Program-made: the position numbers and the translations under genes
Shown here: positions 1 to 64,000 of the stretch, piece by piece
Position numbering within the stretch: position 1 is the first letter of the stretch
How the letters are laid out: every line of letters begins with the position of its first letter
Source of the DNA: Patescibacteria group bacterium
GTDB taxonomy: Bacteria > Patescibacteriota > Patescibacteriia > JAXHNJ01
Length of the DNA stretch: 64,000 bases
Reading direction: 5' to 3'
Assembly: GCA_034520665.1 (NCBI GenBank)
Contig: JAXHNJ010000002.1
Span: 544,660-608,659 of the forward strand
The notes under the pieces: generated by a model
Database searches by the model: none
Seen by the model: only the letters and a program-made list of their open reading frames with translations
Told to the model about the DNA's origin: nothing

Positions 1-549
1 GCCACATTAAGCTGATTTAGAGCGGCTAAAATAGCAAAAATTAAAATCGCCCATTTAGCTATTCGGCCTAAAAATTCAGAAGAAGCCACTTTTACGGCTC
101 GGGTAGTCTTTCGAATCAGATTTTCGACAAAGTTACTAATTAATATTCCGATGACTAAGATGGCAACAGCGACAATCACATTTGGCAAGTAGAAAACTAT
201 ATTTCTTAAAAAATCAGAAATTTGAGTTAAGCCAAGCATCTCCACAGAAACCGTAATAAAGACAATTATAATAACCCAGTAGATTACAGAGGCTAACAAA
301 GAAACAATACTAAAACTATGCCCCGCCTTTTCAAACATTGAAGTAATTCTAAATTTATCAAACAATTCCTTAAGTTTGAAAAACTTTAAAATCTTTTCGG
401 TAATTTTATGAAATAATGCGGCTACTAAAAAACCAAGAGCTAGAATAAGCAAAGCACCGATAAGATTTGGCAGAAAAGCAATTAACCCTTCCCACATTTC
501 GTTAAAAGTGTTGTTTAAAGCTTCCCCGGTTGTATTTATAAAATCCATT
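1..549 (-). CDS. Partial membrane protein with MscS-like conserved TM helices. The N-terminus is in the window and the C-terminus runs off the left edge.
   Basis: Manual reverse-strand translation from ATG at 547-549 reads MDFINTTGEALNNTFNEMWEGLIAFLPNLIGALLILALGFLVAALFHK... with no stop before position 1. It shows repeated hydrophobic helices. It is absent from the ORF track because it is partial. Confidence 0.5.
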
Positions 550-807
550 TATATCACCTCCTTTCTCTAATCTATTCTTATTATACAGTATTTTTTAATA
601 AATATCTAATTTATAATCAAAGAAAATGTGTGATGAAAAGTAAATACTATAATGGCTGTGTATTACTGAAGAGATTAGAACTTCTGGGCTGCATTTATCT
701 TTGGAAGATATCGGAGTTGTCATCCGATCACTCACTATGTGGCCCCTTTGGGCCGGTTGAATACCTAAAAGGTAAAACCTGAGAATTTATAAGAAAATAA
801 TAAGATA

Positions 808-881
808 TGGTGGAGATGCGGGGAATTGAACCCCGAACTGGTCAATGCGAATGACCTATTATACCGTTTAACTACATCCCC
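808..881 (-). tRNA. tRNA-Ala (anticodon CGC) with encoded CCA
   Basis: Reverse complement is GGGGATGTAGTTAAACGGTATAATAGGTCATTCGCATTGACCAGTTCGGGGTTCAATTCCCCGCATCTCCACCA. It has a G3:U70 Ala identity pair, a TTCGCAT anticodon loop and a GGTTCAATTCC T-arm. Confidence 0.75.
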
Positions 882-940
882 AACAAGCCGAGGCGGGCCG
901 GTCTACCAATTGAGTTAATGGGCCTACTCCGGCAGGCGGC

Positions 941-985
941 TGCGAATAACCTATTACACCGTTTAACTACATCTCCAGCAAGGTA
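941..985 (-). other. Extra copy of the tRNA-Ala 5' half (acceptor, D-arm and anticodon stem up to the anticodon loop) with no matching 3' half
   Basis: Reverse complement is GGAGATGTAGTTAAACGGTGTAATAGGTTATTCGCA. It is near-identical to the first 36 nt of the downstream tRNA-Ala and then diverges. Confidence 0.4.
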
Positions 986-1044
986 AGGCGATCAGTATTA
1001 CCTACCAGTCTGTTGTAGTTAGCTAAAGCAAAAAAATTCTGCTG

Positions 1045-1575
1045 CTATTTGTAAATATAGGTCCAACCAGGCTGCCATTGCCAAGGAGCAGTAATAGCTT
1101 TATTTAAGGGAATTTTATTGATTATATGCTCAAGAGCGTATTGCGTAGCCCGGTGTCCGATTATCATGATTGTTTGGTTATGATAATTCTTTTCAATTTC
1201 TGTTAAGAATTTTACCATATTTTTAGAAGTTTCTTGGTATGATTGTCCCTTAGGAAAAGGGTTATCAATGTATTTTGGCTTCTCTTTAATTATTTCAGAT
1301 GTCTGCCTATGAGTTAATTCTCCATAGTCTATTTCTCTTAATCTTTTATCTTTAATAATATCTATCTTATTCGCAAAGGCAATTTTAGCCGTATAATAAG
1401 CTCTTTTTAGATCAGAAGTAAAAACAGCCTTAGGGCAATTATTCTTATATCTTACTCCTAATTCCTTAGCTTGTTTTAGACCTAATTTAGATAATTCTAC
1501 ATCATTCCAGCCTGAAGCCAATTCTTTTTCATTATCCTTTGTTGTTGAATGGGCTTCAAAAATTATTTTCATCAT
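1045..1575 (-). CDS. Histidine phosphatase (PGAM-like) family protein with an atypical N-terminal motif
   Basis: RLREIDYGELT and IMIIGHRATQYAL blocks match the PGAM-fold motifs LREIDFGxWEG and VxxVSHGGxIRAL. The N-terminal RHG motif reads EAHS instead. Confidence 0.55.
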   Translation of the reverse strand: MMKIIFEAHSTTKDNEKELASGWNDVELSKLGLKQAKELGVRYKNNCPKAVFTSDLKRAYYTAKIAFANKIDIIKDKRLREIDYGELTHRQTSEIIKEKPKYIDNPFPKGQSYQETSKNMVKFLTEIEKNYHNQTIMIIGHRATQYALEHIINKIPLNKAITAPWQWQPGWTYIYK

Positions 1576-1758
1576 AATGCTTTATGTTCTTATTATTAAT
1601 ATTGGCCCTTGAGAGGAATCTCCGCCAGAGATTTAGGCGCCAGCCAGAGGCTGGTCTCCACCAGAGGACGGATGAGCCTCTGGCTCAAGCCTTTGGCTGA
1701 GATGCGCCTTAGGCGCAGAACCTACATCTAGGGCTTAGAAGTTTCCTGCCATCGCCTA

Positions 1759-1830
1759 TGCCCTCGAGAGGAATTGAACCTCTATCTAAGGCTTAGGAGT
1801 CCTTTGTTCTATCCGTTGAACTACGAGGGC
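1759..1830 (-). tRNA. tRNA-Arg (anticodon CCT), no encoded CCA
   Basis: Reverse complement is GCCCTCGTAGTTCAACGGATAGAACAAAGGACTCCTAAGCCTTAGATAGAGGTTCAATTCCTCTCGAGGGCA. Acceptor and T stems are perfect. Anticodon loop CTCCTAA has one A:G mismatch closing the anticodon stem. Confidence 0.6.
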
Positions 1831-2047
1831 TTGGGCGATGGCGGAATAATCTATTGCTTATTCACCGGAATTTTAAGAGAAGGCGTGTTGGAAAACTACT
1901 TTATTATTTGAATCCCGATTTTGCCAAGGGCAAACATCGGGACTACGAGGGCTTGGGCGATAGCAAGCCGGTATCAATTTTATAATTAGTAAAATTAGAG
2001 TTAATTTCTACTATTTTATTTCATATTTATAGCTAAAATTAGCCTTA

Positions 2048-2069
2048 AAATAGAGAAATGTTCCACGTG
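2048..2069. promoter_or_regulatory. Perfect 22-bp palindrome AAATGTTCCACGTGGAACATTT followed by a T-run. Candidate operator or bidirectional terminator.
   Basis: Exact inverted repeat with a CACGTG core, seen directly. It lies about 290 bp upstream of the large surface-protein gene. Confidence 0.35.
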
Positions 2070-2352
2070 GAACATTTTTTGTTCAAAATATATGATTTTT
2101 CTATATTTAAATAATTTTAGGCTAATTTTATTATAAAAATAGTGTCGTAAAATATTTTAAGTTAACTGGAAACAAATAAGTTATATATATTTGATGATAA
2201 TTCAGTAATATGATTTGTCTTCAAATTATAAAAGTACAAGCCAAGATAGATAGCAATAAATATTAAAGCTAAGATGATTACTTTGGTAATTTCTTTTTTG
2301 TTATTCATAATCTTAGATTACGCTATATTTAGATTTTTCGCAAATATAAAAC

Positions 2353-2381
2353 TTGACAAAAAGCCATTTTTAGTATATAAT
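2353..2381 (+). promoter_or_regulatory. Consensus sigma-70 promoter TTGACA-17-TATAAT
   Basis: TTGACA at 2353-2358, a 17-nt spacer and TATAAT at 2376-2381. It sits 25 nt upstream of the 2407 start codon. Confidence 0.5.
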
Positions 2382-2406
2382 TAGTATATAACTAAGATAT
2401 AAAGGG

Positions 2407-5400
2407 ATGGAAACTTTGTTTTTAAAAACGTCTAAAAGATCACAAAGAAAAAAAGAGGGCCTTAATAGTAAAGGTCTATTAAGGTTTTTAAATTGTATAC
2501 CAGTATATTTTATGGAATTTTTTTGTGGGTTAAGATATTTACCGCATTTTATAAAATCTAAACCCTATTCTGGTTATCAAAAATTAACCGAACAGGATGA
2601 AAATGGCACTTATAAAATTCCTTATACCACTTATTTAAAATACAAAAAATACTCTCTATTCACAACCACTGTATTATTGGTTTTACTGGGTTTATTTTCT
2701 GGTTTATTTATTTTTACGATTACGCCAAATAAAATAGAAGCTGCTGGTGGTGATCCTCTACCTGGAGAATGTGAAGCACCATATTCTACTCAGTTATCCG
2801 AACCTAGTTCAAATTTAAATATTTGTGTTGGTGATACTTTTTTTATGAATGGAAAATGGTATGATAGTGAACCCACAAATGATCCTTGCAGCGCTAAACA
2901 ATTTAGTGCTTATGTTGATAGTGATATAATTGATACAAACACTTCATTAAGCACTACCTCAACATTTAGTGAATTGGTAGAAGAAAATGATGCTTTTGGT
3001 AAAACTGTAACTGCTGAAACAAAAGGCTCATATTCCATTAAATTTGCCATGGCTGAAGATGATTCTCCTAGTAAAACAATTACTGTTAGCGACTCTCCCT
3101 CTTATTCCCAATCTCTCTCTCACTCGGACAATTCTACTTCTTCTATCACCTGGTCCTGGTCAGATGATGAAGATGAAGATAATTACCGCGTTATGGACAC
3201 TGGAGACGCTAACCAGTCCGGAGACCTGGCCGCCGATACTACCTCTTGGCAAGAAACCTCTTTGTCAGCCAACACTCAATACACCCGCTACCTGCAATTA
3301 GTTAATGGCTGTGGCACTACTAATACGGCCAATTTAAGTACCTACACTTCTATTGAATCACCATCCGGTATTTCTTTTGATACAGTAGAAAAAAACACCA
3401 TCACGGTTTCTGGTGCCGGTACGCTTTCAAATTTAGCTTCTGACTCTTCCGGCATAAAATTTTCTGAAATAGTAACCAGTAGTGATTCCGGTTGGAAGCA
3501 AACCAATTCCTGGGAAAAAACTGGTCTCAGTGCTAACACCGAATACACCTTTGAGGCCCAGACCAGAAATGGCGATGGTGATGAAAACTCAAGTATTGCC
3601 GGAGAAAGTAAATATACTTTAGCGGCCGAGGCTAATATCTCTAGTGATCTGACCGAAGAGGCCTGGACTAATTCAACTAGCTTTACTTTTACTAACGAGG
3701 CTGGCTTTGGCTCGGGTGGTTTAGAATACTACCGTTATGTTTTTGACCAAAACGATTCCCATTCTTTTAATGACACCGAAACCCAGTGGTCCTCTGGCAC
3801 CAAAGAAGAAACTGATCCTTCGGAAGGTAATTGGTACATGCATGTTAAAGCCTATAACGCTGAAGACACAGCGGCTGCTTCTGGAGCTACTCAAACTCTC
3901 GGTCCCTTTAAGGTAGATATTACTGACCCAGCCATTACTAATAATGTTACTGGCGACACAGCCTGGCTTAATGCAGCGGGCACGGCTTATGATGTGGACT
4001 TTATGTCTAATGGCGGCTCTAACTTAGATTATGCTCAATACGCTGTCGGTACTACTCAAGGCGGCAGTGATGTTTTAGGCTGGACTAATATTTTTACCGA
4101 AGACACGGCTTCTTACACCAACTCTTGGCCGGTGGACTTTGACAGTTTAGCTGAAGGCACTAATTACGTTTCTTTTAGGACCTATGATCAGGCGGGAAAT
4201 GTGAAAGAAGAACTATCAAATGGTTTTCAAGTCAGAAAAGACACTATTGTGCCAGTGCCTGATGTGGAGACACCAGTTACTACTTCATCAGCAGCCATTA
4301 TTAGCTGGACTACTTCCGAGCCGACCACTACTCAACTAAATTGGGGCGCGGATGAAAATACTACAAATTCTACCACTGAAAGTGAGGAAAAATCCACTGA
4401 ACACACTGTTACCTTAGATAGCTTAAGTGATAATACTGAATATTTCTTTAAAGTAGCCGGACAGGATAAGGCTTCTAACCAAACACTTCATACGGCTGAG
4501 AGTTTTACTACCGCTGAACTAGAAGCCACTGTCATCACCAATGTTCAAGTCTCTGAAATTTCTCAGACCTCAGTTAAAGTCACTTGGACTACCAATCATG
4601 AAGCTGACTCCAAAGTGCGTTATGGTACTACCACTGCTTATGGTGATGAGGTTTATGATTCTGAAGAAGTAACCAGCCATGAAATGATCGTCACTGGTTT
4701 AACCGCTGGCACCACTTATCATTATGAGGTTTTAAGTGTCGGCAATACTTCAACCAATGACGCTGACGCTACTTTTATGACTGAAGAAGCGGAAGAACCA
4801 GCCGAAGAAGATGAAACTGAACAAGAGGAAGTTACTGAAGAAGCGGAAGAACCAGCCGAAGAAGAAACTACTCAAACTTATGTGGCTTCTCCGACAGTAG
4901 TCAAAAACGAAACTAACCCCATAGAAGAAGGAGTCACCATTAACGAAGTCAAACCAACTATTACTGGCCTGGCTCGTTCTAACAACACTATTTTCATTTT
5001 TATTGACGGCGAACTGGAGAATACGGTTCTTTCGACGGACGATCTTTCAGGAACCGGATCCTTTGCTTATAAATTAAGAAGAGTTTTACCTGAAGGTGAA
5101 CACACTTTATATACTATTTCTCGCGATCAGAGTGGTAATTATTCTGATGCTTCACCAGTTATTACCTTTAATGTTGACCATCCCTTTGTGGCGCCCACTC
5201 TTTACACCCCAGTTTTTACAGATGGCTCTAACCCCACGGTTATTGTTAACGGCGTAGCCAGAAATGATTCCTTGATTAAACTCTACATAGACGATGAATA
5301 CCAGGATCAATTTAACGTGACCAATAATCCGGACCATGAAAATACTTATTTCAGCTACCAATATCCCATTAGTAGTTTAGCCAGTGGCTCTCATACCATT

Positions 5401-5682
5401 AAAGTCAAAGCCTTTAGTTCTTCTGGTGAAGCTTCTAAATATTCCAACGCCTACACTTTCCAAAAAAGCCAAGGCCAGGTAGTCAATGAAGACCAGTTTA
5501 TCTTTGACACCAGTCTTTCCTACAAAGTAATAGATGGTGATTCTTTATGGAAAATAGCCACAAGATTTTATGGGGACGGTTCCCAGTACTCAAAAATAGT
5601 AGAAGCTAACAAAGAAACTTATCCCAGCTTGATTAATAATCCTGGTGGTATTCAGCCGGGTTGGGTTTTGAGTATTCCTTAA
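2407..5682 (+). CDS. Large cell-surface protein with an N-terminal TM anchor, multiple fibronectin-III / Ig-like repeats, an acidic duplicated linker and a C-terminal LysM domain
   Basis: 1091-aa ORF. TM helix LFTTTVLLVLLGLFSGLFIF. Repeated FN3-type TxxS..W....EYxF.V..GxD segments. Duplicated TEEAEEPAEE linker. C-terminal YKVIDGDSLWKIATRFYGDGSQYSKIVEANK...GWVLSIP matches LysM. Confidence 0.85.
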   Translation: METLFLKTSKRSQRKKEGLNSKGLLRFLNCIPVYFMEFFCGLRYLPHFIKSKPYSGYQKLTEQDENGTYKIPYTTYLKYKKYSLFTTTVLLVLLGLFSGLFIFTITPNKIEAAGGDPLPGECEAPYSTQLSEPSSNLNICVGDTFFMNGKWYDSEPTNDPCSAKQFSAYVDSDIIDTNTSLSTTSTFSELVEENDAFGKTVTAETKGSYSIKFAMAEDDSPSKTITVSDSPSYSQSLSHSDNSTSSITWSWSDDEDEDNYRVMDTGDANQSGDLAADTTSWQETSLSANTQYTRYLQLVNGCGTTNTANLSTYTSIESPSGISFDTVEKNTITVSGAGTLSNLASDSSGIKFSEIVTSSDSGWKQTNSWEKTGLSANTEYTFEAQTRNGDGDENSSIAGESKYTLAAEANISSDLTEEAWTNSTSFTFTNEAGFGSGGLEYYRYVFDQNDSHSFNDTETQWSSGTKEETDPSEGNWYMHVKAYNAEDTAAASGATQTLGPFKVDITDPAITNNVTGDTAWLNAAGTAYDVDFMSNGGSNLDYAQYAVGTTQGGSDVLGWTNIFTEDTASYTNSWPVDFDSLAEGTNYVSFRTYDQAGNVKEELSNGFQVRKDTIVPVPDVETPVTTSSAAIISWTTSEPTTTQLNWGADENTTNSTTESEEKSTEHTVTLDSLSDNTEYFFKVAGQDKASNQTLHTAESFTTAELEATVITNVQVSEISQTSVKVTWTTNHEADSKVRYGTTTAYGDEVYDSEEVTSHEMIVTGLTAGTTYHYEVLSVGNTSTNDADATFMTEEAEEPAEEDETEQEEVTEEAEEPAEEETTQTYVASPTVVKNETNPIEEGVTINEVKPTITGLARSNNTIFIFIDGELENTVLSTDDLSGTGSFAYKLRRVLPEGEHTLYTISRDQSGNYSDASPVITFNVDHPFVAPTLYTPVFTDGSNPTVIVNGVARNDSLIKLYIDDEYQDQFNVTNNPDHENTYFSYQYPISSLASGSHTIKVKAFSSSGEASKYSNAYTFQKSQGQVVNEDQFIFDTSLSYKVIDGDSLWKIATRFYGDGSQYSKIVEANKETYPSLINNPGGIQPGWVLSIP

Positions 5683-5740
5683 TCATTTTTTTTATATCCA
5701 TCTCTTAGGATAGGGTTTGTCTACGTAAAAATAAAAAAAG

Positions 5741-5768
5741 ACCCAGCCCGTATAATAATGGGCTGGGT
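5741..5768. terminator. Bidirectional rho-independent terminator between convergent genes
   Basis: ACCCAGCCC-gtataataat-GGGCTGGGT hairpin with an A-run on one side and a T-run on the other. Confidence 0.6.
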
Positions 5769-5798
5769 TTGAATTTGAAAATAAATGTACTAAATGTA

Positions 5799-6458
5799 CT
5801 AGTGGTAAATGGACTTTACCGCTCCCCAGGAGGATTCTTGGACATTAATTTCTGCTTGAGCTGTTATCTCAAGCTTAAATATGTCTATGGAATCAGGTCC
5901 GCTGAGTACTCTTAGATAATACTCGGATTCCGGACTAAGCCCGGCAGCTGTAAGATCAATATAATAAGGCTGCTCTGAGTTCCAACTGTAAGAACAATAA
6001 GAACAAATTTCAATAGTGAAAATTTTTGTCCAAGGACCTGAAACACTGCTTGAAACAAAAATTTCTACGCTATCTCCGCCACAGCAGGCTTGAGCATATT
6101 GCAAAGAAATTTTACCGGATGAGGGAACTTTTAATTTCCAGGCATAGTCAAAATCTGAATATCCATTGCCGTTATCGTCGCCGTCATCACAACCACAACG
6201 AGAAATTCCATGTACCCAGTAAAATTCAGTCTCCTCACATTCGGGCTGTCTGATCCATTTTGGCTTTCCGGATTTTAAGAGATCTTTTTCAGAATCAAGG
6301 TGAATCTTTATATCTGAAAAATTTGAAGAAGGGGGGGCGGCGTCTTGAATATAGTGTTCAGTTCTTATAAGAACACTTTCCGGAGCTTGGGCTTTAACAG
6401 CTGAAAACCAGGAAAAACCAAGCAGCAAAATAACAAAAGCTAATAACAGCTTTCTCAT
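5799..6458 (-). CDS. Secreted Cys-rich hypothetical protein with a signal peptide
   Basis: N-terminal MRKLLLAFVILLLGFSWFSAVKAQA signal. Many Cys residues (CGCDDGDD, ACCGGDS, CSYCSYSW). Confidence 0.65.
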   Translation of the reverse strand: MRKLLLAFVILLLGFSWFSAVKAQAPESVLIRTEHYIQDAAPPSSNFSDIKIHLDSEKDLLKSGKPKWIRQPECEETEFYWVHGISRCGCDDGDDNGNGYSDFDYAWKLKVPSSGKISLQYAQACCGGDSVEIFVSSSVSGPWTKIFTIEICSYCSYSWNSEQPYYIDLTAAGLSPESEYYLRVLSGPDSIDIFKLEITAQAEINVQESSWGAVKSIYH

Positions 6459-6563
6459 GATTAAAACCTCCTTTTAGGTTTTTAAGGGTTTTTAATGAAC
6501 AAATAATTTATTCGGCGAGAGTCCTTTATTATTATATTTAATAATAAATTTGTCAAATAGACG

Positions 6564-6592
6564 TTGACAATTAAAGCTATTTTTTTTACAAT
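6564..6592 (+). promoter_or_regulatory. Sigma-70-like promoter TTGACA-17-TACAAT upstream of the bactofilin gene
   Basis: TTGACA at 6564-6569 and TACAAT at 6587-6592. Confidence 0.4.
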
Positions 6593-6623
6593 TAGTAGAG
6601 CCTAATAATTATTATAAAAAAAT

Positions 6624-7049
6624 ATGAGTATGTTTAATAAAGAAGAACAAGAGTTTTCACCTAAGGGTGAAGAAACAGTTATCGGACCTTCGGTTAAAGT
6701 AGAGGGTAATTTTGACAGTCAGGGTGATATTATTGTAGAAGGCCATGTCTCCGGCACTATTAAAACAGCCGGTAATTTGAGAGTCGGTCAAAATGCCAAG
6801 ATCAAGGCTGATGTAGAAGCTTCTAATGTTAATAACGCCGGCGAGATTAGAGGTAATGTTAAATCTAGTGAAAAATTAAGTTTGTCCTCAAGCGCTAGAG
6901 TTATTGGTAATGTGGAAACAGGAGTTTTGTCAGTAGAAGAAGGAGCGGTTTTAAACGGTAAATGCAAAATGATTAAAAAGGAGGAAAGAGAAACTTTAAA
7001 AGAAGATGATGAAAACAAGAAAGAAGAGAAAAAGAGAAGTAAAAAATAA
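6624..7049 (+). CDS. Bactofilin (CcmA/DUF583) cytoskeletal protein with a Lys/Glu-rich tail
   Basis: Beta-helical repeat pattern VIGPSVKVEGNFDSQGDIIVEGHVSGTIKTAGNLRVGQNAKIKADVEA... typical of bactofilin. Confidence 0.8.
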   Translation: MSMFNKEEQEFSPKGEETVIGPSVKVEGNFDSQGDIIVEGHVSGTIKTAGNLRVGQNAKIKADVEASNVNNAGEIRGNVKSSEKLSLSSSARVIGNVETGVLSVEEGAVLNGKCKMIKKEERETLKEDDENKKEEKKRSKK

Positions 7050-7069
7050 GCTTTAATTTGAACTGACAG

Positions 7070-7825
7070 ATGTATTTTTATATATACGATTCTTTTTTGT
7101 CTGATAAAAAATATGAAAGCACACTAGCCAAAGTGGAAGCTCGTCTTTTAGAGTTAGATATAAATGGCAAAATTGAAAAATTGACTATTTTAAAGAATTT
7201 AAAAGAAATGGTAGAAGAGGCCCTGAAAAAAGGTGCTAAGACTTTGGTGGTAGTTGGCGATGACACAACCTTAAGCAAAGTTATTAGCTATGTAGCTCCT
7301 TATAAAAAGGCCACTTTAGGCTATATTCCCATTGGCCCGGAAAAAAAGATAGCTGATCTTTTAGGTATTCCTTCAGGTATAGAAGCTTGTGACATTCTTT
7401 CTAAAAGAATTATGCATCGCTTTGATTTAGGTAAAGTCAATAAAAAGTATTTTCTTTTTAATTTAGATATTGCTAAAAAGAAAAATGTTAAAATAGAATG
7501 CGATGGAGATTATACCATAGAAGCGATTGCTCCAGATTCTAGTTTAAAAATATGTAATCTTGGTTTACTGGATGAAGAAACCTATTTTAATCCCGGGGAT
7601 GGCCTTTTGGAAGCAGTGGTTTTAAATAAAAAATCCGGCTGGAATATTTTTAAAAGTGGTTTTGAGCAAGACAGTGTTTTTCCCATTAAAAAGGCAAAGA
7701 TAAAGTGTAATACGGAATGTGTTTCTTTAGTAGCTGACGGCGAAACTATTATTAAAACTCCGGCCACAGTCAGCGTAGTCCCTAAAAGATTGAGTATTAT
7801 TGTCGGCCGCGAGAGAAAATTTTAA
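7070..7825 (+). CDS. Diacylglycerol-kinase catalytic domain family lipid kinase (YegS/BmrU-like)
   Basis: VVVGDDTTL (a GGDGT-like variant) and YIPIGPEKKIADLLGIP (matching PLGxxPxGTxNDFARxLGIP) motifs. Confidence 0.6.
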   Translation: MYFYIYDSFLSDKKYESTLAKVEARLLELDINGKIEKLTILKNLKEMVEEALKKGAKTLVVVGDDTTLSKVISYVAPYKKATLGYIPIGPEKKIADLLGIPSGIEACDILSKRIMHRFDLGKVNKKYFLFNLDIAKKKNVKIECDGDYTIEAIAPDSSLKICNLGLLDEETYFNPGDGLLEAVVLNKKSGWNIFKSGFEQDSVFPIKKAKIKCNTECVSLVADGETIIKTPATVSVVPKRLSIIVGRERKF

Positions 7826-7849
7826 ATATATTAAATTATAAAAAATATT

Positions 7850-8470
7850 ATGTTGGAAAATATCACCTGGCTGGGTCAGTCAGGCTTTAAAATAATTACC
7901 AAGTCTGGCAAAACAATTTATATAGATCCCTGGAAGATTTCCGGTGACAGTTCTGAAGCTGACTATATTTTAATTACTCATGAACATTTTGATCATTGTT
8001 CTCCAGAAGATATTGCTAAAATTCGAAAAGAAAAAACAAAAATATTTTGTCCTCATGAATGTATTCAAAAAATAGGCGGACAGGCCAAAAGTGTTAAACC
8101 AGGAAAAGAAATTAAAGAAGAAGAAATTACTATTAAAACTGTGCCGGCTTATAATATTGATAAAGAATACCACCCCAAAGAAAATAATTGGGTCGGTTAT
8201 GTAATTGAAGCTGACGGTCAGAAAATGTATCATGCCGGAGACACTGATTTAATTCCGGAAATGGATGAATTAGAAAATATTGATATAGCTATGCTGCCAG
8301 TTTCCGGCACTTATGTGATGGATAGTCAAGAAGCAGCTCAGGCTATTGCAAGAATAAAGCCCAAAAAAATAATTCCCATGCATTACGGAGAGGTAGTGGG
8401 CAGTTCTGAAGACGCCAGAAAATTAAAAGAAAAATATCCCAAGCGGGTAGAGATTATGGAGAAGGAGTAA
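7850..8470 (+). CDS. MBL-fold metal-dependent hydrolase
   Basis: HEHFDH (HxHxDH) motif and the downstream His/Asp ligands of the metallo-beta-lactamase fold. Confidence 0.75.
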   Translation: MLENITWLGQSGFKIITKSGKTIYIDPWKISGDSSEADYILITHEHFDHCSPEDIAKIRKEKTKIFCPHECIQKIGGQAKSVKPGKEIKEEEITIKTVPAYNIDKEYHPKENNWVGYVIEADGQKMYHAGDTDLIPEMDELENIDIAMLPVSGTYVMDSQEAAQAIARIKPKKIIPMHYGEVVGSSEDARKLKEKYPKRVEIMEKE

Positions 8471-8520
8471 GAAGGGCTTTAAGGGTAACAAAGGTAAAAA
8501 GGATTTCAGGAATAATAAAA

Positions 8521-8579
8521 GCGCAGACTTTCCGCCTGCTTTACTTTGCACAAAGCAAGGCGGGGGGGCTAGTCTGCGC
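8521..8579 (+). terminator. GC-rich long imperfect hairpin after the MBL gene, read as a terminator or structured element
   Basis: GCGCAGACT...ccgcctgctttactttgcacaaagcaaggcggg...AGTCTGCGC. It stands out in AT-rich flanks. Confidence 0.45.
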
Positions 8580-8892
8580 TAGCTTGACATTTTTGAGTAT
8601 AGATTATATATTAAGATGAAGTTATTTTAAAAATTAAGTAGTTTGTAAACTTTTGTGAGGCGTAAAAATATTGTTTAATCTTTTGGTCGCTATGTGGATT
8701 AAACAAGAAGAGCTTTATATTTTTGAAGCCACGCCAGAGAGCGAAACCGGCACAAAGAGAGGTGATTATAGATGAAAATTCCTTTTTTATGAGTCTCACA
8801 AATGAGGCTTTTTTTATCCGCCATAATTTATAAGTTAAGGTGGGTTTAGTTCTTTTCAAATAAATTAAGAGATCAAAAAAAGGAAGTATCCA

Positions 8893-9252
8893 ATGGCAAA
8901 AATACAAATTGTTGAAAATAATTTTGAAAGACAGAAAGTTTTGAAAGTAGCTTTTCAAGAGGAGGGTAATAAGGTTAGTCTACCTTCTAATCTGTCTAGT
9001 GCTTGGACTGAGATTATGAATATAAATCTTCGGCCAGAATTGATAATTATCAGTTTAGAAAATAATAAACATAAGTTTATCCTTCGTTTGTTAGCTAAAA
9101 GTTTTCCCAATTTACCAGCTATTATTTTATACCGGATCAGAAATCAGTACCAAGATTTAGATCTTCAGGAAAACTGGCATCTATTTAAAATGCCTTTCAA
9201 TCCCATGTCTTTAGCTAAATGGGCTGGGAAAATTTTAACACGTGTACATTGA
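8893..9252 (+). CDS. Single-domain CheY-like receiver protein that lacks the phospho-acceptor Asp (possible pseudo-receiver)
   Basis: KIQIVENN..., ELIIISLENN (Ser where Asp is expected), PAIILY, KMPFNPMSL. These follow receiver-domain topology. Confidence 0.5.
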   Translation: MAKIQIVENNFERQKVLKVAFQEEGNKVSLPSNLSSAWTEIMNINLRPELIIISLENNKHKFILRLLAKSFPNLPAIILYRIRNQYQDLDLQENWHLFKMPFNPMSLAKWAGKILTRVH

Positions 9253-9350
9253 TTTATTTTTTAAAGCCTTCTTAAAATATAAGAAGGCTTTTTTACTTGA
9301 CGAAAGAGATTATTTTTATTAGAATAAACTATCTAACGTTATATTTTTTT

Positions 9351-11234
9351 ATGTCCAAAAAAGAAGAAAAATCTGAAAAAAAGTCTGACTCTGATTCCAA
9401 AGAGGAAGTAACCAAAGAAGAGAAAAAGACTATTGAATTGCCGGAAAAAATTACGGTTAAGAATTTAGCGGAAAAAATAAAAATGCCGGTAACTGAAGTT
9501 ATTGCTGAGTTGATGAAAAATGGAGTGCTAGCTTCTCAGAATGAAAGTATTGATTTTGAGACGGCTTCTATTATTGCTGATGAGATGGGTTTTGAGGCCA
9601 ATCAAGTGAAAAAGGCTGATAAAGTGGAAGAAAAAAAAGATGCTAAATTAGAAGAAGCTTTAGAGCAAAGCCAAGAAGAAAATTTGGTACTCCGCCCGCC
9701 AGTGGTGGTAGTTTTGGGTCATGTTGATCATGGCAAGACTCTGTTATTGGACGCTATTCGCGAAACTAAAGTCATTGATACGGAGCATGGTGGTATTACT
9801 CAACATATTGGGGCTTACCAAGTCAAAGAAAAAAGTCAGCTAATAACTTTTATTGATACACCTGGCCATGCTGCTTTTACAGCTATGCGTTCAAGAGGAG
9901 CTAAAATAGCTGATATCGCTATTTTGGTTATTGCGGCTGATGACAGTATCAAGCCCCAAACCAAAGAAGCTCTGCAAATTATTAAAGCGGCTAAGATCCC
10001 TTATATAATAGCTATTAATAAAATTGATAAGGCTGAAGCTGATGTCAATCGGGTGATGAAAGACCTGGCTGATCATGATTTACTGCCAGAAGAATGGGGT
10101 GGAGATACTATTACTGTAGAAGTTTCTGCTTTAGAAAAGAAAGGTTTGGATGACCTTTTATCCATGGTGCTTTTGGTTTATGATATGGAAAAAGATTATA
10201 TCAAAGCTGATCCCTCTGGTCAGGCTATAGGCTCAATTATTGAAAGTCATATTGACAAAGGTGAAGGACCAGTGGCCACGGTTTTAATTCATTCAGGTAC
10301 TTTAGAGGTAGGTAATGATGTGACAGTGGGTGATGTTTGGGGTCGTATTAAAGCCATGAAGGATTTTAAGGGTGGCGAAATCGAAAAAGCTAAACCTTCA
10401 ACGCCAGTTAAAATACTCGGTCTTAAAGGTTTGCCAGTAGTCGGGGATATAATTTCAGTAACCGAAGATTTAAAAGAGTTTAAAAAGAAAGCCAAACAAT
10501 ATCGCCATGACAAACATTTGATTAAACCAAGCGAGACAAGAATTGAAACCAAAAAGCAAAAAGACGAAGAGGAAGAAAAGACTGAAGAAAAAGAAGAAAA
10601 AAGAGAAGACAGTTTAAAATTAATACTGAAAGCCGATAACCTGGGCTCTCTGGAAGCAATTATGGAAAGCCTGAAAAAATATCAGCATGAAGAAGTAAGA
10701 CTGGTTGTGGTTTACAGTGGTCTGGGCAATATCACCGAAGCTGATATGTTAAAAGCTGAAGCTACCGGCGCTATAGTCCGTGGTTTTAATGTTTCCGCCA
10801 ATAAATCAGCAGAAAACCTGGCTCATGAAAAGGGAATGGAGTATAAAATTTATAAAGTTATTTACGAGCTTTTTGAAGAAATAAAATTAAAAATGGAAGA
10901 ACTTTTAAAGCCCACAATAGAAGAAAAATTAATAGGACGTATGAAAGTTTTAGCTGTATTCCGGACAGAGAAAAAATTAATGATTGTTGGCGGGCGGGTA
11001 ACTTACGGAAAATTTGAAACTGGCATGAAAGCTAAAGTTTTAAGAAACAAGGAGGAAATTGGACGAGGCAAAATTACAAAATTACAAATAGAAGACAAGG
11101 CAGTTAAAGAAGTAGAAAAAGGCCGAGAATGTGGTGTCACCTTTAAGGGTAAAGTAAAAATTGAGGAAAACGATACCATTGAGGTTTTTGAGGAGGAAAA
11201 AATATATAAAAAGATTAATATTAATAATGCCTAG
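9351..11234 (+). CDS. infB: Translation initiation factor IF-2 (short form)
   Basis: G-domain motifs [20 protein letters not shown] and NKIDK, plus C-terminal beta-barrel domains. The ORF opens at 9297, but MSKKEEK at 9351 is the likely start. Confidence 0.93.
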
Positions 11235-11571
11235 TCGTCGTATAAAAAAAGTTAATGAACTTATACGTCAGGAATTATCTGATATAATCAGACAGGAAAT
11301 TGAATGGCCTGAGGGTTGTTTAGTGACTGTAAAAAAGGCAGATACTGCGGCTGATTTAGAGGAGACAAAAATAGGGGTTTCTGTGCTACCGACTGAAAAA
11401 AGAGATAAAATTTTAAACTTACTCAAAAAGAATATTTATCAAATTCAGCAGAGTTTAAACCATAAATTAGTCATGAGGGTAGTGCCTAAGCTTGATTTTT
11501 ATATTGATAAAAGTGAAGAAAAAGCCCAGCGCATAAACCATTTGCTTGACAAAGTAAGTAAAAAAAGATAA
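11227..11571 (+). CDS. rbfA: Ribosome-binding factor A
   Basis: [21 protein letters not shown]... RbfA KH-like fold. It overlaps the infB stop by 8 nt. Confidence 0.85.
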   Translation: MPSRRIKKVNELIRQELSDIIRQEIEWPEGCLVTVKKADTAADLEETKIGVSVLPTEKRDKILNLLKKNIYQIQQSLNHKLVMRVVPKLDFYIDKSEEKAQRINHLLDKVSKKR

Positions 11572-11597
11572 TATTGCTTGTTAAGTAATATTTTAAA

Positions 11598-12578
11598 ATG
11601 ACTGAAATAAAACAAAATTTTAACAAGCTTAATCAGTTAATATTATCTTCAGAGAAAATATTAGTTTCTACTCATGAAAAACCCGACGGAGACGCTATTG
11701 GCTCTATGCTTTCTTTGGCTTATTATTTTGAAGATATTAAACAAGAATATCTTTGTTTTACCGAAAATGAAATTATTGATAATTTTTATTTCCTGCCGGG
11801 AGTAGAAAGAATAAAAAATGAAATTAAAGAAATTAATGATTTTGATCTGATTATTTTTGTTGATGTCGGTGATGTAAAAAGGGCTGATATTTTTTCTTAC
11901 CTAAAAAAGGCTGATTTAAGACAAATAAAAATGGTTAATATAGACCATCATTATACGATTCTGGGTGATTATGCCTCTGATTTTGATTTAAATATTATTA
12001 ATTTAGAAGTTTCCTCTGTTTCTGAAATTATATATTATTTTTTTGATTATATCGGAGCCGAAAATAATAAAGAAAAGGCCACTAATTTATTGACCGGCAT
12101 ACTAACAGATACGGGCTGTTTTTCTAATTTGGGTACTACGGTAAACTCTTTTTCAGTAGCGGCTAATCTTCTTAATAAAGGAGCTAATTTAAAAAAGATT
12201 TGTGATAAAACTATGAAAAAAAATAATATTATTACTTTCCGACTTTGGGGAAGAGCTTTATCAAGACTGAAAAAAAATAAAAAGACCGGCGTAGTCACTT
12301 CTATTATTACCCAAAAAGATCTAAAAGAATGCGGTGCTAGCTCGGACTCAACCGAAGGTATTAGTAATTTTTTAAATTCATTAGCTGAAGCCAAGTTCAC
12401 TCTTTTGTTAAAAGAGGAAGAGGAGGGTCTGATTAAGGGCTCTCTGCGCACGACCAGAAATGATGTGGATGTTTCTAAGGTAGCGGCTCATTTTGGCGGC
12501 GGCGGCCACAAAAAAGCAGCCGGTTTTTCGGTTAAAGGTAAATTAGTCGAAACTAAGGATGGTTGGAAAATAAAATAA
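11598..12578 (+). CDS. nrnA: DHH/DHHA1 phosphoesterase NrnA (nanoRNase/pAp phosphatase)
   Basis: DGDAIGS (DHH motif 1), FVDVGD, NIDHH and a C-terminal GGGGHKKAAG (DHHA1) motif. It sits in a conserved position after rbfA. Confidence 0.85.
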   Translation: MTEIKQNFNKLNQLILSSEKILVSTHEKPDGDAIGSMLSLAYYFEDIKQEYLCFTENEIIDNFYFLPGVERIKNEIKEINDFDLIIFVDVGDVKRADIFSYLKKADLRQIKMVNIDHHYTILGDYASDFDLNIINLEVSSVSEIIYYFFDYIGAENNKEKATNLLTGILTDTGCFSNLGTTVNSFSVAANLLNKGANLKKICDKTMKKNNIITFRLWGRALSRLKKNKKTGVVTSIITQKDLKECGASSDSTEGISNFLNSLAEAKFTLLLKEEEEGLIKGSLRTTRNDVDVSKVAAHFGGGGHKKAAGFSVKGKLVETKDGWKIK

Positions 12579-12644
12579 GTCTTTTTAATTTGATATTTAG
12601 ACCCTAATAAGTTATAATAATTAAACCATTAATCCTTATTATTT

Positions 12645-13244
12645 ATGAGTGATATAAAAGACCAAACCTTAATTCCGATGGTTGTGGAAAAATCAGCCCG
12701 CGGAGAAAGAGCTTATGATATTTATTCACGTCTTTTAAAAGAAAGAATAATATTTTTGGGTTCAGCCATTTCTGATCCCTTGGCTAATAATATTATCGCT
12801 CAGCTTTTGTTTTTAGAAAGCGAAGATAAAGATAAAGATATTAAACTCTATATAAATACCCCGGGCGGTTCAGTCACGGCTGGCATGGCTATTTATGACA
12901 CTATGCAGTATGTTAAGCCTGACGTCACTACTATTTGTGTCGGCTTAGCGGCTTCTATGGGGGCAGTGCTTTTATCAGCTGGTAAAAAAGGTAAAAGATT
13001 GGCTCTACCTAATTCAGAAGTTCTACTGCATCAGGTTATGGGAGAAGCCGGCGGACAAGCTACTGATATTAAAATTAGAGCCGAGCATATTTTAAATATT
13101 AAAGAACGGCTTAACAAAATACTTTCTTCTCATACCGGCCAATCATTAAAAAAGATAGAAAAAGATACCGACCGCGATTTTTTTATGTCAGTTAGTGAGG
13201 CCAAAAAATATGGCTTGATTGATAAGATAATCAGGCGAAAATAA
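12645..13244 (+). CDS. clpP: ATP-dependent Clp protease proteolytic subunit
   Basis: [11 protein letters not shown] with the catalytic Ser, plus the His and Asp context. The sequence is a full-length ClpP. Confidence 0.95.
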
Positions 13245-13487
13245 TAAATAAAACAGCCTAATAATAAAGGGTTAAGGGGCTGTTTTTTGTTTGAAATAAT
13301 AAGATATTGACTAATTTTTGCTCAAATCTTGCCAACTTATGAAATTTATGTTATTATTGTTTAAGCTAATTAATCAATAATTTCATGATAATTCATAAAA
13401 TAATAAGAATCGCCAAAAAGGTGTTTTCAAAAGGGCAAGTTTTTGCTTTTTTTGTACTTGAATTTTATGGATTGAGGAACCAAACAT

Positions 13488-15014
13488 ATGACAACTTCAA
13501 TTTGGATCATACTTTTAGCTGTCGGTATTCCAGGAGGTATTTTAGCCGGCTACTTTGCCCGCAAATTTTGGGCTATACGCGAATCCAGCACAGCCGAATC
13601 AAAGGCTAAAAAGTTAATTGATCAAGCAAAATCAAAACAAAAAGAAATCCTTATCAAAGCCAAGGATAAATCTCTTAAGGTAATTGATGAGGCTAAAAAA
13701 GAAGTCCAGGAAAGAAGGAGCGAAATTAAGCATCAACAAAACCGTCTTGAAAAAAGAGAGGCGCTTTTTGATCAGAAAATTCTTGATTTGGAAGATAAGC
13801 AGCAAAGATTGATTGATAAAGCCGGTAAGCTGGAAAAAATTAAAGGAAAAATACAGGAAATAAAAGATGAACAAATAGAAAAATTACAGAAGATTGCGGA
13901 ACTTTCAAAAGACGAAGCTAAAAAAGTTTTGTTGGAAAATACTGAGAATAGGATGAAAGACGAAATTTTAGCTCGTATCAGAAAGTTACAAAGTCAAGGT
14001 CAGGAAAAATTAGAAAAAGAAGCTCATAATATTCTCTCGGCGGTTATCCAGAGGATTGCTTCTTCTCATGTTTCGGAAACCACCACTACGGTAGTTAATC
14101 TTCCCTCGGATGATATGAAGGGAAGGATAATCGGACGGGAAGGCCGCAATATCAAAACTATTGAAAGATTAACTGGTGTAGAAATTATTGTTGACGACAC
14201 TCCGGAAGCTATTGTTATTTCTGGCTTTAATCCAATTAGGCGTCATCTGGCCAAGCGCGCTTTGGATAAACTAATTGCTGACGGACGGATTCATCCGGGC
14301 CGCATTGAAAAAACTATTGAAAAAGCTAAAAAAGAATTAGCGGCTGATATTAGAAAAGCTGGTGAAGAAGCCGCTTATAAAGTGGGTGTAGCCGGACTTG
14401 ATCCTAAATTAGTTAAAATTTTAGGTCGTTTAAAATACCGCACTTCCTACGGACAAAATGTACTGCAGCACTCTATTGAAGTCTCTGAAGTAGCGGCTCT
14501 TTTAGCCAAAGAGTTGGAAGCAGACGCCAGTATTTGTAAAAAAGCGGGGTTATTGCATGATATCGGTAAAGCGGTTGATCATGAAATACAAGGGGGTCAT
14601 CCGGAAATAGGCTATGATATTATTAAAAAATTTGGTTTATCAGAAGAGATTGCCTACGCGGCTAAAGCTCATCATGATGATAACCCGAAAACCTTGGAAG
14701 CCATTATTGTTAAAGTGGCTGATGCTATTTCCGGCGGACGGCCAGGAGCTCGCAAAGACACCTATGAAAATTATTTACAGAGATTAGAAGAACTGGAAAA
14801 CGTAGCCAAGTCTTTTGAAGGAGTAGAAAAATCATACGCTGTTCAAGCCGGTCGGGAAATCAGAGTTTTTGTGATGCCTAATGAAGTGGACGATTATAAA
14901 GCTACAAAAATGGCGGCTGAAATTGCTAAAAAGGTAGAAGATGAGCTGCGTTATCCCGGTGAGATTAAGGTTAATGTTATTCGGGAAAAGCGAGTGATTG
15001 AGTACGCGCGGTAA
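13488..15014 (+). CDS. rny: Ribonuclease Y
   Basis: N-terminal TM helix, coiled coil, KH domain GRIIGREGRNI and HD domain HSIEV...HDIGK. Confidence 0.95.
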   Translation: MTTSIWIILLAVGIPGGILAGYFARKFWAIRESSTAESKAKKLIDQAKSKQKEILIKAKDKSLKVIDEAKKEVQERRSEIKHQQNRLEKREALFDQKILDLEDKQQRLIDKAGKLEKIKGKIQEIKDEQIEKLQKIAELSKDEAKKVLLENTENRMKDEILARIRKLQSQGQEKLEKEAHNILSAVIQRIASSHVSETTTTVVNLPSDDMKGRIIGREGRNIKTIERLTGVEIIVDDTPEAIVISGFNPIRRHLAKRALDKLIADGRIHPGRIEKTIEKAKKELAADIRKAGEEAAYKVGVAGLDPKLVKILGRLKYRTSYGQNVLQHSIEVSEVAALLAKELEADASICKKAGLLHDIGKAVDHEIQGGHPEIGYDIIKKFGLSEEIAYAAKAHHDDNPKTLEAIIVKVADAISGGRPGARKDTYENYLQRLEELENVAKSFEGVEKSYAVQAGREIRVFVMPNEVDDYKATKMAAEIAKKVEDELRYPGEIKVNVIREKRVIEYAR

Positions 15015-15081
15015 GTTAGTTAGTGAGTAGTTGAATAGTTAGTCATTTAGTTGGTTATTAGTCAATTAAGTTAATAAAATT

Positions 15082-15879
15082 ATGAAATTAAAAATAGTTT
15101 TCTTTGGTGATATTATCGGCAAACCCGGACGGCTAGCCTTAAAAAAATTATTGCCGGAATTAAAAAAAGAGCTGAAACCGCATTTAATAGTGGCTAATGC
15201 GGAAAATTTAGCTCATGGAGTGGGTATTACAGCTAAGACTTTGGAAGAAATGAAAGAAGCCGGCGTTGATTTTTTTACCAGCGGTAACCATATTTTTGAT
15301 AAAAAGGAAGCCGAAGAATTATTAGATTTAAAAGAGATTAATGTTATTCGGCCGGCTAATTATCCGCCTGAGACACCGGGTCCGGAAGCCAAAATCCTAG
15401 ATATTGAAGGAAATAAGGTACTTATGGTAAACTTAATGGGCCGGGTCTTCATGAAGGAAGACTTTGACTGCCCTTTTCGTAAATTTGATCAGGTTTATAA
15501 AAAGTATAAAAAAGAAGAAGCAATTATTATAGTAGATTTTCACGCCGAGGCTACTTCGGAAAAAATAGCCTTTGGTCATTTTACAGATGGACGGGCTACG
15601 GCTGTGGTCGGGACTCACACTCATGTGCCAACAGCTGATAATCAAATTTTAAAAGAAGGCACTGGTTATATTTCCGACATTGGTATGGTTGGGGTTAAAA
15701 GTAGTGTTATCGGAGTGGATAAGGAAAACGTCATCAAAATGTTTAAAAGCCAAAGGCCTCTGCGCCATGAAATACCGGAAGATAAGGAAATTCAGGTTAA
15801 TGCAGTTTATCTGGAAATTGACACCAAAAGCAAAAAAGTCAAGAAAATCGAGCGAGTAGATAAATTTATTAAAATTTAA
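15082..15879 (+). CDS. ymdB: YmdB-like metallophosphoesterase (2',3'-cyclic-nucleotide phosphodiesterase family)
   Basis: FFGDIIGKPGR, ANAENLAHG and GNH motifs. It keeps the conserved synteny after rny. Confidence 0.85.
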   Translation: MKLKIVFFGDIIGKPGRLALKKLLPELKKELKPHLIVANAENLAHGVGITAKTLEEMKEAGVDFFTSGNHIFDKKEAEELLDLKEINVIRPANYPPETPGPEAKILDIEGNKVLMVNLMGRVFMKEDFDCPFRKFDQVYKKYKKEEAIIIVDFHAEATSEKIAFGHFTDGRATAVVGTHTHVPTADNQILKEGTGYISDIGMVGVKSSVIGVDKENVIKMFKSQRPLRHEIPEDKEIQVNAVYLEIDTKSKKVKKIERVDKFIKI

Positions 15880-15908
15880 ATATAATTAACAAAGGAGATA
15901 TAAAAAAT

Positions 15909-16238
15909 ATGAATAAAGCAAAGCTTTGCGAAAAATTAGCCGAAAGAGTTGGTATAACCAAAAAACAGTGTGAAGATGTAATGGATACTTTTGAGGAAAT
16001 TACTATTGAAGAGCTGAAAAAAGGTGAAACAGTCACTTTAACCGGTTTTGGCACTTTTCGCGCTCGCAAAAGAGAATCCCGCATGGGAGTTAACCCGCAA
16101 AATCCTTCCGAGAAAATTCGTATTCCGACCGTGATTGTACCCAAGTTCAAGGCTGGTAAAAAACTGAAAGATTCTCTTAAAGAAGAAAGTCCTGAAGAAA
16201 ATTCTGAAGAAACTCCGTCATCTCCAGAGCAGGAATAA
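15909..16238 (+). CDS. hup: HU family nucleoid DNA-binding protein with an acidic C-terminal tail
   Basis: GFGTFRARKRESRMGVNPQNPSEKIRIP arm motif. A good RBS AAAGGAG precedes it. Confidence 0.9.
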   Translation: MNKAKLCEKLAERVGITKKQCEDVMDTFEEITIEELKKGETVTLTGFGTFRARKRESRMGVNPQNPSEKIRIPTVIVPKFKAGKKLKDSLKEESPEENSEETPSSPEQE

Positions 16239-16267
16239 ATATAGATTTAAAAAAGCATAATAAAAAA

Positions 16268-16298
16268 TCCTCTTTATAAAATAAAGGGGGTTTTTTTA
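16268..16298 (+). terminator. Rho-independent terminator after hup
   Basis: CCTCTTTAT...ATAAAGGGGG hairpin followed by TTTTTTT. Confidence 0.5.
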
Positions 16299-16877
16299 TA
16301 AGCGTTGAAAACGTCTAATCGCTTCGCTTGTTGAAGGTGTTCAAGACGCCTTAATATTATTAGAGAATTTTTATCAATTCGTCACGGCTCGGAGCAAACG
16401 GAGCGGAAAAATTTCACTAAAACATTCACAAAGATCTTTCCTCTATAATAGTGGCGTAAAGAAAATAGACCGGACTAAAGTCCGTATGAAAATAATATTT
16501 TCTTTTTTCCTAGCCACTTTCCTGCCCGACAACGGCTTCGCCGTTAGGCGAAGACAGGCGGGAGTGGCGTACTCATGAAATAGAAAATAAGGTTATACCG
16601 ACGCCCCCCTTTTACCACTTCGTCCGATCATTAAAGAGTAGATGTCAGTCGCGACTGACATCTACGGATAGCAGGCCGCATGGAGAAATCCTGTTAAATT
16701 AACCATAAGGTTCTCTCCACTTGGGTCGAGAGGGGATAGTAATGGTTAAACCTTGTCGGCAAACTTTTTTTAGTAAAAGCTCCAAAGGAAAACTTCGCCC
16801 TAAATTATGAAAGGAAAATAGCTGGTTTGCCGTAGGCGCGGATAAAGGCTTGACCCCTTCTTTTCACAAAAGGCGAT

Positions 16878-16909
16878 GGCTTGACCCAGGCTAACTTTAG
16901 CGCTAGAGT
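16878..16909 (+). promoter_or_regulatory. Repeated promoter-like element, copy A: TTGACC-17-TAGAGT
   Basis: GGCTTGACCCAGGCTAACTTTAGCGCTAGAGT. The 28-nt core is near-identical to copy B at 17556-17587. It lies 30 nt upstream of the 16938 gene. Confidence 0.45.
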
Positions 16910-16937
16910 AAAAGAGAAATAATATTCTAAAAATATT

Positions 16938-17498
16938 ATGAATAGAGAAAGAGAAAAAGGAATTGATTTTGAAAAGCAACAAAGGCTTTTTGAAATAGAA
17001 AAAGAAGTGGCAGAGATGGAAGATAATCTGGGCAAAGAAATAGATCCGGGTATCCGCGAAACTTTGGTTTCTGTTAAAGCCCACGATTTACCGACTTCTC
17101 AGTCCTGCGAAGGCCATAATCATCGGGGCGAAGCTTTGCCCTGGATCCAGATAGAAAATCCAGCCCCGGCTGGTTGGGAGGAAGATGATAATAAAAAAGA
17201 GCTTTGGTGCCGGTGGAATAAAAGGGATGCCGATAAATTACAGATTTTATTAGATGAATGGTATGAGGAAAGAAATAAACAGGGGCAAGAAGTTCGAGAT
17301 AAACTAAAATTAGATTTAATGCCAATAAGCCAGTATCAAGCGGTCAGGCTAGAGCCAAAAGCCCAAGCTGAAATTTCCGGTAAAGGCAAAGTTACCAAAA
17401 AAATGAAAAAAGAAAGGGAAAAACAAGACCTTGAGCCTTATAAAAAAGAGATGAAGGATTTTGGGCAGTGGTTAAGAAATAAGTTTTTAGAAGAATAA
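16938..17498 (+). CDS. Hypothetical protein with elevated GC relative to its neighbours
   Basis: 186-aa ORF with no recognisable domain. Its codon usage is more GC-rich than the flanks. Confidence 0.55.
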   Translation: MNREREKGIDFEKQQRLFEIEKEVAEMEDNLGKEIDPGIRETLVSVKAHDLPTSQSCEGHNHRGEALPWIQIENPAPAGWEEDDNKKELWCRWNKRDADKLQILLDEWYEERNKQGQEVRDKLKLDLMPISQYQAVRLEPKAQAEISGKGKVTKKMKKEREKQDLEPYKKEMKDFGQWLRNKFLEE

Positions 17499-17555
17499 TA
17501 TTACACGGCTTTTTAAGGCGGTTTTTGTTTGCTTGCAAGCCGTAGCCTTGGCGAA

Positions 17556-17587
17556 GGCTTGACCCATGCTAACTTTAGCGCTAAACT
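17556..17587 (+). promoter_or_regulatory. Repeated promoter-like element, copy B: TTGACC-17-TAAACT
   Basis: GGCTTGACCCATGCTAACTTTAGCGCTAAACT, about 60 nt upstream of the 17645 gene. Confidence 0.45.
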
Positions 17588-17644
17588 AAAGGGGGTTTAT
17601 TTTTAGCTTTAAACTAAAAAATACTAATTATTAATTCTAATTAA

Positions 17645-17998
17645 ATGGCAATTTTCGACAAATTAAAATCAATAGGAAGTGTTTTAAAAGAGGCAAATAA
17701 AATTGAAGAGTATAAACAAATTATTGAAATTCAACAAGAGTTATTAAATCTTACACAAAAAAATGCGAGTCTAATTGATAAAAATAAAAACTTAAAAGAA
17801 AAACTAAAGCTTAAAGAAAAAATAGTATTTGAATACGACTCTTATTGGACAGTGGAAGAAGGAAGTAAAAAGGGCCCTTACTGTACTGCCTGCTGGGATA
17901 ATAAAAATAAATTAATCAGGTTACAAAGTTCTAAAACTGGATATCGTCGTTGCCCTATTTGTGACAATGTTTTTAATGTTGGTTTTCCAAATCGATAA
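17645..17998 (+). CDS. Hypothetical coiled-coil protein with a C-terminal CxxC...CxxC zinc ribbon
   Basis: CTACWDN...CPICDN motif pair at the C-terminus. Confidence 0.55.
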   Translation: MAIFDKLKSIGSVLKEANKIEEYKQIIEIQQELLNLTQKNASLIDKNKNLKEKLKLKEKIVFEYDSYWTVEEGSKKGPYCTACWDNKNKLIRLQSSKTGYRRCPICDNVFNVGFPNR

Positions 17999-18155
17999 AA
18001 TTAAATTAAAAATTACAATCATCTAGTAAAGCGAGAAAATAAATATGTCTTTAGAAAAAATATATAGTAATTTTATTTTTTATAATATACAGTAGCTTAA
18101 TAACTATTTTAAAAGTAATAAATGGTTAATTGAGTTATTAGCTTTAATTTATGTT

Positions 18156-18527
18156 GTGCAAACATTTTTTTATTCAGCAGATATTGAGAATTTTGATAAT
18201 AATATACTTTCAGCCTTAAAAATTATTTTTTGGATAATTATATTATTAATTTCTTTTTTATTATATATAAAATCCGAAATCTCTATTAGTAGAAAAGAGG
18301 ATAGTTTTAAGACCCCGTTATTGCGAGGGCCGATATTTGTTAAATATGTGTTAAGGGGAATATTTTTTATTATATTTTATACAACCTTAAAATTAGTATG
18401 GGCACAATTAAAAATTAATTATAATAATCATTTTTTAGTATTTTTATGGGTAACTCCAGGCTTTTTATTAATAATTGAGTTTGTAAAATATATTATAAGA
18501 GTAATTAAAAAATATATAAAAAAATAA
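18156..18527 (+). CDS. Small hypothetical membrane protein
   Basis: Two to three hydrophobic helices. Confidence 0.45.
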   Translation: MQTFFYSADIENFDNNILSALKIIFWIIILLISFLLYIKSEISISRKEDSFKTPLLRGPIFVKYVLRGIFFIIFYTTLKLVWAQLKINYNNHFLVFLWVTPGFLLIIEFVKYIIRVIKKYIKK

Positions 18528-18554
18528 AACCTTATCCAGAATTTTTAAAAACAT

Positions 18555-18776
18555 ATGAACCAAGAAGAATTTAGAAAAATTACTCAGGAATATGTAGAAT
18601 TTGAAAAAAAATATAGTGATTGGGTGAGAAATAATGTACCAACATCATGGAGTAATAGGGGTGTCAAAAAGGTAGTTCCAATAACAAAAGAAGTATTAGA
18701 TGAATGGACGAAAATGAAAAGCGTGTTAGAAGAAAAAGAAAAAAAGTTCCATGATGCTGCCTCTGAATTTATTTAA
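18555..18776 (+). CDS. Hypothetical small protein
   Basis: 73-aa ORF in a co-directional cluster. Confidence 0.4.
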   Translation: MNQEEFRKITQEYVEFEKKYSDWVRNNVPTSWSNRGVKKVVPITKEVLDEWTKMKSVLEEKEKKFHDAASEFI

Positions 18777-18908
18777 ACTAGATAAATAGTTTATTATTTA
18801 TATATAAACATGAATTTTTTTATGAGTTTATTTTTGTATTTATGTGAAAAAATATAACTAATTACTAATTATACTAAATATACTAAACTTATTAAGTACT
18901 AATTTTAT

Positions 18909-19715
18909 ATGAATATTGATTATAATGCTTTAAACGTGTATACAGATGGATCTTCTAAGGGTTCTCCACGGGTTGGAGGCATAGGCATTAGATTGGTCTT
19001 TCCTGAATCGTTAAGTAAATCAGATAATGTAAAAAATATTAATGTCCCCGGATATAAAAATGCAACTAATAATCAAATGGAGCTTCAAGCTTGTATTATT
19101 GCCTTAGAAAAAATAATGAAACTTGATGATCTAAAAAAAATTCAAAGAATTGTCATAAATACTGATTCAATGTATGTTGTGGGTAATTATAAAAAAGCTA
19201 TTTGGAATTGGAGTAGAAATAAATGGAAAAAAAGTTCTGGGGGGCCAGTTCTTAATGCGGAGTTGTGGAAACAATTAATTAGAAACATGAAAAAAATTGG
19301 TGTAAGAGTTGATATATATTATGTTAAGGGACACTCAAAAAGTAAACATAATAAAGAAGCAGACAAATTGGCAAAAAAATCAGCTAATAAATGTAGAAAC
19401 AAACAATTAAGTGTCGTTAATCTTAGAAGAAAATTATCTAATAAAAGTGTATTGTTGGGTAGTGTCAAAATGAGTGGACAGAAAATAAAAATAAGGATTA
19501 TTAGCAGTTCCTACTTAAAAACTCAAAGAATAAAAAAATATAAATATGAAGTAATATCAAAAAAAAGTAAATTTTATAAATGCGTTGATCAGATATATGG
19601 AGATAAAAATATTAAAACTCTTCGAGTTGGTCATAGCTACTTGGTAAGTTTAAATAAAAATAATATGTACCCACAAGTATCAAAAGTATTTTGTGATATT
19701 ACTGAAAAAAACTAA
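18909..19715 (+). CDS. RNase HI-family (RNase H-like) protein with a C-terminal extension of about 110 aa and unknown function
   Basis: YTDGS, MELQACIIAL, TDSMYV, KGHS and KEADKLAK follow the RNase HI DEDD active-site order. The C-terminal 110 aa have no match. Confidence 0.75.
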   Translation: MNIDYNALNVYTDGSSKGSPRVGGIGIRLVFPESLSKSDNVKNINVPGYKNATNNQMELQACIIALEKIMKLDDLKKIQRIVINTDSMYVVGNYKKAIWNWSRNKWKKSSGGPVLNAELWKQLIRNMKKIGVRVDIYYVKGHSKSKHNKEADKLAKKSANKCRNKQLSVVNLRRKLSNKSVLLGSVKMSGQKIKIRIISSSYLKTQRIKKYKYEVISKKSKFYKCVDQIYGDKNIKTLRVGHSYLVSLNKNNMYPQVSKVFCDITEKN

Positions 19716-19843
19716 AAAACTTTCTTTCCTAACTCCCCCATTTGACTAATAAAAAAATATATTATACATTTTATAACCAGCTCTTTTTGATATAGCTTTA
19801 TTAATCCATCCTTAACCCCACCCTTAACCTTGGAGGTGTTAAT

Positions 19844-20104
19844 TTGGGCAGGCATAAATCAGTTATAGAAAAAGGTAAGCAAACTCCCGGCCAAGCCGCT
19901 TCGGCCGCCAGAAAGCGACGCAATCAGGCCAGAAATAAAGCGGCTCTTGAAGAAGAAGCCGAAAGACGTGGGCTGACCGTCAGCGAACTTGTTCAGGAAA
20001 AAACCCTGGTCACAAAGAAAATGATTGAGGAAGCAAGGAACAGGGAATTGCAGGAGAGACTAAAAAGGGAAAAGCGCCGAGAATATTATTCTGGCTTGTA
20101 TTAA
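19844..20104 (+). CDS. Small basic hypothetical protein, GC-rich
   Basis: 86-aa ORF at about 50% GC in a 30% GC background. TTG start. A terminator follows. Confidence 0.45.
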   Translation: MGRHKSVIEKGKQTPGQAASAARKRRNQARNKAALEEEAERRGLTVSELVQEKTLVTKKMIEEARNRELQERLKREKRREYYSGLY

Positions 20105-20124
20105 TTTCATCCAAGAAAATCTAT

Positions 20125-20160
20125 AGCGGTTGTCCATCTGGACAATCGCTTTTTTATTTT
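20125..20160. terminator. Bidirectional rho-independent terminator
   Basis: AGCGGTTGTCCA-tct-GGACAATCGCT hairpin followed by TTTTTTATTTTT. Confidence 0.6.
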
Positions 20161-20178
20161 TCTAATTTTTTTTAAATT

Positions 20179-20523
20179 TTATGGTTTATCTTTTACTGGG
20201 AAGTGATTACTATTTTTTGAAATGGAATGGCTCGAAAGTTTTAGAATTTCATTAAAATTATCATTTTCGGCCGCTTTGTTTCGTTTCTCAAAGCCGCAGA
20301 GACTACAGCGATGGACAATAACGTATTCTCCGCTTTTAACCTTCACCCCGACTGGTTCCATCAATCCCTGACAACTTGCCTGGCGGTCACCAGGATTAAT
20401 ATCTACGTGTTTGCTCCAGAGACATTTTGGACAGTGATTGGTGTAACCGCTTCCCTGCACCAAAAATCCGCACCTTTCACAGGTAAAGTTTTCTTTAGTC
20501 CGTTGAAATTTCCGTGTTTTCAT
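20179..20523 (-). CDS. RNHCP-domain zinc-ribbon protein
   Basis: The TNHCPKC motif matches the RNHCP family signature. Further Cys pairs are CERCG and CSLCG. Confidence 0.7.
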   Translation of the reverse strand: MKTRKFQRTKENFTCERCGFLVQGSGYTNHCPKCLWSKHVDINPGDRQASCQGLMEPVGVKVKSGEYVIVHRCSLCGFEKRNKAAENDNFNEILKLSSHSISKNSNHFPVKDKP

Positions 20524-20857
20524 AATAGAATTTACCTCTTTTTTTACTTATCAAATATTTACTTCTGTCTTCTCTTTATCATAATCAGAAAATAAGAGCA
20601 AGGGGAAGGTAAAATAAATAATTAATTTATAAATTTTAAACCAATTTTAACTATTGTGATTTTTTTTTAATAAAAAAAGCCTGACTGAGGTGGTTGGGCT
20701 GGAAGTGAGGGAAGAAAAATACTTCGACTGATTAATTTTTTTATTTTCCCTTCAAGTCTCCTGATTAGAAGTTTTCCATAGTATTTGCTTGCATTTTTTA
20801 TTAAAATATGATAAAATTAGACTGGAATAAGCTTTAAAGGTATAATACAGTACAAAA

Positions 20858-21457
20858 ATGACCAAAAAACCAAGAAAAGGGGAATATTTAGAGATTTTAT
20901 TAAGGTCTCCTAAAACAGTTTTTTCTGTAAAAGAGGCCGCTTTATTATGGCAAGAAGAATGTGAACAAAGAGTTTCGTTGAGATTGAATAAATACACTAA
21001 AGCTGACAAATTAATCAGATTACGTCGTGGTTTCTATGCTAAAGACGAAAACTATGATCGTTTTGAATTAGCCACAAAAATATACACTCCTTCTTATATC
21101 AGCTTTGAGACTGTATTAACCCGAACAGGTATAAATTTTCAGAAATATGAAAGTATTTTTGTGGCCTCGTATGTTACTAGAAATATTGAAGTTGACGGGC
21201 AAAAAATATCTTATATCCGCATAAAGGATTATGTTTTATCGAATATAAAAGGCATAAAAAACCAAAATGGTGTATCTATAGCCACAAAAGAAAGAGCTTT
21301 TTTGGACCGAATTTATATCAGCCAGGAATATCATTTTGATAATTTAAATGTTTTGAACTGGGATAAAGTTTTTCATATTTTGCCAATTTACGGTAACAAA
21401 AAAATGGAAGAAAGGGTGAATAAATATTTCAAAAATTATACAAAATCAAACATATGA
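20858..21457 (+). CDS. AbiEi-like antitoxin / transcriptional regulator (type IV toxin-antitoxin)
   Basis: N-terminal wHTH-like region. It is paired with and overlaps the downstream AbiEii-like nucleotidyltransferase by 4 nt. Confidence 0.55.
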   Translation: MTKKPRKGEYLEILLRSPKTVFSVKEAALLWQEECEQRVSLRLNKYTKADKLIRLRRGFYAKDENYDRFELATKIYTPSYISFETVLTRTGINFQKYESIFVASYVTRNIEVDGQKISYIRIKDYVLSNIKGIKNQNGVSIATKERAFLDRIYISQEYHFDNLNVLNWDKVFHILPIYGNKKMEERVNKYFKNYTKSNI

Positions 21458-22149
21458 GCGTTGATTATGCTAAACATAAAAATATCTTATTGCAGATTCT
21501 AAAAGATATCTATACTGATGTTACTATTGCTTCACACCTGGGATTTAAAGGCGGAACTGCTGCTTACTTGTTTTATGGACTTGACCGGGATTCCTTTGAT
21601 TTAGATTTTGATTTACTGGATGAAAATAAAATAGAAATAATTTTTGAAAAAATTCATAAGATTATAAAAAACTACGGTAAAATCACTTATTCAAAAATAA
21701 AAAGATTTAATTTATTAAAAGTTATTTCATACGATGAAAAATTACAAAACATTAAAATTGAAATCAACCGCAGAAATTTTGGCTCCAGGTATGAATTAAA
21801 AACTCTATTGGGAATTTCCATGCTGGTTATGAAGAAGGAGGATATGTTTGCTCATAAATTAATGGCTATGCAAGAGCGAGTACATAAAACCAGTCGTGAT
21901 ATTTATGATGTCTGGTTTTTTCTAAAGAATAACTGGCCAATCAACCAAAAAATTGTGGAAAAGAGAGCAGAAACCTCCTATAAAGAGAGTTTGCAGAATT
22001 GTGTTAAACAAATAGAAAAAATAAAAAGCCGCGATTTATTGGTTGGCCTGGGCGAATCATTGTCTAAGTCTCAAAAAGACTGGGCTCGTGCTAAATTAAA
22101 ATCAGAAATTATTTTTTTACTAAAAGCCCGACTAAAAAGTGAAAAATAA
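21454..22149 (+). CDS. AbiEii/AbiGii-family nucleotidyltransferase toxin (DUF1814)
   Basis: FKGGTAAYLFYGLDRDSFDLDFDLL matches the family motif LKGGTAL...R.SEDIDF. Confidence 0.75.
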   Translation: MSVDYAKHKNILLQILKDIYTDVTIASHLGFKGGTAAYLFYGLDRDSFDLDFDLLDENKIEIIFEKIHKIIKNYGKITYSKIKRFNLLKVISYDEKLQNIKIEINRRNFGSRYELKTLLGISMLVMKKEDMFAHKLMAMQERVHKTSRDIYDVWFFLKNNWPINQKIVEKRAETSYKESLQNCVKQIEKIKSRDLLVGLGESLSKSQKDWARAKLKSEIIFLLKARLKSEK

Positions 22150-22407
22150 ATTAGGATGAGTACAAAATTAATAAACCCTTGAAAAGAGTATTATTTTAAG
22201 AAATAATATTTTTGTTCCCAAGCCGGTATATTTTAAGAAACAAATGTTGAGCCAGCTAGAAAATAAACAATAAAAAAGGAACTAATAACAAATTTTAAAA
22301 TATTGTGATTAATAAGCCCTGACCTTATCCCTGGGTTTTTTATTTTTACCAAAATAAAAAAGCCCTTTGATATTATCGCCGGGCTCGGGTTTTTAAATCA
22401 AGAGCTA

Positions 22408-22707
22408 TTAGGGGAGGAGAAGCCGGTACCATTCATCGCGAATGTTAGCTTCGATTTCTCCTTTCATTAGCTTGAAAAGAAAGGGAAGATCAGCTTTGAA
22501 AAAAACCTCACTCTCCCTGACTTCTATCCAGCCGCTGATATTTTTGCCTTTGGCCTGAAAGCTAAAAGAACAGGTATAGCCTTGCCAGTTTTCTGAAAGG
22601 TTTTTGATCAGATCCTGGTGTGCTTTGGCCATGGCAGAGAGCAGCAGCTTGGCTTTAGCCAAGACCTCGTCTTTAGTCAGAGAATATGGTAGATGAACTT
22701 CCATCAT
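22408..22707 (-). CDS. PHA_gran_rgn-like small protein (putative polyhydroxyalkanoic acid system protein family)
   Basis: MMEVHLPYSLTKDEVLAKAKLLLSAMAK...ADLPFLFKLMKGEIEANIRDEW follows the family pattern. RBS AAGGAGG. Its start overlaps the upstream gene's stop as TAATG. Confidence 0.5.
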   Translation of the reverse strand: MMEVHLPYSLTKDEVLAKAKLLLSAMAKAHQDLIKNLSENWQGYTCSFSFQAKGKNISGWIEVRESEVFFKADLPFLFKLMKGEIEANIRDEWYRLLLP

Positions 22708-23273
22708 TACCTCCTTTTTCTGATTCTGTAGGCGTCCAAAACAAAGAAAATTGAAGCTAATTGTTGAGCAAAAAGAATCGGATTCGTGCGGGCTAACATC
22801 AGTGCGGCACAGCAGCCGTTCATTAAGATAAACCAAAGGTAACCCTTGAAATTATCCTTAACTCCGAGCAGAAAAGTGCCGATGAGAAATCCCAAAGCCA
22901 GTCCGAGCTCCAAAATTTGCGTGTAGGAGCTTAAGCCTCTGAGTTTGTAGAAACTTAAGCCGATACCGATACTGGTAATAACTAGAGCGATCCAGTAGAA
23001 CCATTTGGGCGGTCTGCCTTTTCTTTTTATAGCTAGGATGAGACCGGTAGCCATAGAAAAAGCGCCAGCCATTTCAACAAAGGCAGCAATAATATCATTG
23101 CCCGTGTAGAGAATATAAACCCAAGCTGGCAGGCCAATTAGGTAAACCGTCCAGGAAAGGATTTTATTAATCCTTTTTTTCTCTTGGTTTTGGCTTCTTT
23201 CGGCTCGTGAAAAAAAGATCTTGTTAGCTAGATAAAAAGCTCCAGCCCAAAGTTTAATCGGAGAAGCAATCAT
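22707..23273 (-). CDS. Hypothetical membrane protein (about 5 TM) co-transcribed with the PHA_gran_rgn-like gene
   Basis: 188-aa hydrophobic ORF. Its stop overlaps the downstream start. Confidence 0.55.
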   Translation of the reverse strand: MIASPIKLWAGAFYLANKIFFSRAERSQNQEKKRINKILSWTVYLIGLPAWVYILYTGNDIIAAFVEMAGAFSMATGLILAIKRKGRPPKWFYWIALVITSIGIGLSFYKLRGLSSYTQILELGLALGFLIGTFLLGVKDNFKGYLWFILMNGCCAALMLARTNPILFAQQLASIFFVLDAYRIRKRR

Positions 23274-23688
23274 TATCTATCCTACTTTCGTTTTAAAAAA
23301 AGAGCTAACCAATTTTTAACTGAATAGCTTAACATGTTATTTTGGGTTTGTCAACTCCGCCTTTCGCGAAAGGCGGATAAAGCCTTTATTAAACTAATTG
23401 TCAGGTTGATGAGTCATGAGGCTTGCTAAGTGGCGTCTATAAATTCTATGATATTCTATCACTCTTCAAAGCTCAGGCTTAAGCCTTTGCCCCTCAGGGT
23501 GACAAGGCTTTGAAATTTGAAAATATATAAAAAACACCTCATTAAAAAAACGGAGTGTTTTTGTTTACAGGCCGTAATTTTGATGAAGGTGTGGTGAGCG
23601 CAGAAGAACTTGTCACCCTACGGGTGATCCGCCTCTGGCGGAAACCCCACTTACTTATTCTTTTTCTATAATCAAATAAATTATTGGT

Positions 23689-23765
23689 GGGCCGTGAGGG
23701 ATTCGAACCCCCGACACCCTGCTTAAGAGGCAGGTGCTCTAACCAGCTGAGCTAACGGCCCATAC
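23689..23765 (-). tRNA. tRNA-Lys (anticodon CTT) with encoded CCA
   Basis: Reverse complement is GGGCCGTTAGCTCAGCTGGTTAGAGCACCTGCCTCTTAAGCAGGGTGTCGGGGGTTCGAATCCCTCACGGCCCACCA. Confidence 0.8.
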
Positions 23766-23794
23766 AGATAATTAAGTCAATATATCGTTTAAAG

Positions 23795-24020
23795 TAAAAG
23801 GAGGAAAGGCGAAGCGGGCCGGTCTACCATTGTCCCTCTTCGGGGGGATCCGCCCTGTCTGCCACAGGCAGGCTCTGGCGGAAGCTATGTGCCCGCGTTT
23901 AAATTTATATTGAATTCCGGCTTTAGACCGAGATCTTCGATCCGTAGGATCGAGACTAACGGTCTATATTTTATTAATAGCCTTTACACGCCGGAACCCT
24001 GAGCAGCGTCGAAGGGTGGA
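23795..24020. ncRNA. Unassigned structured RNA candidate between two tRNAs (strand uncertain)
   Basis: GC-rich with nested stems, a CCCTC-UUCG-GGGGG tetraloop hairpin and GCGGGC...GCCCGC long-range pairing. It shares the 24-nt motif GCGARGCGGGCCGGTCTACCA with the tRNA-Ala locus at 886-910. No ORF. Confidence 0.35.
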
Positions 24021-24025
24021 GGCGT

Positions 24026-24100
24026 GGTGCCCTCGCTAGGATTCGAACCTAGAATTCCAGTTCCGAAGACTGGCGTGTTATCCATTACACTACAAGGGCT
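24026..24100 (-). tRNA. tRNA-Arg (anticodon TCG) with encoded CCA
   Basis: Reverse complement is GCCCTTGTAGTGTAATGGATAACACGCCAGTCTTCGGAACTGGAATTCTAGGTTCGAATCCTAGCGAGGGCACCA. Confidence 0.75.
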
Positions 24101-24170
24101 ATTAGTATTTTTTAAAAAACACGTGATAAAATTTTATCACGGCTTTTTATAAAAATCAAGTTTAAGCCTT

Positions 24171-25115
24171 TTAAAACGGCTTAATATATTCTCGTTTGTG
24201 TTGGCCGTTTTCCAGTCGTTCGGCTGTGCTGATGGCTGACGCAATTTGGCGAGAGATAATATTAAGCAGGATCTGATTATTGTAGCTGAAATTTTCCTCT
24301 TTTTTATCCACTATAACAATAGCGCCGAGAATATCTTTACCGGCTTTAACTTTAACTCCTAAAGCAGAATTTTTTAAATAAGGTAGATGCCATTTTTTAT
24401 CTTTTTTAAAATCTTCCCGGTCAATAAAAATATCTTCGCCGGATTTAAATATTTCATAGAGAAAAGGATCTTTGTCCAGACTAATATTAAGATTCTTAAT
24501 TTCCTGATTTTTTTTATAGCCAGTAGCTTCCTGGATAACCGCTTTATTTTGCAATGGTTTAAAAAGAACGAAAAAGGCCTGATTAGCTTTGATTATTGTT
24601 AGAATAGATTCCAGGATTAAACTAAGAATATTATAAATATTAGCATAAGTTGAAGCAATACGCCCGGTTGAATAAACAGTTAATAATTTATTATTAGCGT
24701 GGTGCAGTCTTTCAGTTAAGTTTTTTAAAATATTGCCGTAAATTTTATTAGTTAAATCAGGGTTAGTATTTCTAAGTTTTATAAAATCTTTACCCTTGAT
24801 AATTAAAATTTTACCGGCCTCAATTATTTCTCCAAAATGGCTGTGTTTTAATTTGGGGTCAACCAGAGAGCTTTCGACGGCAAAGTTATTAGTAGACATA
24901 AAAGCTAGAGTTTGCTTTTCGTCCCTGATTTCCCGGGATATTCTGAGAAAACCAGATAAAACAATAAAAAATTCTTGGCGTTTATCGCCAGCCTTAAAAA
25001 GTTCCTGGTCTTTTTTTGTTTCTTTAATTTTAGAAATTTTAGCAATCTCGGCCAGTTCATCTGGCTTTAAATTTTTAAAAAGTGTAATTTTTTTTAGTTC
25101 TTTTATATTAATCAT
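24171..25115 (-). CDS. Cyclic-nucleotide-binding (cNMP/CAP-like) plus GAF domain regulatory protein
   Basis: N-terminal cNMP-binding beta-roll (FKAGDKRQEFFIVLSGFLRISR). The C-terminal GAF-like region ends in ISRQIASAISTAERL. Confidence 0.65.
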   Translation of the reverse strand: MINIKELKKITLFKNLKPDELAEIAKISKIKETKKDQELFKAGDKRQEFFIVLSGFLRISREIRDEKQTLAFMSTNNFAVESSLVDPKLKHSHFGEIIEAGKILIIKGKDFIKLRNTNPDLTNKIYGNILKNLTERLHHANNKLLTVYSTGRIASTYANIYNILSLILESILTIIKANQAFFVLFKPLQNKAVIQEATGYKKNQEIKNLNISLDKDPFLYEIFKSGEDIFIDREDFKKDKKWHLPYLKNSALGVKVKAGKDILGAIVIVDKKEENFSYNNQILLNIISRQIASAISTAERLENGQHKREYIKPF

Positions 25116-25125
25116 ATTTTTTATG

Positions 25126-26169
25126 TTATTCTAAGGCTTCCGGATTGACCATATGAGAGATGGCAATAGTTTTAGAAATCTGATCATCTTCGTAGAGTTT
25201 TTTTAATGATTGATCCATAGTAATCATACCTTCTTCAGCCGAGGTCTGAATGGCAGTTTTTATTTGAGCGATTTTATTTTCACGAATAAGATTGGAAATA
25301 GCCGGTGAGTTAATCAGTATTTCCCGACTAGCAATTCGACCGCCATCTTTTTGAGGCATAAGTTGCTGAGAAATAATACCTTTTAAGAAAAGAGAAATTT
25401 GCAGCCTGACCTGGGCTTGCTGATAAGGGGGAAAGACATCAATAATACGATCAATAGTCTGAGCTGCGTTTAAAGTATGTAAAGTAGCTAAAACCAGATG
25501 ACCAGTTTCAGCCAGAGTAATAGTCGAAGCAATAGTTTCCAAATCTCGCATTTCACCGACCATAATTACGTTTGGATCTTGACGCAAGACGTGTTTTAAG
25601 CCTTCAGCAAAAGAAAGCATATCAGAGCCGAGCTGGCGCTGACGGATAATACTTTTTTTAGGATTAAAAATAAATTCAATCGGATCTTCCAAGGTGACAA
25701 TATGAGCCGTTCTTTCATTGTTAATGAGATTGATCATAGCCGCCAAACTAGTTGATTTACCGCAGCCAGTGGGGCCGGTAATTAATATTAAACCCTGTTT
25801 TAAACGCAAAAGATCGTAAACTACTTTAGGCATTTTTAAAGAATCCATAGTTGGTATTTCAGTAGAGATAACTCGAGCCACTAAACCTAAATTATTTTTT
25901 TCCCAGTGAATATTAACCCTAAAACGCGAAACATTTTTTATTTCATGTGATATATCTAATTCACGTTTTTCTTTGATAATTCTCTTTTGTTTATCATTAA
26001 GAATACTTAAACAGAGCTCTTCTGTGTCTTTGGGAGTGAGAACTGGGTAATCCTTTAATTTTGTTAATTCACCGTCTATTCTAAGAATGGGTGGTTGACC
26101 AGCTATAATATGAAGATCTGAGGCATTTTTTTTAACGGCTTCTTTAAACAATTTATCAATTTTGATCAT
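25126..26169 (-). CDS. pilT: Type IV pilus twitching-motility ATPase PilT
   Basis: Walker A GPTGCGKST, Asp box and His box motifs, and the PilT-typical IVTLEDPIEF. Confidence 0.9.
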   Translation of the reverse strand: MIKIDKLFKEAVKKNASDLHIIAGQPPILRIDGELTKLKDYPVLTPKDTEELCLSILNDKQKRIIKEKRELDISHEIKNVSRFRVNIHWEKNNLGLVARVISTEIPTMDSLKMPKVVYDLLRLKQGLILITGPTGCGKSTSLAAMINLINNERTAHIVTLEDPIEFIFNPKKSIIRQRQLGSDMLSFAEGLKHVLRQDPNVIMVGEMRDLETIASTITLAETGHLVLATLHTLNAAQTIDRIIDVFPPYQQAQVRLQISLFLKGIISQQLMPQKDGGRIASREILINSPAISNLIRENKIAQIKTAIQTSAEEGMITMDQSLKKLYEDDQISKTIAISHMVNPEALE

Positions 26170-26311
26170 ATATTTTTTATTAAAAACCTCGGCCTAAAAA
26201 CAGAGATTTATTTTTAATATTTATTTTTCTAATCATTATTTCCCTCATTACAGAGTTAATTTTATCAATAATCAACAGGTTGTGTCAAACACAAAATTAT
26301 TAATATTTTAT

Positions 26312-26350
26312 AAAAAAACAGTTCCTCTAAAAAATGAGGAACTGTTTTTA
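26312..26350. terminator. Perfect 10-bp hairpin, bidirectional terminator
   Basis: ACAGTTCCTC-taaaaaat-GAGGAACTGT flanked by an A-run and a T-run. Confidence 0.6.
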
Positions 26351-26369
26351 CTTTTATTGAAGGATAAAT

Positions 26370-26480
26370 TTATTCGTTATCTTCTTCTTCGCCTTCTTCA
26401 GTTTCTTCTTCTTCTCCGTTTTCTTCAGTTTCTTCTTCTTCATTTTCTTCATTTCCTTCGTCAGTGTTCATATCTTCCAT
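26370..26480 (-). CDS. Small highly acidic protein (36 aa, MEDMNTDEGNEENEEEETEENGEEEETEEGEEEDNE)
   Basis: Strong RBS GGAGGTG 6 nt before the ATG. A perfect terminator hairpin lies immediately downstream. Below the ORF-track size cutoff. Confidence 0.4.
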   Translation of the reverse strand: MEDMNTDEGNEENEEEETEENGEEEETEEGEEEDNE

Positions 26481-26695
26481 GATGACACCTCCTTTCTTTT
26501 TTACTCGCATTTAATTTTTAAAAAGATTTAGTTTAATAAAATCACTGAATTTAAATCAGTGAATTTTATTATTTTGTGCCTTTATACTAGCAGCCAAATT
26601 AGGTCTTGTCAAGGGGGGATGTGGAAAAACTATGTATAAATTTTTTGCTGGGCTAAGATAATTTTAAGGCAAAAATTATCAAAAATAATTTTTAT

Positions 26696-28372
26696 TTAAT
26701 AAATTTCTTCTTTTTTTTCACGAATAAAATTCATCCATTGGTCTAAAACTTCTACCAAAGTTTTAAAAGGGGCTTCAATAATAAAGTCAAGTACAAAAGC
26801 AAAAATATTTATCTTTGGTGCTTTTAAAGAAAGCCAACGACCCATTCTAATAATGGGTATAGAAAAGAAATCAATTAAAGCGCCAATAACTGTTTTTTTC
26901 TTTTCCACTATAATAAGCTCGCGTGTGGTTTCTCGGCTTTTAATACCAAAGAAACTAACCAGAGAAAGAAAAAGTAGAAAGAGAAAAATACTAACCGCGT
27001 TAAAATTAAATAATCTTAAAATGTAAACAATTAAACCAAAAGAAATGCTAAAAACTATAAAATATAAAATGTTAAAAATTACATTCCATTTAGCGCGATA
27101 CTTGATTGGTTTTTTAAAATGCTCAAATTTAAATTCTTTTTCTCTTTCATAAACGAGACTGTTAATAGCTTTAATAACTTGGGCTGTATTTTTTTTGGTC
27201 GGTATTTTTATACTGGCAGCTATAAATATTAAAAGTATAGGGTGAAAAAATACATTGGTAATCAGGGCTGGATAATGAATTGTGTTATAAGCCAGCACAT
27301 CAAAAGGCAGCTCTAAAACAAAGGCTAGTACAGTTTTAGTTAAGATTATATAAATAACAGCCCTTAAAGTACTTCTTTTGAGTTTTTCTTTAGCCTTTTT
27401 ATAGCGAAAACGACAGGCTCTTTTTATATGTTGGTTTAATAGATCAGGTTTAGTTAATATTGAGCGGGCTTTTTCCTTATTGTGTTTTATAATATCTTTG
27501 AGAATAGTGAGAATAATAATATATTTTTTAACCTGACGAAAAATAGGCCCGGCTATGGGATTATCTATTTGTTTTTCAATAGCTTTTTTTAAACTTTTTA
27601 AATTATTGGCTACCTCATTTATTATATTATCATCATTTATAGTCCACTCTGGATAATAAAGTTGCAGTAGGCTATGGCGAATAATAGCGTCATCAGATTT
27701 CATTAAGGCTCGGTGTATAGCGATATAAAGTTGAGTATTTTTTACTTGTTCACTAACTTCTTCTTGGATATAAACCTTATCCTTCAAAACAGAATAAGCA
27801 AATTCAATTAAAGCCTGTTGCTTATGGGGTGGAAAAAAGGCCTGCTCAATTTCAACTGAAGCCATACTTAATATCCATTCATTAAACTCGAATCTTTTCT
27901 GGCCTTTTTCCAAAAAAGAGCTCTGTCGCATTAATTTTATATATTTAGCAAATATTTTTTCTACCCTTTCCACTAAACTTTCCGGGACAGTGTCATTTTT
28001 TAAATAACCAGCTCGAATTAATTCAACAATTAAACTTCTGATATTAAAAGTTTCAATCTTTCCTTGGTTAAGCCAGCGAGTTAAAATTCTCTCAATAGCG
28101 TTTTTTCTTAAAAGGTGCTCATCTTTATAATCAATAGCTATTCTAATTTTTTCATAGAGAAATGCCATCTTTGAAATAGTGGTGGAAACATGGATCTTAG
28201 GAGATTTAGGATCTTGCCATTCTTTATTTTTTTGAATTTCAAAAGCGCTAATCAATTTTTCTACAGCTGGTTTTAATTCCTTGCTTTGATTTATTTGATT
28301 ATTTTGATTATCATTTTTTTGTTGAAAACTTTGCTTGAAGTTATCAAATTTATTTTTTTCTGGTAAATACAT
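26696..28372 (-). CDS. Large hypothetical membrane protein with an N-terminal soluble region and a C-terminal multi-TM region
   Basis: 558-aa ORF. It is divergent from the GT39 gene. No family assigned. Confidence 0.65.
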   Translation of the reverse strand: MYLPEKNKFDNFKQSFQQKNDNQNNQINQSKELKPAVEKLISAFEIQKNKEWQDPKSPKIHVSTTISKMAFLYEKIRIAIDYKDEHLLRKNAIERILTRWLNQGKIETFNIRSLIVELIRAGYLKNDTVPESLVERVEKIFAKYIKLMRQSSFLEKGQKRFEFNEWILSMASVEIEQAFFPPHKQQALIEFAYSVLKDKVYIQEEVSEQVKNTQLYIAIHRALMKSDDAIIRHSLLQLYYPEWTINDDNIINEVANNLKSLKKAIEKQIDNPIAGPIFRQVKKYIIILTILKDIIKHNKEKARSILTKPDLLNQHIKRACRFRYKKAKEKLKRSTLRAVIYIILTKTVLAFVLELPFDVLAYNTIHYPALITNVFFHPILLIFIAASIKIPTKKNTAQVIKAINSLVYEREKEFKFEHFKKPIKYRAKWNVIFNILYFIVFSISFGLIVYILRLFNFNAVSIFLFLLFLSLVSFFGIKSRETTRELIIVEKKKTVIGALIDFFSIPIIRMGRWLSLKAPKINIFAFVLDFIIEAPFKTLVEVLDQWMNFIREKKEEIY

Positions 28373-28460
28373 AAATTATGAAAAATATACTTCTAGTTGG
28401 TCATTTAAACATAATATTTTAATTTTGGCAATACTTTTAAAAAAATTATATAATAAAAGC

Positions 28461-29678
28461 ATGAATAAAAAACAAACTTGGTTAGTAATATTTGTAATTA
28501 TTATTACCTTGCTCAGTCTTTTTTTGAGATTTTATAATTTAGGCTTTCCCGAAAAAATTACATCGGATGAACATTATTTTGTAAATTTTGGTCGCGCCTA
28601 TGTTAGTCAGGAATTTTATCATGATGTGCATCCACCTTTGGGCAAGTTTTTTATTGCTCTGGGCATAAAAATATTTGGCGATAATGCCTTAGGCTGGCGT
28701 TTTTTTACGGCCTTATTTGGCAGTCTTTTGGTACCCTTAGGTTATTTATTGGCCTGGAAAATGTTTAATAATAAATTTATAGCCGTTTCTTTTTCTCTGT
28801 TTATACTTTTTGACGGTCTGTTTTTTGTCCAGTCACGCTTAGCCCGGCTAGACACTATTTATTTATTTTTCTTATTTCTAGCTTTCTATTTTTTCTTTTC
28901 TTTTTTGAAAAGCCATAAAGACAAAGAAATTTATTTAATTTTGTCGGGTTTATTTTTGGGCTTTAGCATAAGTACCAAATGGGTGGCTTTGGCCGGCGGT
29001 TTGTCTTTTTTAATAATCTGGCTTATTAAAAAGAAAGAAATAAAAAAATCAATAATTTGGTTTTTATTTTACCTGGTTTTTATTCCTTTGGCTATTTATT
29101 TTTTAATTTGGCAGATTCATTACGGATTAATAAGTACCCAGCCTATTACTTTTTATGAAAATTTTAAGATATTAACTTATCACCAGGGAATTAAAGAAGT
29201 ACATTCTTTAGGTTCGCCTTTTTGGTCCTGGCCTTTAATGATTTATCCTTTCTCATATTTTATAGAAAAAAGCGAGCAAGTAATAAAATATATTACGGAT
29301 TTACCTAATCCATTAATCTGGTGGCCGGCTCTAGTCGGGTTTTTATATGGCTTTTTTAAATTTAGACTTAAAGACAAAAAATTTAATATTATTTTAATAA
29401 TTTTTGCCAGTCATTTTCTACCCTATCTTTTTATCTCTCGCTCGCTTTTTCTTTATCATTTTATTCTGGCGGCTCCTTTTTTATGGCTGGGATTTTTATA
29501 TTTTTTAAGTAAGTTTTGGTACCAATCAAAAAAAAGCAAAATTATTATTTTAGGTTATTTTGCTTTAGTTATTATTTCTTTTGTTTTTTTCTATCCGGTT
29601 TTAATCGGCCAGCCATTATCCACGAGCAGTTTTAATTTAAGATGGTGGCTAATTAGCTGGTTTCCTTTGGCGGTCTAA
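28461..29678 (+). CDS. GT39/PMT-family dolichyl-phosphate-mannose protein mannosyltransferase-like glycosyltransferase
   Basis: N-terminal DEHYF loop motif, HPPLGK and a multi-TM GT-C fold. The likely start is MNKKQ at 28461, inside the longer ORF that opens at 28335. Confidence 0.8.
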   Translation: MNKKQTWLVIFVIIITLLSLFLRFYNLGFPEKITSDEHYFVNFGRAYVSQEFYHDVHPPLGKFFIALGIKIFGDNALGWRFFTALFGSLLVPLGYLLAWKMFNNKFIAVSFSLFILFDGLFFVQSRLARLDTIYLFFLFLAFYFFFSFLKSHKDKEIYLILSGLFLGFSISTKWVALAGGLSFLIIWLIKKKEIKKSIIWFLFYLVFIPLAIYFLIWQIHYGLISTQPITFYENFKILTYHQGIKEVHSLGSPFWSWPLMIYPFSYFIEKSEQVIKYITDLPNPLIWWPALVGFLYGFFKFRLKDKKFNIILIIFASHFLPYLFISRSLFLYHFILAAPFLWLGFLYFLSKFWYQSKKSKIIILGYFALVIISFVFFYPVLIGQPLSTSSFNLRWWLISWFPLAV

Positions 29679-30798
29679 TTTTTTTTACATTAAGGAAATA
29701 AGCGGCTAAATAAGTAGCGATCGGTATGGCTAAAATCAGGCCAATACTGCCGGTTAGGGTTCTGACAATTTCGGTGGCAATAACTTCATGGTTAATAACA
29801 TCACCAAAACTTAAAAAAGGCGGTTCATTGACTGTAAATAATAAAAGCAGCGGCAAGGAGGCACCGGCGTAAGCTAAAAATAGAGTATTAACCATAGAGC
29901 CCATATGCGATTTTCCCACTCGAAAGGCTCGTTTAAATATTTCGCGCCTGCTTAAATTAGAATTAGCCTTCTTAATTTCCTGACAGGTAGCTATTTGGCT
30001 GATAACTACATCATCGAGAACACCCAAGGCGCCAATAATAATAGCGGCCAAAAGAAGTCCTTTTAGATTAATAAAACTGCGGCCGCTGGCAATTAAAAAG
30101 AGTGTTTCTTCCTGGGCTAGACCGGTTAGTTTAGCTAGATCAGTAAATATTGAGGAAATAAAAGCGGTTATAATTAAAGCAATAATTATACTTAAAACAG
30201 CCAGATGAGATTTTTTATTAAAGCCTTCAGTTATATAGATAATACAAAACAAAATCATTATAGCGCCGATTATTGAAATAAGAATTGGGCTGACTCCATT
30301 CAAAATCTGAGGAATAATAAATTTCATAATTACTAAAAAACTGATAACCAGAGCAATTAAAGCCCTTAAACCTTTTAATCGGCCGATAACAATAATTACC
30401 AAAGCAAAGAGCGCAGCTAGCCAATAAAGGCTGCCCTGACGGACATAATCAGTAATATAAAATTTGTCATCACCTTCACTATCAGTGGTTTTAGTCACCA
30501 AAACTTTGTCGCCAATCTGATACTCTTTTTTGCTCAAAACCTGAATATCAGAAATACCGTAAAAAATTATTTCTTTATCCTGCCACTCATCCTCTAATCC
30601 TTTCAGTTTAATATTTTGCTGACGGTATTGATGGCCGTGTTCGTCTTCCTTGACTTGCTCCTCAATAATTTCAATTACCCGGGCTTTAAAAACTTCATCA
30701 GTTTCTGGCTTTTGATTGTTTTCTAAATTTTCTTGGGCTAGGGCCTGAAAAGGAAATAAACAAAGTAAGACGGCTATAATTAATATTATTTTTTTCAT
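29653..30798 (-). CDS. YibE/F-family membrane protein
   Basis: Signal peptide plus periplasmic domain, then multi-TM YibE/F-like segments (GRSFINLKGLLLAAIIIGALGVLDDVVISQ). Confidence 0.75.
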   Translation of the reverse strand: MKKIILIIAVLLCLFPFQALAQENLENNQKPETDEVFKARVIEIIEEQVKEDEHGHQYRQQNIKLKGLEDEWQDKEIIFYGISDIQVLSKKEYQIGDKVLVTKTTDSEGDDKFYITDYVRQGSLYWLAALFALVIIVIGRLKGLRALIALVISFLVIMKFIIPQILNGVSPILISIIGAIMILFCIIYITEGFNKKSHLAVLSIIIALIITAFISSIFTDLAKLTGLAQEETLFLIASGRSFINLKGLLLAAIIIGALGVLDDVVISQIATCQEIKKANSNLSRREIFKRAFRVGKSHMGSMVNTLFLAYAGASLPLLLLFTVNEPPFLSFGDVINHEVIATEIVRTLTGSIGLILAIPIATYLAAYFLNVKKIRPPKETS

Positions 30799-31016
30799 AT
30801 CTTATCAATTTTGATTAATTTATCGTCATTTAAATAGTAATTCCGATAGCTGGAGTATTTGTATTCTTCAGGGTTTTTGGTCAGTTTAGTATAAATTGGA
30901 TTATTATGAATATATTTTAGTTTTTACTCTAATTTCTTCTCGGAATAGATATTAAAGTCGTAAAAATCATTCATCCAGACTGAATATTTTCTCTTCTTTC
31001 TAAAACTAGTCGGGTA

Positions 31017-31113
31017 GGCCGAATCCTCAGATTCGGCCGAGAGACTAGCCCGATCTGAGGATCGGGCCGTAATACCCAGTGTAGGAGAGTGGCGCGGATC
31101 TCCTGATCCGCGC
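31017..31113. repeat. Array of three perfect GC-rich hairpins with GATC-centred stems
   Basis: GGCCGAATC-CTCA-GATTCGGCC (31017-31038). GCCCGATC-TGAG-GATCGGGC (31048-31067). GCGCGGATC-TCCT-GATCCGCGC (31092-31113). Confidence 0.6.
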
Positions 31114-31168
31114 TTCTCGGGTAATTTTAAGGGCTTCCTTGGCAGTTTGTTTTATACTAGGTAGTTTC

Positions 31169-31354
31169 CAATGGCTTTTTTATTCCAAACCCACCACCAA
31201 AACCTTACTAGCTGCTATAACCATAACCAATTAGCAAAAAAGAGGGTTTTGGGCCGAGCCGCTAGTTTGGTTATTAGGCTGAGTCAATGGTTTTTTATTC
31301 CAAACCCACCACCAAAACCTTACTAGCTGCTATAACCATAACCAATTAGCAAAA
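31169..31354. repeat. Two copies of a 70-nt direct repeat separated by a 46-nt spacer
   Basis: CAATGG(C)TTTTTTATTCCAAACCCACCACCAAAACCTTACTAGCTGCTATAACCATAACCAATTAGCAAAA at 31169-31239 and 31285-31354, with one indel between copies. Confidence 0.7.
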
Positions 31355-31558
31355 CATAAATCGCCGGATAAATCCGGCGCCTTCACCTCTTCATCCGCGT
31401 AGCTGGAGATTTATCTCCAGATGTCAGAATTAAATGAGCGTGGTTGGGCCTGATTATAATTTGAAAAAAATTATCGTAAACAAATAAATTTAATTATAAA
31501 CCTTACTGGTTACAAAGTAAGTCTGGTTTTCTTTATTGATAGTTTTAAGGGGCATTAG

Positions 31559-32737
31559 TTAAGCAAACATCAACCACTCCGGCTTGATTAGAAGCAATAT
31601 ACCGAGAATGAAAATAATAATTCCACCGATTAATTCAGAAAAACGGGAATATTTGCCGGTCAATCCGGTTACTTTGACTGTTAACATAGCCACAGTAAAG
31701 ATAATCATATCATCAAGCATGAAAATTATAGTGTAGCCGGCTATGTAAAGATAATACTGCCATTTAGGTAAATTACTTAAGGCCAATATTTGAGTATAAA
31801 TGGCTGGCAGGCCAACTGAACAGGCTAACTCAATCAAATTAACTACAAAAGCCAAAACTACTATACCACCTAGGGCGTAAATAAAATTTCTTGATTCAAC
31901 AATATTATTTATTTTATCCATCACTTTTTGGCGCCGTTCGCCTTTAACTACTTTGCATTCCTCGGATCTTTTTTGAATAAATTCTTTTAAGTAATAAAAA
32001 CCAACCCCTAAAGCCAGAACGCCGATAATTATCTGGACAATACGGACATAGCCAATAAAAAGAAACAGATTAAGCCAGGCCGTCATAAAGAGAAAATAAA
32101 CCAAAGCGCTGGCCGCGATAAAGGTCAGGCCGATAGCCCACATGTTTTTCCGGTTTTTCATACCTAAAAGGGCGCTGATTAAAAAAACTAAAACCCACAT
32201 AGCACAGGGGTTAAAACCGTCCACCGCTCCGATGATTAAAGTTAAAACCGGCAGGGAATACTTGGTTAAATCAACTTGACCAAAAAAAGGCAGGTTGTAT
32301 TTTTTTTCAATATGCAGAGCCTGATTAGTATTTTCGTTTTGGTTATTATTAACAGCAGTATTTGTCTGGTTGTTAATATTAGTATTTTCCAGTTCCTCTA
32401 GCTTATAATCAATAAAATTAATAATCGGAGTGTCACCAACAGCATATTGGCTGCCCCAGATCAGCATGGGTACTCCCCGTTCATTATTGGGGATATCGGC
32501 CTGTTCGCAGAATTGGTTAAAGCGGGCCGCATTTTGGCTATTTAAATAAACCTCTCTTTTTTCTATATTAACCTTATCTTCAAGATTGACTTTTTCCATA
32601 TATTCTTCGGCTTTATCACAATGAGGACAGGTGTAACCGTAATAAAAAATAACCTTTTCTTTATCCTGTGCCTGAGCCACAAAGGGTAAAGTTAATAAGA
32701 TTACTAATAAACTAAAAAGTAATATTTTTTTATTCAT
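31559..32737 (-). CDS. Thioredoxin-fold (CxxC) domain fused to a CcdA/DsbD-like transmembrane disulfide transporter
   Basis: Signal peptide, YGYTCPHC thioredoxin motif, and C-terminal TM helices with conserved Cys (FNPCAMW, ELACSVG). Confidence 0.75.
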   Translation of the reverse strand: MNKKILLFSLLVILLTLPFVAQAQDKEKVIFYYGYTCPHCDKAEEYMEKVNLEDKVNIEKREVYLNSQNAARFNQFCEQADIPNNERGVPMLIWGSQYAVGDTPIINFIDYKLEELENTNINNQTNTAVNNNQNENTNQALHIEKKYNLPFFGQVDLTKYSLPVLTLIIGAVDGFNPCAMWVLVFLISALLGMKNRKNMWAIGLTFIAASALVYFLFMTAWLNLFLFIGYVRIVQIIIGVLALGVGFYYLKEFIQKRSEECKVVKGERRQKVMDKINNIVESRNFIYALGGIVVLAFVVNLIELACSVGLPAIYTQILALSNLPKWQYYLYIAGYTIIFMLDDMIIFTVAMLTVKVTGLTGKYSRFSELIGGIIIFILGILLLIKPEWLMFA

Positions 32738-33005
32738 GGATAGAAATAGCCTTTCCTTTAATTATGGCTTCAGAGATTTTTTTATAAGCCGAAGATAAAA
32801 TTCTCTGAAAAGTACTTTGAGAAGTATTCATTTTTTTAGCCGCTTTTTTCTGATCAAACTCTTTAACATTTTTTAGTCTTAGAGCCTCGGCTTCTTCATG
32901 AGTTAATTCTACTACTTTCAAAAAACGCATAGGCACGCCTTGCGGTTTAAAATAAGTAACTTTTGGGTTAAATCTAATTTTTCTATAAAGTTTTGGACGG
33001 GGCAT
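32730..33005 (-). CDS. DUF134 (UPF0251) family putative DNA-binding protein
   Basis: MPRPKLYRKIRFNPKVTYFKP...LTHEEAEALRLKNVKEF...QSTFQRIL matches the DUF134 pattern. Confidence 0.8.
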   Translation of the reverse strand: MPRPKLYRKIRFNPKVTYFKPQGVPMRFLKVVELTHEEAEALRLKNVKEFDQKKAAKKMNTSQSTFQRILSSAYKKISEAIIKGKAISIHE

Positions 33006-33094
33006 AATGGTTTTTTATTTATAACAAAAAAAGAAAGTTCTGTCTAGAATATAGATAAAGGGCCTTTCAGAAGAAAATGAAAGACCCTTTTTTG

Positions 33095-33385
33095 TTATTT
33101 ATTTTTTTTAGACTGGAGAACCTTTAGTTCTTCTTCTACGGCTTTGAGTTCTTCCCGAAGAGCTTCTTTTTCTTCATTTAAGGCTCTTTTTTCGTCTGAT
33201 TTGGTCCAGTTTTGGCTTGGAACGTAACCTTGGTTTCTAAAACCAAAGCCTTGACCCATACCACGACCACGGCCAAATCCTTGGCCAAAGCCTCGGCGGC
33301 TACAACCAGCGCCGCAAGGGCCTGTGCCCCAGCCAGCGCCCGGACCACCGCCCCAAACTGGACCTCTTCCGTCATATCCTGACAT
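33095..33385 (-). CDS. DUF5320-like Gly-rich coiled-coil protein
   Basis: Gly/Trp-rich N-terminus (GPVWGGGPGAGWGTGPCGAGC, GFGRGRGMGQGFGF) plus a C-terminal coiled coil. This is a typical partner of DUF134. Confidence 0.65.
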   Translation of the reverse strand: MSGYDGRGPVWGGGPGAGWGTGPCGAGCSRRGFGQGFGRGRGMGQGFGFRNQGYVPSQNWTKSDEKRALNEEKEALREELKAVEEELKVLQSKKNK

Positions 33386-33482
33386 AAATTTATCCTTTCT
33401 AATTAATTTATTATTTAGGTTAATTACTTAGGTATAAATTGCTGTGGATAAATATTATGAATATTTACCCAATATTAGCTAA

Positions 33483-34025
33483 ATGAATTTCTTGACTTAT
33501 AATGAATATATACCCATAATTAATAATAACTTATTTAAATTATTTGTCAAGAGCTTTTATTTAGCAATTATTTTCTATTTAGAGTATTATACATATATGA
33601 CTGATAATAAAATAAAAAAAGCTATCCAGTCATTAGTCAATATGACTAAAATGGTTACGCCTATTATTATAGGGGTGGTTTTATTAGTAGGTTTAGTTAA
33701 TAAGGGTATTCCTAAATCTTTTTTTGCCAGTATTTTTACTGGTCTGGCTCCCTTGGATGCTTTTATTGGTGCAATTATTGGCAGTGTGGCCGCTGGTAAT
33801 CCGATTACCAGTTATATTATTGGCCATGAATTATTAAACAATAGTGTAGCCCTAGTGGCTGTTGTCGCCTTTATTATAGCCTGGGTCACGGTCGGCCTAG
33901 TTCAGTTTCCGGCTGAAAGTCTAATGCTCGGTAAAAAATTTGCTTTTTGGCGCAACTTAACTAGCTTTATTACCGCAATTATTATTTCATTATTAAGTGT
34001 CGGTACTCTATGGCTAATCCTATAA
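33483..34025 (+). CDS. Predicted permease, first of a two-gene pair (DUF318/ArsP-like)
   Basis: Multi-TM ORF. It overlaps the next gene by 16 nt. Confidence 0.55.
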   Translation: MNFLTYNEYIPIINNNLFKLFVKSFYLAIIFYLEYYTYMTDNKIKKAIQSLVNMTKMVTPIIIGVVLLVGLVNKGIPKSFFASIFTGLAPLDAFIGAIIGSVAAGNPITSYIIGHELLNNSVALVAVVAFIIAWVTVGLVQFPAESLMLGKKFAFWRNLTSFITAIIISLLSVGTLWLIL

Positions 34026-34588
34026 AAAAAATTACTAATCGTATTGGCGCTAACTGGTTTTTTCTGATTATTGTTTTAATTATTTATTTAATAGTAACTA
34101 TTTTCAGTCCTTCTTTGGGTTACCGATCTTTTTTAGGAGCTTTCAATATTTTTGTAGAAATAATACCGGTAATTATTTTAGTTTTCTTTTTAGTTTTTGT
34201 GTTTAATCTTTTTATTTCGCCGGAAAAAGTGGTACAGTATTTAGGAAATTCCGCTGGTTTTAAAGGCTGGTTTTTATCGATTGTTTTTGGTATTCTTTCC
34301 TCGGGACCGATTTATATGTGGTATCCACTTTTAAAAGATTTAAAAAACAAGGGCATGCGACCAGCTTTTATCACGGCTTTTCTTTACAACCGCGCTATTA
34401 AAATACCGCTTCTTTCAATGATGGTTTTTTATTTGGGTTGGGCTTTGGTTATAATTTTAAATTTTTACATGATAATATTTTCCGTGATCAACGGATATAT
34501 AGTCGAAAAAATAATTTCCTCCAGTGGCGCCATGCCAAAGGACGGGCAAGGATTCACCTCTGGGGAAAAAAGAAAGGAAAAAATATGA
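34010..34588 (+). CDS. Predicted permease, second of the pair
   Basis: Multi-TM ORF. Its stop overlaps the NifX-like gene start as ATGA. Confidence 0.55.
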   Translation: MANPIKKITNRIGANWFFLIIVLIIYLIVTIFSPSLGYRSFLGAFNIFVEIIPVIILVFFLVFVFNLFISPEKVVQYLGNSAGFKGWFLSIVFGILSSGPIYMWYPLLKDLKNKGMRPAFITAFLYNRAIKIPLLSMMVFYLGWALVIILNFYMIIFSVINGYIVEKIISSSGAMPKDGQGFTSGEKRKEKI

Positions 34589-34890
34589 AAATTGCTATTG
34601 CTACCTTAGAAAAAAATCCTGACTCGGAAATTTCCACCTCGGCCGGGCGCGCTCCTTTTTATCTTATTTTTAATGAAAAAGGAGAAGTTTTGGAGACTTG
34701 GCAAAATGTCTTTGCCAAGGGCGGTGGCGGGGCCGGATTTGCGGTGACCGATGCTATGAAGGAAAAAGGAGTGGCTGTAATTATCGCCGGCCAGTTTGGT
34801 CAGAATATGATCGGGGCCATGGACTCGGCTGGTATCAGGTATATGGAAAAAAAGGGTCAGGCTAAGGAATCAGCTCAGAAAATTGAATAA
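34585..34890 (+). CDS. NifX/NifB-like dinitrogenase FeMo-cofactor-binding domain protein
   Basis: MKIAIATLEKNPDSEISTSAGRAPFYLIF...VAVIIAGQFGQNMIGAMDSAGI matches the Nitro_FeMo-Co fold. The start at MKIAI lies inside the longer ORF that opens at 34438. Confidence 0.7.
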   Translation: MKIAIATLEKNPDSEISTSAGRAPFYLIFNEKGEVLETWQNVFAKGGGGAGFAVTDAMKEKGVAVIIAGQFGQNMIGAMDSAGIRYMEKKGQAKESAQKIE

Positions 34891-34898
34891 ATTTGTCA

Positions 34899-35522
34899 TT
34901 ATTTTTTAAGTATAAGATGATAATTTAAAAATCGACGATTTTTAAATGGAGTTATGTTTTCTTTAGTTACTTTAAAAGAAACCGGTAGATATTTTTTGAG
35001 CTCACCTTTTTGAAAATAAAGAAACCATCTTTTAGTGCCTGGCTTTTCATTATATAATTCCCAGCCATTTTTATGGCCTTCTCTTAAAGCGACAAAGAGC
35101 GGCGATTTTGGCTTTAGAATTACTGCCATTTTTTTTAGTACTTTTTTTATTTTTTCTTTTTTATCAAAATGAATTAAAGAAGTATGGCACCAAAGGCCGT
35201 CAAAGGTATTGTTTCTAAATTCTAAATTTTCCAGATCCATAACTTTAGCTTCTAGTCCTTTTTTCCGGCAGAGCTTGACCATGCCTGGACTAATATCAAT
35301 GGCCGAAGGATGATAACCTTTTTCTTTAAAATAAAGCGTATGAGTGCCAGCACCACAACCAGCGTCTAAAATTTTGCCGGCTGGTTTTATTTGCGAGAGA
35401 AATTTATCAGCTTCTGGTTTAACAATTTTATTAAAATATTGATCATATCCCTGGCCTAATTCTTTAGCTATTTGGGAATAGGTCTGGCTGGTACAAGTCT
35501 TTTTGTTATTTTTTTTAGACAT
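34899..35522 (-). CDS. Class I SAM-dependent methyltransferase
   Basis: ILDAGCGAGTHT glycine-rich SAM-binding motif. Confidence 0.85.
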   Translation of the reverse strand: MSKKNNKKTCTSQTYSQIAKELGQGYDQYFNKIVKPEADKFLSQIKPAGKILDAGCGAGTHTLYFKEKGYHPSAIDISPGMVKLCRKKGLEAKVMDLENLEFRNNTFDGLWCHTSLIHFDKKEKIKKVLKKMAVILKPKSPLFVALREGHKNGWELYNEKPGTKRWFLYFQKGELKKYLPVSFKVTKENITPFKNRRFLNYHLILKK

Positions 35523-35653
35523 AAAATAGAATTGAATTATTTTTATTATAGCAAAAAAAATTTATTAAAGAAATTTTCTTAATTAATAATCGCAGGATAA
35601 ATCCGGCGCCGGTAGAATCTTAAAATAATATCACTCTCTGGCGCAACATTCAT

Positions 35654-36505
35654 GTGGCGAGCAGTTTGACTAAGGCTTATTATTCAGTAATAATTAAAAT
35701 AATGTTTATCCATAATTTAAATCCTAATTTATTAAAAATCGGCTCTGTACAAATCCGCTGGTATGGTCTGCTTTTTGTTTTGGGGCTTTTATTTTATATT
35801 TTCTTTACCCGTTGGGTTTTTAAAAAAGCAAATCAGTCAGTCAAAAAACTGGAAGATCTTTTTATTTATTTATTTTTTGGCTTTTTAATTGGGGCTCGTT
35901 TAGGACATGTTTTTTTCTTTCAATGGCCGTATTACTCAAAAAATCCGGGTGATATTATTAAAATATGGCAAGGTGGCCTAAACAGTCATGGAGCCATGAT
36001 TGGATTATTAGTAGCTTATATTATTTTTTATTTTATAGAAAAAAGAAAAAATCCAGATTTTAATTTTTACCAGTATTCAGATTTATTAGTCATTGGTATC
36101 CCCATAGTAGCCATGATGGTGAGAATAGGTAATTTTATTAATGCCGAAGTTTTAGGCCGGCTAACAAATTCTTCCTGGGGAGTAGTTTACCAATCTTTAG
36201 GGGAAAATATAGCTCGCCATCCGGTTCAAATCTATGAAGCAATAGCCGCTTTAATTATATTTTTTATTTTACTGGGGGTTTTTCTAAACAAAAAAACCAA
36301 GCCTTACTTTATGACCTTTTTATTTTTGCTTTTGTATTTTGGCTCTCGGTTTATCTTGGAATTTTTTAAAAAATACCAGATTTTAGAAAAATCTGGCACC
36401 TGGACTTTGGGTTTAACCATGGGGCAAGCTCTTTCAGTGATACCGATTTTAGTGACTTTGATTTATTTTATTTATTATTATCCAAGGATAAAATTTAAAG
36501 AATAA
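35654..36505 (+). CDS. lgt: Prolipoprotein diacylglyceryl transferase
   Basis: IRWYGLLFVLGLL, GARLGHVFFF and the Lgt signature region. The true start may be MFIHNL at about 35702. Confidence 0.88.
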   Translation: MASSLTKAYYSVIIKIMFIHNLNPNLLKIGSVQIRWYGLLFVLGLLFYIFFTRWVFKKANQSVKKLEDLFIYLFFGFLIGARLGHVFFFQWPYYSKNPGDIIKIWQGGLNSHGAMIGLLVAYIIFYFIEKRKNPDFNFYQYSDLLVIGIPIVAMMVRIGNFINAEVLGRLTNSSWGVVYQSLGENIARHPVQIYEAIAALIIFFILLGVFLNKKTKPYFMTFLFLLLYFGSRFILEFFKKYQILEKSGTWTLGLTMGQALSVIPILVTLIYFIYYYPRIKFKE

Positions 36506-36618
36506 AATAATATTATGGACTACACTGAAGATATTGACAATAAATTTTTTTTATGATAGAATCTAGTGTTGATCATTTATAATTGGAAGAATCAATAAAT
36601 TTAAAAAGGAGGGAAGAG

Positions 36619-37080
36619 ATGTCTTCTGATACAATAATTTGTATAGACCGTTCACTCGAAATTCCTTATCCGGAATGGGTAAGCAAGATAATACATCCGG
36701 AATTGGAAAAAACTGGGCTTGATGCCTATGATTTAAGTACAGCGGTTTCATTATGGTTTTACAAAAAACAGAAAAAAAGTAGAATTTCTGGAATGACAGT
36801 CTATAATTATCTCAAAGAAAGAAACATGCTTAAATCATGTTTAGGCCTACAAGACGCCCTAGCTGTCCGAACAAAAGGTGGAGCTGTATTCCAGGAAGTA
36901 TTTGACAATAAGGAAGTTTATTTTTTTAAATCAGTGGTGGAAAGCTGTGATGATGAAGGTCTTCACGTTCCCTGTCTTGTTATGGTCTGTGGCCGTGTAG
37001 CACTACGCTGGAGCTGGCTCGACTTTAACTGGTCTATAAAAAAATCCCATAGCTATTTTCAAGTAGCGAATGGTGTATAA
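36619..37080 (+). CDS. Hypothetical protein
   Basis: Strong RBS AAAAAGGAGGG precedes the ATG at 36619. No recognisable domain. Confidence 0.5.
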   Translation: MSSDTIICIDRSLEIPYPEWVSKIIHPELEKTGLDAYDLSTAVSLWFYKKQKKSRISGMTVYNYLKERNMLKSCLGLQDALAVRTKGGAVFQEVFDNKEVYFFKSVVESCDDEGLHVPCLVMVCGRVALRWSWLDFNWSIKKSHSYFQVANGV

Positions 37081-37136
37081 TCAAAGACCCGCATTTTTTA
37101 CAGTGCAGATCATTTTTTTTATTTTAAATTTGAAAA

Positions 37137-38447
37137 TTACAAAACTGATCCAGCCGCTTTAATAATCGGATAAGCAATCGGCGAAGCGGTTAAAAGTGGA
37201 TGAGTACCTACTTGTAAATATTTCAAATCCTGGGCGGTCATCTTTTTTTGGATGGCCAGGGCTATAATATTAATGATTTCTCCGCATGTTTTGGGTCCCA
37301 TCACTTCCCCGCCAATTAATACATTTTTTTGATTAAAAATTAATTTACAGTTTATTTTTTGACTATTTGGTAAACTACCCGGATGATGGTCAAAAGTTTC
37401 AAACGGCCCGGTTTTAAATTTAATATTTTGTTTTTGACAAATATTTTCATTAAAGCCAGCTGAAGCCAGGGTCAAATCAGCAATTTTAGTCGAGCTGACT
37501 GAAATAATACCTTGGTTTTCTTTATTTTTTTTGTAAAGATTAATCGCGGCTATCCGGGCTTCCAGACAGGCAATAGAAGCTAGCATAGCCGGGCTTTCTT
37601 TTTGGGTGATAAAGTCAATTTTTTGAGCACAATCACCAACCGCGAAAATGTCTTTATCCGAAGTCTGGCCGTACTTATTAATTTTAATAGAATTATTTGA
37701 AGAAATTTCTAAACCAGCTTTTTTAGCTAAAGTAATTTCTGGACTGGCTCCAACTGATAAAATAAGAAGATCATTTTTTATTTCCTGGCCATTATTGTAT
37801 ATAACTTTGCCTTTTTCTATTTTTTCAACCTTGGCACCAGTAATAATATTAACTTTTTTTTCTTTTAAGGCCTCTTGAGCTTTTTTAGCCATTTCCTGAT
37901 CAAAAGCCAGGCCCAGACAAACATCCATGGCTTCGATAACTGTAATATTTTTACCTTCTTTTTTAGTCAGGTCATCAGCAATTTCCAGACCAATAAAACC
38001 GCCGCCAATAATCACTACTTCTTTAGCTTTTAACATAGCCTGACGCAGTTTTTCTAAGTAGGGGCAATCTTTTTTAATTAACCAGTGTTTATTTTCATCA
38101 AGACCCTTAATAGGTAGTGATTTAGGATTCGAGCCAGTGGCTAAAATTAATTTTTCATATTCCATTTCAAAATTAGGGGTGCTTATTTTTTTATTTTCTT
38201 TGTTAATTTGAATAACTTCATCAATAATTAATTCGATATTGTTATCAGTCAATTTTTCGTCCGGAATAATGTTTTTATCAATCGAGTCCAGGCTGTTAAA
38301 GGTATAAGGAATACCGCAGGGAATCGGACTCTTTTCTGTTTTACGGATGAGAGTAATTTTTTGTTTTGGATAATTTTTTCGCGTTTCCAAAGCGGCGGTA
38401 ATACCGCCCGGGCCGCCGCCGATAATTATTATCTCTGATTTTTTCAT
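37137..38447 (-). CDS. FAD-dependent pyridine nucleotide-disulfide oxidoreductase (CoA-disulfide reductase / NADH oxidase family)
   Basis: IIIGGGPGG FAD-binding motif, VVIIGGGFIGLE NAD-binding motif and a C-terminal dimerisation region. Confidence 0.85.
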   Translation of the reverse strand: MKKSEIIIIGGGPGGITAALETRKNYPKQKITLIRKTEKSPIPCGIPYTFNSLDSIDKNIIPDEKLTDNNIELIIDEVIQINKENKKISTPNFEMEYEKLILATGSNPKSLPIKGLDENKHWLIKKDCPYLEKLRQAMLKAKEVVIIGGGFIGLEIADDLTKKEGKNITVIEAMDVCLGLAFDQEMAKKAQEALKEKKVNIITGAKVEKIEKGKVIYNNGQEIKNDLLILSVGASPEITLAKKAGLEISSNNSIKINKYGQTSDKDIFAVGDCAQKIDFITQKESPAMLASIACLEARIAAINLYKKNKENQGIISVSSTKIADLTLASAGFNENICQKQNIKFKTGPFETFDHHPGSLPNSQKINCKLIFNQKNVLIGGEVMGPKTCGEIINIIALAIQKKMTAQDLKYLQVGTHPLLTASPIAYPIIKAAGSVL

Positions 38448-38468
38448 GATTTTTAATTAAAAAATTAA

Positions 38469-39398
38469 TTATTTAATCTTTAACTTTTTTTTGCCGAGAA
38501 AAATATCATAAGCCTCTTTTACAGAATAATTATAGAGCGAAATAGAGGAAATAGCATTGGCCATCCTTATCGCTTGTTTAAGAGGTCTTTGGTAGATATT
38601 TCTGCCAATAGCGTTACCTTTTGTACCAGCGATATGAATTTGATTATATATATTTTGCAAAAATTGGCGGGGATTTTTCTTTGAACCACCGACACAAATA
38701 ACCTTGCTTCGGCCAGCGGCCGTTGTTACTTCTTTAAAAGCCCAAGCAATTTCTTTATTGTTCTTATTATAGGGATAGTTTATTTTTACAAAGTCAGTGC
38801 CTAAACATAAAGCAACACCAGCAGCGCCAGCCAGTAGATGAATATTTTCTTCATTTTTTACGGCCTTGCCTCGAGGATACATCCAAATAACTGTGATCAA
38901 ACCTTCTTGATGGGCTCTGTAAATAAGGTGAGCAGCTTGGTTTAACATATCTGATTCATACCAGCTACCAAGATAAATTGTATAACCTACACCAACAATA
39001 TTTAAACGAGACTGTTTTTTAAATTTTATAATTTCATTAAGATGTATCCATATGTTACTAAAAGGATCTTTGTATTCCTTTTTTTGTAAATTAGTTTTTG
39101 AATTGACTTTAACTAAATAGGGAACATTAGTGTAATCTCGCCCGTATTTTGCCATTAAACCTAATTGCGTAGCAAAAACACCAATATTTGCTTTACTGGC
39201 AATTTTGAAATAATGTTCTGGATCAGCGGTTTCTTTAGAAATATTTTTACCCACAAAATCGTCGTTTAGATGTTCCACTTTTTGATCGCCGGCAAACATC
39301 ATCATTCGACCAGTATTACGCGTGGCCGCTTTGTAATTTTTAATATATTCTTTTTCTTTACTTTTGGGAATGGTTAAAGGTATGTTTATTTTTTTCAT
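38469..39398 (-). CDS. Class I (archaeal-type, DhnA/FbaB-like) fructose-bisphosphate aldolase
   Basis: Family-typical motifs, including the Schiff-base Lys region VKVNSK. Confidence 0.8.
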   Translation of the reverse strand: MKKINIPLTIPKSKEKEYIKNYKAATRNTGRMMMFAGDQKVEHLNDDFVGKNISKETADPEHYFKIASKANIGVFATQLGLMAKYGRDYTNVPYLVKVNSKTNLQKKEYKDPFSNIWIHLNEIIKFKKQSRLNIVGVGYTIYLGSWYESDMLNQAAHLIYRAHQEGLITVIWMYPRGKAVKNEENIHLLAGAAGVALCLGTDFVKINYPYNKNNKEIAWAFKEVTTAAGRSKVICVGGSKKNPRQFLQNIYNQIHIAGTKGNAIGRNIYQRPLKQAIRMANAISSISLYNYSVKEAYDIFLGKKKLKIK

Positions 39399-39455
39399 AT
39401 TTTTTGTAAATTAATATATTTTTATTATAACAAATTTTTTTGAATAATAAAAAAC

Positions 39456-40199
39456 TTATTCAGGAAAAAACATAGTTAGTCCCAGATAGGTAAATATGCT
39501 TAAAATTATGCCAATAATAAAGAGATATATTTTTTTGTATTTTAAAGCCATAGGTAGTAATTCGTGGATAGAAATAAATATCATTGCTCCGGCAGCAAAA
39601 GCCATAAAAAGAGGATTTAGAGCTGGGGCTATTGAAACAGCCAAAAGTCCGAAAACAGCCCCGGCTGGTTCAGCTAAGGCAGAAAGAATAGCCAGATTAA
39701 TTAATGCTTTTCTTTTTTTGGCTATGACCAGTGGTACAGCCATAGCAAATTCTTCTGGTATATTATGAATAGCAATTGAGATGGCAATCAAAATTCCTAA
39801 ACGCGGAGCGTAAATATAAGAATTAGCCATAGCAAAGCCTTCAGGAAAATCGTGAAGAATTAGTCCTAGAGCTACTAAATAAGCAGTTTTAATCTGCCAG
39901 TGTAATTGTCCTTTTTCTTTGATATAATGAATGTGAGGAATAATGAAATTTAAAGAATAAACAAAAAGAATCCCTAATATTAAAGCTATTAGGGCAGAAA
40001 AAGTATTAGATGCTCCAATTGACTCTGGTATAAGCTCAAAAAAAGAAATAATCATCATTATACCTGCGGAAAAGCCAATACCTGTGGCGATCAAATTAGA
40101 TTTTTTTTTAAAATAAAAAGCAAGAAGCAAACCAATTGCGGTAGTTAAAGCCGAAAGAAGAGATAGTAAAATTACACTGATAATAACTAAAGTTGACAT
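39456..40199 (-). CDS. ZIP-family zinc/metal transporter (ZupT-like)
   Basis: HDFPEGFAMA and HNIPEEFAMAVPL metal-binding TM motifs. Confidence 0.88.
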   Translation of the reverse strand: MSTLVIISVILLSLLSALTTAIGLLLAFYFKKKSNLIATGIGFSAGIMMIISFFELIPESIGASNTFSALIALILGILFVYSLNFIIPHIHYIKEKGQLHWQIKTAYLVALGLILHDFPEGFAMANSYIYAPRLGILIAISIAIHNIPEEFAMAVPLVIAKKRKALINLAILSALAEPAGAVFGLLAVSIAPALNPLFMAFAAGAMIFISIHELLPMALKYKKIYLFIIGIILSIFTYLGLTMFFPE

Positions 40200-40397
40200 A
40201 TTAGAAATTTGGATACAAAGATTGATTTAATCTTAAATTTTTTTAAATTTTTCTTTTTCTCTTTCTTTATTTATTAAAAAAGAATAACTTTGTAGAAAAA
40301 TTTCGCCTTAATATATTTTTTTAATAATAAAAAAAACATAAAGTCAAATTCTAAATACAAGAAGTAATAAATTAATTTTTGATTTAAAACTTTTAGA

Positions 40398-42446
40398 TTA
40401 AGTAAATCCCAATAACTTTCCTCCCTGATAAATAAAAAATGATACTATCCAGGCTAAAGCCATACTGTAAGCGACCACAAAGAGAGCCCATTTGAAGGAA
40501 TGAGTTTCTTTTTTTATAACCGCGATAGTAGCTAGGCAGGGCGTATAAATGAGGGAAAAAACCATAAAAGACAAAGCGCTTAAAGCAGTAAAATTAGATT
40601 TTAAAACAACTGTCAGAGATTCTTCAGCTACTCCATAAAGAGTGCCTAAGGTACTAACCACTACTTCTTTAGCAGCTGTGCCGAAAAATAAAGCCACTGT
40701 TTCTTGCCATCCGCCAAAGCCAAGCGGTTTAAATAGAGGAGAAACAACCGACCCAATTTTTCCGATAATAGAATTCTGGGCCGCGTATTCAACGCCCCAG
40801 GGCATACTGGCCAAAAGCCAAATAACAACTGAGAAGATTAAGATAATACTACCGGCTCTTTTAATAAATTCCCAGCATTTTTCCCAGACATGAATCAAAA
40901 GACCTTTCAAAACCGGCCAGTGATATGAAGGCAGTTCAATCACAAAAGGTTCAGACAAACCGCCAAAAAATAATTTATTAAAAATTTTACCGATTACAAT
41001 AGCTAAAATTACTCCCAAAATATAAAGACCAAAAATAACCCATCCCTGATAAGCGGAAAAAAAAGCGGCTGTAAAAAGGATATAAATAGGCAGCCGGCCG
41101 CTGCAGGACATGAGCGGATTAATTAAAATAGTCAAAAGTCGGTCTTTTTTTGAACGCAAGGTCCGAGTAGCCATAATAGCCGGCACATTACAGCCAAAGC
41201 CTAAAATTAAAGGAATAAATGATTTGCCGTGTAAACCAATACGGTGCATAAAACGATCCATAACAAAGGCCACCCGGGCTAGATAACCGGTATCTTCCAT
41301 GAGGCCAATAAAAAGAAAGAGTATAAAAATATTGGGTAAAAAAGAAAGCACAGTGCCAGTGCCGCCGATAAGACCATTATTAATCAGCGAATTAATCCAA
41401 GTCGCCGCTTCAATTAAAGCCAATTTTTGACTGATAATCTCACCCAAATGGTCAAATAAGTTATTGATAATTTCTACCAAAGGAGCAGCCAGAGTAAAAG
41501 TGAGTTGAAACATCAAAAGCATAATTAAGAAAAATATGATAAGACCCCAGAATTTATCAGTCAAAACGCGGTCAATTTTATCAGAAGATGATTTGGCCTC
41601 TTTGTTTTTTTGATCAATTACTTCTTGGCCAACTCCGCGGATAAAACTATAACGTACTTCTGACAAAAGCGAACTGATGGATTGGTCAAATATTTTTTTT
41701 AGACGCCGGCGACTCTTTTTAATTACTAGTGATAATTTACTAAAGTATTTTTTGTTTTTTAGCTTTTTTATAAAATGTTCATCTTTTTCCAAAAGCCTTA
41801 AAGCCACCCAGTTAATATTGCAAGCTGGGAAGGAAATCTCATTATTGATTAAAATATTTTTTATTTTATTTGTTTCTTGGTTAACTTCATCTCCATAGGT
41901 TAACTTAATCTTACATTCTTTTTTAATTTTATGGGCTTGACTAAAAATTAAATCAAGAAGATTACCCACCTTTTCTTTTTTAGGGGCTTCAATTTTAACT
42001 ATTGATACTCCTAATAATTCGGCCAGTTTTTTTTCATTTACAAAAAAATCGTGCTTTTCCGCCAAGGTAGACCTATTTAAAGCAATAATCAGAGGAGCTC
42101 CTAATTCGATTAATTGGACTGATAAATACAGATTTCTTTCTAAATTTTCGGTGTCAATTATTTGAACAATAATATCAGGCTGATCATGCATTATAAAATC
42201 CCGGCTGACTATTTCTTCTTCAGTATAGGCTGATAAACCATAAACTCCTGGTAAATCGACTACTTTGATTTTATGGTTTTTATAAATAAAAAAACCTTCT
42301 TTTTTTTCGACGGTTTTGCCGGGCCAGTTACCGACGTGCTGATGGGAACCGGTTAAGGTATTAAAAAGAGTGGATTTACCGACATTGGGATTGCCGATTA
42401 GGCCAATAGTAATATGTTCTTCAATTTTTTTAAACTTTTTTAACAT
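40398..42446 (-). CDS. feoB: Ferrous iron transporter FeoB
   Basis: G-domain [16 protein letters not shown] and the Gate/TM domains. The ORF opens at 42479. The start at MLKK (42446) gives a 17-nt overlap with feoA. Confidence 0.93.
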
Positions 42447-42702
42447 AGGTTCTTTTGGCTTGATGCTGGCCAAGGGCAATTTTTGAATTAAACACTTTTA
42501 AAATTACCGGACCAAAACGGTCATTTTTTATAATTTTGGCTTTAGCTCCTTCATAAAGACCAAGTTCGCCCAGCCTTTGTCTAAACCCGGGGCCGCCAGG
42601 CATGCCGGTTATTTCTATATCAGTGCCAGCCGGATAATCAGCCAGTGATTTTCCTTGGAGGGGTATATTTTTTCTTTTTCTAAATCTTTTTCGTCTAAAC
42701 AT
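42430..42702 (-). CDS. feoA: FeoA ferrous iron transport protein
   Basis: SH3-like FeoA pattern ([32 protein letters not shown]...GPVILKV). Confidence 0.8.
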
Positions 42703-42709
42703 TTTTTAT

Positions 42710-43114
42710 TTATTTTGGTATTTTTTTGCCGTGCGGGCATTTTTTTGGATTTTTTAAAATTTTTTCTAATTTTTTAATCGATAAATCAGAAAAAGCATGC
42801 TCCAAATGATGTGCTTCTTGGTGAATATTTTCATTTTTCAGACCCAAAGATTTTTTTAAGAAAACTTCGATTAAACGATGACGACGAGTGATTTCTTTAG
42901 CTTTGACTAAACCTTTTTTAGTTAAATTTACGGTGCCGTAAGGCTTTTTATTAATATATTTTTTTTGCTGTAGCTTATTTAACATAGCTGAAACTGAAGG
43001 CTTGGATATATTTAAATAATCAGCTATTTTTTTAGAATGAATATTTTTATCTTTTTCCCAGAGAATATAAAGGGTGCGTAAATAATCTTCCTGGCTTTGT
43101 TTTTGTCTTTTCAT
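42710..43114 (-). CDS. DtxR/MntR-family metal-dependent transcriptional repressor
   Basis: N-terminal wHTH (IADYLNISKPSVSAMLNKL) and a dimerisation/metal-binding helix (RHRLIEVFL...HQEAHHLEH). Confidence 0.85.
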   Translation of the reverse strand: MKRQKQSQEDYLRTLYILWEKDKNIHSKKIADYLNISKPSVSAMLNKLQQKKYINKKPYGTVNLTKKGLVKAKEITRRHRLIEVFLKKSLGLKNENIHQEAHHLEHAFSDLSIKKLEKILKNPKKCPHGKKIPK

Positions 43115-43258
43115 AAAAAATGTTAGTTATAACTAACTTTAATAATAGACTATTAAATTAATTATGTAAATTACTTTTTTGGGGATAAATAACCTCTTTA
43201 TTATAATATTAATAAATGTTATTATATTTATTGGCTAATAATTAATTTTTAAAAAAAT

Positions 43259-43576
43259 ATGGCTCAAAGAAAAAAAGCATCAAAAAAAACTCATCACTCT
43301 AATTTATCTTCAGAATTTAAAAAATTGGGGCAGAACCTGGAAATAAACATTAAATCGGCCTGGCATTCGCAGCAGAGAAAAAAACTGGAGGCACAAGTCG
43401 GAGAGGGTTTGAATAAATTAGTTCAAGGTATTGACCGGATTTATAAAAAATCCCAGGAAAAAGACTTTGATAAAAAAGTAAAACAAGGCCTTTTCCAAGC
43501 CGTCCAAAAAGCCAATAAAAAGCTAGATCAAGTACATAAGAAATGGGAAAAAGACGAAAAAAATAAAAATAATTAA
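43259..43576 (+). CDS. Lys-rich hypothetical small protein
   Basis: 105-aa ORF. A terminator follows. Confidence 0.45.
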   Translation: MAQRKKASKKTHHSNLSSEFKKLGQNLEINIKSAWHSQQRKKLEAQVGEGLNKLVQGIDRIYKKSQEKDFDKKVKQGLFQAVQKANKKLDQVHKKWEKDEKNKNN

Positions 43577-43602
43577 TTAAAGCGTATAAATATAATTGAT
43601 TA

Positions 43603-43631
43603 ATCCCGGCTCAACGGCTGGGATTTTTGTT
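43603..43631 (+). terminator. Rho-independent terminator
   Basis: ATCCCGGC-tcaac-GGCTGGGAT hairpin followed by TTTTTG. Confidence 0.55.
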
Positions 43632-44113
43632 AATCAAAAAAGAGGGCACTCAAATTTGAGTGGCCAGAGGTATATAGCCTTCTATTTTCCAGCTTTAATG
43701 ATATTGCTGGATTAAAACTAGCCGTACGTTAGTCTAATAGAAACTTACCTCATTCCAAAATACCCTCATAATATCAACACTCCTTAAACCGTGTTTGACA
43801 TTATCTTAGTGACAATCCGGACAAGGCCGGGTACGAATTTAGCGGCCTTAGAGGCTTTTCCAACGGTGAAGTAGGAAGGAATCCAAGGCACCGGATTTAT
43901 TCTAATATAAATTTATTATTTTTGCAATGTTTGATTAATTAATAAAATATAGTTATAATATTGGTATCATAAATTTTGTTCTTTTTTCACCTTCTGGAAT
44001 AGCCTGAAAGGAGTTTATTAAAGGCTTTTAATTATTCCAGATTAGGGAATTAGATTTGACAACGAAGCGTCAAGCAGCTTTAACCCCCTGTTTATTAAAA
44101 AAGGAGGTAAGGA

Positions 44114-44545
44114 ATGAAAAAATTCCTTGTCATGATTTTTGCCATCGTAATGGCTTTCCCGCTAGTCGTAATGGCCAGCGTCGGAGAAGCAGAGAGGCTC
44201 GGTACTTATTCCGACTCCGAGATGGAAAAGGTTGAGTACAGGATAACCGAGACTGCGGTAAAATGGTCTGAAGTTATCAAGAGTACGATTATTGAGGAAG
44301 TAGCGAACACGGCATATAAGAAGACATGGCCGGCAGTAGCTGAAAAATGTATGATTAATGTGAAAATGAATACTAGAGTAACCCGGGAGACCAGAAAAGA
44401 GACTAGTGCCAAGATTTTCGTCAACGTCTCGAATATAATGGTTGAAGATGTTTCTTCTGTGATTAAAAAGCCGAACTTTCAGCTCGACACCATTTCTATT
44501 CACACGATTGCAAACGATTTCGGCGAGGCCATGCATTTCGCCTGA
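44114..44545 (+). CDS. Secreted hypothetical protein with a signal peptide, GC-rich
   Basis: Strong RBS AAGGAGGT. Signal peptide MKKFLVMIFAIVMAFPLVVMASVG. Higher GC than the flanks. Confidence 0.6.
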   Translation: MKKFLVMIFAIVMAFPLVVMASVGEAERLGTYSDSEMEKVEYRITETAVKWSEVIKSTIIEEVANTAYKKTWPAVAEKCMINVKMNTRVTRETRKETSAKIFVNVSNIMVEDVSSVIKKPNFQLDTISIHTIANDFGEAMHFA

Positions 44546-44656
44546 CTCCCCTTTTCAGGCAGATGTAATGCTAAGACATCTTAGTTTTTAACACTTACCC
44601 TCGAGCCATGCACTCGGGGGATTTTTTTTGGTTTTGTCATTGATTTATTCAGATAA

Positions 44657-44690
44657 TAAAATACCCTGACTTTGAAATCAGGGTATTTTA
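44657..44690. terminator. Perfect 11-bp hairpin, bidirectional terminator
   Basis: AAATACCCTGA-ctttgaaa-TCAGGGTATTT. Confidence 0.65.
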
Positions 44691-44708
44691 CTTAATGCTT
44701 AGATATTT

Positions 44709-45167
44709 TTAAGAGTCTGTATTAACCTGGTCATGACATTCCTGTTTCATCATACCACGGCCTCTTTTCATACCTTGACCAAAACCACCATTTTCTATTC
44801 TATTCTGATGTCTTTCTTTCATGTTTTGCTTTATCTCCTGAGCATATTCTTCTGATATTTTACCTTCGGTTACTAAGTTATCAATTTCTGCGTTTTTATG
44901 CGCTTCCATTTTTTCGTGCATTTCTTCCGAAGAAAGGCCGCTTTCCTCTACTATTTCATGGAAATTTAAACCTTGATCAAATTTAGCTTGAAGTTCTTCA
45001 GATGATAAACCCATCACTTCGGCTTTATTCTCAATCATTTTATCCCGGTCACCCCCAAATAATCCCATAAATCCATTACTCTCTTCAGCGGCAGCATTCA
45101 TGATAAAACCGCTGATTAAAACCGTGCTAATAACGGCCAGAATACTAATAAATAATGTTTTTTTCAT
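44709..45167 (-). CDS. Secreted hypothetical protein with a signal peptide
   Basis: MKKTLFISILAVISTVLISGFIMNAAA signal. Gly/Met-rich C-terminus. Confidence 0.6.
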   Translation of the reverse strand: MKKTLFISILAVISTVLISGFIMNAAAEESNGFMGLFGGDRDKMIENKAEVMGLSSEELQAKFDQGLNFHEIVEESGLSSEEMHEKMEAHKNAEIDNLVTEGKISEEYAQEIKQNMKERHQNRIENGGFGQGMKRGRGMMKQECHDQVNTDS

Positions 45168-45243
45168 ATATCTTTTATTATAGTTTAATTATTAATGTTC
45201 TTATTTTTCGACCTTGTACTATTAATACAAAGTTAAAAGAATT

Positions 45244-46008
45244 TTATTTCATTAGCCGAAAAGGTCCTTGACGGCGGGGTCGAAGCCTATTTTCATTAGA
45301 GTGGTGCCAGTACTGGCCGGAAAATATTTTAATACCCTGAGCTTTAAGTAATCCGTTTTCAAGTTGACCGAGCACGGCAATTTTTTGGCCAATTTCTAAT
45401 TCTATATCCTGAGGCATGAGGGTTTCTTGGTCATAAATCACTTCAATTTCTTCTTCTAGAGGAGTGGTTATAGTTATTAAATTATTTTCTAAGTTAATAA
45501 TTTCACCGATTTGAGCCGGACCCTTTTTTAGGTTATAGCCTATTTTCTGTTTAAAGAAAGAAGAAGCAAAAGGAATATTTTTTTCCTGAGCCAGGTTATG
45601 AATTTTTCTCGGAATATTAAAAGCAGCCGTAGTTAAACCAAAAAGAATAACTCCGAAAACAATCAAAACAATAATTAAAGAAAAATTATTTTTGTAGGAA
45701 AAATCAAAACTTTTAAGAATATAACCGGTAATAATAATCAAAACGATAGCTATAATTAAAAGTTCATAGGGAAATTTTAAAAATACTATACCGAAACCAG
45801 ACCAGCCAAAATCAGTAAATTCTAAAGCCCCAGACTCAATTAAAACATAACCGATCAGGCCAATAATCAAAATACTAATTAAAATGAGTAAAACAGCGGC
45901 GCTTTCCAGGCCCAGTTTTTCGGCCATGACTGAAAATCGAGAGCGCATTTTTATCTTCTTCTCTTTAATAGTTTTATTTATTTTTTGGGCTAAATTAGAG
46001 TTTTTCAT
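45244..46008 (-). CDS. Putative membrane-bound anti-sigma factor partnering the upstream ECF sigma
   Basis: It overlaps the sigma gene's stop. Several TM helices. This is the typical sigma/anti-sigma arrangement. Confidence 0.5.
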   Translation of the reverse strand: MKNSNLAQKINKTIKEKKIKMRSRFSVMAEKLGLESAAVLLILISILIIGLIGYVLIESGALEFTDFGWSGFGIVFLKFPYELLIIAIVLIIITGYILKSFDFSYKNNFSLIIVLIVFGVILFGLTTAAFNIPRKIHNLAQEKNIPFASSFFKQKIGYNLKKGPAQIGEIINLENNLITITTPLEEEIEVIYDQETLMPQDIELEIGQKIAVLGQLENGLLKAQGIKIFSGQYWHHSNENRLRPRRQGPFRLMK

Positions 46009-46549
46009 ATTTTGATAAATTTTCCTTAAGATTATTTTTGGCCCGGGAAATCAAAGTGCCGACAGTATTTATTGGTTTCCGCAAGATGTCGGAAATTTCT
46101 TCATAGCTTTTCTGCTGAAAATAGCGCAAAATCAAAACTTCCCGGTATTTTACGTCCAGATTATATATTTCTTTTTTTACTTTTTCAAATTGCTGCTTTA
46201 TATTTAATTCTTGGAAAAGATCAGTATTATCCGGCAAAACTTCATCAAAATTATTTTTTTCCAAAGAAACTTCTTTTTTTCTTTTTTTAATATAATTTAT
46301 AACTTCGTTATGAGTAATACGGTAAATCCAGGAGGAAAACTTTTTTTCTAAATCAAAGGCACGCAGGTTTTTATAAACCTTAATAAAAGTTTCCTGAAGA
46401 ATATCCTCACATTCATCTTTGGAAAAATGTCCCAGACGATAAATATATCTAAAAAGAGGTTTTTGATATCTTTCTACTATCTCGGCAAAAAGATCCTTAT
46501 TTTCTTCAGTGATTTGCCGGATTATTTCTTGGTCGGACTTTTTATCCAT
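45995..46549 (-). CDS. ECF (sigma-70 family) RNA polymerase sigma factor
   Basis: Region 2 (DILQETFIKVYKNLRAFD...FSSWIYRITHNEVINY) and region 4 (YREVLILRYFQQKSYEEISDIL). The start is probably MDKKSDQ at 46549. Confidence 0.85.
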   Translation of the reverse strand: MDKKSDQEIIRQITEENKDLFAEIVERYQKPLFRYIYRLGHFSKDECEDILQETFIKVYKNLRAFDLEKKFSSWIYRITHNEVINYIKKRKKEVSLEKNNFDEVLPDNTDLFQELNIKQQFEKVKKEIYNLDVKYREVLILRYFQQKSYEEISDILRKPINTVGTLISRAKNNLKENLSKYEKL

Positions 46550-46628
46550 AATTGAAGGGGTGTCTATATTAATACAAATATAACCTTGGAAATATTTCAA
46601 ATTTATACTATAATAATAAAACAAACCC

Positions 46629-46791
46629 ATGAATATTGAAACCGCTAAGACTATAATTATCTGGACTTTGACCGTATTCCTAGCCGGGTTAATCGGTTAC
46701 TTTGGCCGTTATCTGGCTATGATGGTTATTGATCGGACTCGCCAAAATAAAAATTTAACTGTTGATAAAAAGAAAAAAGAGAAAATATAGA
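46629..46791 (+). CDS. Small membrane protein (about 53 aa)
   Basis: MNIETAKTIIIWTLTVFLAGLIGYFGRYLAMMVIDRTRQNK... single TM. Below the ORF-track cutoff. Coordinates are good to about 2 nt. Confidence 0.3.
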
Positions 46792-46889
46792 CCCAAAAAA
46801 TAGCCATAGCCAAAAAAAAGCTAAACTAGCCCAGAAAAAAGCTAAAAATGAATATAAATTAAATAAGAAATTAAACAAGGATAAATAAC

Positions 46890-47066
46890 ATGTCTAAAGA
46901 AGAAGAAAAAAAGCCAAAAAATAAAAAAGGCAAAGCCAAGAAGTTTTTTCTCTTTGCTTTAATCACGGCTATTGGCACAACCGTAGCCGCTCTTTTTGTC
47001 AAAAAGAAAAATAAGGATTTATTATCCGATAAAAAATTGGAAAAGAAAAGCAAAAAGAAAAAGTAA
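46890..47066 (+). CDS. Small Lys-rich single-TM protein (58 aa)
   Basis: MSKEEEKKPKNKKGKAKKFFLFALITAIGTTVAALFVKKKNKD... with AAGGA 8 nt upstream. Confidence 0.35.
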   Translation: MSKEEEKKPKNKKGKAKKFFLFALITAIGTTVAALFVKKKNKDLLSDKKLEKKSKKKK

Positions 47067-47089
47067 ATCTAGTTAGATTTTGATGAAAA

Positions 47090-47122
47090 AAAATAAACCC
47101 CTGAAAATTTCAGGGGTTTTAT
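47090..47122. terminator. Perfect hairpin, bidirectional terminator
   Basis: AAACCCCTGAAAATTTCAGGGGTTT. Confidence 0.65.
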
Positions 47123-47124
47123 GA

Positions 47125-47762
47125 TTAGGGCCGCCAGGGATAGTTTGTCGGCACTATGACCCGACCGCCTTCTAAACGGATGGAGCCGTGAACTACTAAA
47201 TTAGTAATATATGATTGCCAGCCATGCTCGATCTTATTGACTCTTTCACCGAGTGAGTCAGCGGTGTCATCTTGGCGGATGAGAACCGGATAGTGGAAAA
47301 AAATCGGTCCGTGGTCATATTGATTATCGACAAAATGCATGGTCACAGCAGTTTCATTGATTTCACCTTTCTTAAAAGCTTTAATAACCGCTTCGTGAAC
47401 ATGATGTCCATACATTCCCCGGCCACCAAATAGGGGCAATAATCCAGGGTGAATGTTGATAGTTTTAGCTGGATTAAGACCACGGATAAATTTTAACCAG
47501 CCAGAAAGGCAAATCCATTCCGCACCAAGATTTTGGGCGGCTAAGCGGTAATTTTGTTCGCCAAATTCAGTCATATGATGAAAAGAAATGCCGAGCCTTA
47601 TAGCTCTTTTCTTAACACCACCATCTTTGTGGTTGGAAATTACGCCGATTATTTCCGCATCCAAAACGCCGGTGCGGGAGTTTTCCACCAGTTCTTGGAA
47701 ACCAGAACCGCCGCCTACTTTATCACCCGAGGCAAATACAAGAATTTTGGGTTTTGACATTT
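47125..47762 (-). CDS. purN: Phosphoribosylglycinamide formyltransferase-like (formyl transferase domain)
   Basis: Formyl_trans_N fold with NIHPGLLP and a catalytic His/Asp context. RBS AAGGAGGG precedes the MSKPK start at 47762. Confidence 0.75.
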
Positions 47763-47794
47763 TTAACCCTCCTTTTTTAAAGAACTTTTTTATT

Positions 47795-48748
47795 TTATTT
47801 TCTATTCCTGGTAATAGCAATAATAGCTGTTAAAATAACACCGGCTCCCAGCCATTGGCCGGGTTTAAGTAGATTATCATGAAAAAAGTATTCTAATAAG
47901 ATGGAAGATAAAGGATAAAATAATTCATAAATAGTGGCCCGCGAGGCCATCACTTTTTTCAGGCCCCAGTAATAAATAAAAATAGCCCCGGCCCCGACAG
48001 TGACAGCAATTAGAAAGAAAACTCCGATCATTGACCAGGTGATGACATTAAAGCCAGCAAAACCAGCGTAGCCAGTATTAACCCCGCCTGAATTTAACAA
48101 AGAGATAATAATTATTATTAAAAACATGATGCCGGTAGTGATAAAAAAGCGTAAAGCCGTGCCCAAGCCGTGCGAGATTTTTTTTATGGCTCTTTTGGAA
48201 AAAACTGTGGACGAGCCAAAAGAAAAAGCGGCTAAAGCCGCCAGTAAAGCCGGAATAAGCATACCCGTGGCTGAAAAATTAGCTTTAGTAAAGCCAAAAG
48301 TAAGCAGGTAGCTGCCAACCAAAGCCACTAAGGCCCAGGCGTAAAATGATTTCCGGGGACGTTCACGCAGCCAAGCATAAGCTAAAAGTATGGCAAAGAT
48401 TGGCTGAAGTTTTTGCAAAATTAATACCACTGATATATTCAAATGATTAGCATGAACTTGGGAAATAGCTCCGATAATAGCCATAGTACCCAAAGCGCCG
48501 CCAAAAATTCCCACTAGTATAAAAGAGAGCCAATCTTTTTTATTTAAATTTTTTAATTCCTTTTTTCTAGTAATTAAAAAATAGGATAAAATAATGGCAC
48601 CAGTTAAGTGCAGCATAAAAACAAAAATTGGCACATCGTATAATCCTAAATTCAAAATCCAGGGAGTAAAGTAAACCCCATCTAAAGCCCATAAAAAAGC
48701 GGCCGAGATAATGGCCAAAGCAGCTAATATTTTAATTGATTTTTTCAT
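47795..48748 (-). CDS. EamA/DMT-family transporter
   Basis: Ten TM helices in two EamA repeats. Confidence 0.85.
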   Translation of the reverse strand: MKKSIKILAALAIISAAFLWALDGVYFTPWILNLGLYDVPIFVFMLHLTGAIILSYFLITRKKELKNLNKKDWLSFILVGIFGGALGTMAIIGAISQVHANHLNISVVLILQKLQPIFAILLAYAWLRERPRKSFYAWALVALVGSYLLTFGFTKANFSATGMLIPALLAALAAFSFGSSTVFSKRAIKKISHGLGTALRFFITTGIMFLIIIIISLLNSGGVNTGYAGFAGFNVITWSMIGVFFLIAVTVGAGAIFIYYWGLKKVMASRATIYELFYPLSSILLEYFFHDNLLKPGQWLGAGVILTAIIAITRNRK

Positions 48749-48780
48749 ATTTTTTTATTATAGCAATATATTCAAAAAAT

Positions 48781-48815
48781 AAAAAACCCTCTACCAAATG
48801 GCAGAGGGTAAGGTT
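48781..48815. terminator. Rho-independent terminator
   Basis: CCCTCTACC-aaat-GGCAGAGGG hairpin. Confidence 0.5.
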
Positions 48816-49453
48816 TAAAGAATAACTAATGCTCTTTTTAAATTACTTCTGGCCCGGTTTTTGTATCTTTTCCGAAAAAAATCAGTCAGATAAATATCTT
48901 GGCGCCGAAGCATCAAGCGGAAAAATTTTTTCCGCCCTTCCCTTAACTCTTTGTCAGAAACTTTTTTAGCCAATTCATTCCAAACATTCTGACTGTATTT
49001 TTGGAAATCTTCCCAGCTGCTGCCTAAACAGAGTAGATCAATATCCATGATGGTTCGAGCGTCGATGTCACTTTCTTCCGGAATTTGGTTATGCTTGGTA
49101 AAGCGGATGAGGCGCATAACTTCGCGAACAAATGTCATATCCACATCGCCGCCTTCTAAAAAACGCCAAGCATAAATGATACTCTGGTCTTCGTTTTCAG
49201 GATTTAGCGGCTGCCAAATAACATCATGGAACCAGATGGCCGCCATTACTGCCAAAGGATTTTTCAAGTCACGCCAAACTGGATGTAAAGCCAAAAGACT
49301 GTAATAGAGATGTTCAACTCCGTGATGCCGGCGGTGCGGCTCAGAGTAACGGGTGATAATATCTTCAAAAGCGCTTTTGACAGGACAAGCACACCTAGTT
49401 TCTTGGCATAAAAAAAGAAAGTTTTTCCATAAGTATTCTTTCATTTCATTCAT
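48815..49453 (-). CDS. HD-domain-like metal-dependent phosphohydrolase (COG4339-like), GC-rich
   Basis: The HRRHHGVEHL...FHDVIW His/Asp pattern is HD-like. GC content is higher than the neighbours. Confidence 0.5.
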   Translation of the reverse strand: MNEMKEYLWKNFLFLCQETRCACPVKSAFEDIITRYSEPHRRHHGVEHLYYSLLALHPVWRDLKNPLAVMAAIWFHDVIWQPLNPENEDQSIIYAWRFLEGGDVDMTFVREVMRLIRFTKHNQIPEESDIDARTIMDIDLLCLGSSWEDFQKYSQNVWNELAKKVSDKELREGRKKFFRLMLRRQDIYLTDFFRKRYKNRARSNLKRALVIL

Positions 49454-50026
49454 TTATTAACCTCACTTTTTTAAAGTACGATTTTTTATGATAAGCATTA
49501 GATAGTAACATGGGTCGGAAAAATAATCAAGTTGGCTTGACACAGATTTTTTTAATTAATAATTTATAAAAAAGCACATTAATATAAATAGAGACAAAGA
49601 GTTAATTATTTTAGTTGGTAAAATAAGGAGGTTAAAATGTCCGGCCGTTCTTCAGACAAAAAAAACTGATGAAAGTATTAATATAAAAAAATGTCCGGCG
49701 GAAATTCTTCAAGAATAGACCAAGCAAGGCCAGAGATTAAATGGACTAATAGTGAGATTAAGACCTGAAATTTCAGATCTTTTAAAATATTTATTTAAAG
49801 AAAATAAAACCGATAAACTTTCTTCAGAGCTGGTTAAACTTAATGAGATTTTAGATAAGATAAAAAGAATTATGAATTTGGCTAAAGAAACTGATTGAAA
49901 AAAAATAACTCTTTTAAATCAAAGGCGAGATAAATAATCTTGCCTTTTTTATTTCTAGTAATTATTGACTAAAGTTTAAGTATTTGTTAACTTATTAGGA
50001 AAGCACATTTAAAAAAGGAGAGAGTT

Positions 50027-50284
50027 ATGATTAGAAAAGTAGGAGAAGTTTTTAGGGTCAAAGTAAAAGAAAAAATAACTTTGGTTAAGCGGGAAGGTGA
50101 TGAATTAGGACCTTATATATTAGAACCTGGAGAATATGAATTTAAAAAAATTAAATTACCTAATGGTATTGTTAGAATAGTTTTAGTCCATAAACAGGAA
50201 ATTTTTCTTTCCGAGGATCTCTTTAGATTTTATTATCATCCCAACCATGGACGACTCGGCACCCAAATTGATATTCTTTTCTAA
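50027..50284 (+). CDS. Hypothetical small protein
   Basis: RBS AAAAAAGGAGAG. 85 aa. Confidence 0.5.
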   Translation: MIRKVGEVFRVKVKEKITLVKREGDELGPYILEPGEYEFKKIKLPNGIVRIVLVHKQEIFLSEDLFRFYYHPNHGRLGTQIDILF

Positions 50285-50294
50285 TTATTATTTC

Positions 50295-50330
50295 ACCCGC
50301 CTTTAAAACTATTAAAGGCGGGTTTTGTTT
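50295..50330 (+). terminator. Rho-independent terminator
   Basis: CCCGCCTTTA-aaacta-TTAAAGGCGGG followed by TTTTGTTTT. Confidence 0.65.
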
Positions 50331-50340
50331 TAGTCATATA

Positions 50341-50475
50341 CTTTTGACGGTTTTAATCATTAAATTTAACTAGGTATTGACTGCGCATTTATTATTTAGA
50401 GAGCAGCGTTATAAATGGTTGTAATACCACCTTTTTCTTTATCTAAAAATCGCTATATATACGGGCCTATTATCA
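50341..50475. repeat. Intergenic repeat element, copy 1 (about 135 nt, about 75% identical to copy 2)
   Basis: ACTTTTGACGGTTTTAATCATTAAATTTAAC...ATTATTTAGAGAGCAGCGTTATAAATGGTTGTAATACCAC... Confidence 0.6.
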
Positions 50476-50792
50476 AGACTGATTAAGCTTAAGTAAAAAG
50501 AATGATATAATATAAATGATAAACAATTTAATAGAACTAAATTTATGAGCCAAAAAATTGATAAATCAAGAGCTAAAAAATATCTTTCAGGTATATTTAC
50601 TCATAAGGGCGGGAGTGTTGCTAAAGCTAATGAGACTTTATCAAAAATCAAAAGCCGCAAATTAAAATTTATAATAATTTAAAAAAAGAAAATACCATAA
50701 TTTTATCTTTTAATTTTGTCTTAAAAAAATAAAAAGGTTAATTGACGAGATTATTTAAATGGCTACAAAATTAATTAAATCTGTTTAAAAAT

Positions 50793-51734
50793 ATGAAGTC
50801 TAGAAAAAAAATAAACTTTTTTATTGTCGGAGTAGCCAAATCCGGTACTTCATCTATGCACAATTATCTGCAGCAGCATCCTAAAATATTTATGAGTCCG
50901 GTCAAAGAAACCTACTTTTTTAGTAAAGATTTAAGAATAGAAAATTTCAAGGGAAAAATTAAAAAAAATAAAAAAGTAAATAAGAAAAAATATTTTTCAA
51001 ATTCTCTGCTTCCTCAAGTTCAACAGATTTTCATAAAAAATATAGAAGATTACTATCAAATATTCAGAGAAGCTAAAAACGAAAAAATATTAGGAGAATC
51101 ATGCCCCGGCTATTTATACAGTCAGTTAGCGGCCAAAGAGATATATCAATACAACCCTAAAGCCAAAATAATGATAATGTTAAGAGACCCAGTAGAAAGA
51201 GCTTACTCAAATTTTATGATGCAATTGGAAAATGGACTTTTAAAAACAGACTATTTTTTAGAAGAAGTAAAAAAAGATTATAACCAGAATGATAAAGGCT
51301 GGGGTAGAAGTCATTTGTTTATTGAATCCGGTTTATATTATAAACCAGTAAAAAGATACTTAGATCTATTTCCTCAAAACAATGTAAAAATAATTTTATT
51401 TAATGATTTTATAAAAAAAACTAATTTAGTTCTAAGTCAAGTTTGTGATTTTCTAGATATTGAAAAATTTAATTTTATGACAAAGAAGGCTCATATGAAG
51501 TCTCAAAAACCAAAATTTCTCTTTCTTTATAATCAAGTGATAAATCTGGCGCAATCGGCTAATTTACTAAAAATAGTACCTGAAAGTTTAAGAGAAAGAA
51601 TTAAAAAAATGTTTATGAAAGAAAAGCCTAAGTTAACTGAGGAAGAAAGAAAAACACTTCGGCCCTATTTTAAAGAAGATATTTTAAAACTACAAAACTT
51701 AATAGGAAAAGATTTGTCAGACTGGCTCAAATAA
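50793..51734 (+). CDS. Sulfotransferase-family protein
   Basis: 5'-PSB-like motif VGVAKSGTSS and 3'-PB region (RDPVERAYS). Confidence 0.75.
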   Translation: MKSRKKINFFIVGVAKSGTSSMHNYLQQHPKIFMSPVKETYFFSKDLRIENFKGKIKKNKKVNKKKYFSNSLLPQVQQIFIKNIEDYYQIFREAKNEKILGESCPGYLYSQLAAKEIYQYNPKAKIMIMLRDPVERAYSNFMMQLENGLLKTDYFLEEVKKDYNQNDKGWGRSHLFIESGLYYKPVKRYLDLFPQNNVKIILFNDFIKKTNLVLSQVCDFLDIEKFNFMTKKAHMKSQKPKFLFLYNQVINLAQSANLLKIVPESLRERIKKMFMKEKPKLTEEERKTLRPYFKEDILKLQNLIGKDLSDWLK

Positions 51735-51774
51735 GGTGAATAAATTTAAATAACATAAAAATGTTTTAAGTAAG

Positions 51775-51915
51775 CACTTTTGATGGTTTTAATTATTAAA
51801 TTTAACCAAGGATTAATTAGATATTTTATTATTTAGAGAGTAGGGTAATAAATCATTATAATACCATTCCTCTTTTTATCTAGTTATCTAGAAAACCGCC
51901 ATATGTCTGGGCACA
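51775..51915. repeat. Intergenic repeat element, copy 2
   Basis: ACTTTTGATGGTTTTAATTATTAAATTTAACC...ATTATTTAGAGAGTAGGGTAATAAATCATTATAATACCA... Confidence 0.6.
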
Positions 51916-52106
51916 TTACCTATTTTATTTGACTTTTTAGCTAATTTATGCTATTATTAGACTAGCAAAACAAAAACAAAAAGACAATTAAATAAAAAAA
52001 ATATTTTTAAGTCAATATTAATGATTAATAATAATATCTTCTATTAACTTAAATAGCCGCTTTTTTAAACTGCGGTTTTTTTATTAACTAAACTAAAAAT
52101 AAATTT

Positions 52107-54824
52107 ATGCCAAAATTTAATACGGAAACAGAAGTAAAAACATCAACTCCTGTTTCCCACAAAATCGCTGTTGGTATCATGATGATTGGAGCTTTATCCG
52201 CCGCTATGGGTATTGTTATGGGTTTGCCAGTTTTTAAAGAAAAGAAAGTGATTGGCGCCCAGGCCTTTAAACCACTTCAATTGACTGACGGAGTACCCAG
52301 CACCAATGAAATTAAGGATTCACGCTACGCCCAGTATCAGTTTTTGCGTGATAGTGTGGTTATGGCAACTTATAATTATTCTAATGACTCGGCTTTTCAA
52401 GAAAACAAAAATTTTAAAATTGGTGACAAAGATTCTCTTAATTCTTTTTTTATCAAAGAAGCATCAGCACAAACTACTTTTTCCATAGAAGATATTACTA
52501 ATGGTTCATTTGAACCAGGAGATACTATTGACTCAAATAGCAAATCACCTTTGCAAGTTAAGATTACCCAGAGCGAAATTGACTCGGCTGAAATTCCCGC
52601 TATTACTTTTAGTTTAGTCACTGATATTGGTAATAAAACCCTTTGTTTACCCAGTAATACTATTAATCAAGGATCCGTAGTCAGTTATTATTTTGATGTG
52701 GACGGTACTCCTTATCTAGACAGTAATCTGAAAAATAAAGCCATGAATAGCACTTGCCAGGTAAATTCTATAGCTTATGATCCAACCACAATTAGTGAAA
52801 TAAATTTTAATGAACCCTACCCAGAAAGCATTGCTGATAGTTTTGCTATTTATTTTATCCGCTACGATCAAAGTATGTTTGCCATGGCTGATAATACTTT
52901 TGTTAAAATGACACCTGATGATGAAATAGATTTTGTGGATGGTGGTAAAGCCCCTTTTACCTTAGGTCCTGGTTACTATGGAGCGCCAGAAGAAATTACC
53001 GTACCAGCCCGAATTTATACAGTTGATTCTAATTTAGGAACACAGACACTTTGTCTTCCAGAACAGACTATTACCGGCGAATGGAATGAGAATGATCAGA
53101 AATATTTAGGCAAAGGTACTCCTTACTACTACGACCAAAACGGCACGCCTTACACAGACGTACTTTTAACTAACATGGCTACTACCAAGCCTTGTCATGA
53201 ATTATTAAAAGATAGTTTAACCCCTTACTATATTAGTGAGGCTTCTCTTAGTGATACTATAGATGAATATAGTAATATTAAATTTAAAAGAGATAACACT
53301 GAATTAGGAGTACTTTACATTAACAATAATCAATATTCTCGTAATTTTGATGATTCTCTAAATCCAGAAAGTAAATCACCTCTCTTACTGGCGATGGAAA
53401 CCGCTAACTTGAGTGAAGACGTTACTTTTCCAGCCAGAACTATTACTTTAAAGAACGCTAATTACGATGAGACTGAATACACTAACACTCTTTGCTTTCC
53501 GGAAACCACTACCTCTAACGGAGAGACCATTAAGTACTACTACGACCAAAACGGCACGCCTTACACAGACGTACTTTTAACTAACATGGCTACCACTAAG
53601 CCTTGTCATGAATTATTAAAAGATAGTTTAACCCCTTACTATATTAGTGAGGCTTCTCTTAGTGATACTATAGATGAATATAGTAATATTAAATTTAAAA
53701 GAGATAACACTGAATTAGGAGTACTTTACATTAACAATAATCAATATTCTCGTAATTTTGATGATTCTCTAAATCCAGAAAGTAAATCACCTCTCTTACT
53801 GGCGATGGAAACCGCTAACTTGAGTGAAGACGTTACTTTTCCAGCCAGAACTATTACTTTAAAGAACGCTAATTACGATGAGACTGAATACACTAACACT
53901 CTTTGCTTTCCGGAAACCACTACCTCTAACGGAGAGACCATTAAGTACTACTACGACCAAAACGGCACGCCTTACACAGACGTACTTTTAACTAACATGG
54001 CTACTACCAAGCCTTGTCATGAATTACTGGCTAATGTTTTTAAACCTGAAGGAATTAATGAGGCCAGATTGGATGAAATTGTTTCTACGCCGACTAAAAT
54101 TAAGTTTATCAGAGAAAATACGGTATTAAATTATTTATGGTCACACCAAGATCCCAGTTTCCAAGATCCCGATTTTGAAGATTTAGAAACAGTATCCGGA
54201 GGTAGTTCTCCGCTTATGTTAAAACTTTCTTCTTTATTAGCTCAAACTTTTCCTGAGAGATTAGTTCAAATTAAAGCCCTTGAAAATAATAAAGAATATA
54301 CAAAAACGCTATGCATACCAGAAACAGAAATCACGGAAAATGGTACAAAAGAATATTTCTATGATAATAATGGAAGCCTCTATGCTTATACTGACGCCCT
54401 ACTAACCAATCGGATCATTTGTGATACCTGTATACATAATCCACCGGAAGTAAGCATTTCCCCTTTAACGAAATCGGGTTACGCTGGAGATAGTTTCAGT
54501 TACAGTATTAGTGTAACCAATCCAAATAATCCAGAAATTTGCCCCCGTTCAGAAATATATACTTTTTATTTGCAAGAGCCGGCTGGTTGGGAAGCTAATT
54601 ATGATTTAGACACTTTATATGATCCACCGGCTTTGAGAGTTGAACCGGGAGAAACAAAAGAAATATCAATGACTTTAATTAGTCCTGACAATATTTCATC
54701 TGGAGATTATGAAGTTCGTGTAAACTTAACCAACTGGGTTGCTATTAGTGGATCTGGTTATGCTGAGGTTACTATTTCGCCGACTCCAAAGAATTCTGAT
54801 GACAAGGAAATTATGGTAGAATGA
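52107..54824 (+). CDS. Large repeat-containing surface protein with an N-terminal TM, YYxDxNGTPY...C modules and a C-terminal CARDB-like domain
   Basis: 905 aa. Four modules carrying YY(F/Y)D(V/Q)(D/N)GTPY...TKPCHELL, two of them identical. The C-terminal tail is an Ig-like beta-sandwich type. Confidence 0.85.
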   Translation: MPKFNTETEVKTSTPVSHKIAVGIMMIGALSAAMGIVMGLPVFKEKKVIGAQAFKPLQLTDGVPSTNEIKDSRYAQYQFLRDSVVMATYNYSNDSAFQENKNFKIGDKDSLNSFFIKEASAQTTFSIEDITNGSFEPGDTIDSNSKSPLQVKITQSEIDSAEIPAITFSLVTDIGNKTLCLPSNTINQGSVVSYYFDVDGTPYLDSNLKNKAMNSTCQVNSIAYDPTTISEINFNEPYPESIADSFAIYFIRYDQSMFAMADNTFVKMTPDDEIDFVDGGKAPFTLGPGYYGAPEEITVPARIYTVDSNLGTQTLCLPEQTITGEWNENDQKYLGKGTPYYYDQNGTPYTDVLLTNMATTKPCHELLKDSLTPYYISEASLSDTIDEYSNIKFKRDNTELGVLYINNNQYSRNFDDSLNPESKSPLLLAMETANLSEDVTFPARTITLKNANYDETEYTNTLCFPETTTSNGETIKYYYDQNGTPYTDVLLTNMATTKPCHELLKDSLTPYYISEASLSDTIDEYSNIKFKRDNTELGVLYINNNQYSRNFDDSLNPESKSPLLLAMETANLSEDVTFPARTITLKNANYDETEYTNTLCFPETTTSNGETIKYYYDQNGTPYTDVLLTNMATTKPCHELLANVFKPEGINEARLDEIVSTPTKIKFIRENTVLNYLWSHQDPSFQDPDFEDLETVSGGSSPLMLKLSSLLAQTFPERLVQIKALENNKEYTKTLCIPETEITENGTKEYFYDNNGSLYAYTDALLTNRIICDTCIHNPPEVSISPLTKSGYAGDSFSYSISVTNPNNPEICPRSEIYTFYLQEPAGWEANYDLDTLYDPPALRVEPGETKEISMTLISPDNISSGDYEVRVNLTNWVAISGSGYAEVTISPTPKNSDDKEIMVE
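53124..53945 (+). repeat. Nucleotide-identical in-frame tandem duplication, 2 x 411 bp, plus a 75-bp partial third copy
   Basis: The TACTACTACGACCAAAACGGCACGCC... unit starts at 53124, 53535 and 53946. The 137-aa module is repeated exactly. Confidence 0.85.
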
Positions 54825-55220
54825 TAAAATTAATTTCACCCTTGACAAAAATAAATTAATAAGCTAGACTGGGGCTATTAATTAGTAAGTATCCCAATAA
54901 TTGATTTGAAAAAAATTTAACTTTAGCGGGGTACATAAGAAAGTTCATCAAATTATGAACGATCAACAAGGCTTTGGGCAAAGACAAATGCACCAGGGCA
55001 AATGGACCTGCTCAGAATGCGGAACCGAGATTACCGAGCTTCCTTTTGAGCCGGATGGTCAACGCCCGATTTATTGTCGGCAATGCCATCAGAAACGTCG
55101 CCAAAATAGAGGCGGCGGACGCGGACAGTTTTAAGAAAGTGATTTTTTAAACGTCAAATATAAGTCCAAAAGTAAAAAACTCCTTTAGTAATTTAAGGGA
55201 GTTTTTTTGTATTAAAATTA

Positions 55221-56420
55221 TTAAGGTTTTTGAAGAGGAGGCATTTTTTTATGGAGATACTGATCTCGAGGGGCTTTAAGCTGCCAAACAACTATCAGGC
55301 TTAAGAAAAGAATTATAGAAAGAATAATAAAAATGTATTCAATTATTAGAAGATTTAATACAATAATACCAATAAGAGAACCAAAAAGAAATCCCAAAGG
55401 CTTCAGATTGCGGAAAAAATTTATATAATCAATGTCTTCGACATCTACACATTTGAAAAAGTAAGACTCTCTCATTGACTGGACCAAAGCCGCTCCGCTG
55501 CGGCTTAGAAAAAGTATTAAAGCCCATATTATAGGATTAGCCTGACCGGTAAAAAAGAAAAGTAAAGTTGAAACAGAAAGAATTAAAAATCCGAAAAAAA
55601 TCATTTTTCTTTCTCCTTGCCGGCGATCGGCAAAAATACCGGCTGGTATCTGAAATATAACAAAGGGTAAAAGCATAAAAGTAAAGATGGCGCCAATAAC
55701 AGTCCAGCTATAGCCCAGATTTTGTGAAAGATATAGGGGCATATAAATAGTGACCACAGAAAAGAAAATTTCTAATACAAAAGAAATAAAAAATATGTCT
55801 TTAAGCCGGCTGTTTTTTAAAATTGTCTTTAGAGTTTTTAATGAATGATGGTGATCGTAATGTACCTTTCTGGTGAAGAGAACTTTTTTTTGAGAAAAAA
55901 TGATAATAAACATAGCCATCAGAAAGAAAATAGTGATTTTATAAATTAAACGGTAATTATCAGAGCCCATAATATAACCGACAATTATTGGCGAAATAAC
56001 CCAGGCTGAATCAAGTATAGTAAAATAAATACTGCGTACCCGACCTGTATTTCTATTAGAAGTAAAACGTTCAAGAAATATGTCTAAGCTGGTGGTTAAA
56101 AGACAGACACAGGCATAAATAACAGTAAAGGAAATAAAAGCTACGATTTTAGATTGAGTGTTGATAAGTATAAATATTGAACCAATTTCTATTATTAGAA
56201 TAACTAGAGAAAAAACAAAATTAGTGAAACGTTTTATTATTAACGGCACTAAATTCATCAAAAGCAAAGTTAGACCGGCGCCGGCCATAAAGAAAAAGCC
56301 GACATTTTCGGCTTTAGCAAATTCTTCCAAAAAAGAGGATCTAATATAAGCGGGAAAAGCAGCTGAAAGGGCTAGGAAGAAAACTAAAAAATATATAATT
56401 TTTTTATTTTTGTTTTTCAT
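55221..56420 (-). CDS. MFS transporter
   Basis: 12-TM topology with a central loop. Confidence 0.8.
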   Translation of the reverse strand: MKNKNKKIIYFLVFFLALSAAFPAYIRSSFLEEFAKAENVGFFFMAGAGLTLLLMNLVPLIIKRFTNFVFSLVILIIEIGSIFILINTQSKIVAFISFTVIYACVCLLTTSLDIFLERFTSNRNTGRVRSIYFTILDSAWVISPIIVGYIMGSDNYRLIYKITIFFLMAMFIIIFSQKKVLFTRKVHYDHHHSLKTLKTILKNSRLKDIFFISFVLEIFFSVVTIYMPLYLSQNLGYSWTVIGAIFTFMLLPFVIFQIPAGIFADRRQGERKMIFFGFLILSVSTLLFFFTGQANPIIWALILFLSRSGAALVQSMRESYFFKCVDVEDIDYINFFRNLKPLGFLFGSLIGIIVLNLLIIEYIFIILSIILFLSLIVVWQLKAPRDQYLHKKMPPLQKP

Positions 56421-56434
56421 TTATCAAAAATGTT

Positions 56435-57079
56435 TTATGGGGTGATGGTATAAGTATTAACGGTTACACTTTGCATTTTATCATCAAAATTATTGGGATC
56501 TTTTTCATAGACATACCAAGTGTAAGGAGAAGTATTTTCATTTATCTGGTTGGCTTGGGCCCCAGTTATTTTCATAGTGTAATAATATTTTTTTGTATTT
56601 AAACCTTTTTCTAAAGCTTTTTGGTATATTTCAGTAGAAGAATTTTTTTCCTTTAAGGCGTTTAAATTTATAATCTGACTTTCAAGTTTTGTCGAAAGAG
56701 AATCTCCTTCTCCATAAGATTCTCCCAGCGATATTTTTCCAGAAGTCCAGTCAGACATAACTACTTGATTTTTTGAAGGTGAATAAAGACGAGCTATCCA
56801 ACTTATAAATTTACCCTCTTTATAACCATTAAAAATTCTCTGATTATTGACATAGATAGAATTAACATCACTAGTAAGCTGATGAATTTCGGCGTCTTTA
56901 GACCATTCTTCTTTAGCTTTTTCCAGAATTTCTTTAACAGCTTTTTGACTGCTGGCCAACTCATTATCTTCAGATGTTTTTGTAGAAGTAGTATTAGTGC
57001 AACCAGGGAGTATTAAAAGGCAGAAAATAAGCAAAAAAGCGCTGATTATTAGGCTGGAATATTTTTTCTTGCTAGTCAT
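56435..57079 (-). CDS. Hypothetical lipoprotein
   Basis: Signal peptide with lipobox LLILPGC. Confidence 0.65.
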   Translation of the reverse strand: MTSKKKYSSLIISAFLLIFCLLILPGCTNTTSTKTSEDNELASSQKAVKEILEKAKEEWSKDAEIHQLTSDVNSIYVNNQRIFNGYKEGKFISWIARLYSPSKNQVVMSDWTSGKISLGESYGEGDSLSTKLESQIINLNALKEKNSSTEIYQKALEKGLNTKKYYYTMKITGAQANQINENTSPYTWYVYEKDPNNFDDKMQSVTVNTYTITP

Positions 57080-57269
57080 ATATTTAATATTATTTATTAT
57101 TCTTTACCTTTTATATAATAACATATTTTAAAATATTAAAAAAGATGTAGCCTAGTTAATACCTGTCGCTAACATTTGGTATAATCAAGGGTAATAGGTG
57201 TTAACTATTAAATAGAAAGTAGAAAGGTCTCCTATGTTAGTTAAATATTTCAAAGAATTAAGATTTAAG

Positions 57270-57370
57270 GAGTATTTATGGGCAGAAAAGCATGATTTAA
57301 AGATATTTGTCAGTTGTTTGGTATTTCAAAAAAAAGTCTATTATTATTGGTGTTTCCCTAAATCATGAAA
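57270..57370 (+). pseudogene. Remnant of an IS630/Tc1-like transposase N-terminal HTH, with an in-frame TGA and a frameshift
   Basis: RBS AAGGAG then ATGGGCAGAAAAGCATGA... reads MGRKA*FKDICQLFGISKK. A -1 shift at an A8 run then gives KVYYYWCFPKS, matching the HTH_Tnp pattern (xELFGVSxSTVYRW). Confidence 0.25.
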
Positions 57371-57546
57371 AAACTATCTTAATAGCGTTTTTCTAAACCA
57401 TATTCTAATATTAAATTAACTCCTAAAGTTAAAATTTATTGAGCCGGAAAAACTAAAAACTAATTATGGTTTTTTAAAAATAAAAATAAATAGTAAATAA
57501 AAGACGGGGATATATCATCATTAGATATTGACTATATAATTCCTTG

Positions 57547-57903
57547 CTATTTATATTTTTTTTGACAACTGATCGCATAAAAAAGAATACCAATTATAAC
57601 AAAAGGAAATCCAGAAATTAAAACCGCAAAAAGATGATTATGTCCGGCCATAAAATAAGCAAAAATAGAATGAATTATACCACCACTAATAAGAATAATA
57701 CTACCAAGCTTTTCTTTTCGCCAAGCAACCATAAAACCAATAGTGGTGATAATTACTAATAAGTTAATAATTAATGATTCGCCGGTGAAACTTTCAAAAT
57801 CAGAGAAAGCATAGCCTAGAGATATTATCAACCAGAAAAGAACTATAATTAAGCCAAGAGTACGGGCTAGCCAACGAATTATTTTAATACTTTTATTATT
57901 CAT
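57547..57903 (-). CDS. Small hypothetical membrane protein (4 TM)
   Basis: 118-aa hydrophobic ORF. Confidence 0.55.
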   Translation of the reverse strand: MNNKSIKIIRWLARTLGLIIVLFWLIISLGYAFSDFESFTGESLIINLLVIITTIGFMVAWRKEKLGSIILISGGIIHSIFAYFMAGHNHLFAVLISGFPFVIIGILFYAISCQKKYK

Positions 57904-58048
57904 ATATTTAGTATAGCAGAAATAAATTTAAAATGGTAAATAATAGTATAAATCTTATTCAGTACCGAGATTATTTTTGATAAAAAATAATAATATAATA
58001 AAAAATAACTTAATTATTAATTAGGTTGCTTTTTTATTTATTAAATAT

Positions 58049-59332
58049 TTATTCGTATCTCAAAGCGTCAATCGGATCGAGCCGGGAAGCGCGAATAGCC
58101 GGAGCCACGCCAAAGAAAATACCGACCAAAGCAGTAAAAGCATAGGCCAAAAGGACTGATTGTAAATTAATCTCTGGGGATAGACCGAATTGGACCTCCA
58201 TAATGCCAGCGCCCAAGAAAGCCAGACCGACTCCAATAGTACCGCCCAAAAAAGTTAGAAACATGGCTTCGACCAAGAATTGGACTAGAATATCACTGCC
58301 GGAAGCACCAATCGCTTTACGTAGTCCTATTTCCCGGGTTCTTTCGGTCACTGAAACCAACATAATATTCATGACGCCAATACCGCCAACCAAAAGCGAA
58401 ATAGCGGCAATACCCCCCAGCATGGCAGTAATCACTCCCAAGACCTGGTCAAACATATCCAAAATTTCTTCCTGAGTGGTAATCGAAAAATCTTCCACTC
58501 CTTCATGAGCTTGCAGTAAGGACTGGCGGATATCTTCTTTGATCGTGTCAACATTGTCCACGTTTTTTACGATCACTACTATCTGGGTAATATTAATGGA
58601 AGCGCTAATTTTTTCCACGGCGGTCATCGGTATAAAAATCATATTAGTCATGTTAGAGTTTCCAAAAAGATCTTCTGATTCAACTGACTCTTGAGCGCCG
58701 ATTATTTCAAAGCTCTCTTTGCCAATGTAAATAGTTTGGCCAATAATATCTTGGACTGATTTGTCTGGGAAAAGATTTTCGGTGGCTCCTGATTGGAGAG
58801 TAGCCACTGATGAGGAGTCATCATATTCTTGCTGGTTAAACATTCGGCCAGCGTGTTCGCCGGTGGCCATCTCTGAATTTTCAAAGGCCTTTTCCAAATC
58901 AGCGGTAGTACCAACAGCAATAACCCGATCTCTGGATTGTTCAATTAAGTTTTGTTCAGAACCGGTGTTAGCTGAGTATTGATTGGCCGGCACTGTTGGT
59001 GGAGTACTGGAAATTGGCAAAGGCACCACTACCATCGGTACCGTGTATTGAATACCTTCAACCTTTTTTATAACTTCTAAGTCTTCTTCAGAAAAAGTGC
59101 CGGAGCTTGACAAGGGCCCGCCGCCAATAGAGCCAGGCATTACCATAAGAAGATTTGAACCTAGGTCTTCTATTTGTCCGGTGACTTCGCTTTTGACTCC
59201 CTGACCGATGCCGATTAGCAAAACAATGGAAAAAACACCAATAATGACCCCGAGCATAGTCAAAAATGAACGGGTCTTTTTGGCCCAAATAGCCTTGATA
59301 GCCAATTTAATATTTTCTAAAAATTTATACAT
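58049..59332 (-). CDS. ABC transporter permease, MacB/FtsX family
   Basis: N-terminal TM, large periplasmic MacB_PCD-like domain and a C-terminal FtsX 3-TM domain. Confidence 0.88.
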   Translation of the reverse strand: MYKFLENIKLAIKAIWAKKTRSFLTMLGVIIGVFSIVLLIGIGQGVKSEVTGQIEDLGSNLLMVMPGSIGGGPLSSSGTFSEEDLEVIKKVEGIQYTVPMVVVPLPISSTPPTVPANQYSANTGSEQNLIEQSRDRVIAVGTTADLEKAFENSEMATGEHAGRMFNQQEYDDSSSVATLQSGATENLFPDKSVQDIIGQTIYIGKESFEIIGAQESVESEDLFGNSNMTNMIFIPMTAVEKISASINITQIVVIVKNVDNVDTIKEDIRQSLLQAHEGVEDFSITTQEEILDMFDQVLGVITAMLGGIAAISLLVGGIGVMNIMLVSVTERTREIGLRKAIGASGSDILVQFLVEAMFLTFLGGTIGVGLAFLGAGIMEVQFGLSPEINLQSVLLAYAFTALVGIFFGVAPAIRASRLDPIDALRYE

Positions 59333-59339
59333 ATATTTA

Positions 59340-60008
59340 TTAGACTATCTGTCCGTCTTTTATTTTAATTATTTTTTGAGCTTGACTAGCAATTTCTTTA
59401 TCATGAGTAACAATTAAAATGGTAGTGCCCTGCTGGTTTAGTTCTTCTAGAATATTCATTATTTGCTGGCCGCTTTTTGAGTCCAAATTACCGGTGGGCT
59501 CATCAGCTAAAATAATAGCCGGATCATTAACTAGAGCGCGGGCAATAGCCACTCGCTGCAGTTCCCCGCCGGATAGCATGTTTGGCTTATGCCTAACCTT
59601 GTCGCCCAAACCGACTTTTTCCATCATTTTTTTAGCCTTAGCTCTTCTTTCCTGGGGTCTGATGCCACGATAAACCAAAGGCAGTTCTACGTTGCTAACA
59701 GCTGGCATGCGGGGAAGGATATTAAAGTTTTGAAAAATAAAACCGATTTTATTACGCCGTATTTTTACTAATTGAGCCTTGCCCAAATTTTCTATTTCCT
59801 TTTCTTCAAATTTATAAACTCCCGAAGTAGGCTTGTCCAGACAGCCGATAATATTCATCAAAGTGGATTTACCAGAACCGGAAACACCCATCACCGCCAG
59901 CATTTCGCCTTTGGCCACTTTTAAAGAAACCCCGTTTAAAGCGGCAAATTGATTGGATTTTCTTTCAAAATATAATTTTTTGATGTTTTCTAGTTCTATT
60001 AAAGACAT
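59340..60008 (-). CDS. ABC transporter ATP-binding protein (MacB/LolD-like)
   Basis: Walker [10 protein letters not shown], signature [15 protein letters not shown] and Walker B ILADEPT. Confidence 0.93.
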
Positions 60009-60274
60009 TTTTTTTATCTATTATTTGAATATTATAACACAAGATTACCGATAATAACAAATTAATAGTTCTATCTAGATTAGCTAAAAAACATCTCTTT
60101 CTTTTGAGATGTTTTTAATAATAATTTATAGATTAATTTAAATTTTTCTAAATCCTTATTTGATTTTATAATTATTATTTTTTTATTATTGTATTTTTCG
60201 AATAATTTTAATACATTTGTTTTTCTTGTTTTCGGATAATCCCAAAGAATCCATTTAATCATTTGAAAATCTAT

Positions 60275-60395
60275 TTTTTTCTTTTTTTAGCCTTAGCCTC
60301 CAGCATCTTTCTTTTAATCTCCAGCTTTTTTTGTTTTGTGGGATTTAGATTTTTGGCGTCGGCCAACAGGGTGGGCTCAGTTCTTATTTAATTGT
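60275..60395. repeat. 115-bp direct repeat, copy 1
   Basis: TTTTTTCTTTTTTTAGCCTTAGCCTCCAGCATCTTTCTTTTAATCTCCAGC...GGCGTCGGCCAACAGGGTGGGCTC. It is near-identical to 61722-61850. Confidence 0.75.
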
Positions 60396-60430
60396 TTATT
60401 ATATAATTAATCGCTAATATATTTTAATAA

Positions 60431-61153
60431 TTACCAGTTTTTACATTGTCTTTTTAACTCTTTTGTAGCATAAGAATCATCAGGGATTAAATCACATATA
60501 GAACGGTCATTATTGTAAATGGCAACTCTACTATAACATCTTAATACTTCAAAAGTTCTATCAATTTTGTCACAAACACTTATGTCATGTCTTTTCCCGG
60601 CTATACCTGTGTAGCATTCATTTTGAGATGTTTTATTACTTATTGATTGAGATTCTTTAGTTATAAGATTACAAATAGATAAGTCATCTTTTCTTATTGC
60701 AATTCTAATTAAACATTGATTTTTATCCCAATCTACCGTATACGTTGAACAGGAATCAACGTTTTCAGAAGATTCAATAAAAAAACTTCCTAATATAATT
60801 GCAGCGATTATTATTGTAAATGTCCCCACACTTATTTTTACTTTTCTTTTTTTCCCTTCATTATTTAATCTAGCAATGTATCCAATAAAAAAAACCAGCG
60901 CAATATTAATTAAATAGGGTATTATTACCAATAATAAATTTGATATGGGAGAATGTGTTGTGCCAGTAAAAAAAGGAAAAGCATTTGGAATTAAATAAAT
61001 AAATAAAATTCCAGGCATAAGTAATAATATGATGATGCCTGCAAAATAAAAAATTAACCAATTATTTGATATTTCTAATAAGACATATGATAATATGGCT
61101 AAAGCAGTGAAAATTGTTATAAAAATTAACTCAATTTTTCTACCTTTATTCAT
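60431..61153 (-). CDS. Membrane protein with 5 N-terminal TM helices and a C-terminal triple Cys-repeat domain
   Basis: Three repeats of the form C-x8-10-D-(L/I)-S-(I/V)-C-(N/D)-(L/K)-I: NQCLIRIAIRKDDLSICNLI, NECYTGIAGKRHDISVCDKI, LRCYSRVAIYNNDRSICDLI. Confidence 0.6.
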   Translation of the reverse strand: MNKGRKIELIFITIFTALAILSYVLLEISNNWLIFYFAGIIILLLMPGILFIYLIPNAFPFFTGTTHSPISNLLLVIIPYLINIALVFFIGYIARLNNEGKKRKVKISVGTFTIIIAAIILGSFFIESSENVDSCSTYTVDWDKNQCLIRIAIRKDDLSICNLITKESQSISNKTSQNECYTGIAGKRHDISVCDKIDRTFEVLRCYSRVAIYNNDRSICDLIPDDSYATKELKRQCKNW

Positions 61154-61184
61154 ATTTCTATTTTATAATAAAATTACCCATTTT

Positions 61185-61330
61185 GTGAAGATGGTGTCTG
61201 CGAGTGACTAATGCATTCTGTTCTCGTACCGAGGCCTCTACTCCCGCCTGCCTTGCCGATTTGGCGGGCGGCACTTTCCAGATCGATGGCGTCTTAAAAG
61301 TATCCCAATCACTCATATCAGTATATACGC
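61185..61330. ncRNA. GC-rich (about 55%) island with a strong stem, read as a small structured RNA candidate (identity unassigned)
   Basis: CCCGCCTGCC-ttgccgattt-GGCGGGCGG pairing in a 30% GC background. The overlapping short ORFs on both strands look spurious. Confidence 0.3.
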
Positions 61331-61721
61331 AGCTGTTTGTATTAATACTCAAATTACTGTTTATGTTTATATTTGAATTTACGTTTTTATTATTTAAAAT
61401 ATTAACGGTATTTTTATTATTACTTACATTTTTTACGCCCCATCGATTAAAATGCTAATAGTGTAGTAATAAAAATTATGATTGCAGATATAATTACAAT
61501 AGAAATAGATGCCACTATTTTTTTCTTGGTTTTAATAAAAGGGTTTATCTCAAAATCAGAAATTACTGGCTGGTGATAATAATTCTTAATTTTATAAAAA
61601 TAATAGGGAAAAACTTTGATTTTTTTAATTCAAAATATAAACCTGGTAAAAAAGGATGAGCAAATATTGGTTCCTTTTTAACTGTATTTTTTATACCAAA
61701 TATTTTCTGAAGATATTATTT

Positions 61722-61850
61722 TTTTCTTTTTTTAGCCTTAGCCTCCAGCATCTTTCTTTTAATCTCCAGCCTTTTTTTTGTTTTGTGAGATTTAGATTTT
61801 TGGCGTCGGCCAACAGGGTGGGCTCTTTTTCCAGGCATATATTTTATTAA
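61722..61850. repeat. 115-bp direct repeat, copy 2
   Basis: Same sequence as 60275-60395 except for A7 versus A8 homopolymer length and a few substitutions. Confidence 0.75.
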
Positions 61851-62300
61851 TATTAATAGTAATTATAAGTTATTTTATCTGTTTTTCAGAATAAATTCAA
61901 GGGCTAAAAATAAAATAACAGCGGCTATTTATAATTGGTTGTCTGTCTTCTTTTTTTTATTGAATGTTTGAAATAAAGAAGCAAAATAGAATATATCAGG
62001 TGTTTTGATTGAATAAAGAAAATCTTCCAGAAAAATTTTAATATTTAATTTTTAATCTTTGGATTCTCAAATTTATATATGCCTAAAGTGAGTTTATCTC
62101 GGTAGCTGAAGATATTCAAAAAAAATATAATTTTACACTTGACATAAATAACAAATAATGATAGTATTCCTATCAAACAGAAGAGTAAATTTTTTTCAAA
62201 ATTATAAAACTCTTTTGTTTAAAAATATAGTAAGTATATAAATAAAGTCGAATTTTAAAGTTACTATATCAATCTAATTAACTCAACATTATTCTACACA

Positions 62301-62498
62301 ATGCAAGGTACTATCAAGAAATTAACAGATAAGAATTTTGGTTTTATTACCGCGGAAGATCAGGACAAAGATCTTTTCTTCCACGCTAACGAGCTTGAAG
62401 GAGTAGAATTTGATCAACTTCAAGAAGGTGACAATGTCACTTTTGAAGTATCAGATACTCCTAAAGGTCCGGCCGCTGTTAAGGTTAATAAAGCCTAA
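62301..62498 (+). CDS. cspA: Cold-shock protein (CspA family)
   Basis: MQGTIKKLTDKNFGFITAEDQDKDLFFH shows the RNP1/RNP2 motifs of the cold-shock domain. Confidence 0.9.
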   Translation: MQGTIKKLTDKNFGFITAEDQDKDLFFHANELEGVEFDQLQEGDNVTFEVSDTPKGPAAVKVNKA

Positions 62499-62524
62499 AT
62501 AATCCAAAATCTGTAAAAATTAAG

Positions 62525-62552
62525 TACCCGCCCAAACAGGCGGGTATTTATA
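62525..62552 (+). terminator. Rho-independent terminator after csp
   Basis: ACCCGCC-caaaca-GGCGGGT followed by ATTTAT. Confidence 0.6.
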
Positions 62553-62610
62553 TTCAATAATTTTTAAATTAATATAAGTCTATTCTTCTTAAGTTTTGTC
62601 TAAAATTTAC

Positions 62611-63261
62611 TTAATTTTTAATATCCAGTTCTTTTATTTCCAAAATTTTCAAAGAATATCTAGCCATATCGCGTATGTCTTTTCCTCGGTCAATAATCAC
62701 TCCTTTAATAAACAAAGGACTAAGAGAGGAATCTCTTTTTATGTATTCTCTAGGGCGAGTTTCAGGACAATCATAAGAAACAATTTTTTCAATATCGCTA
62801 TTAGGATAATGAACATCTAAGCCTTGAGTGTAGGGATGGACATTTTCTTCTATCATTTTTTTATTTAATAATACATAATAAATTTTAAAACCAGGAGCTT
62901 CAACTATATTGCCGGTGGTTTGTATTTCTTTACCGACATAATTTTCTTCTTCTCCTATAATATCTTCTAAAGCCACATAATTAGAAGTTTTTTCTATACA
63001 CTGACCTTCAGCACAAATACAATTTCTTTTGGGTAAGAAAAAACATTTTACATCATCACATTCTTTTGAATCTTTATGTAAGCAACCGCAACAAGTATTA
63101 ATACAATCTGAATCATTAGAACATTTAAGATCTTGAAAATCTGCATTATTTAAAAAAACATATCCTAAAATAAAAATTACTAAAATAACGGAAATAACGA
63201 CTGCAATTGTTCTCTTTTTCATAAAAACAATAATAAAAAGAGATTTAAATAACTTTCCCAC
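62611..63261 (-). CDS. Cys-rich membrane-anchored/secreted protein, paralog A
   Basis: N-terminal TM then LKCSNDSDCINTCCGCLHKDSKECD, a Cys-rich module shared with the adjacent paralog. Confidence 0.65.
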   Translation of the reverse strand: MGKLFKSLFIIVFMKKRTIAVVISVILVIFILGYVFLNNADFQDLKCSNDSDCINTCCGCLHKDSKECDDVKCFFLPKRNCICAEGQCIEKTSNYVALEDIIGEEENYVGKEIQTTGNIVEAPGFKIYYVLLNKKMIEENVHPYTQGLDVHYPNSDIEKIVSYDCPETRPREYIKRDSSLSPLFIKGVIIDRGKDIRDMARYSLKILEIKELDIKN

Positions 63262-63356
63262 ATAAATTTTTAAAAACTAAAATCTATTTCAATCAACATA
63301 AAAATAGAACAAACACAAAAGAGGATGTGTAGAAAAGGTTTGATGACTTTTTACTT

Positions 63357-63845
63357 TCAATAAACAGTATTCGGAATATACTGGCACTTATTATTTATAC
63401 ATTCTACATATTCAATACTAATTCCAACAAAACAATCAGGAGCACATATTGGACAAATTTCATGATATTCTTGTATTTTTTTCTCAATTTCTGTTGGCTC
63501 TAAATCATCTAAAAGAAGTTCAGAATTTTTATTAACAAGCCAATAACAACCAAAAGGACAATCAATTTTAGAAATTATTCTACAATCCTCTTTTACCTCA
63601 CAATAGTTTTCTTTATCTATTAAATCTAAAATTTCTTGTTCTTGTTCTTGACAATTATATTCTTTTTCTTTTATTTCTTCACAAGAACCATTAATACAAA
63701 TACAATTCCTAGTAACTAAAGCATCACATTCTTTATCACATTCTTTTGAATCTTTATGTAAGCAACCACAACAAGTATTAATACAATCTGAATCATTAGA
63801 ACATTTAAGCTCACTTTCTTGATTATAAAAAAACCACGTTTTCAC
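63357..63845 (-). CDS. Cys-rich protein, paralog B. The reading frame stays open upstream to the window edge, so the true N-terminus may lie beyond 64000.
   Basis: It carries the identical LKCSNDSDCINTCCGCLHKDSKECD module plus more CxxC pairs (CPICAPDC, CINNKC). It starts at GTG (63845) in the track. The frame has no stop up to position 64000. Confidence 0.55.
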   Translation of the reverse strand: MKTWFFYNQESELKCSNDSDCINTCCGCLHKDSKECDKECDALVTRNCICINGSCEEIKEKEYNCQEQEQEILDLIDKENYCEVKEDCRIISKIDCPFGCYWLVNKNSELLLDDLEPTEIEKKIQEYHEICPICAPDCFVGISIEYVECINNKCQYIPNTVY

Positions 63846-64000
63846 TAGAGTGTTAAAATCTTGCTGATAATCATTAAATTTCTCTGGCCGGGCGTTTAAC
63901 CATAACCGGTATAATTTTTTATTATAAATGAAATGAATTAGAATATCATTATTATTACTGCTGTCTTTTATTATTTGTTTTAAGGCTCTTTGTCCGTCAA

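Follow-up and report, generated by a model that had tools for sequence, protein, structure and literature searches.

A locally duplicated, promoter-like element bordering a hypervariable accessory region in a Patescibacteria genome

Results

Organization of the locus

The window (the whole 64-kb stretch of DNA that was analysed) contains two copies of a short repeat on either side of U5L76_05150, a gene for a 186-aa protein carried on a 698-kb contig of a Patescibacteria MAG (Table 1). Downstream of the second copy we observed a gene for a 117-aa protein with a coiled coil and a zinc ribbon, the first gene of an accessory region that extends to a tRNA-Lys gene. The identical arrangement was found at 100% identity in a separately assembled Logan contig (L001), which may derive from the same reads.

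Table 1. Features of the repeated element and its surroundings (window coordinates; promoter hexamers and module assignments are predictions).
Feature	Position	Strand	Basis
Copy 1 core (E1), GGCGATGGC	16872..16912	+	Motif scan, repeat search, alignment to relatives
Copy 1 -35 hexamer, TTGACC	16881-16886	+	Hexamer scan
Copy 1 spacer, 17 nt	16887-16903	+	Hexamer scan
Copy 1 -10 hexamer, TAGAGT	16904-16909	+	Hexamer scan
Putative decayed upstream module of copy 1, with orphan -35 TTGACC at 16850-16855	16821..16858	+	By-eye alignment
Copy 1 site equivalent to the copy 2 spacer/-10 palindromes	16890-16907	+	Palindrome search
186-aa gene, U5L76_05150, between the two copies	16938..17498	+	ORF, NCBI locus tag
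Copy 2 (E2), full 78-nt element	17514..17591	+	76/78 nt identical to L002 2156-2233
Copy 2 T-tract	17520-17532	+	Sequence
Copy 2 26-bp imperfect dyad, CAAGCCGTAGCCTTGGCGAAGGCTTG	17536-17561	+	Dyad search
Copy 2 -35 hexamer, TTGACC	17559-17564	+	Hexamer scan
Copy 2 spacer	17565-17581	+	Hexamer scan
Copy 2 -10 hexamer, TAAACT	17582-17587	+	Hexamer scan
Overlapping palindromes in copy 2 spacer and -10	17568..17585	+	Palindrome search
Palindrome GCTAA-CT-TTAGC	17568-17579	+	Palindrome search
Palindrome TTTAGCGCTAAA, running into the -10	17574-17585	+	Palindrome search
117-aa coiled-coil and zinc-ribbon gene, first cargo gene	17645..17998	+	ORF, domain search
Hypervariable accessory region, copy 2 to tRNA-Lys	17592..23684	.	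Gene content differs between window, L002 and L003

The repeat includes a 28-mer, GGCTTGACCCAKGCTAACTTTAGCGCTA, with exact matches at 16878-16905 and 17556-17583, as a preliminary description of this DNA had reported, and a search of the window tolerating up to 3 mismatches gave no other match. Matches were observed in 0 of 100 dinucleotide shuffles, giving a chance expectation of 0. The similarity lengthens to 41 nt at 90% identity (16872-16912 vs 17550-17590), and the two copies are offset by 678 bp, which corresponds to one unit of element plus gene. Measured from the end of the 28-mer, the downstream ATG lies 33 nt away for the first copy (16905 to 16938) and 62 nt away for the second (17583 to 17645), in rough agreement with the 30-60 nt described earlier.

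Both copies carry the sigma-70-type combination of a TTGACA-like -35 and a TAnnnT -10 separated by 16-18 nt, in the form of TTGACC, a 17-nt spacer and then TAGAGT (copy 1) or TAAACT (copy 2). The -10 hexamers end 28 and 58 nt upstream of their ATGs, and transcript starts would be predicted some 7 nt beyond the -10, near 16916 and near 17594. The same layout (TTGACN-17-TAnnnT) was observed at other intergenic, gene-preceding sites of this genome; these resemble standard sigma-70 promoters and their spacers are usually AT-rich. The -10 boxes of both copies match the consensus at only 4 of 6 positions, which counts against a promoter reading.

A partial third copy had also been described at 16843. 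We did find a third occurrence of GGCTTGACC at 16847-16855 (0.15 expected by chance), within a partial repeat spanning about 16845-16861 in the repeat search of the window, and no TAnnnT was found 16-18 nt downstream of its -35 hexamer (16850-16855). The surrounding module, GCTGG..GCCGTAG..AAAGGCTTGACC, aligns by eye with the first copy in the relative L002 and with copy 2 of the window (GCTGGCAAGCCRTAGCCTTGGCRAAGGCTTGACC). The other copies have a matching upstream module (GCTGG..GCCGTAG..AAGGCTTGACC), and we therefore read the supposed third copy as what remains, in decayed form, of the original -35 module of copy 1, apparently orphaned when 31 nt were duplicated or inserted internally.

Orthologous copies in related genomes

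The gene order RNase Y, YmdB, HU, 186-aa gene was common to two further lineages, L002 and the L003-L008 group, whose 186-aa proteins are 72% and 68% identical to that of the window, respectively. The 186-aa gene is syntenic after YmdB-HU in all of these relatives and therefore belongs to the conserved backbone. The preliminary description had placed the element in front of two consecutive island genes, which holds for the second gene, located in the variable region, and not for the first. The 186-aa protein is conserved in Patescibacteria with an invariant SCEGH motif; it had no match in Pfam, NCBIfam, PHROG or PADLOC and no sequence match in the PDB. Its AlphaFold model (pLDDT 83, pTM 0.80) had no fold neighbour in the PDB, and the model gave no indication of a DNA-binding fold. 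These searches gave no support to the idea that the protein is an autoregulator of the element, and no evidence against it. A homologue with 62% identity (L009) was observed in a different accessory context with the element absent, while the distant homologues L013 and L014 lie inside operons and have no upstream region of their own.

In L002, both copies were observed at the same positions, as a 66-78-nt element, and are 94% identical to each other over 66 nt. The L003 group contained the upstream copy only, with an upstream module identical at 29 of 30 positions and most of the spacer different; downstream of its 186-aa gene we observed a terminator and, beyond it, an unrelated site reading TTGACC-17-TAGACT. 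Copy 1 of the window is orthologous to L002 1522-1560 and to L003 9930-9966.

The resulting five-copy comparison (W1, W2, L002_1, L002_2, L003_1) represents three lineages only. Across it the 17-nt spacing, GCTTGAC and the -10 positions T-12, A-11 and T-7 were invariant, while the three middle -10 positions varied (TAGAGT, TAAACT, TAAGGT, TATGGT). Fixed T-12, A-11 and T-7 with a free middle is the pattern expected of a working sigma-70 -10 element. The invariant string of the all-copy alignment, GGC.A..GCTTGAC followed by C...CTTT.GCGCTA...T.AA, covers the -35, the fixed spacing, the proximal spacer and the three fixed -10 positions. Each of the five copies lies on the same strand as its downstream gene, with the -10 ending 15-58 nt from the ATG, so that hexamers and spacing of sigma-70 type are conserved at orthologous, gene-upstream, same-strand positions. 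The hexamers and spacing kept in all five copies support, on sequence evidence only, the -35/-10 promoter reading proposed earlier. Since the L003 copy keeps both while most of its spacer has changed, the basal promoter and the spacer module appear to be separable.

Conservation beyond the hexamers

Copy 2 is identical to its L002 counterpart at 76 of 78 nt (97%), and both differences fall outside the hexamers and dyads. Nucleotide identity between the same two genomes was 82.7% for the YmdB gene, 87.5% for the HU gene, 77.7% for the 186-aa gene and about 77-86% for other intergenic DNA. In a sliding window copy 2 stood out as a sharp 98% peak with flanks of 60-88%, and at 20% divergence two or fewer differences across 78 nt have a binomial probability below 1e-5. 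As a control we examined a promoter on the minus strand (26584-26612) in the same two genomes, which keeps its hexamers and leader and, in a by-eye count, about half of its spacer; the conservation of the spacer and upstream module in copy 2 is therefore really unusual.

These values bear on the possibility that a tandem duplication, or gene conversion, in intergenic DNA left the repeat behind as a remnant without function. The 678-bp unit of element plus gene does look like one period of a tandem duplication, the base after TTGACC (C in both window copies and T in both L002 copies) hints at some concerted evolution, and copy 1 appears to carry the 31-nt internal duplication mentioned above. 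However, neutral DNA would not be expected to remain at 97% identity beside genes at 78-88% and other intergenic DNA at the values given above, and both copies have been retained in two lineages. We therefore consider a functionless remnant quite unlikely. The likelihood of this and of each alternative below was estimated on its own, and the estimates are not shares of one total.

Symmetry within the element and candidate regulators

The 26-bp imperfect dyad of copy 2 overlaps the -35, its final three bases being the first three of the hexamer, and was unique within the window. Two overlapping palindromes occupy the spacer and run into the -10, and at the corresponding site of the first L002 copy we observed an 18/20 palindrome, TAACTTTAGCGCTAAGGTTA. 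The T-tract is placed 25-40 nt upstream of the -35. The dyad symmetry of the element is moderately non-random: a 10/13 dyad combined with a 6+6 perfect palindrome was observed in 0.4% of its shuffled versions. Copy 1 of the window retains no more than the proximal 41 nt and has lost the left half of the upstream dyad; the upstream module is therefore not essential there.

An embedded regulator site, as suggested in the preliminary description, is plausible given these dyads and the 97% conservation of the spacer and the 45 nt upstream (78-88% in the flanking genes), but no cognate protein could be tied to the element among the 186-aa protein, a DtxR-like protein and a DUF134 protein, the latter two having been put forward earlier as candidates. 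Searches of the window with the spacer palindromes and the upstream dyad returned chance-level counts or the two known sites only. The dyads were found nowhere else in the 64 kb and hence gave no regulon signal. Conservation across 78 nt, including the T-tract, exceeds the strict needs of known promoter-plus-operator designs, and this counts against an operator reading.

The DtxR-like gene (42710-43114) adjoins feoAB, and its operon is preceded by a perfect palindrome, GTTAGTTATAACTAAC. Iron boxes of the DtxR/IdeR type are 19-bp palindromes of the TTAGGTTAGCCTAACCTAA type. The arms of the element, CTAAC-T-TTTAG-CG-CTAAA, differ from both in order and spacing, and an iron box of this type was rejected. 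Nothing was found that ties the DUF134 gene (32730-33005) to the element. A MerR-type operator within an over-long spacer of 19-20 bp was also ruled out, the spacer being 17 nt in all copies.

A further possibility is that the conserved 78 nt act as RNA, either as a UTR element or as a small RNA located at both the 5' and the 3' end of the 186-aa transcript, for example as a stability, processing or translation signal. Consistent with this, the whole element is conserved and not the hexamers alone, a 6-bp hairpin (AGCCUU-GGCG-AAGGCU) can form, and a Shine-Dalgarno sequence is missing at both downstream genes, unlike at other genes of the window. Against it, the element on either strand folded no better than shuffled sequence (z -0.2 to -1.3, with copy 1 at +1.35), and the folds differed between copies. 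The consensus fold was weak (-7.4 kcal/mol) with a positive covariation term, which is a penalty, the hairpin is broken in L003 and in copy 1, and Rfam returned no match to the element even at E-values up to 10. With neither a stable, conserved and covarying fold nor a family match, a structured cis-regulatory RNA or small RNA was rejected, and we regard action as RNA in general as very unlikely.

The accessory region downstream of copy 2

The left edge of a hypervariable accessory region coincides with copy 2, and variability starts only after it. Window and L002 cease to be similar a few bases past the -10 of copy 2; where the window next has the gene for the 117-aa protein, L002 has one for an unrelated protein of 180 aa. 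The 117-aa gene, presumably driven by copy 2, encodes a protein with no similarity to the 186-aa protein (E = 5.9). The window version of the region contains an RNase H fusion, an RNHCP gene, an AbiEi/AbiEii pair and other genes, and up to the tRNA-Lys/tRNA-Arg pair that forms the right border only one gene is common to the window and L002 (86 aa, 19844-20104). The accessory region of L003 holds yet another gene set. Some of the cargo genes have promoter-like sites of their own (e.g. 19742-19770), and some lie on the opposite strand.

Homologues of the 117-aa protein in other genomes were observed among methyltransferase, Fic, RadC and helicase genes, and in every case the element was absent upstream of them. 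The promoter would therefore be resident at the locus and would not have arrived with the cargo.

The position of the element also raises the question of a recombination or docking site, in which the 78 nt at the border would serve as an attachment-type site or as an anchor for homologous recombination during accessory-gene exchange. The direct repeats would then make the 186-aa gene an excisable cassette, and the hexamers would be incidental or an added function. The end of the similarity within a few bases of the element with unrelated cargo beyond, the inverted-repeat arms within the element, the 186-aa homologue of L009 in its other accessory context, and the tRNA pair at the right border, which is inverted in L002, are all consistent with such a site. 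However, no integrase or recombinase was recognised among the genes called on either side of the element in the window, in L002 and in L003. A search for an att-like partial repeat or a partial element copy at the opposite end of the variable region was negative, and the intervals between cargo genes showed neither a partial copy nor a repeat family. The same variable hot spot is present in the L003 lineage, which lacks copy 2, the L009 locus is without the element, and the hexamer-specific conservation is explained by a promoter and not by a crossover site. A recombination site is thus an unlikely reading of the element.

Distribution of the element

Public collections were scanned with exact patterns, using a 24-nt motif, the invariant core and the upstream module as queries. 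The invariant core had one match among 185,579 GTDB species genomes, a single copy in the MAG of the relative L003, and an earlier, stricter scan of the species genomes had returned 0 matches. There were 0 matches to the element in viral contigs, and 0 in two metagenome scans of a collection that missed the known L002 copy and is thus not exhaustive. Neither the rest of the 64-kb window nor any of 20 fetched loci yielded an additional copy.

The preliminary description had raised the possibility of a mobile promoter cassette, that is, a miniature mobile element with an outward promoter inserted before two genes. Highly similar upstream sequence does precede two non-homologous genes here, and the L002 pair, at its 94% over 66 nt, resembles what has been called a putative mobile promoter (PMC3575422). 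This idea gained no support: the element is restricted to this locus, with no copy elsewhere in the window, the fetched loci, the viral contigs or the loci of the 117-aa homologues and only the one match in the L003 MAG, and neither terminal inverted repeats nor target duplications were found around it. The copies are positionally orthologous across lineages, which indicates that the duplication is old and local. A mobile cassette is accordingly highly improbable.

Discussion

We propose that the element is a locus-specific promoter region for the housekeeping sigma factor (sigma-70/SigA type) that has been duplicated locally and probably contains embedded operators for one or two dimeric regulators, and we assign a probability of about 0.6 to this reading, which draws on sequence comparison. 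The local duplication would already have been present in the common ancestor shared by the window genome and its L002 relative. The hexamers TTGACC and TAnnnT, set 17 nt apart, would be the sites recognised by RNA polymerase holoenzyme. Copy 1 (-35 at 16881, -10 at 16904) would start the mRNA of the conserved 186-aa gene, and copy 2 (-35 at 17559, -10 at 17582) would transcribe into whichever gene heads the accessory region, the 117-aa gene here and the 180-aa gene in L002. The sequence beyond the hexamers most likely represents operators for one or two dimeric DNA-binding proteins, with the 26-bp dyad over the -35 and the palindromes across the spacer and -10 as the predicted sites. Such proteins may occlude or activate both promoters, and the two transcription units would then be co-regulated; both the assignment of the dyads as protein sites and the direction of regulation are inferred.

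To our knowledge, the promoters and regulators of Patescibacteria (CPR) are almost unexplored by experiment; members of this uncultured group possess very few transcription factors. A literature search for promoter maps from Patescibacteria gave nothing usable. A 78-nt non-coding element kept more strictly than the adjoining HU gene is a concrete candidate for a regulated promoter in this group, and it would offer a clean example of newly acquired accessory genes placed behind a resident promoter.

Comparison with known systems

Like Correia, ERIC and REPIN sequences, the element is short, intergenic and repeated, and it has promoter potential. Unlike them it is not dispersed, being present in two to three copies at a single locus, and it has no terminal inverted repeats or target-site duplication. 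Putative mobile promoters have been defined by a minimum of 80% identity over 50 nt or more upstream of non-paralogous genes (Matus-Garcia, Nijveen and van Passel 2012; PMC3575422). The element shares with these the similar upstream DNA before genes whose products are not paralogous (E = 5.9). In contrast, the window pair extends over 41 nt at 90% identity and falls short of that length, which the L002 pair would reach, and the copies are adjacent, orthologous and found nowhere else, giving no sign of movement.

The integron platform of Pc and attI is similar in having a conserved resident promoter at the border of exchanged, unrelated genes, whereas the locus described here has no integrase and no attC-type repeats between its cargo genes, and its cargo partly has promoter-like sites of its own and partly lies on the opposite strand. 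Extending this likeness, the 78-nt element could be imagined as a conserved expression dock beside an accessory-gene hot spot of a reduced genome, that is, a resident, tightly regulated promoter that is also the fixed left anchor for swapped, unrelated defence-related genes. We regard this idea, under which the element would be an integrase-less functional counterpart of the Pc-attI platform, as improbable. If it were true, swapped-in genes would be expressed without a promoter of their own, and the dense conservation would reflect regulator binding together with recombination anchoring.

The element is an ordinary kind of feature and not a new kind of system. It differs from sigma-70/SigA promoters with overlapping operators in being conserved over 78 contiguous nt, including a far-upstream T-tract, and in having a putative operator that is not shared by other genes in the available sequence. 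It resembles them in its -35 TTGACC, 17-nt spacer and TAnnnT placed a short distance upstream of a gene on the same strand, and in its dyads, which overlap the -35 and -10 as in many repressor-controlled promoters.

Structured non-coding DNA, leaders and operator-like sequences

Directly 5' of the upstream promoter copy (copy 1), we observed non-coding, GC-rich and strongly structured DNA. Folded as the plus strand, this stretch gave a z-score of -3.8, and as the minus strand one of -3.4; it holds a perfect 28-bp palindrome forming a hairpin at 16638-16665, and comparison with Rfam gave no match. A homologous piece was observed in L002, a relative carrying both promoter copies, in the opposite orientation and adjoining the tRNAs, i.e. 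across the variable region (the hypervariable accessory genes between copy 2 and tRNA-Lys) from its position in the window. In the L002 hairpin an A-T pair is replaced by C-G, a compensatory change by which the palindrome stays perfect. The stretch was missing from the spacers between the HU and 186-aa genes in both L002 and L003, a relative with the upstream copy only, and a search throughout L003 found no copy. The stretch could be an undescribed small RNA or a small mobile structured element.

No Shine-Dalgarno sequence was found before either of the genes behind the two promoter copies (16910-16940 and 17588-17647), unlike several other genes in the window, which are preceded by clear AGGAGG-type sites. 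Inside the leader predicted for the 117-aa gene, the first past copy 2, a degenerate echo of the copy 2 -10 region was observed 28 nt downstream of it (ATTTTTAGCTTTAAACTAAAA vs AACTTTAGCGCTAAACTAAAG, 76% identity).

Elsewhere in the window, a promoter with a long leader was ~96% conserved with L002 across ~85 nt; the hairpin AATCACTGAATTTAAATCAGTGATT lies within the conserved part, whereas the spacer of the promoter differs between the two genomes. The element may be a conserved leader or a regulatory RNA. A perfect palindrome, GTTAGTTATAACTAAC, immediately 5' of a DtxR-like gene that is followed by feoA/feoB, is likely an autoregulatory metal-repressor box.

Coordinates of features in the window and their counterparts in two relatives
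Feature	Window	L002	L003	Strand	Setting
Structured GC-rich stretch	16500-16800	5230-5404			Directly 5' of copy 1
186-aa gene	16938-17498
Echo of copy 2 -10 region	17599-17619				Leader of 117-aa gene
Variable region cargo (AbiEi/AbiEii, RNase H fusion, RNHCP-domain gene)	20858-22149 and 18909-20523				Variable region
tRNA-Lys(CTT)/tRNA-Arg(TCG) pair	23685-24099	5508-5680	12631-12833		Right border of variable region
Hairpin-rich non-coding DNA	23380-23680, 23790-24020				Around the tRNAs
Promoter and long leader	26440-26612	about 8090-8260		minus	5' of small acidic ORF
16-bp perfect palindrome	43121-43136			minus	Promoter of DtxR-like gene (42710-43114)

The 186-aa protein and the variable region

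The family of the 186-aa protein was confined to Patescibacteria-type contigs, and the SCEGH motif is invariant in it. AlphaFold modelled the protein confidently (pLDDT 83, pTM 0.80), and no structural neighbours of the model were found in the PDB. One homologue (62% identical) was observed in another accessory setting, beside Gp49/HTH and Fic genes.

In L002 the tRNA pair lies in the opposite orientation to that in the window and L003. Further GC-rich, hairpin-rich non-coding DNA lies around these tRNAs in the window, also with no match in Rfam.

GC content at 18-19 kb of the window was 22.7%. The genes of the variable region include an abortive-infection pair, AbiEi/AbiEii (E = 3e-55 and 3e-71), as well as an RNase H fusion of 268 aa and a gene with an RNHCP domain, and because of this cargo the region looks like a small, low-GC defence or accessory island.

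Follow-up and report, generated by a model that had tools for sequence, protein, structure and literature searches.

Genes and borders of the locus

Within the window, that is, the whole 64-kb stretch of DNA analysed here, a segment of about 6 kb (~17,640–23,680) lies between conserved backbone genes and a tRNA-Lys/tRNA-Arg pair, and is a hypervariable accessory hotspot of a Patescibacteria (CPR) chromosome. The features framing this segment are as follows.

16872–16912, plus strand: promoter-like element copy 1 (TTGACC-17 nt-TAGAGT), a sigma-70-like match upstream of the 186-aa gene
16938–17498, plus strand: 186-aa backbone gene, with orthologues at 68-72% identity in the related loci L103, L104, L105 and L106
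17550–17590, plus strand: promoter-like element copy 2 (TTGACC-17 nt-TAAACT), marking where the variable segment starts on the left
23685–23761, minus strand: tRNA-Lys(CTT), found by ARAGORN and Rfam, conserved right border
24025–24099, minus strand: tRNA-Arg(TCG), found by ARAGORN and Rfam, conserved right border

The left shared flank reads ClpP–RNase Y–YmdB–HU–186-aa gene, and the right one reads tRNA-Lys/tRNA-Arg–cNMP–T2SSE. Both are common to the window, to its closest relative L106 (flank proteins 88-98% identical) and to the more distant L103/L104, with protein identities of 62-98% overall. The flanks are kept in these relatives and the cargo is wholly different, a comparison that covers only three relatives with intact flanks, the nearest no closer than ~83% nucleotide identity. 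In L106 the site encodes a TM protein of 180 aa, two proteins with weak likeness to HATPase (277 aa) and STAS (131 aa), and 84-aa and 78-aa proteins; in L103 the products are a NUMOD3 protein, one of 184 aa and a Peptidase_C39 protein. L103, L104 and L106 have the tRNA pair as their right border too, in inverted orientation in L106. The two promoter-like copies make up a 41-nt direct repeat, 90% identical, and are both found in L106, whose nucleotide similarity to the window stops at about 17636, just past copy 2. The gene order recurs in the independent Logan assembly SRR26473340 (locus L001).

An earlier note on this DNA had described an accessory island from 16938 to 22149, bounded by a structured non-coding region on the left and by tRNA genes on the right. 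All of its open reading frames are present at the positions given, and the variable block is real; its two ends, however, have to be moved. The first gene, encoding the 186-aa protein, matches no Pfam, NCBIfam, PADLOC or PHROG family, and its orthologues sit directly 3' of HU in L103, L104, L105 and L106. Judging by this conservation, it is a lineage-specific core gene and not cargo. The structured non-coding region is therefore not the island boundary, as it lies left of this core gene. On the other side the tRNA border stands, with the segment extending ~1.5 kb beyond 22149 to reach it and taking in a 99-aa and a 188-aa gene. The variable presence that the note had wished to see checked is evident among the relatives, and universal conservation of the block can be set aside, because loci keeping both flanks carry unrelated cargo.

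A mosaic cargo

The cargo, with roles as predicted from homology, consists of the following features.

17645–17998, plus strand: 117-aa coiled-coil and CxxC...CxxC zinc-ribbon protein, a rare accessory ORF, GC 28%
18156–18527, plus strand: 123-aa small membrane protein, an ORFan, with three hydrophobic segments peaking from residues 17, 60 and 92
18555–18776, plus strand: 73-aa ORFan
18909–19715, plus strand: 268-aa RNase HI–OB fusion, the OB part predicted (RNase_H PF00075, E 1e-31, residues 7-159)
19844–20104, plus strand: 86-aa Lys/Arg-rich protein, TTG start, 23 K+R, GC 47% versus 34% for the window
20125–20150, no strand: terminator-like GC-rich hairpin, 11-bp stem with 6 GC pairs and a T-run, T/A runs flanking both sides
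20179–20523, minus strand: 114-aa RNHCP-domain double zinc-ribbon protein (PF12647, E 1.4e-31)
20858–21457, plus strand: 199-aa AbiEi antitoxin/transcriptional autorepressor (PADLOC PDLC02255, E 2.9e-55, full length)
21454–22149, plus strand: 231-aa AbiEii DUF1814 nucleotidyltransferase toxin (PF08843, E 5.4e-17; PADLOC PDLC02324, E 3.3e-71)
22408–22707, minus strand: 99-aa PHA_gran_rgn-like protein (precomputed Pfam match PF09650), variable cargo, GC 44%
22707–23273, minus strand: 188-aa multi-pass membrane protein, 7TMR-DISM_7TM-like (PF07695, E 5e-7), variable cargo

Along the segment the GC content passes from 21-30% to 41-47%, to 30% and to 42-44%, where the core flanks have 37-39%, and the window minimum falls within the 123-aa gene (20.7%). 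A nucleotide match of 19736-20158 to L106 4188-4608 represents a shared islet inside the variable segment, in which the 86-aa protein is 70% identical to an 84-aa ORF (L106 4300-4554). The alternating low-GC and high-GC blocks, together with this one islet, point to a mosaic drawn from several acquisitions. The segment showed neither an integrase nor a replication gene nor att repeats, which leaves the turnover of cargo without an explanation of that kind.

The position beside two tRNA genes, the atypical GC and the match of the 117-aa protein to a PHROG family would each suit a decayed prophage or integrative island at the tRNA-Lys/tRNA-Arg locus. We consider such an origin very unlikely: integrase, capsid, terminase and replication genes are all missing from the segment, no directly repeated tRNA 3' end was seen, viral-contig scans of three cargo proteins were empty, and the GC blocks form a mosaic instead of a single block. 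The explanation that we hold to be probable is a hypervariable hotspot with mosaic cargo, which includes an AbiE pair and an RNase HI–OB conflict gene, with the other ORFs unlinked.

Small accessory genes

The coiled-coil zinc-ribbon protein and the membrane protein of the earlier note are borne out by the three hydrophobic segments of the latter and, in the 117-aa protein, by a heptad-rich N-terminal half and paired cysteines (C80xxC83...C103xxC106). The 117-aa protein matches phrog_1244, a family of unknown function (E 1.9e-6), and has only 4 homologues among 5.8 billion clusters. Neither the 123-aa nor the 73-aa protein belongs to a family in Pfam, NCBIfam, PADLOC or PHROG; the former is not in the relatives' loci, and the latter is absent across all fetched loci. 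The GC-rich basic protein was likewise described correctly, at 86 aa with the composition given above, and has no family match. The terminator-like hairpin lies between this gene and the RNHCP gene, which are convergent as the note had stated. The RNHCP protein, with cysteines at 15, 18, 31, 34, 51, 73 and 76 and the motif in the form TNHCP, has no PADLOC or PHROG match and is absent from L103 and L106; no literature on it was found. The 99-aa and 188-aa genes have no counterpart in L103 or L106.

Six co-directional genes had been placed ahead of the RNase H, and the suggestion was made that they could be an unrecognised multi-gene defence module. Four genes precede the RNase H, and six are reached only when the RNase H itself and the basic-protein gene are added. 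A defence operon could be drawn from the 117-aa gene through the 123-aa, 73-aa and RNase HI–OB genes to the 86-aa gene, with a membrane protein and a zinc-ribbon sensor aiding the nuclease. These five genes follow one another closely on the same strand, a single promoter-like element (17559-17587) precedes them, no terminator-like site occurs until 20125-20150, and low GC is common to the first four. However, no two of the five were found together at any other locus, and the neighbours of RNase HI–OB at about 24 loci are unrelated, often lying on the opposite strand. The four homologues of the 117-aa protein have other surroundings, P0135 being in a RhuM/Fic-RadC-MTase-DUF6996/6997 region, without 123-aa or 73-aa homologues; the 86-aa gene is present in L106 but its four companions are not, and PADLOC matches are lacking for the set. 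A single operon is thus highly improbable in our estimation, and the module is not supported, since the small upstream ORFs have no conserved linkage and the first of the upstream genes is core. The 117-, 123-, 73- and 86-aa, RNHCP, 99-aa and 188-aa ORFs are, as far as their sequences and distribution indicate, unlinked accessory genes with no demonstrable module.

The AbiE pair

The abiEi and abiEii genes overlap, as previously noted, the shared letters being ATGA, and lie downstream of a candidate promoter (20818-20846). In addition to its full-length PADLOC match, AbiEi matches NCBIfam TAA_AbiEi at 4e-5, which is under that model's cut-off. Following the definitions in PMC3985639, AbiEii contains motifs I-II at residues 32-53 (KGG...R45...D49LD51), motif III at 135-142 (KLMAMQER) and motif IV at 148-152 (RDIYD), and it matches PDB 4o8s/4ok0 (E 4.5e-7). 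On these matches, the pair is identified as canonical and complete, a type IV toxin–antitoxin/abortive-infection system in which AbiEii has each of its four motifs. It shares with the AbiE system of Dy et al. 2014 (PMC3985639) an operon of two overlapping genes, an AbiEi match (COG5340-type) over the full length and a DUF1814 nucleotidyltransferase with motifs I-IV. It differs in its Patescibacteria host, and its motif I–II spacing is slightly shorter than that of S. agalactiae AbiEii. By homology, AbiEi would repress the operon and neutralise AbiEii, a DUF1814 nucleotidyltransferase predicted to bind GTP and expected to cause growth arrest once released, for example by phage infection. AbiE is a recognised defence/TA system, and PADLOC matched both of its proteins here; the upstream small proteins, the RNHCP protein and RNase HI–OB went unmatched.

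Architecture of the RNase HI–OB protein

Residues 7-159 of this protein constitute an RNase HI of the E. coli type, its active site intact, and match E. coli RNase HI structures at E about 1e-29. With E. coli RnhA it shares 34% identity across the catalytic domain, the D-E-D-H-D active-site residues and the basic protrusion (handle) gripping RNA:DNA hybrids, and these catalytic residues and the protrusion are conserved in the family. Unlike RnhA, it adds a conserved basic linker and a C-terminal domain of ~100 aa. The linker (residues ~166-190) carries a conserved VRRK motif, LRRK in the window protein, and residues ~191-263 are predicted with high confidence to fold as a five-stranded OB barrel. 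The extension reported in the earlier note is thus confirmed, at ~105 aa following the PF00075 match, and it belongs to no known family and matches no Pfam OB family. Identity to SSB-type OB folds (RecO N-domain, LEF-3, RPA, PriB, SSB, MCM N-domain) is 4-18%, and unlike these folds, the domain was found only fused to this RNase H.

A hybrid-binding domain is found at the N-terminus of eukaryotic RNase H1 and of the RNase HI of Bacillus halodurans and Thermotoga. The design of these RNase H1 enzymes is alike, with a catalytic domain, a linker and a nucleic-acid-binding domain tuning substrate choice or processivity. In RNase HI–OB, however, the accessory domain is C-terminal and of predicted OB fold, its nearest structural matches being single-strand binders, whereas that of RNase H1 is a small alpha/beta duplex-hybrid binder.

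Family spread and neighbourhoods

A profile of the C-terminal domain picked out 301 of 1.84 billion representatives. Almost all full-length proteins have the domain at ~165-265 of a 260-290-aa RNase H, and the shorter matches resemble gene fragments. The family is strongly conserved and patchy: 185,579 species genomes yielded 16 loci, spread over at least 9 phyla. Its tree does not follow taxonomy, and the window copy is 52-60% identical to Planctomycetota-type proteins but only 45% to the other CPR copy. In contrast to the core gene of E. coli RnhA, the family is accessory, rare and horizontally spread.

The protein could instead be the housekeeping RNase HI of a reduced genome, in which the OB domain replaces SSB-mediated recruitment and the position in a variable region is incidental. 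The complete E. coli-type catalytic domain with its protrusion agrees with this, as do the minimal genomes of CPR bacteria and the stimulation of E. coli RNase HI by SSB. One copy (L007) adjoins acetolactate synthase/KARI, another (L116) is near dnaA/dnaN, and RNase HI–OB could still be the cell's sole RNase HI, the view here being a 64-kb window of a 698-kb contig. Against it, the gene is missing from the syntenic site in three relatives, its GC is 27.6% versus 37-39% in the neighbouring core, and both the rarity of the family and its incongruent tree are unlike a housekeeping gene. Members are also present in Proteobacteria and Acidobacteriota, which normally have canonical rnhA. We regard the housekeeping role as unlikely.

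RNase HI–OB is an accessory family recurring in defence or mobile-element neighbourhoods. Across about 24 loci no conserved neighbour and no homology among neighbours was detected. At one locus the neighbours are McrBC, type I RM and an integrase, and elsewhere they include type I RM (twice), Gabija and AbiE; CBASS, Shedu and a recombinase; an AAA_15/21 ATPase with GIY-YIG; Fic, ParB-MTase and a helicase; also type IIG RM with Ppl; a D5 primase; and a TIR protein. By the crude measure of PADLOC families matched, 113 RNase HI–OB neighbours gave 455 and 113 neighbours of housekeeping ymdB gave 44, the control loci being related to one another. At L007, L010, L020 and L117 the flanking genes are housekeeping or signalling ones. 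The likeness to a defence island seen in the earlier note is upheld by the AbiE pair and by this recurrence of the RNase H family in defence islands.

Integrases or recombinases, ArdC, D5/PriCT primase, ParB-MTase, HTH_17 and IS66 near family members would also fit cargo serving integrative mobile elements, through primer or R-loop processing for element replication, or through counter-defence. In the latter form, the protein could destroy RNA:DNA hybrids used by the host, such as retron msDNA precursors, those of reverse-transcriptase-based defences or the R-loops of RNA-guided interference. RNase H domains do occur in many phages (phrog_531 at 1.8e-38; 1374 phage records matching the catalytic domain), but searches of 50,697 phage records, 72,556 plasmids and IMG/VR yielded no full-length member, and the window segment is without integrase, replication gene or att repeat. 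Such neighbours do not discriminate between host defence and service to an element, because defence systems commonly ride such elements. We see service to an element as quite unlikely.

A proposed role in conflict

On the grounds of its neighbours only, RNase HI–OB may be a new single-gene defence; it has no PADLOC (v2) model match, and no describing paper was found. The OB domain and basic linker would hold single-stranded nucleic acid beside an RNA:DNA hybrid. The single strand so gripped might be the one displaced in an R-loop, or a template next to a primer. In this way the RNase HI domain would be guided to cleave the RNA of the hybrid, and R-loop or primer intermediates needed for phage or plasmid replication would be destroyed. 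If so, RNase HI–OB would serve immunity or conflict by targeting nucleic acid directly, and would not be a housekeeping rnhA. To our knowledge, no described defence system is built on an RNA:DNA-hybrid-specific RNase HI. The single-gene nuclease defences Ppl, Shedu/SduA and type IIG RM are similar in being stand-alone genes that combine a nuclease with a nucleic-acid-binding domain, and in their patchy distribution and defence-island surroundings, the difference being that the nuclease of RNase HI–OB is of this hybrid-specific type.

A variable hotspot in a conserved backbone

The segment from about 17,640 to 23,680 of the window is a real variable hotspot, which holds one known defence or toxin–antitoxin system (AbiE), one candidate (a 268-aa RNase HI with a C-terminal OB domain, here RNase HI–OB) and otherwise unexplained small genes. 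Relatives were obtained through homologues of the 186-aa protein, which led to related Patescibacteria contigs (L103-L106); a metagenome scan with YmdB returned mostly distant phyla, and only loci L023-L025 were useful, yet too short or too distant. The closest relative, L106, has flank proteins 88-98% identical and DNA about 83% identical to the window; the other three, L103, L104 and L105, are further removed (62-85% protein identity). All four share a common backbone with the window, running on the left through ClpP–RNase Y–YmdB–HU–186-aa gene, then the variable part, and on the right through tRNA-Lys/tRNA-Arg–cNMP-binding protein–T2SSE ATPase–558-aa protein–PMT–YibE_F. The 186-aa gene is counted to the backbone because it is 68-72% identical across relatives and always lies directly 3' of HU. 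The same 7-kb gene arrangement was found in an independent Logan assembly, so that it is not a product of mis-assembly.

Features of the island and its borders (coordinates, strand, product, family match with E-value)
16938-17498, +, 186-aa protein, no family
17645-17998, +, 117-aa protein with coiled coil and CxxC...CxxC, phrog_1244 (1.9e-6)
18156-18527, +, 123-aa protein with three hydrophobic segments, no family
18555-18776, +, 73-aa protein, no family
18909-19715, +, 268-aa protein, RNase_H at residues 7-159 plus about 105 extra residues, PF00075 (1e-31)
19844-20104, +, 86-aa basic protein, no family
20179-20523, -, 114-aa RNHCP protein, PF12647 (1.4e-31)
20858-21457, +, 199-aa AbiEi, PADLOC (3e-55)
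21454-22149, +, 231-aa AbiEii, PF08843 (5e-17) and PADLOC (3e-71)
23685-23761, tRNA-Lys
24025-24099, tRNA-Arg

Between the same flanks, the window, L106 and L103/L104 carry different cargo. From the 186-aa gene to the tRNAs, the window encodes the 117-, 123- and 73-aa proteins, the RNase H, the 86-aa protein, RNHCP, AbiEi/AbiEii, a 99-aa PHA_gran_rgn-like protein and a 188-aa 7TM protein. At the same site, L106 has a 180-aa TM protein, a 277-aa weakly HATPase_c-like protein, a 131-aa weakly STAS-like protein and products of 84 and 78 aa, and L103 has a NUMOD3 protein, a 184-aa protein and a Peptidase_C39 protein. Similarity to L106 ends at about 17,636 and picks up again at the tRNAs; the sole cargo common to both is the 86-aa basic protein, which is 70% identical to the 84-aa ORF of L106, with window positions 19736-20158 matching L106 4188-4608 at the nucleotide level. 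The variable presence in relatives that the earlier note had considered is thereby borne out. Its genes and families were also rightly described; the genes upstream of the RNase H are four instead of six, and the borders it had placed at 16938-22149 move to about 17,640-23,680.

The GC content, 34% for the window, is patchy within the segment: 21-30% for the 117-, 123- and 73-aa genes and the RNase H, 41-47% for the 86-aa gene and RNHCP, 30% for AbiE and 42-44% for the 99- and 188-aa genes, between core flanks of 37-39%. This mosaic points to several separate acquisitions of cargo. An integrative island or prophage at the tRNA was considered and rejected, since neither an integrase nor att sites are present: the ORF listing and family scan of 16.9-24.2 kb contained no integrase-like ORF, and no tRNA-derived direct repeats or att-like repeats were found at the segment. 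In an Rfam scan of the region, the tRNAs were the only matches.

AbiE is the one recognised defence system of the segment, and the cargo of the relatives gave weak matches only (HATPase/STAS-like; DrmA, 2e-9). The HATPase_c-like and STAS-like genes of L106 lie adjacent (2864-3697 and 3707-4102), and the 277-aa product also accounts for the DrmA match, to the N-terminal part of that model; the pair may represent another uncharacterised conflict module.

The AbiE pair and the small genes

The overlapping AbiEi/AbiEii pair seen in the earlier note is confirmed. The genes are bicistronic on the same strand, antitoxin first, with a 4-nt ATGA overlap. AbiEi matches the PADLOC model PDLC02255 over residues 9-192 (E 2.9e-55; full-length, COG5340-type), and more weakly Pfam AbiEi_4 (0.094) and an NCBIfam model (4e-5, under its cut-off). 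AbiEii reaches 63 bits against the DUF1814 nucleotidyltransferase family PF08843 (cut-off 22.5 bits) and resembles the DUF1814 structures 4o8s/4ok0. The motifs that define DUF1814, namely I-II (hG[GS]x9-15DhD with an Arg), III (KLxAaxxR-like) and IV (+DxxD) (Dy et al. 2014, PMC3985639), are found at residues 32-53 (K32GG...R45...D49LD51), 135-142 (K135LMAMQER) and 148-152 (R148DIYD), respectively. By sequence, the pair is thus a complete member of the AbiE family, and by homology it should work as an autoregulated toxin–antitoxin and abortive-infection module.

AbiEi and AbiEii are the only island products with matches in PADLOC-DB v2.0.0; the RNase H, RNHCP and the 117-, 123-, 73- and 86-aa proteins were without a match at E ≤ 0.1. 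The 123- and 73-aa products are both ORFans. For the 117-aa protein there are just four homologues, one of them located in a RhuM/Fic–RadC–methylase–DUF6996/6997 region that lacks all of the window neighbours, and the comparative evidence gives none of the support that a multi-gene defence module, as suggested in the earlier note, would draw on. The co-directional genes around the RNase H may be co-transcribed, since no terminator-like site lies between 17.6 and 20.12 kb. RNHCP is a clear member of PF12647 (108.7 bits, cut-off 24 bits, residues 11-93, signature TNHCP), a domain of unknown function on which nothing relevant was found in the literature.

To the right of AbiE, the 188-aa 7TMR-DISM_7TM-like gene (22707-23273, -) and the 99-aa PHA_gran_rgn-like gene (22408-22707, -) overlap by one base and form a small operon, which lies within the variable segment and is missing in relatives.

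A second domain in the RNase HI

The earlier note had read the 268-aa protein as an RNase HI with an unknown C-terminal domain, and this is confirmed: the some 105 residues beyond the catalytic domain belong to no Pfam family. The N-terminal domain is a type 1 RNase H (PF00075, 110 bits, cut-off 25.8 bits), in which D13/E58/D86/H142/D152 align with the catalytic D10/E48/D70/H124/D134 of E. coli. It shares 34% identity with E. coli RNase HI, in independent agreement with PDB profile matches of about 1e-29, and retains the conserved Trp/Lys-rich basic protrusion; its AlphaFold2 model compared by Foldseek gives a TM of about 0.8 to the E. coli enzyme.

The C-terminal domain (CTD) is modelled by AlphaFold2 as a five-stranded closed beta-barrel, an OB fold (pLDDT 87.6 for the CTD alone; pLDDT 90 and pTM 0.86 for the full protein). 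Across 31 aligned sequences, this part is as conserved as the catalytic part, with R173, K175, Q191, L203, Y213, E214 and D227 invariant. The CTD belongs to no described OB sequence family: Pfam against 24 CTD sequences gave no family above noise, the PDB sequence search no match covering it, a viral fold library weak LEF-3-like matches only, and no solved structure combining RNase HI and OB domains was found. Judging from the fold neighbours of the model and the conserved basic and aromatic residues R173, K175, R196, Y211, K212 and Y213, the CTD is predicted to bind ssDNA or ssRNA. The annotation "ribonuclease HI" hides this second domain, and the OB result corrects it.

One of the two main rivals to an immune role is that the protein simply represents the housekeeping RNase HI of a minimal genome. 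The intact active site would suit such a function; against it, the protein scores 114.5 bits on the rnhA equivalog NF001236 of NCBIfam, short of the curated cut-off of 160, and its architecture differs from that of housekeeping rnhA by the extra OB domain. The gene is also not at the syntenic site in relatives.

A rare gene across distant phyla

A database search gave 684 homologues. Almost all of the best 120 have a length of about 260 aa, are covered over the whole protein and are 48-62% identical, the exceptions being a 100%-identical 163-aa fragment and a 229-aa protein. An OB-domain profile found only 301 matches (210 below 1e-10) among 1.84 billion representative proteins, and in nearly all full-length ones the OB domain sits at about 165-265 of a 260-290-aa RNase H, the shorter ones resembling gene fragments; the OB domain therefore appears confined to this fusion. 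By eye, a few variants have a further C-terminal domain, GNAT-acetyltransferase-like in P0217 and a winged-helix-like tail in P0261 and P0272, which looks like the modular elaboration typical of conflict systems.

When one genome from each of 185,579 species was scanned with a strict sequence pattern, which makes the count a minimum, 16 loci turned up, in Planctomycetota, Chloroflexota, Acidobacteriota, Desulfobacterota, Ignavibacteria, Actinobacteria, Beta- and Gammaproteobacteria and one Candidatus Staskawiczbacteria. A neighbour-joining tree clusters the window copy with Planctomycetota-type copies (52-60% identity); its identity to the other CPR copy is only 45%. No full-length RNase HI–OB was present in 50,697 phage records, 72,556 plasmids or IMG/VR. 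Phage or plasmid origin was rejected on the basis of tblastn, which matched the catalytic domain only (≤39% identity) in phages and plasmids, and of IMG/VR pattern scans that were empty for the CTD, as they were for RNHCP and the 117-aa protein. The rarity, the spread over phyla, the tree, the lack of phage and plasmid copies and the absence from the relatives' site together argue for an accessory, horizontally transferred chromosomal gene.

About 24 distinct loci show no conserved neighbour, and the gene often lies between opposite-strand genes, which argues for a self-contained unit. Many of the neighbours are conflict or mobile-element genes.

Recognisable neighbours of RNase HI–OB genes at individual loci
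L002: AAA_15/AAA_21 ATPase, GIY-YIG
L005: McrBC, type I RM, integrase
L011, L017: type I restriction subunits
L012: type IIG enzyme
L015: Ppl
L019: D5/PriCT primase
L022: AbiE
L107: CBASS cyclase with Cap15 effector, Shedu, PIN, serine recombinase
L109: Fic, ParB-methylase, helicase, excisionase-like HTH
L116: TIR protein
No locus assigned: two members each of GajA and GajB (Gabija)

At E ≤ 1e-5, 113 RNase HI–OB neighbours matched 455 PADLOC models, against 44 for 113 neighbours of housekeeping ymdB, a crude control whose matches were mostly to generic kinase/ATPase models. Matches to mad3/mad8/AriA were set aside as non-specific, occurring also in the control. Loci L007, L010, L020 and L117 look ordinary. 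RNase HI–OB itself matches no model of PADLOC-DB v2.0.0 (E ≤ 0.1), and no paper describing the fusion was found in the literature on RNase H, OB and defence.

A 320-376-aa gene adjoining RNase HI–OB in several loci was considered as a conserved partner and rejected, the products having no mutual homology (all-against-all blastp, E 1e-5; phmmer, E 0.05). Three genes that directly adjoin RNase HI–OB in other phyla are conflict-gene-like and mutually unrelated. By eye, the product of L110 6944-7942 has a dCTP-deaminase-type-like domain and a C-terminal TM segment, and that of L109 6775-7905 resembles a CoiA-like nuclease; that of L008 7470-8489 weakly matches the C-terminal part of PADLOC RT-Protease_XI models, which we read as a trypsin-like protease.

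The other main rival is that RNase HI–OB serves mobile elements, in replication or counter-defence. The integrase, recombinase, excisionase-like and primase neighbours would fit this, and the lack of full-length copies in phages and plasmids speaks against it.

A possible role in immunity

In RNase HI–OB, the active site of the RNase HI is intact, the basic linker conserved and the OB domain confidently predicted, and the gene has accessory status and a defence or mobile-element neighbourhood. It is possible, though we would not call it probable, that RNase HI–OB represents an unrecognised stand-alone immunity gene, in which the SSB-like OB domain finds the R-loops or primed intermediates of invaders, the RNase HI domain destroys their RNA and replication is blocked. 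The OB domain would hold single-stranded nucleic acid beside an RNA:DNA hybrid, as the displaced strand of an R-loop or the template next to an RNA primer, and thereby tether or target the RNase HI domain. By its predicted cleavage, this domain would erase the RNA strand of R-loops or primed single-stranded replication intermediates, and the loss of R-loops or primers would block the replication start of invading phages or plasmids. Some RNase H1 enzymes carry a separate hybrid-binding domain, a comparable design, and E. coli RNase HI is recruited via SSB, which is comparable to OB-guided targeting.

If true, this would be the first defence system based on a bona fide RNA:DNA-hybrid-specific RNase HI, with horizontal spread across phyla as far apart as Patescibacteria, Planctomycetota, Chloroflexota and Proteobacteria. 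If protective, it would introduce a new immunity principle, an attack on the RNA:DNA hybrids of replication instead of DNA or RNA alone. Without protection, it would still be an uncharacterised coupling of RNase H to single-strand recognition, bearing on R-loop biology and a possible tool. With about 265 aa, the family is compact, and it is strongly conserved and easily testable. In Patescibacteria, genomes are tiny and recognised immune systems few, and a well-defined hotspot that swaps cargo between close relatives shows where such organisms keep conflict genes, as a template for finding more.

Non-coding elements at the borders

A promoter-like 41-nt repeat (TTGACC-17 nt-TAGAGT/TAAACT) occurs at 16872-16912, before the 186-aa gene, and at 17550-17590, precisely where the variable segment has its left edge; this pair of copies is also present in L106 at about 1489-1560 and 2192-2232. 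With the repeat at the cargo start in two genomes, different cargo sits behind a conserved promoter-like copy, and the repeat could be a recombination substrate.

Between HU and the 186-aa gene lies about 570 nt of GC-rich, hairpin-dense non-coding DNA (16299-16871), which relatives lack, their gap being 200-300 nt. Its predicted RNA fold beats shuffles (MFE -160 kcal/mol, z -3.4), and Rfam gave no match. A perfect hairpin (16640-16663) lies within a 34-nt stretch (16633-16666), of which L106 has a 94% identical, inverted copy beside the tRNAs (5371-5404). The region may represent a structured mobile element of small size, or else an ncRNA without known family.

On the right, the tRNA-Lys/tRNA-Arg pair is inverted in L106 (5508-5680) relative to the window (23274-24170) and L103 (12631-12833). 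The two tRNAs are separated by 263 nt in the window vs 26-52 nt in relatives, and the additional DNA is rich in GC and contains hairpins. Both tRNAs have the motif CTCTGGCGGAA downstream, and a version with one mismatch follows the tRNA-Arg at 1759-1830 at a distance of about 130 nt; the motif has 6 matches in the window, vs 0.44 expected.

Follow-up and report, generated by a model that had tools for sequence, protein, structure and literature searches.

A hairpin-rich gap upstream of yibE/F in a Patescibacteria genome is very probably a decayed RAYT gene with its REP palindromes

Introduction

What is contained in a 760-nt gap that lacks an intact open reading frame, yet crowds five perfect hairpins and a long direct repeat between two genes? 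The gap is flanked by genes for a Trx-like/SfLAP protein and YibE/F in the window, i.e., the whole 64-kb stretch of DNA that was analysed. A preliminary description of this DNA regarded the gap as non-coding and suggested a REP/MITE-like family, a processed structured RNA, or an attenuator. Here, we report that the gap very probably represents a minus-strand pseudogene of a REP-associated tyrosine transposase (RAYT or TnpA_REP; NCBIfam NF047646), an HUH/Y1 nuclease of single-stranded DNA, together with the REP palindromes cognate to it, in the form of the GC-rich perfect hairpins. The features of the locus are listed in Table 1.

Table 1. Features of the gap and its surroundings (window coordinates; a dot indicates an unassigned strand)
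Feature	Position	Strand	Sequence or reading	Remarks
YibE/F gene	29653-30798	-		one flank of the RAYT pseudogene
Trx-like/SfLAP gene	31559-32737	-		other flank of the RAYT pseudogene
RAYT pseudogene	30799..31555	-		occupies the whole gap; tblastn and hmmsearch matches in three minus-strand frames
RAYT N-terminal remnant	31475..31555	-	MPLKTINKENQTYFVTSKVYN*IYLF	profile positions 1-27, E = 2e-4
HUH-motif remnant	31419..31457	-	IIRPNHAHLILTS	profile positions 54-66, weak, E = 0.15; frame differs from that of the N-terminal remnant
Linker-start segment	31093..31152	-	KQTAKEALKITREARIRRSA	homologous to the linker start of L084-type RAYT; contains H3
C-terminal RAYT half	30799..31052	-	...YPTSFRKKRKYSVWMNDFYDFNIYSEKKLE*KLKYIHNNPIYTKL...KIDKI	profile positions 111-195, E = 2e-31
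REPIN (inverted REPs H1 and H2)	31012..31077	-	...ARSSDRASLSAESEDSAYP...	66 nt (22 codons); read in the HUH-Tyr linker of the pseudogene
H1	31017-31038		GGCCGAATC-CTCA-GATTCGGCC	
H2	31048-31067		GCCCGATC-TGAG-GATCGGGC	
H3	31092-31113 (full stem); 31089..31113 (element)	+	GCGCGGATC-TCCT-GATCCGCGC	REP-like, tagged gtgg-CGCGGATC-TCCT-GATCCGCG; z = -4.9
H4	31362-31379; 31359..31381 (element)	.	CGCCGGAT-AA-ATCCGGCG	no GTAG foot
H5	31403-31420; 31399..31420 (element)	+	gtag-CTGGAGAT-TT-ATCTCCAG	GTAG-tagged, REP-like; z = -5.45
Second H4-type palindrome	35588..35610	.	CGCAGGAT-AA-ATCCGGCG	one stem mismatch; divergent intergenic region between a methyltransferase gene and lgt
Direct repeat copy 1	31169..31239	.		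extended, about 70/71 nt with one 1-nt indel
Direct repeat copy 2	31285..31354	.		extended, about 70/71 nt; exact part 31291-31354
Spacer	31240..31284	.	minus strand: PLTQPNNQTSGSAQNP	about 45 nt

Results

Remnants of a RAYT gene in the gap

A family profile was built from 28 RAYT homologues and searched against the window. It matched the minus strand at 31052-30798 (E = 2e-31), 31555-31475 (E = 2e-4), and 31457-31419 (E = 0.15). These matches represent a well-preserved C-terminal half, an N-terminal remnant, and a weak HUH remnant, each in a different frame. The gap has no intact open reading frame, yet it is not truly non-coding: it is a minus-strand pseudogene, the TGA stop of which overlaps the ATG of YibE/F. 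The preliminary description missed this decayed gene, and the hairpins that it assigned to non-coding DNA are located within the linker of the gene.

The C-terminal half is 55% identical to residues 103-195 of the L003 RAYT (E = 1e-30 in tblastn, with many other matches) and includes the Tyr-helix motif YIHNNP (KYIHNNP). At the DNA level, 31085-30802 is 79% identical to positions 843-1123 of L086 (E = 5e-67). The N-terminal remnant is 77% identical to residues 1-26 of P0122 and 80% identical to residues 1-20 of P0090 (tblastn), and the DNA at 31596-31453 is 80% identical to positions 1-148 of L084. The HUH remnant reads NHAHLIL and gave short tblastn matches to VIMPNHLHLIV; its DNA shares 88% identity over 43 nt with a syntenic remnant in L087. 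The linker-start segment is 65% identical to residues 81-100 of P0122 (E = 1e-4), and 31156-31108 is 75.5% identical to positions 278-325 of L084.

Both the HUH motif and the catalytic-Tyr helix (the Y-I-x-N-N-P region) are therefore represented, but as remnants in a broken reading frame. No intact RAYT frame was found; the remnants are distributed over three frames, in-frame TAA stops are present at 31492-31490 in the N-terminal remnant and at 30926-30924 in the C-terminal half, and profile positions 28-53 and 67-110 are missing. The 5' part of the pseudogene resembles the L084 RAYT type and the 3' part the L086 type, and the junction of the two parts adjoins H3. The segment that contains H3 is compatible with the L084 type in frame 1 or with a 'RRKPSLSP' type in frame 2.

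The family assignment was reached through homologue searches and NCBIfam, not through Pfam on the fragment. NF047646 scored 45 bits (E = 8e-12) on the C-terminal fragment, which is below the full-length cut-off of 80 bits, as expected because the fragment spans only positions 89-146; the intact relatives L086 and P0122 scored 117 and 103 bits. Pfam on the C-terminal fragment alone yielded only a sub-threshold match to DUF6035. We found 285 homologues; among the 120 listed, most have about 170-230 residues, nearly all possess PF01797 (Y1_Tnp), and the sources of several use the name RayT or REP-associated tyrosine transposase. These relatives carry IWQ and YIHNNP. No further RAYT-like sequence was detected in the 64-kb window, and a search of phage and plasmid collections with the whole gap gave no match. 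Exact-product look-ups for P0002, P0005, P0090, and a spurious 51-residue open reading frame returned no contigs.

The same locus in related genomes

Comparison of this region among related genomes revealed a nearly intact RAYT gene in L084, where the upstream Trx-like gene is shared with the window at its 3' end, and differing remnants in L087 and L088. In the latter two syntenic loci, gaps of 428 and 293 nt, respectively, hold RAYT remnants and REPs before a conserved yibE/F. In each of these three relatives, a RAYT gene or its remnants are found at this locus, after the Trx-like gene and/or before yibE/F. Because these syntenic relatives hold an almost intact copy or other remnants, the RAYT gene is ancestral at this locus and now decaying.

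Among 80 genomic RAYT loci, many bear REP hairpins with complementary loops on both flanks of the gene. In the closest RAYT subfamily, REP hairpins are also located inside the gene, at about +290 and +326, and the linker peptides encoded by REPs are conserved across phyla. The gene-flanking hairpins of L007 and L008 are of the same kind as the intragenic ones.

Five hairpins with features of REP palindromes

All five perfect hairpins noted in the preliminary description are present within 31017-31420. They are GC-rich, have stems of 8-9 bp, and sit within the RAYT pseudogene. The window contains 17 distinct perfect hairpins when the minimum is set at a 7-bp stem and 50% GC; five of them are concentrated in these 404 nt, or 0.6% of its length. 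REPs are GC-rich palindromes, roughly 20-40 nt long, that can adopt a stable stem-loop as single strands. When the hairpin elements were folded as single-stranded DNA, their z-scores ranged from -3.6 to -5.5 relative to shuffled sequences.

On the plus strand, a GT[AG]G tetranucleotide directly precedes H1 (GTAG), H3 (GTGG), and H5 (GTAG) with no gap. The foot of H2 is GTAT with three extra nucleotides, where relatives have GTAC, and that of H4, on the minus strand, is GAAG. On the minus strand, GAGAAG precedes H3, which is also the case for the intragenic REPs of L084 and L088; in the L088 gap, GTGCGGATC-TCCT-GATCCGCAC and GGTTGGATC-AGGA-GATCCAACC lie between GAGAAG and CTTCTC. H5 is retained in L087 as CTGGAGAT-GA-ATCTCCAG, followed by CTACCC.

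The H4 palindrome is followed on the minus strand by a T-rich tail and resembles a terminator. The reported recurrence of GGATAAATCCGGCGCC at 35595 was found, and the match extends further, to 22 of 23 nt between 31359-31381 and 35588-35610. The H4-type pattern has two matches in the window against 0.03 expected.

H1 and H2 form a REPIN

H1 and H2 form a REPIN in the HUH-Tyr linker. Its ends carry GGGTA...TACCC feet, the two arms form an inverted repeat with 81% complementarity, and the 4-nt loops, CTCA and TGAG, are complementary to each other (z = -4.97 for the fold of the whole element). In two metagenomic relatives, the REPIN that follows the L084 RAYT gene and each of the two L086 REPINs share 93% identity with the sequence at 31071-31012, compared with 67-80% for the flanking coding DNA; over a 54-nt core, the identity to L084 is 96%. 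The two REPINs of L086, on one 1.3-kb contig, are identical at 63 of 63 positions with sharp GGGTA...TACCC ends. One of them is located in frame inside an intact RAYT gene of 208 residues, and the other lies just past the stop codon. The same REPIN is found at different positions in relatives.

Covariation was analysed with nine REPINs from six loci, with 500 shuffles as a control. The two-hairpin structure is 95.5% paired, and 13 of its 15 pairs show changes in both partners; for the pairing between the two REPs, the corresponding values are 95.9% and 10 of 11 pairs. None of the 500 shuffles reached these values in either case.

Dispersal throughout the genome is a defining property of REPs; within the 64-kb window, a single REPIN is present, and the H4 type alone occurs twice. 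The 22-nt REP core was found in only two contigs of the metagenome collection, one of which (L085, GC-rich) is probably unrelated; a search of viral contigs gave no match. The proposal of a REP/MITE-like family holds for the hairpins, which are very probably REP palindromes, three of them GT[AG]G-tagged, with the REPIN 93% identical in related contigs. It finds no support for the 70-nt unit, which has no other copy in the window, the fetched loci, or the metagenome collection (searched with a 31-nt exact core).

The direct repeat and the middle of the pseudogene

The direct repeat had been described as two units of 70 nt with a 46-nt spacer, which is essentially right. The repeat is exact over 64 nt (31176-31239 and 31291-31354, with a start-to-start spacing of 115), and the extended copies and their spacer are given in Table 1. 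Tandem Repeats Finder reported nothing. The earlier judgement that this is not a CRISPR array also stands, as there are only two copies of a 64-nt unit, whereas such an array has at least three direct repeats of 24-48 nt with unique, similarly sized spacers between them; the sole Rfam CRISPR-repeat match is at chance level on H2 (E = 3.1). The 64-nt unit has no significant fold (z = -0.39).

About 230 nt of the middle (31157-31394), including the 64-nt repeats, have no DNA-level homologue in any relative, and the origin of this region is suggested by weak protein-level hints with E of about 1e-3. The spacer likewise gave no DNA-level match in relatives. In tblastn, it weakly matched a linker, GSRGPLTSANNRSSG, found in P0001 and P0011 (E = 0.001-0.003), and 31249-31265 matches the REPIN centre (31032-31048) at 76% of positions; it may be a degenerate, REP-derived piece of linker.

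The direct repeat probably arose when 115 nt of the decaying gene were recently duplicated in tandem on the spot. It is unlikely, though worth some weight, that the repeat is instead an artefact of the assembly or belongs to a mobile element family of its own. The unit has no homologue in relatives, and an independent Logan assembly (run SRR26473340) breaks at 30966 and 31397, which leaves the repeat unspanned, so that the internal arrangement of the gap, including the duplication, is known from one assembly. These breaks may be explained by an exact repeat longer than the word size of the k-mer assembler, or by 31-mers common to other RAYT copies. A mobile family is opposed by the lack of a second locus in the window or, for the 31-nt core, in the metagenome collection.

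A 420-nt insertion bounded by a target-site duplication (TTCATCC at 30970 and 31390) was also considered and rejected. The Logan ends at 30966 and 31397 do not fit these positions, and the interior is homologous to RAYT.

Discussion

The gap immediately precedes YibE/F, which is on the strand of the pseudogene, its hairpins are thermodynamically strong, and H4 with its T-rich tail fits the pattern of a terminator on the minus strand. These features would suit control of YibE/F by a small-RNA gene or by a cis-regulatory leader of the riboswitch or attenuator type, with the hairpins as functional RNA structure. However, Rfam 15 covariance models gave no match at the gathering score and nothing near it, and the best matches at relaxed thresholds had E values of at least 1.4. 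The sequence is accounted for base by base as RAYT remnants and REPs, the REPIN occurs inside or after RAYT genes in other genomes and not upstream of yibE/F, and the contents of the L087 and L088 gaps differ strongly before the conserved yibE/F. We therefore consider a leader or small RNA very unlikely, and the processed RNA or attenuator proposed earlier is unsupported. An origin from an autonomous IS200/IS605-type insertion sequence, with the hairpins as left-end and right-end structures, is likewise very unlikely. RAYTs and IS200 TnpA have the Y1/HUH fold in common, both recognise subterminal hairpins, and PF01797 matches the relatives of the pseudogene. Nevertheless, these relatives score only 24-28 bits on the IS200/IS605 equivalog NF033573 (cut-off 55) against 103-117 bits on NF047646 (cut-off 80), there is one copy in 64 kb, and the hairpins are GTAG-tagged inverted dimers, which are typical of REPINs. 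Four or more related genomes have the gene at one and the same place in the chromosome, which argues for vertical inheritance over the behaviour of an insertion sequence.

The hairpins could also be a mere by-product of selection on the linker peptide (GRRGPLTS...GQGTQATR or ...AESEDSAYP) rather than nucleic-acid elements, since the linker is conserved at the protein level across many homologues and intact genes read through the hairpins in frame. This explanation is considered extremely unlikely. In L086 and L084, copies that are identical or 93% identical lie outside open reading frames, immediately after the stop codon of the RAYT gene; the stems remain perfect through compensatory double substitutions, the loop positions of the two REPs covary, and hairpins of the intragenic kind flank the genes of L007 and L008. 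A RAYT pseudogene with its REP palindromes is thus the preferred interpretation of the locus.

By analogy with characterised REP/RAYT systems, the hairpins would be bound and cut by the RAYT protein in single-stranded form, and would in this manner be copied round the genome. Frameshifts, the two TAA stops, and the loss of profile positions 28-53 and 67-110 have broken the gene. With the RAYT dead, the hairpins of this locus are probably immobile relics, unless another RAYT is encoded elsewhere in the 698-kb contig. Putative present-day effects, such as termination at H4 or stabilisation of the yibE/F transcript by the hairpins, would be incidental.

A more far-reaching idea, which we judge improbable, is that the HUH-Tyr linker of this RAYT clade is not just a tolerant spot but a selected 'home' for a master REPIN. 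Such a site might tie the element to the transposase or permit autoregulation through binding of the enzyme to its own gene or mRNA, and REP-mediated recombination there might drive mosaic, duplicated decay in a minimal Patescibacteria genome. Compatible with this idea are the conservation of the REP linker peptides across phyla, the complete identity of the intragenic and extragenic L086 copies, and the position of the junction between the L084-like and L086-like parts beside H3.

For annotation, this gap of a Patescibacteria MAG should be described as a RAYT pseudogene with REP/REPIN elements rather than as a candidate for a novel RNA or a regulatory element. REPIN-RAYT systems with intragenic REPs occur in CPR bacteria that have very small genomes. 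The locus traces a RAYT gene from a nearly intact to a heavily decayed state across related genomes, which is relevant to models of the persistence or death of REPIN populations after RAYT loss.

Comparison with known REP systems

The association of REPs and REPINs with RAYT genes has already been described, and in this respect the arrangement is ordinary. In-frame REPs inside tnpA_REP genes have been described for subclass 2.4 (Quentin et al. 2018, BMC Genomics 19:475, PMC6006769), which is treated as equivalent to group 4 of the RAYTs in Bertels et al. 2017 (PMC6006769). The present system resembles this subclass in its features. The value given for subclass 2.4 is 194 residues, compared with about 170-230 for most relatives here; its WQ and YIxNNP signatures correspond to IWQ and YIHNNP, and its REP dimers with GT[AG]G...C[TC]AC 'double feet' correspond to GGGTAG...CTACCC (PMC6006769). 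Intact relatives carry in-frame intragenic REPs, and the REPIN of the window is located at the same position. In contrast, the window carries a pseudogene, the middle of which is mosaic and duplicated, the HUH motif of the clade is N/DHLH and not the tabulated NH[IFV]H (PMC6006769), and the host belongs to the Patescibacteria, which PMC6006769 does not mention under the two names searched.

The REPIN-RAYT systems of Pseudomonas and Enterobacteria (Bertels & Rainey 2011, PMC3116915; E. coli TnpA_REP structure, PMC3479197) likewise have two inverted REPs that form a longer hairpin, a single-copy, vertically inherited RAYT gene, and inverted REP hairpins that flank it. Here, however, the REPIN lies inside the RAYT remnant and not beside the gene, and the RAYT is dead; the 64-kb window has one REPIN, whereas some bacteria have hundreds per genome, according to bioRxiv 10.1101/119743. 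IS200/IS605 elements also encode a transposase of the Y1/HUH fold, which recognises DNA hairpins in subterminal positions, but the RAYT keeps to a single syntenic locus, and the 64 kb revealed no full-length element in multiple copies.

GTAG-tagged and intragenic REPs, including the RPEs of Rickettsia (Di Nocera et al. 2013, PMC3733652), also have a GTAG foot at the base of the stem, as do H1 and H5, and the stems of 8-9 bp found here are within the reported 6-9 bp. They form dimers with GTAG termini facing outward and, when read in frame, add 20-30 amino acids to tolerant linkers (PMC3733652). In the present case, H2 and H4 have no clean GTAG foot, and the host of the insertion is the transposase gene itself.

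RAYT pseudogene in the gap

Translated on the minus strand, the gap between the yibE/F and thioredoxin-like genes yields the C-terminal half of a transposase of the Y1/HUH type (...YPTSFRKKRKYSVWMNDFYDFNIYSEKKLE*KLKYIHNNPIYTKL...YKYSSYRNYYLNDDKLIKIDKI*, asterisks marking stops). When this fragment was used as a query for homologues, five proteins came back; one bears the label "putative transposase", and a Patescibacteria MAG is the source of two. A JGI contig (L003) has a near-intact but frameshifted homologue with the HUH motif. Using the reconstructed L003 protein as the query, we recovered 285 homologues; among the 120 listed, most were about 170-230 aa long, nearly all contained PF01797, and several were named RayT or REP-associated tyrosine transposase (RAYT) by their source. 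A family profile built from 28 homologues was mapped onto the minus strand of the window and matched three pieces of the gap, which lie in different frames. Profile positions 28-53 and 67-110 were absent from the pseudogene in this mapping, and TAA stops are located at 31492-31490 and 30926-30924.

With NCBIfam NF047646 (REP-associated tyrosine transposase, cut-off 80), intact relatives scored 103-117 bits and the C-terminal fragment of the window 45 bits (E = 8e-12). Scores against the IS200 equivalog were far under its cut-off, and no other RAYT-like sequence was found in the window. Together with the broken frames, these results indicate that the gap is, by its sequence, a RAYT pseudogene, a context that the preliminary description overlooked in calling it "non-coding". 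We consider the whole reading, a RAYT pseudogene with REP (GTAG-type palindrome) and REPIN (inverted REP dimer) hairpins, very probable.

The TGA stop of the pseudogene and the ATG of yibE/F overlap as ATGA (window 30795-30798), and this overlap is also kept in the related locus L088 (about 4001). Its retention suggests that the RAYT gene and yibE/F were once translationally coupled or co-transcribed.

Features of the gap (30799-31558) and its neighbours in window coordinates
Feature	Position	Strand	Remarks
YibE/F family gene	29653-30798	minus	borders gap
Thioredoxin-like/SfLAP membrane protein gene	31559-32737	minus	other border of gap
Profile positions 1-27	31555-31475	minus	E = 2e-4
HUH segment of profile	31457-31419	minus	weak, E = 0.15
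Profile positions 111-195	31052-30798	minus	E = 2e-31
H1	31017-31038		perfect 9 bp stem, loop CTCA
H2	31048-31067		perfect 8 bp stem, loop TGAG
H3	31092-31113		perfect 9 bp stem, loop TCCT
H4	31362-31379		perfect hairpin
H5	31403-31420		perfect hairpin
Direct repeat, unit 1	31176-31239		exact, 64 nt
Direct repeat, unit 2	31291-31354		exact, 64 nt, period 115

Hairpins and intragenic REPIN

The five hairpins named in the preliminary description were all confirmed as perfect, and they account for 5 of the 17 distinct perfect GC-rich hairpins (stem of at least 7 bp) of the window within 404 nt. The direct repeat, described as 70 nt, is exact over 64 nt and extends to about 70 nt with one indel, as read from the sequence.

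H2 and H1 lie within the HUH-Tyr linker, where the reading frame runs through them (...ARSSDRASLSAESEDSAYP...). The same linker peptide is present in two homologous proteins (P0005 and P0113) and is encoded by the metagenome contig L086. In L003 and the RAYT genes most similar to it (L003-L009), perfect hairpins of 7-11 bp occur singly or in pairs, at about +290 and +326 relative to the start codon, and the loops are complementary in the two-hairpin loci L003, L004, and L007. In many of the more distant RAYTs among 80 genome loci, the gene is flanked by such hairpins in inverted orientation, which matches the classical REP-RAYT layout of inverted hairpins on both flanks.

L086 is the decisive case for the identity of the hairpins. 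It encodes an intact 208-aa RAYT with an in-frame 63-nt element, GGGTACTGTCCGATCCTCAGATCGGACTAATCTCTCGGCCGAATCTGAGGATTCGGCCTACCC, and a second copy (63/63 identical) is located just past the stop codon. The related locus L084 has the same element downstream of its RAYT. Window positions 31071-31012 are 93% identical to the L084 and L086 elements, and the 54-nt core is 96% identical to L084, whereas the adjoining coding DNA is only 67-80% identical. GGGTAG...CTACCC feet are present in an alignment of nine REPIN elements. In this alignment, the local stems are 95.5% paired with both-side changes at 13 of 15 pairs, and the inter-REP pairing, loops included, reaches 95.9%, 10 of its 11 pairs having changed on both sides; none of 500 shuffles reached the observed pairing and covariation in either case. 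The copies, the feet, and the covariation mark H1+H2 (31012-31077), on comparative grounds, as a REPIN.

The REP-encoded linker peptides (GRRGPLTS...GQGTQATR; variant GRRKPSLSP...ASEGSRLP) are conserved in RAYTs of Patescibacteria, Dehalococcoidia, and a Gammaproteobacteria MAG (alignment columns about 101-150), which implies that near-identical REP cores would be common to several phyla. An unrelated GC-rich contig, L085 (Ga0214473_10000286), has a hairpin doublet at 2790-2846 (CTGCTGAATC-TCAG-GATTCAGCAG and GCGGCCGAATC-TGAG-GATTCGGCCGC) with the exact 22-nt core of H1; the doublet could have arisen by chance or belong to a distant REP family. In Acidobacteriota MAGs (L016), a REP hairpin, CCGCACCCTT-N7-AAGGGTGCGG, recurs downstream of the RAYT (+543, +696, and +849) at a strict 153-nt spacing, and L013 apparently has two RAYT-like matches with the same REP between them.

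On the plus strand, the stems of H1, H3, and H5 each have GT[AG]G immediately at their foot. H3 resembles the L084/L088-type intragenic REPs, which follow a GAGAAG, and H5 is conserved in L087 with a CTACCC foot. The recurrence of a 16-mer of H4 at 35595 was borne out and grows to a 22/23 nt match (35588-35610) in the divergent intergenic region between a methyltransferase gene and lgt. These two sites are the only ones in the window with the motif SNGGATWWATCCNS (0.03 expected), and H4-type palindromes may form a small family of dispersed elements that are REP-like or operator-like. A similar palindrome, GCAGGATTTATCCTGC, is located downstream of yibE/F in L087 (5306-5321), and a sequence agreeing with the H4 motif at 14 of 16 positions (43887-43902) lies in an about 540-nt gap (43577-44113) that has no ORF of at least 60 aa and no Rfam match at E <= 0.1. 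At 16638-16665, a perfect 28-nt "double-foot" palindrome, GTAGATGTCAGTCGCGACTGACATCTAC, lies in a structured-looking, GC-richer stretch (about 16240-16800, roughly 560 nt) without an ORF of at least 50 aa. Rfam gave nothing credible for this stretch (best E = 0.044, with 17.6 bits where the gathering score is 300); the palindrome may represent a further REP or belong to an RNA gene not yet recognised.

Locus history and mosaic structure

L084 and the window have the 3' end of the upstream thioredoxin-like gene in common; in L084 an almost intact RAYT follows. L087 and L088 are syntenic, with YibE/F 88% and 72% identical and gaps of 428 and 293 nt, respectively. The L087 gap retains an HUH remnant, H5, and other GGGTAG elements; that of L088 retains a complete GAGAAG...CTTCTC REPIN and a C-terminal RAYT remnant. 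These near-intact or remnant copies show that the RAYT was ancestral at the locus and has been decaying independently in each lineage. Insertion polymorphism, raised in the preliminary description as a comparison to make among relatives, is not what these loci show.

The pseudogene is mosaic: its 5' part is L084-like (80% identity over 148 nt, and 75.5% in a 49-nt stretch around H3), and from the REPIN onwards to the stop codon it is L086-like (79% identity over 284 nt, E = 5e-67). For 31157-31394 (roughly 230 nt, comprising H4, both 64-nt units, and the spacer), a DNA homologue was absent from the relatives' loci and from phage and plasmid collections. The 31-nt core of the 64-nt unit had no exact match in the metagenome collection, the fold of the unit was not significant (z = -0.39), and the spacer weakly resembles REP-encoded linker sequence. 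We infer that the direct repeat is a recent local tandem duplication. In an independent Logan assembly of SRR26473340, the contigs L001 and L002, which encode proteins 100% identical to those of the window, end at 30966 and 31397; thus, this k-mer assembly neither resolves nor confirms the pseudogene interior.

Possible mechanism and relation to known systems

Homology, REPIN anatomy, covariation, and synteny were observed, and RAYT action is taken by analogy with E. coli TnpA_REP and Pseudomonas REPIN work. By that analogy, a RAYT would recognise REP hairpins in single-stranded DNA via the stem and the GTAG foot, and would cleave and rejoin them, so propagating REPINs. With its RAYT broken, the present genome most likely keeps the hairpins as inert relics. 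On the minus strand, H4 and its T-rich tail could serve as a putative terminator after the thioredoxin-like gene.

The feature is real and now explained. Among the three origins first proposed, a REP/MITE-like element holds for the hairpins, while a structured RNA and an attenuator found no support in Rfam. GTAG REPs, REP dimers, and in-frame intragenic REPs are on record (Di Nocera et al. 2013, PMC3733652). Quentin et al. 2018 (PMC6006769) give exactly such an arrangement as the hallmark of tnpA_REP subclass 2.4, which they treat as equivalent to RAYT group 4 (Bertels et al. 2017). The window shares this REP-within-gene arrangement, but its copy has decayed. Therefore, the element is a decayed member of an already described kind and is ordinary for specialists.
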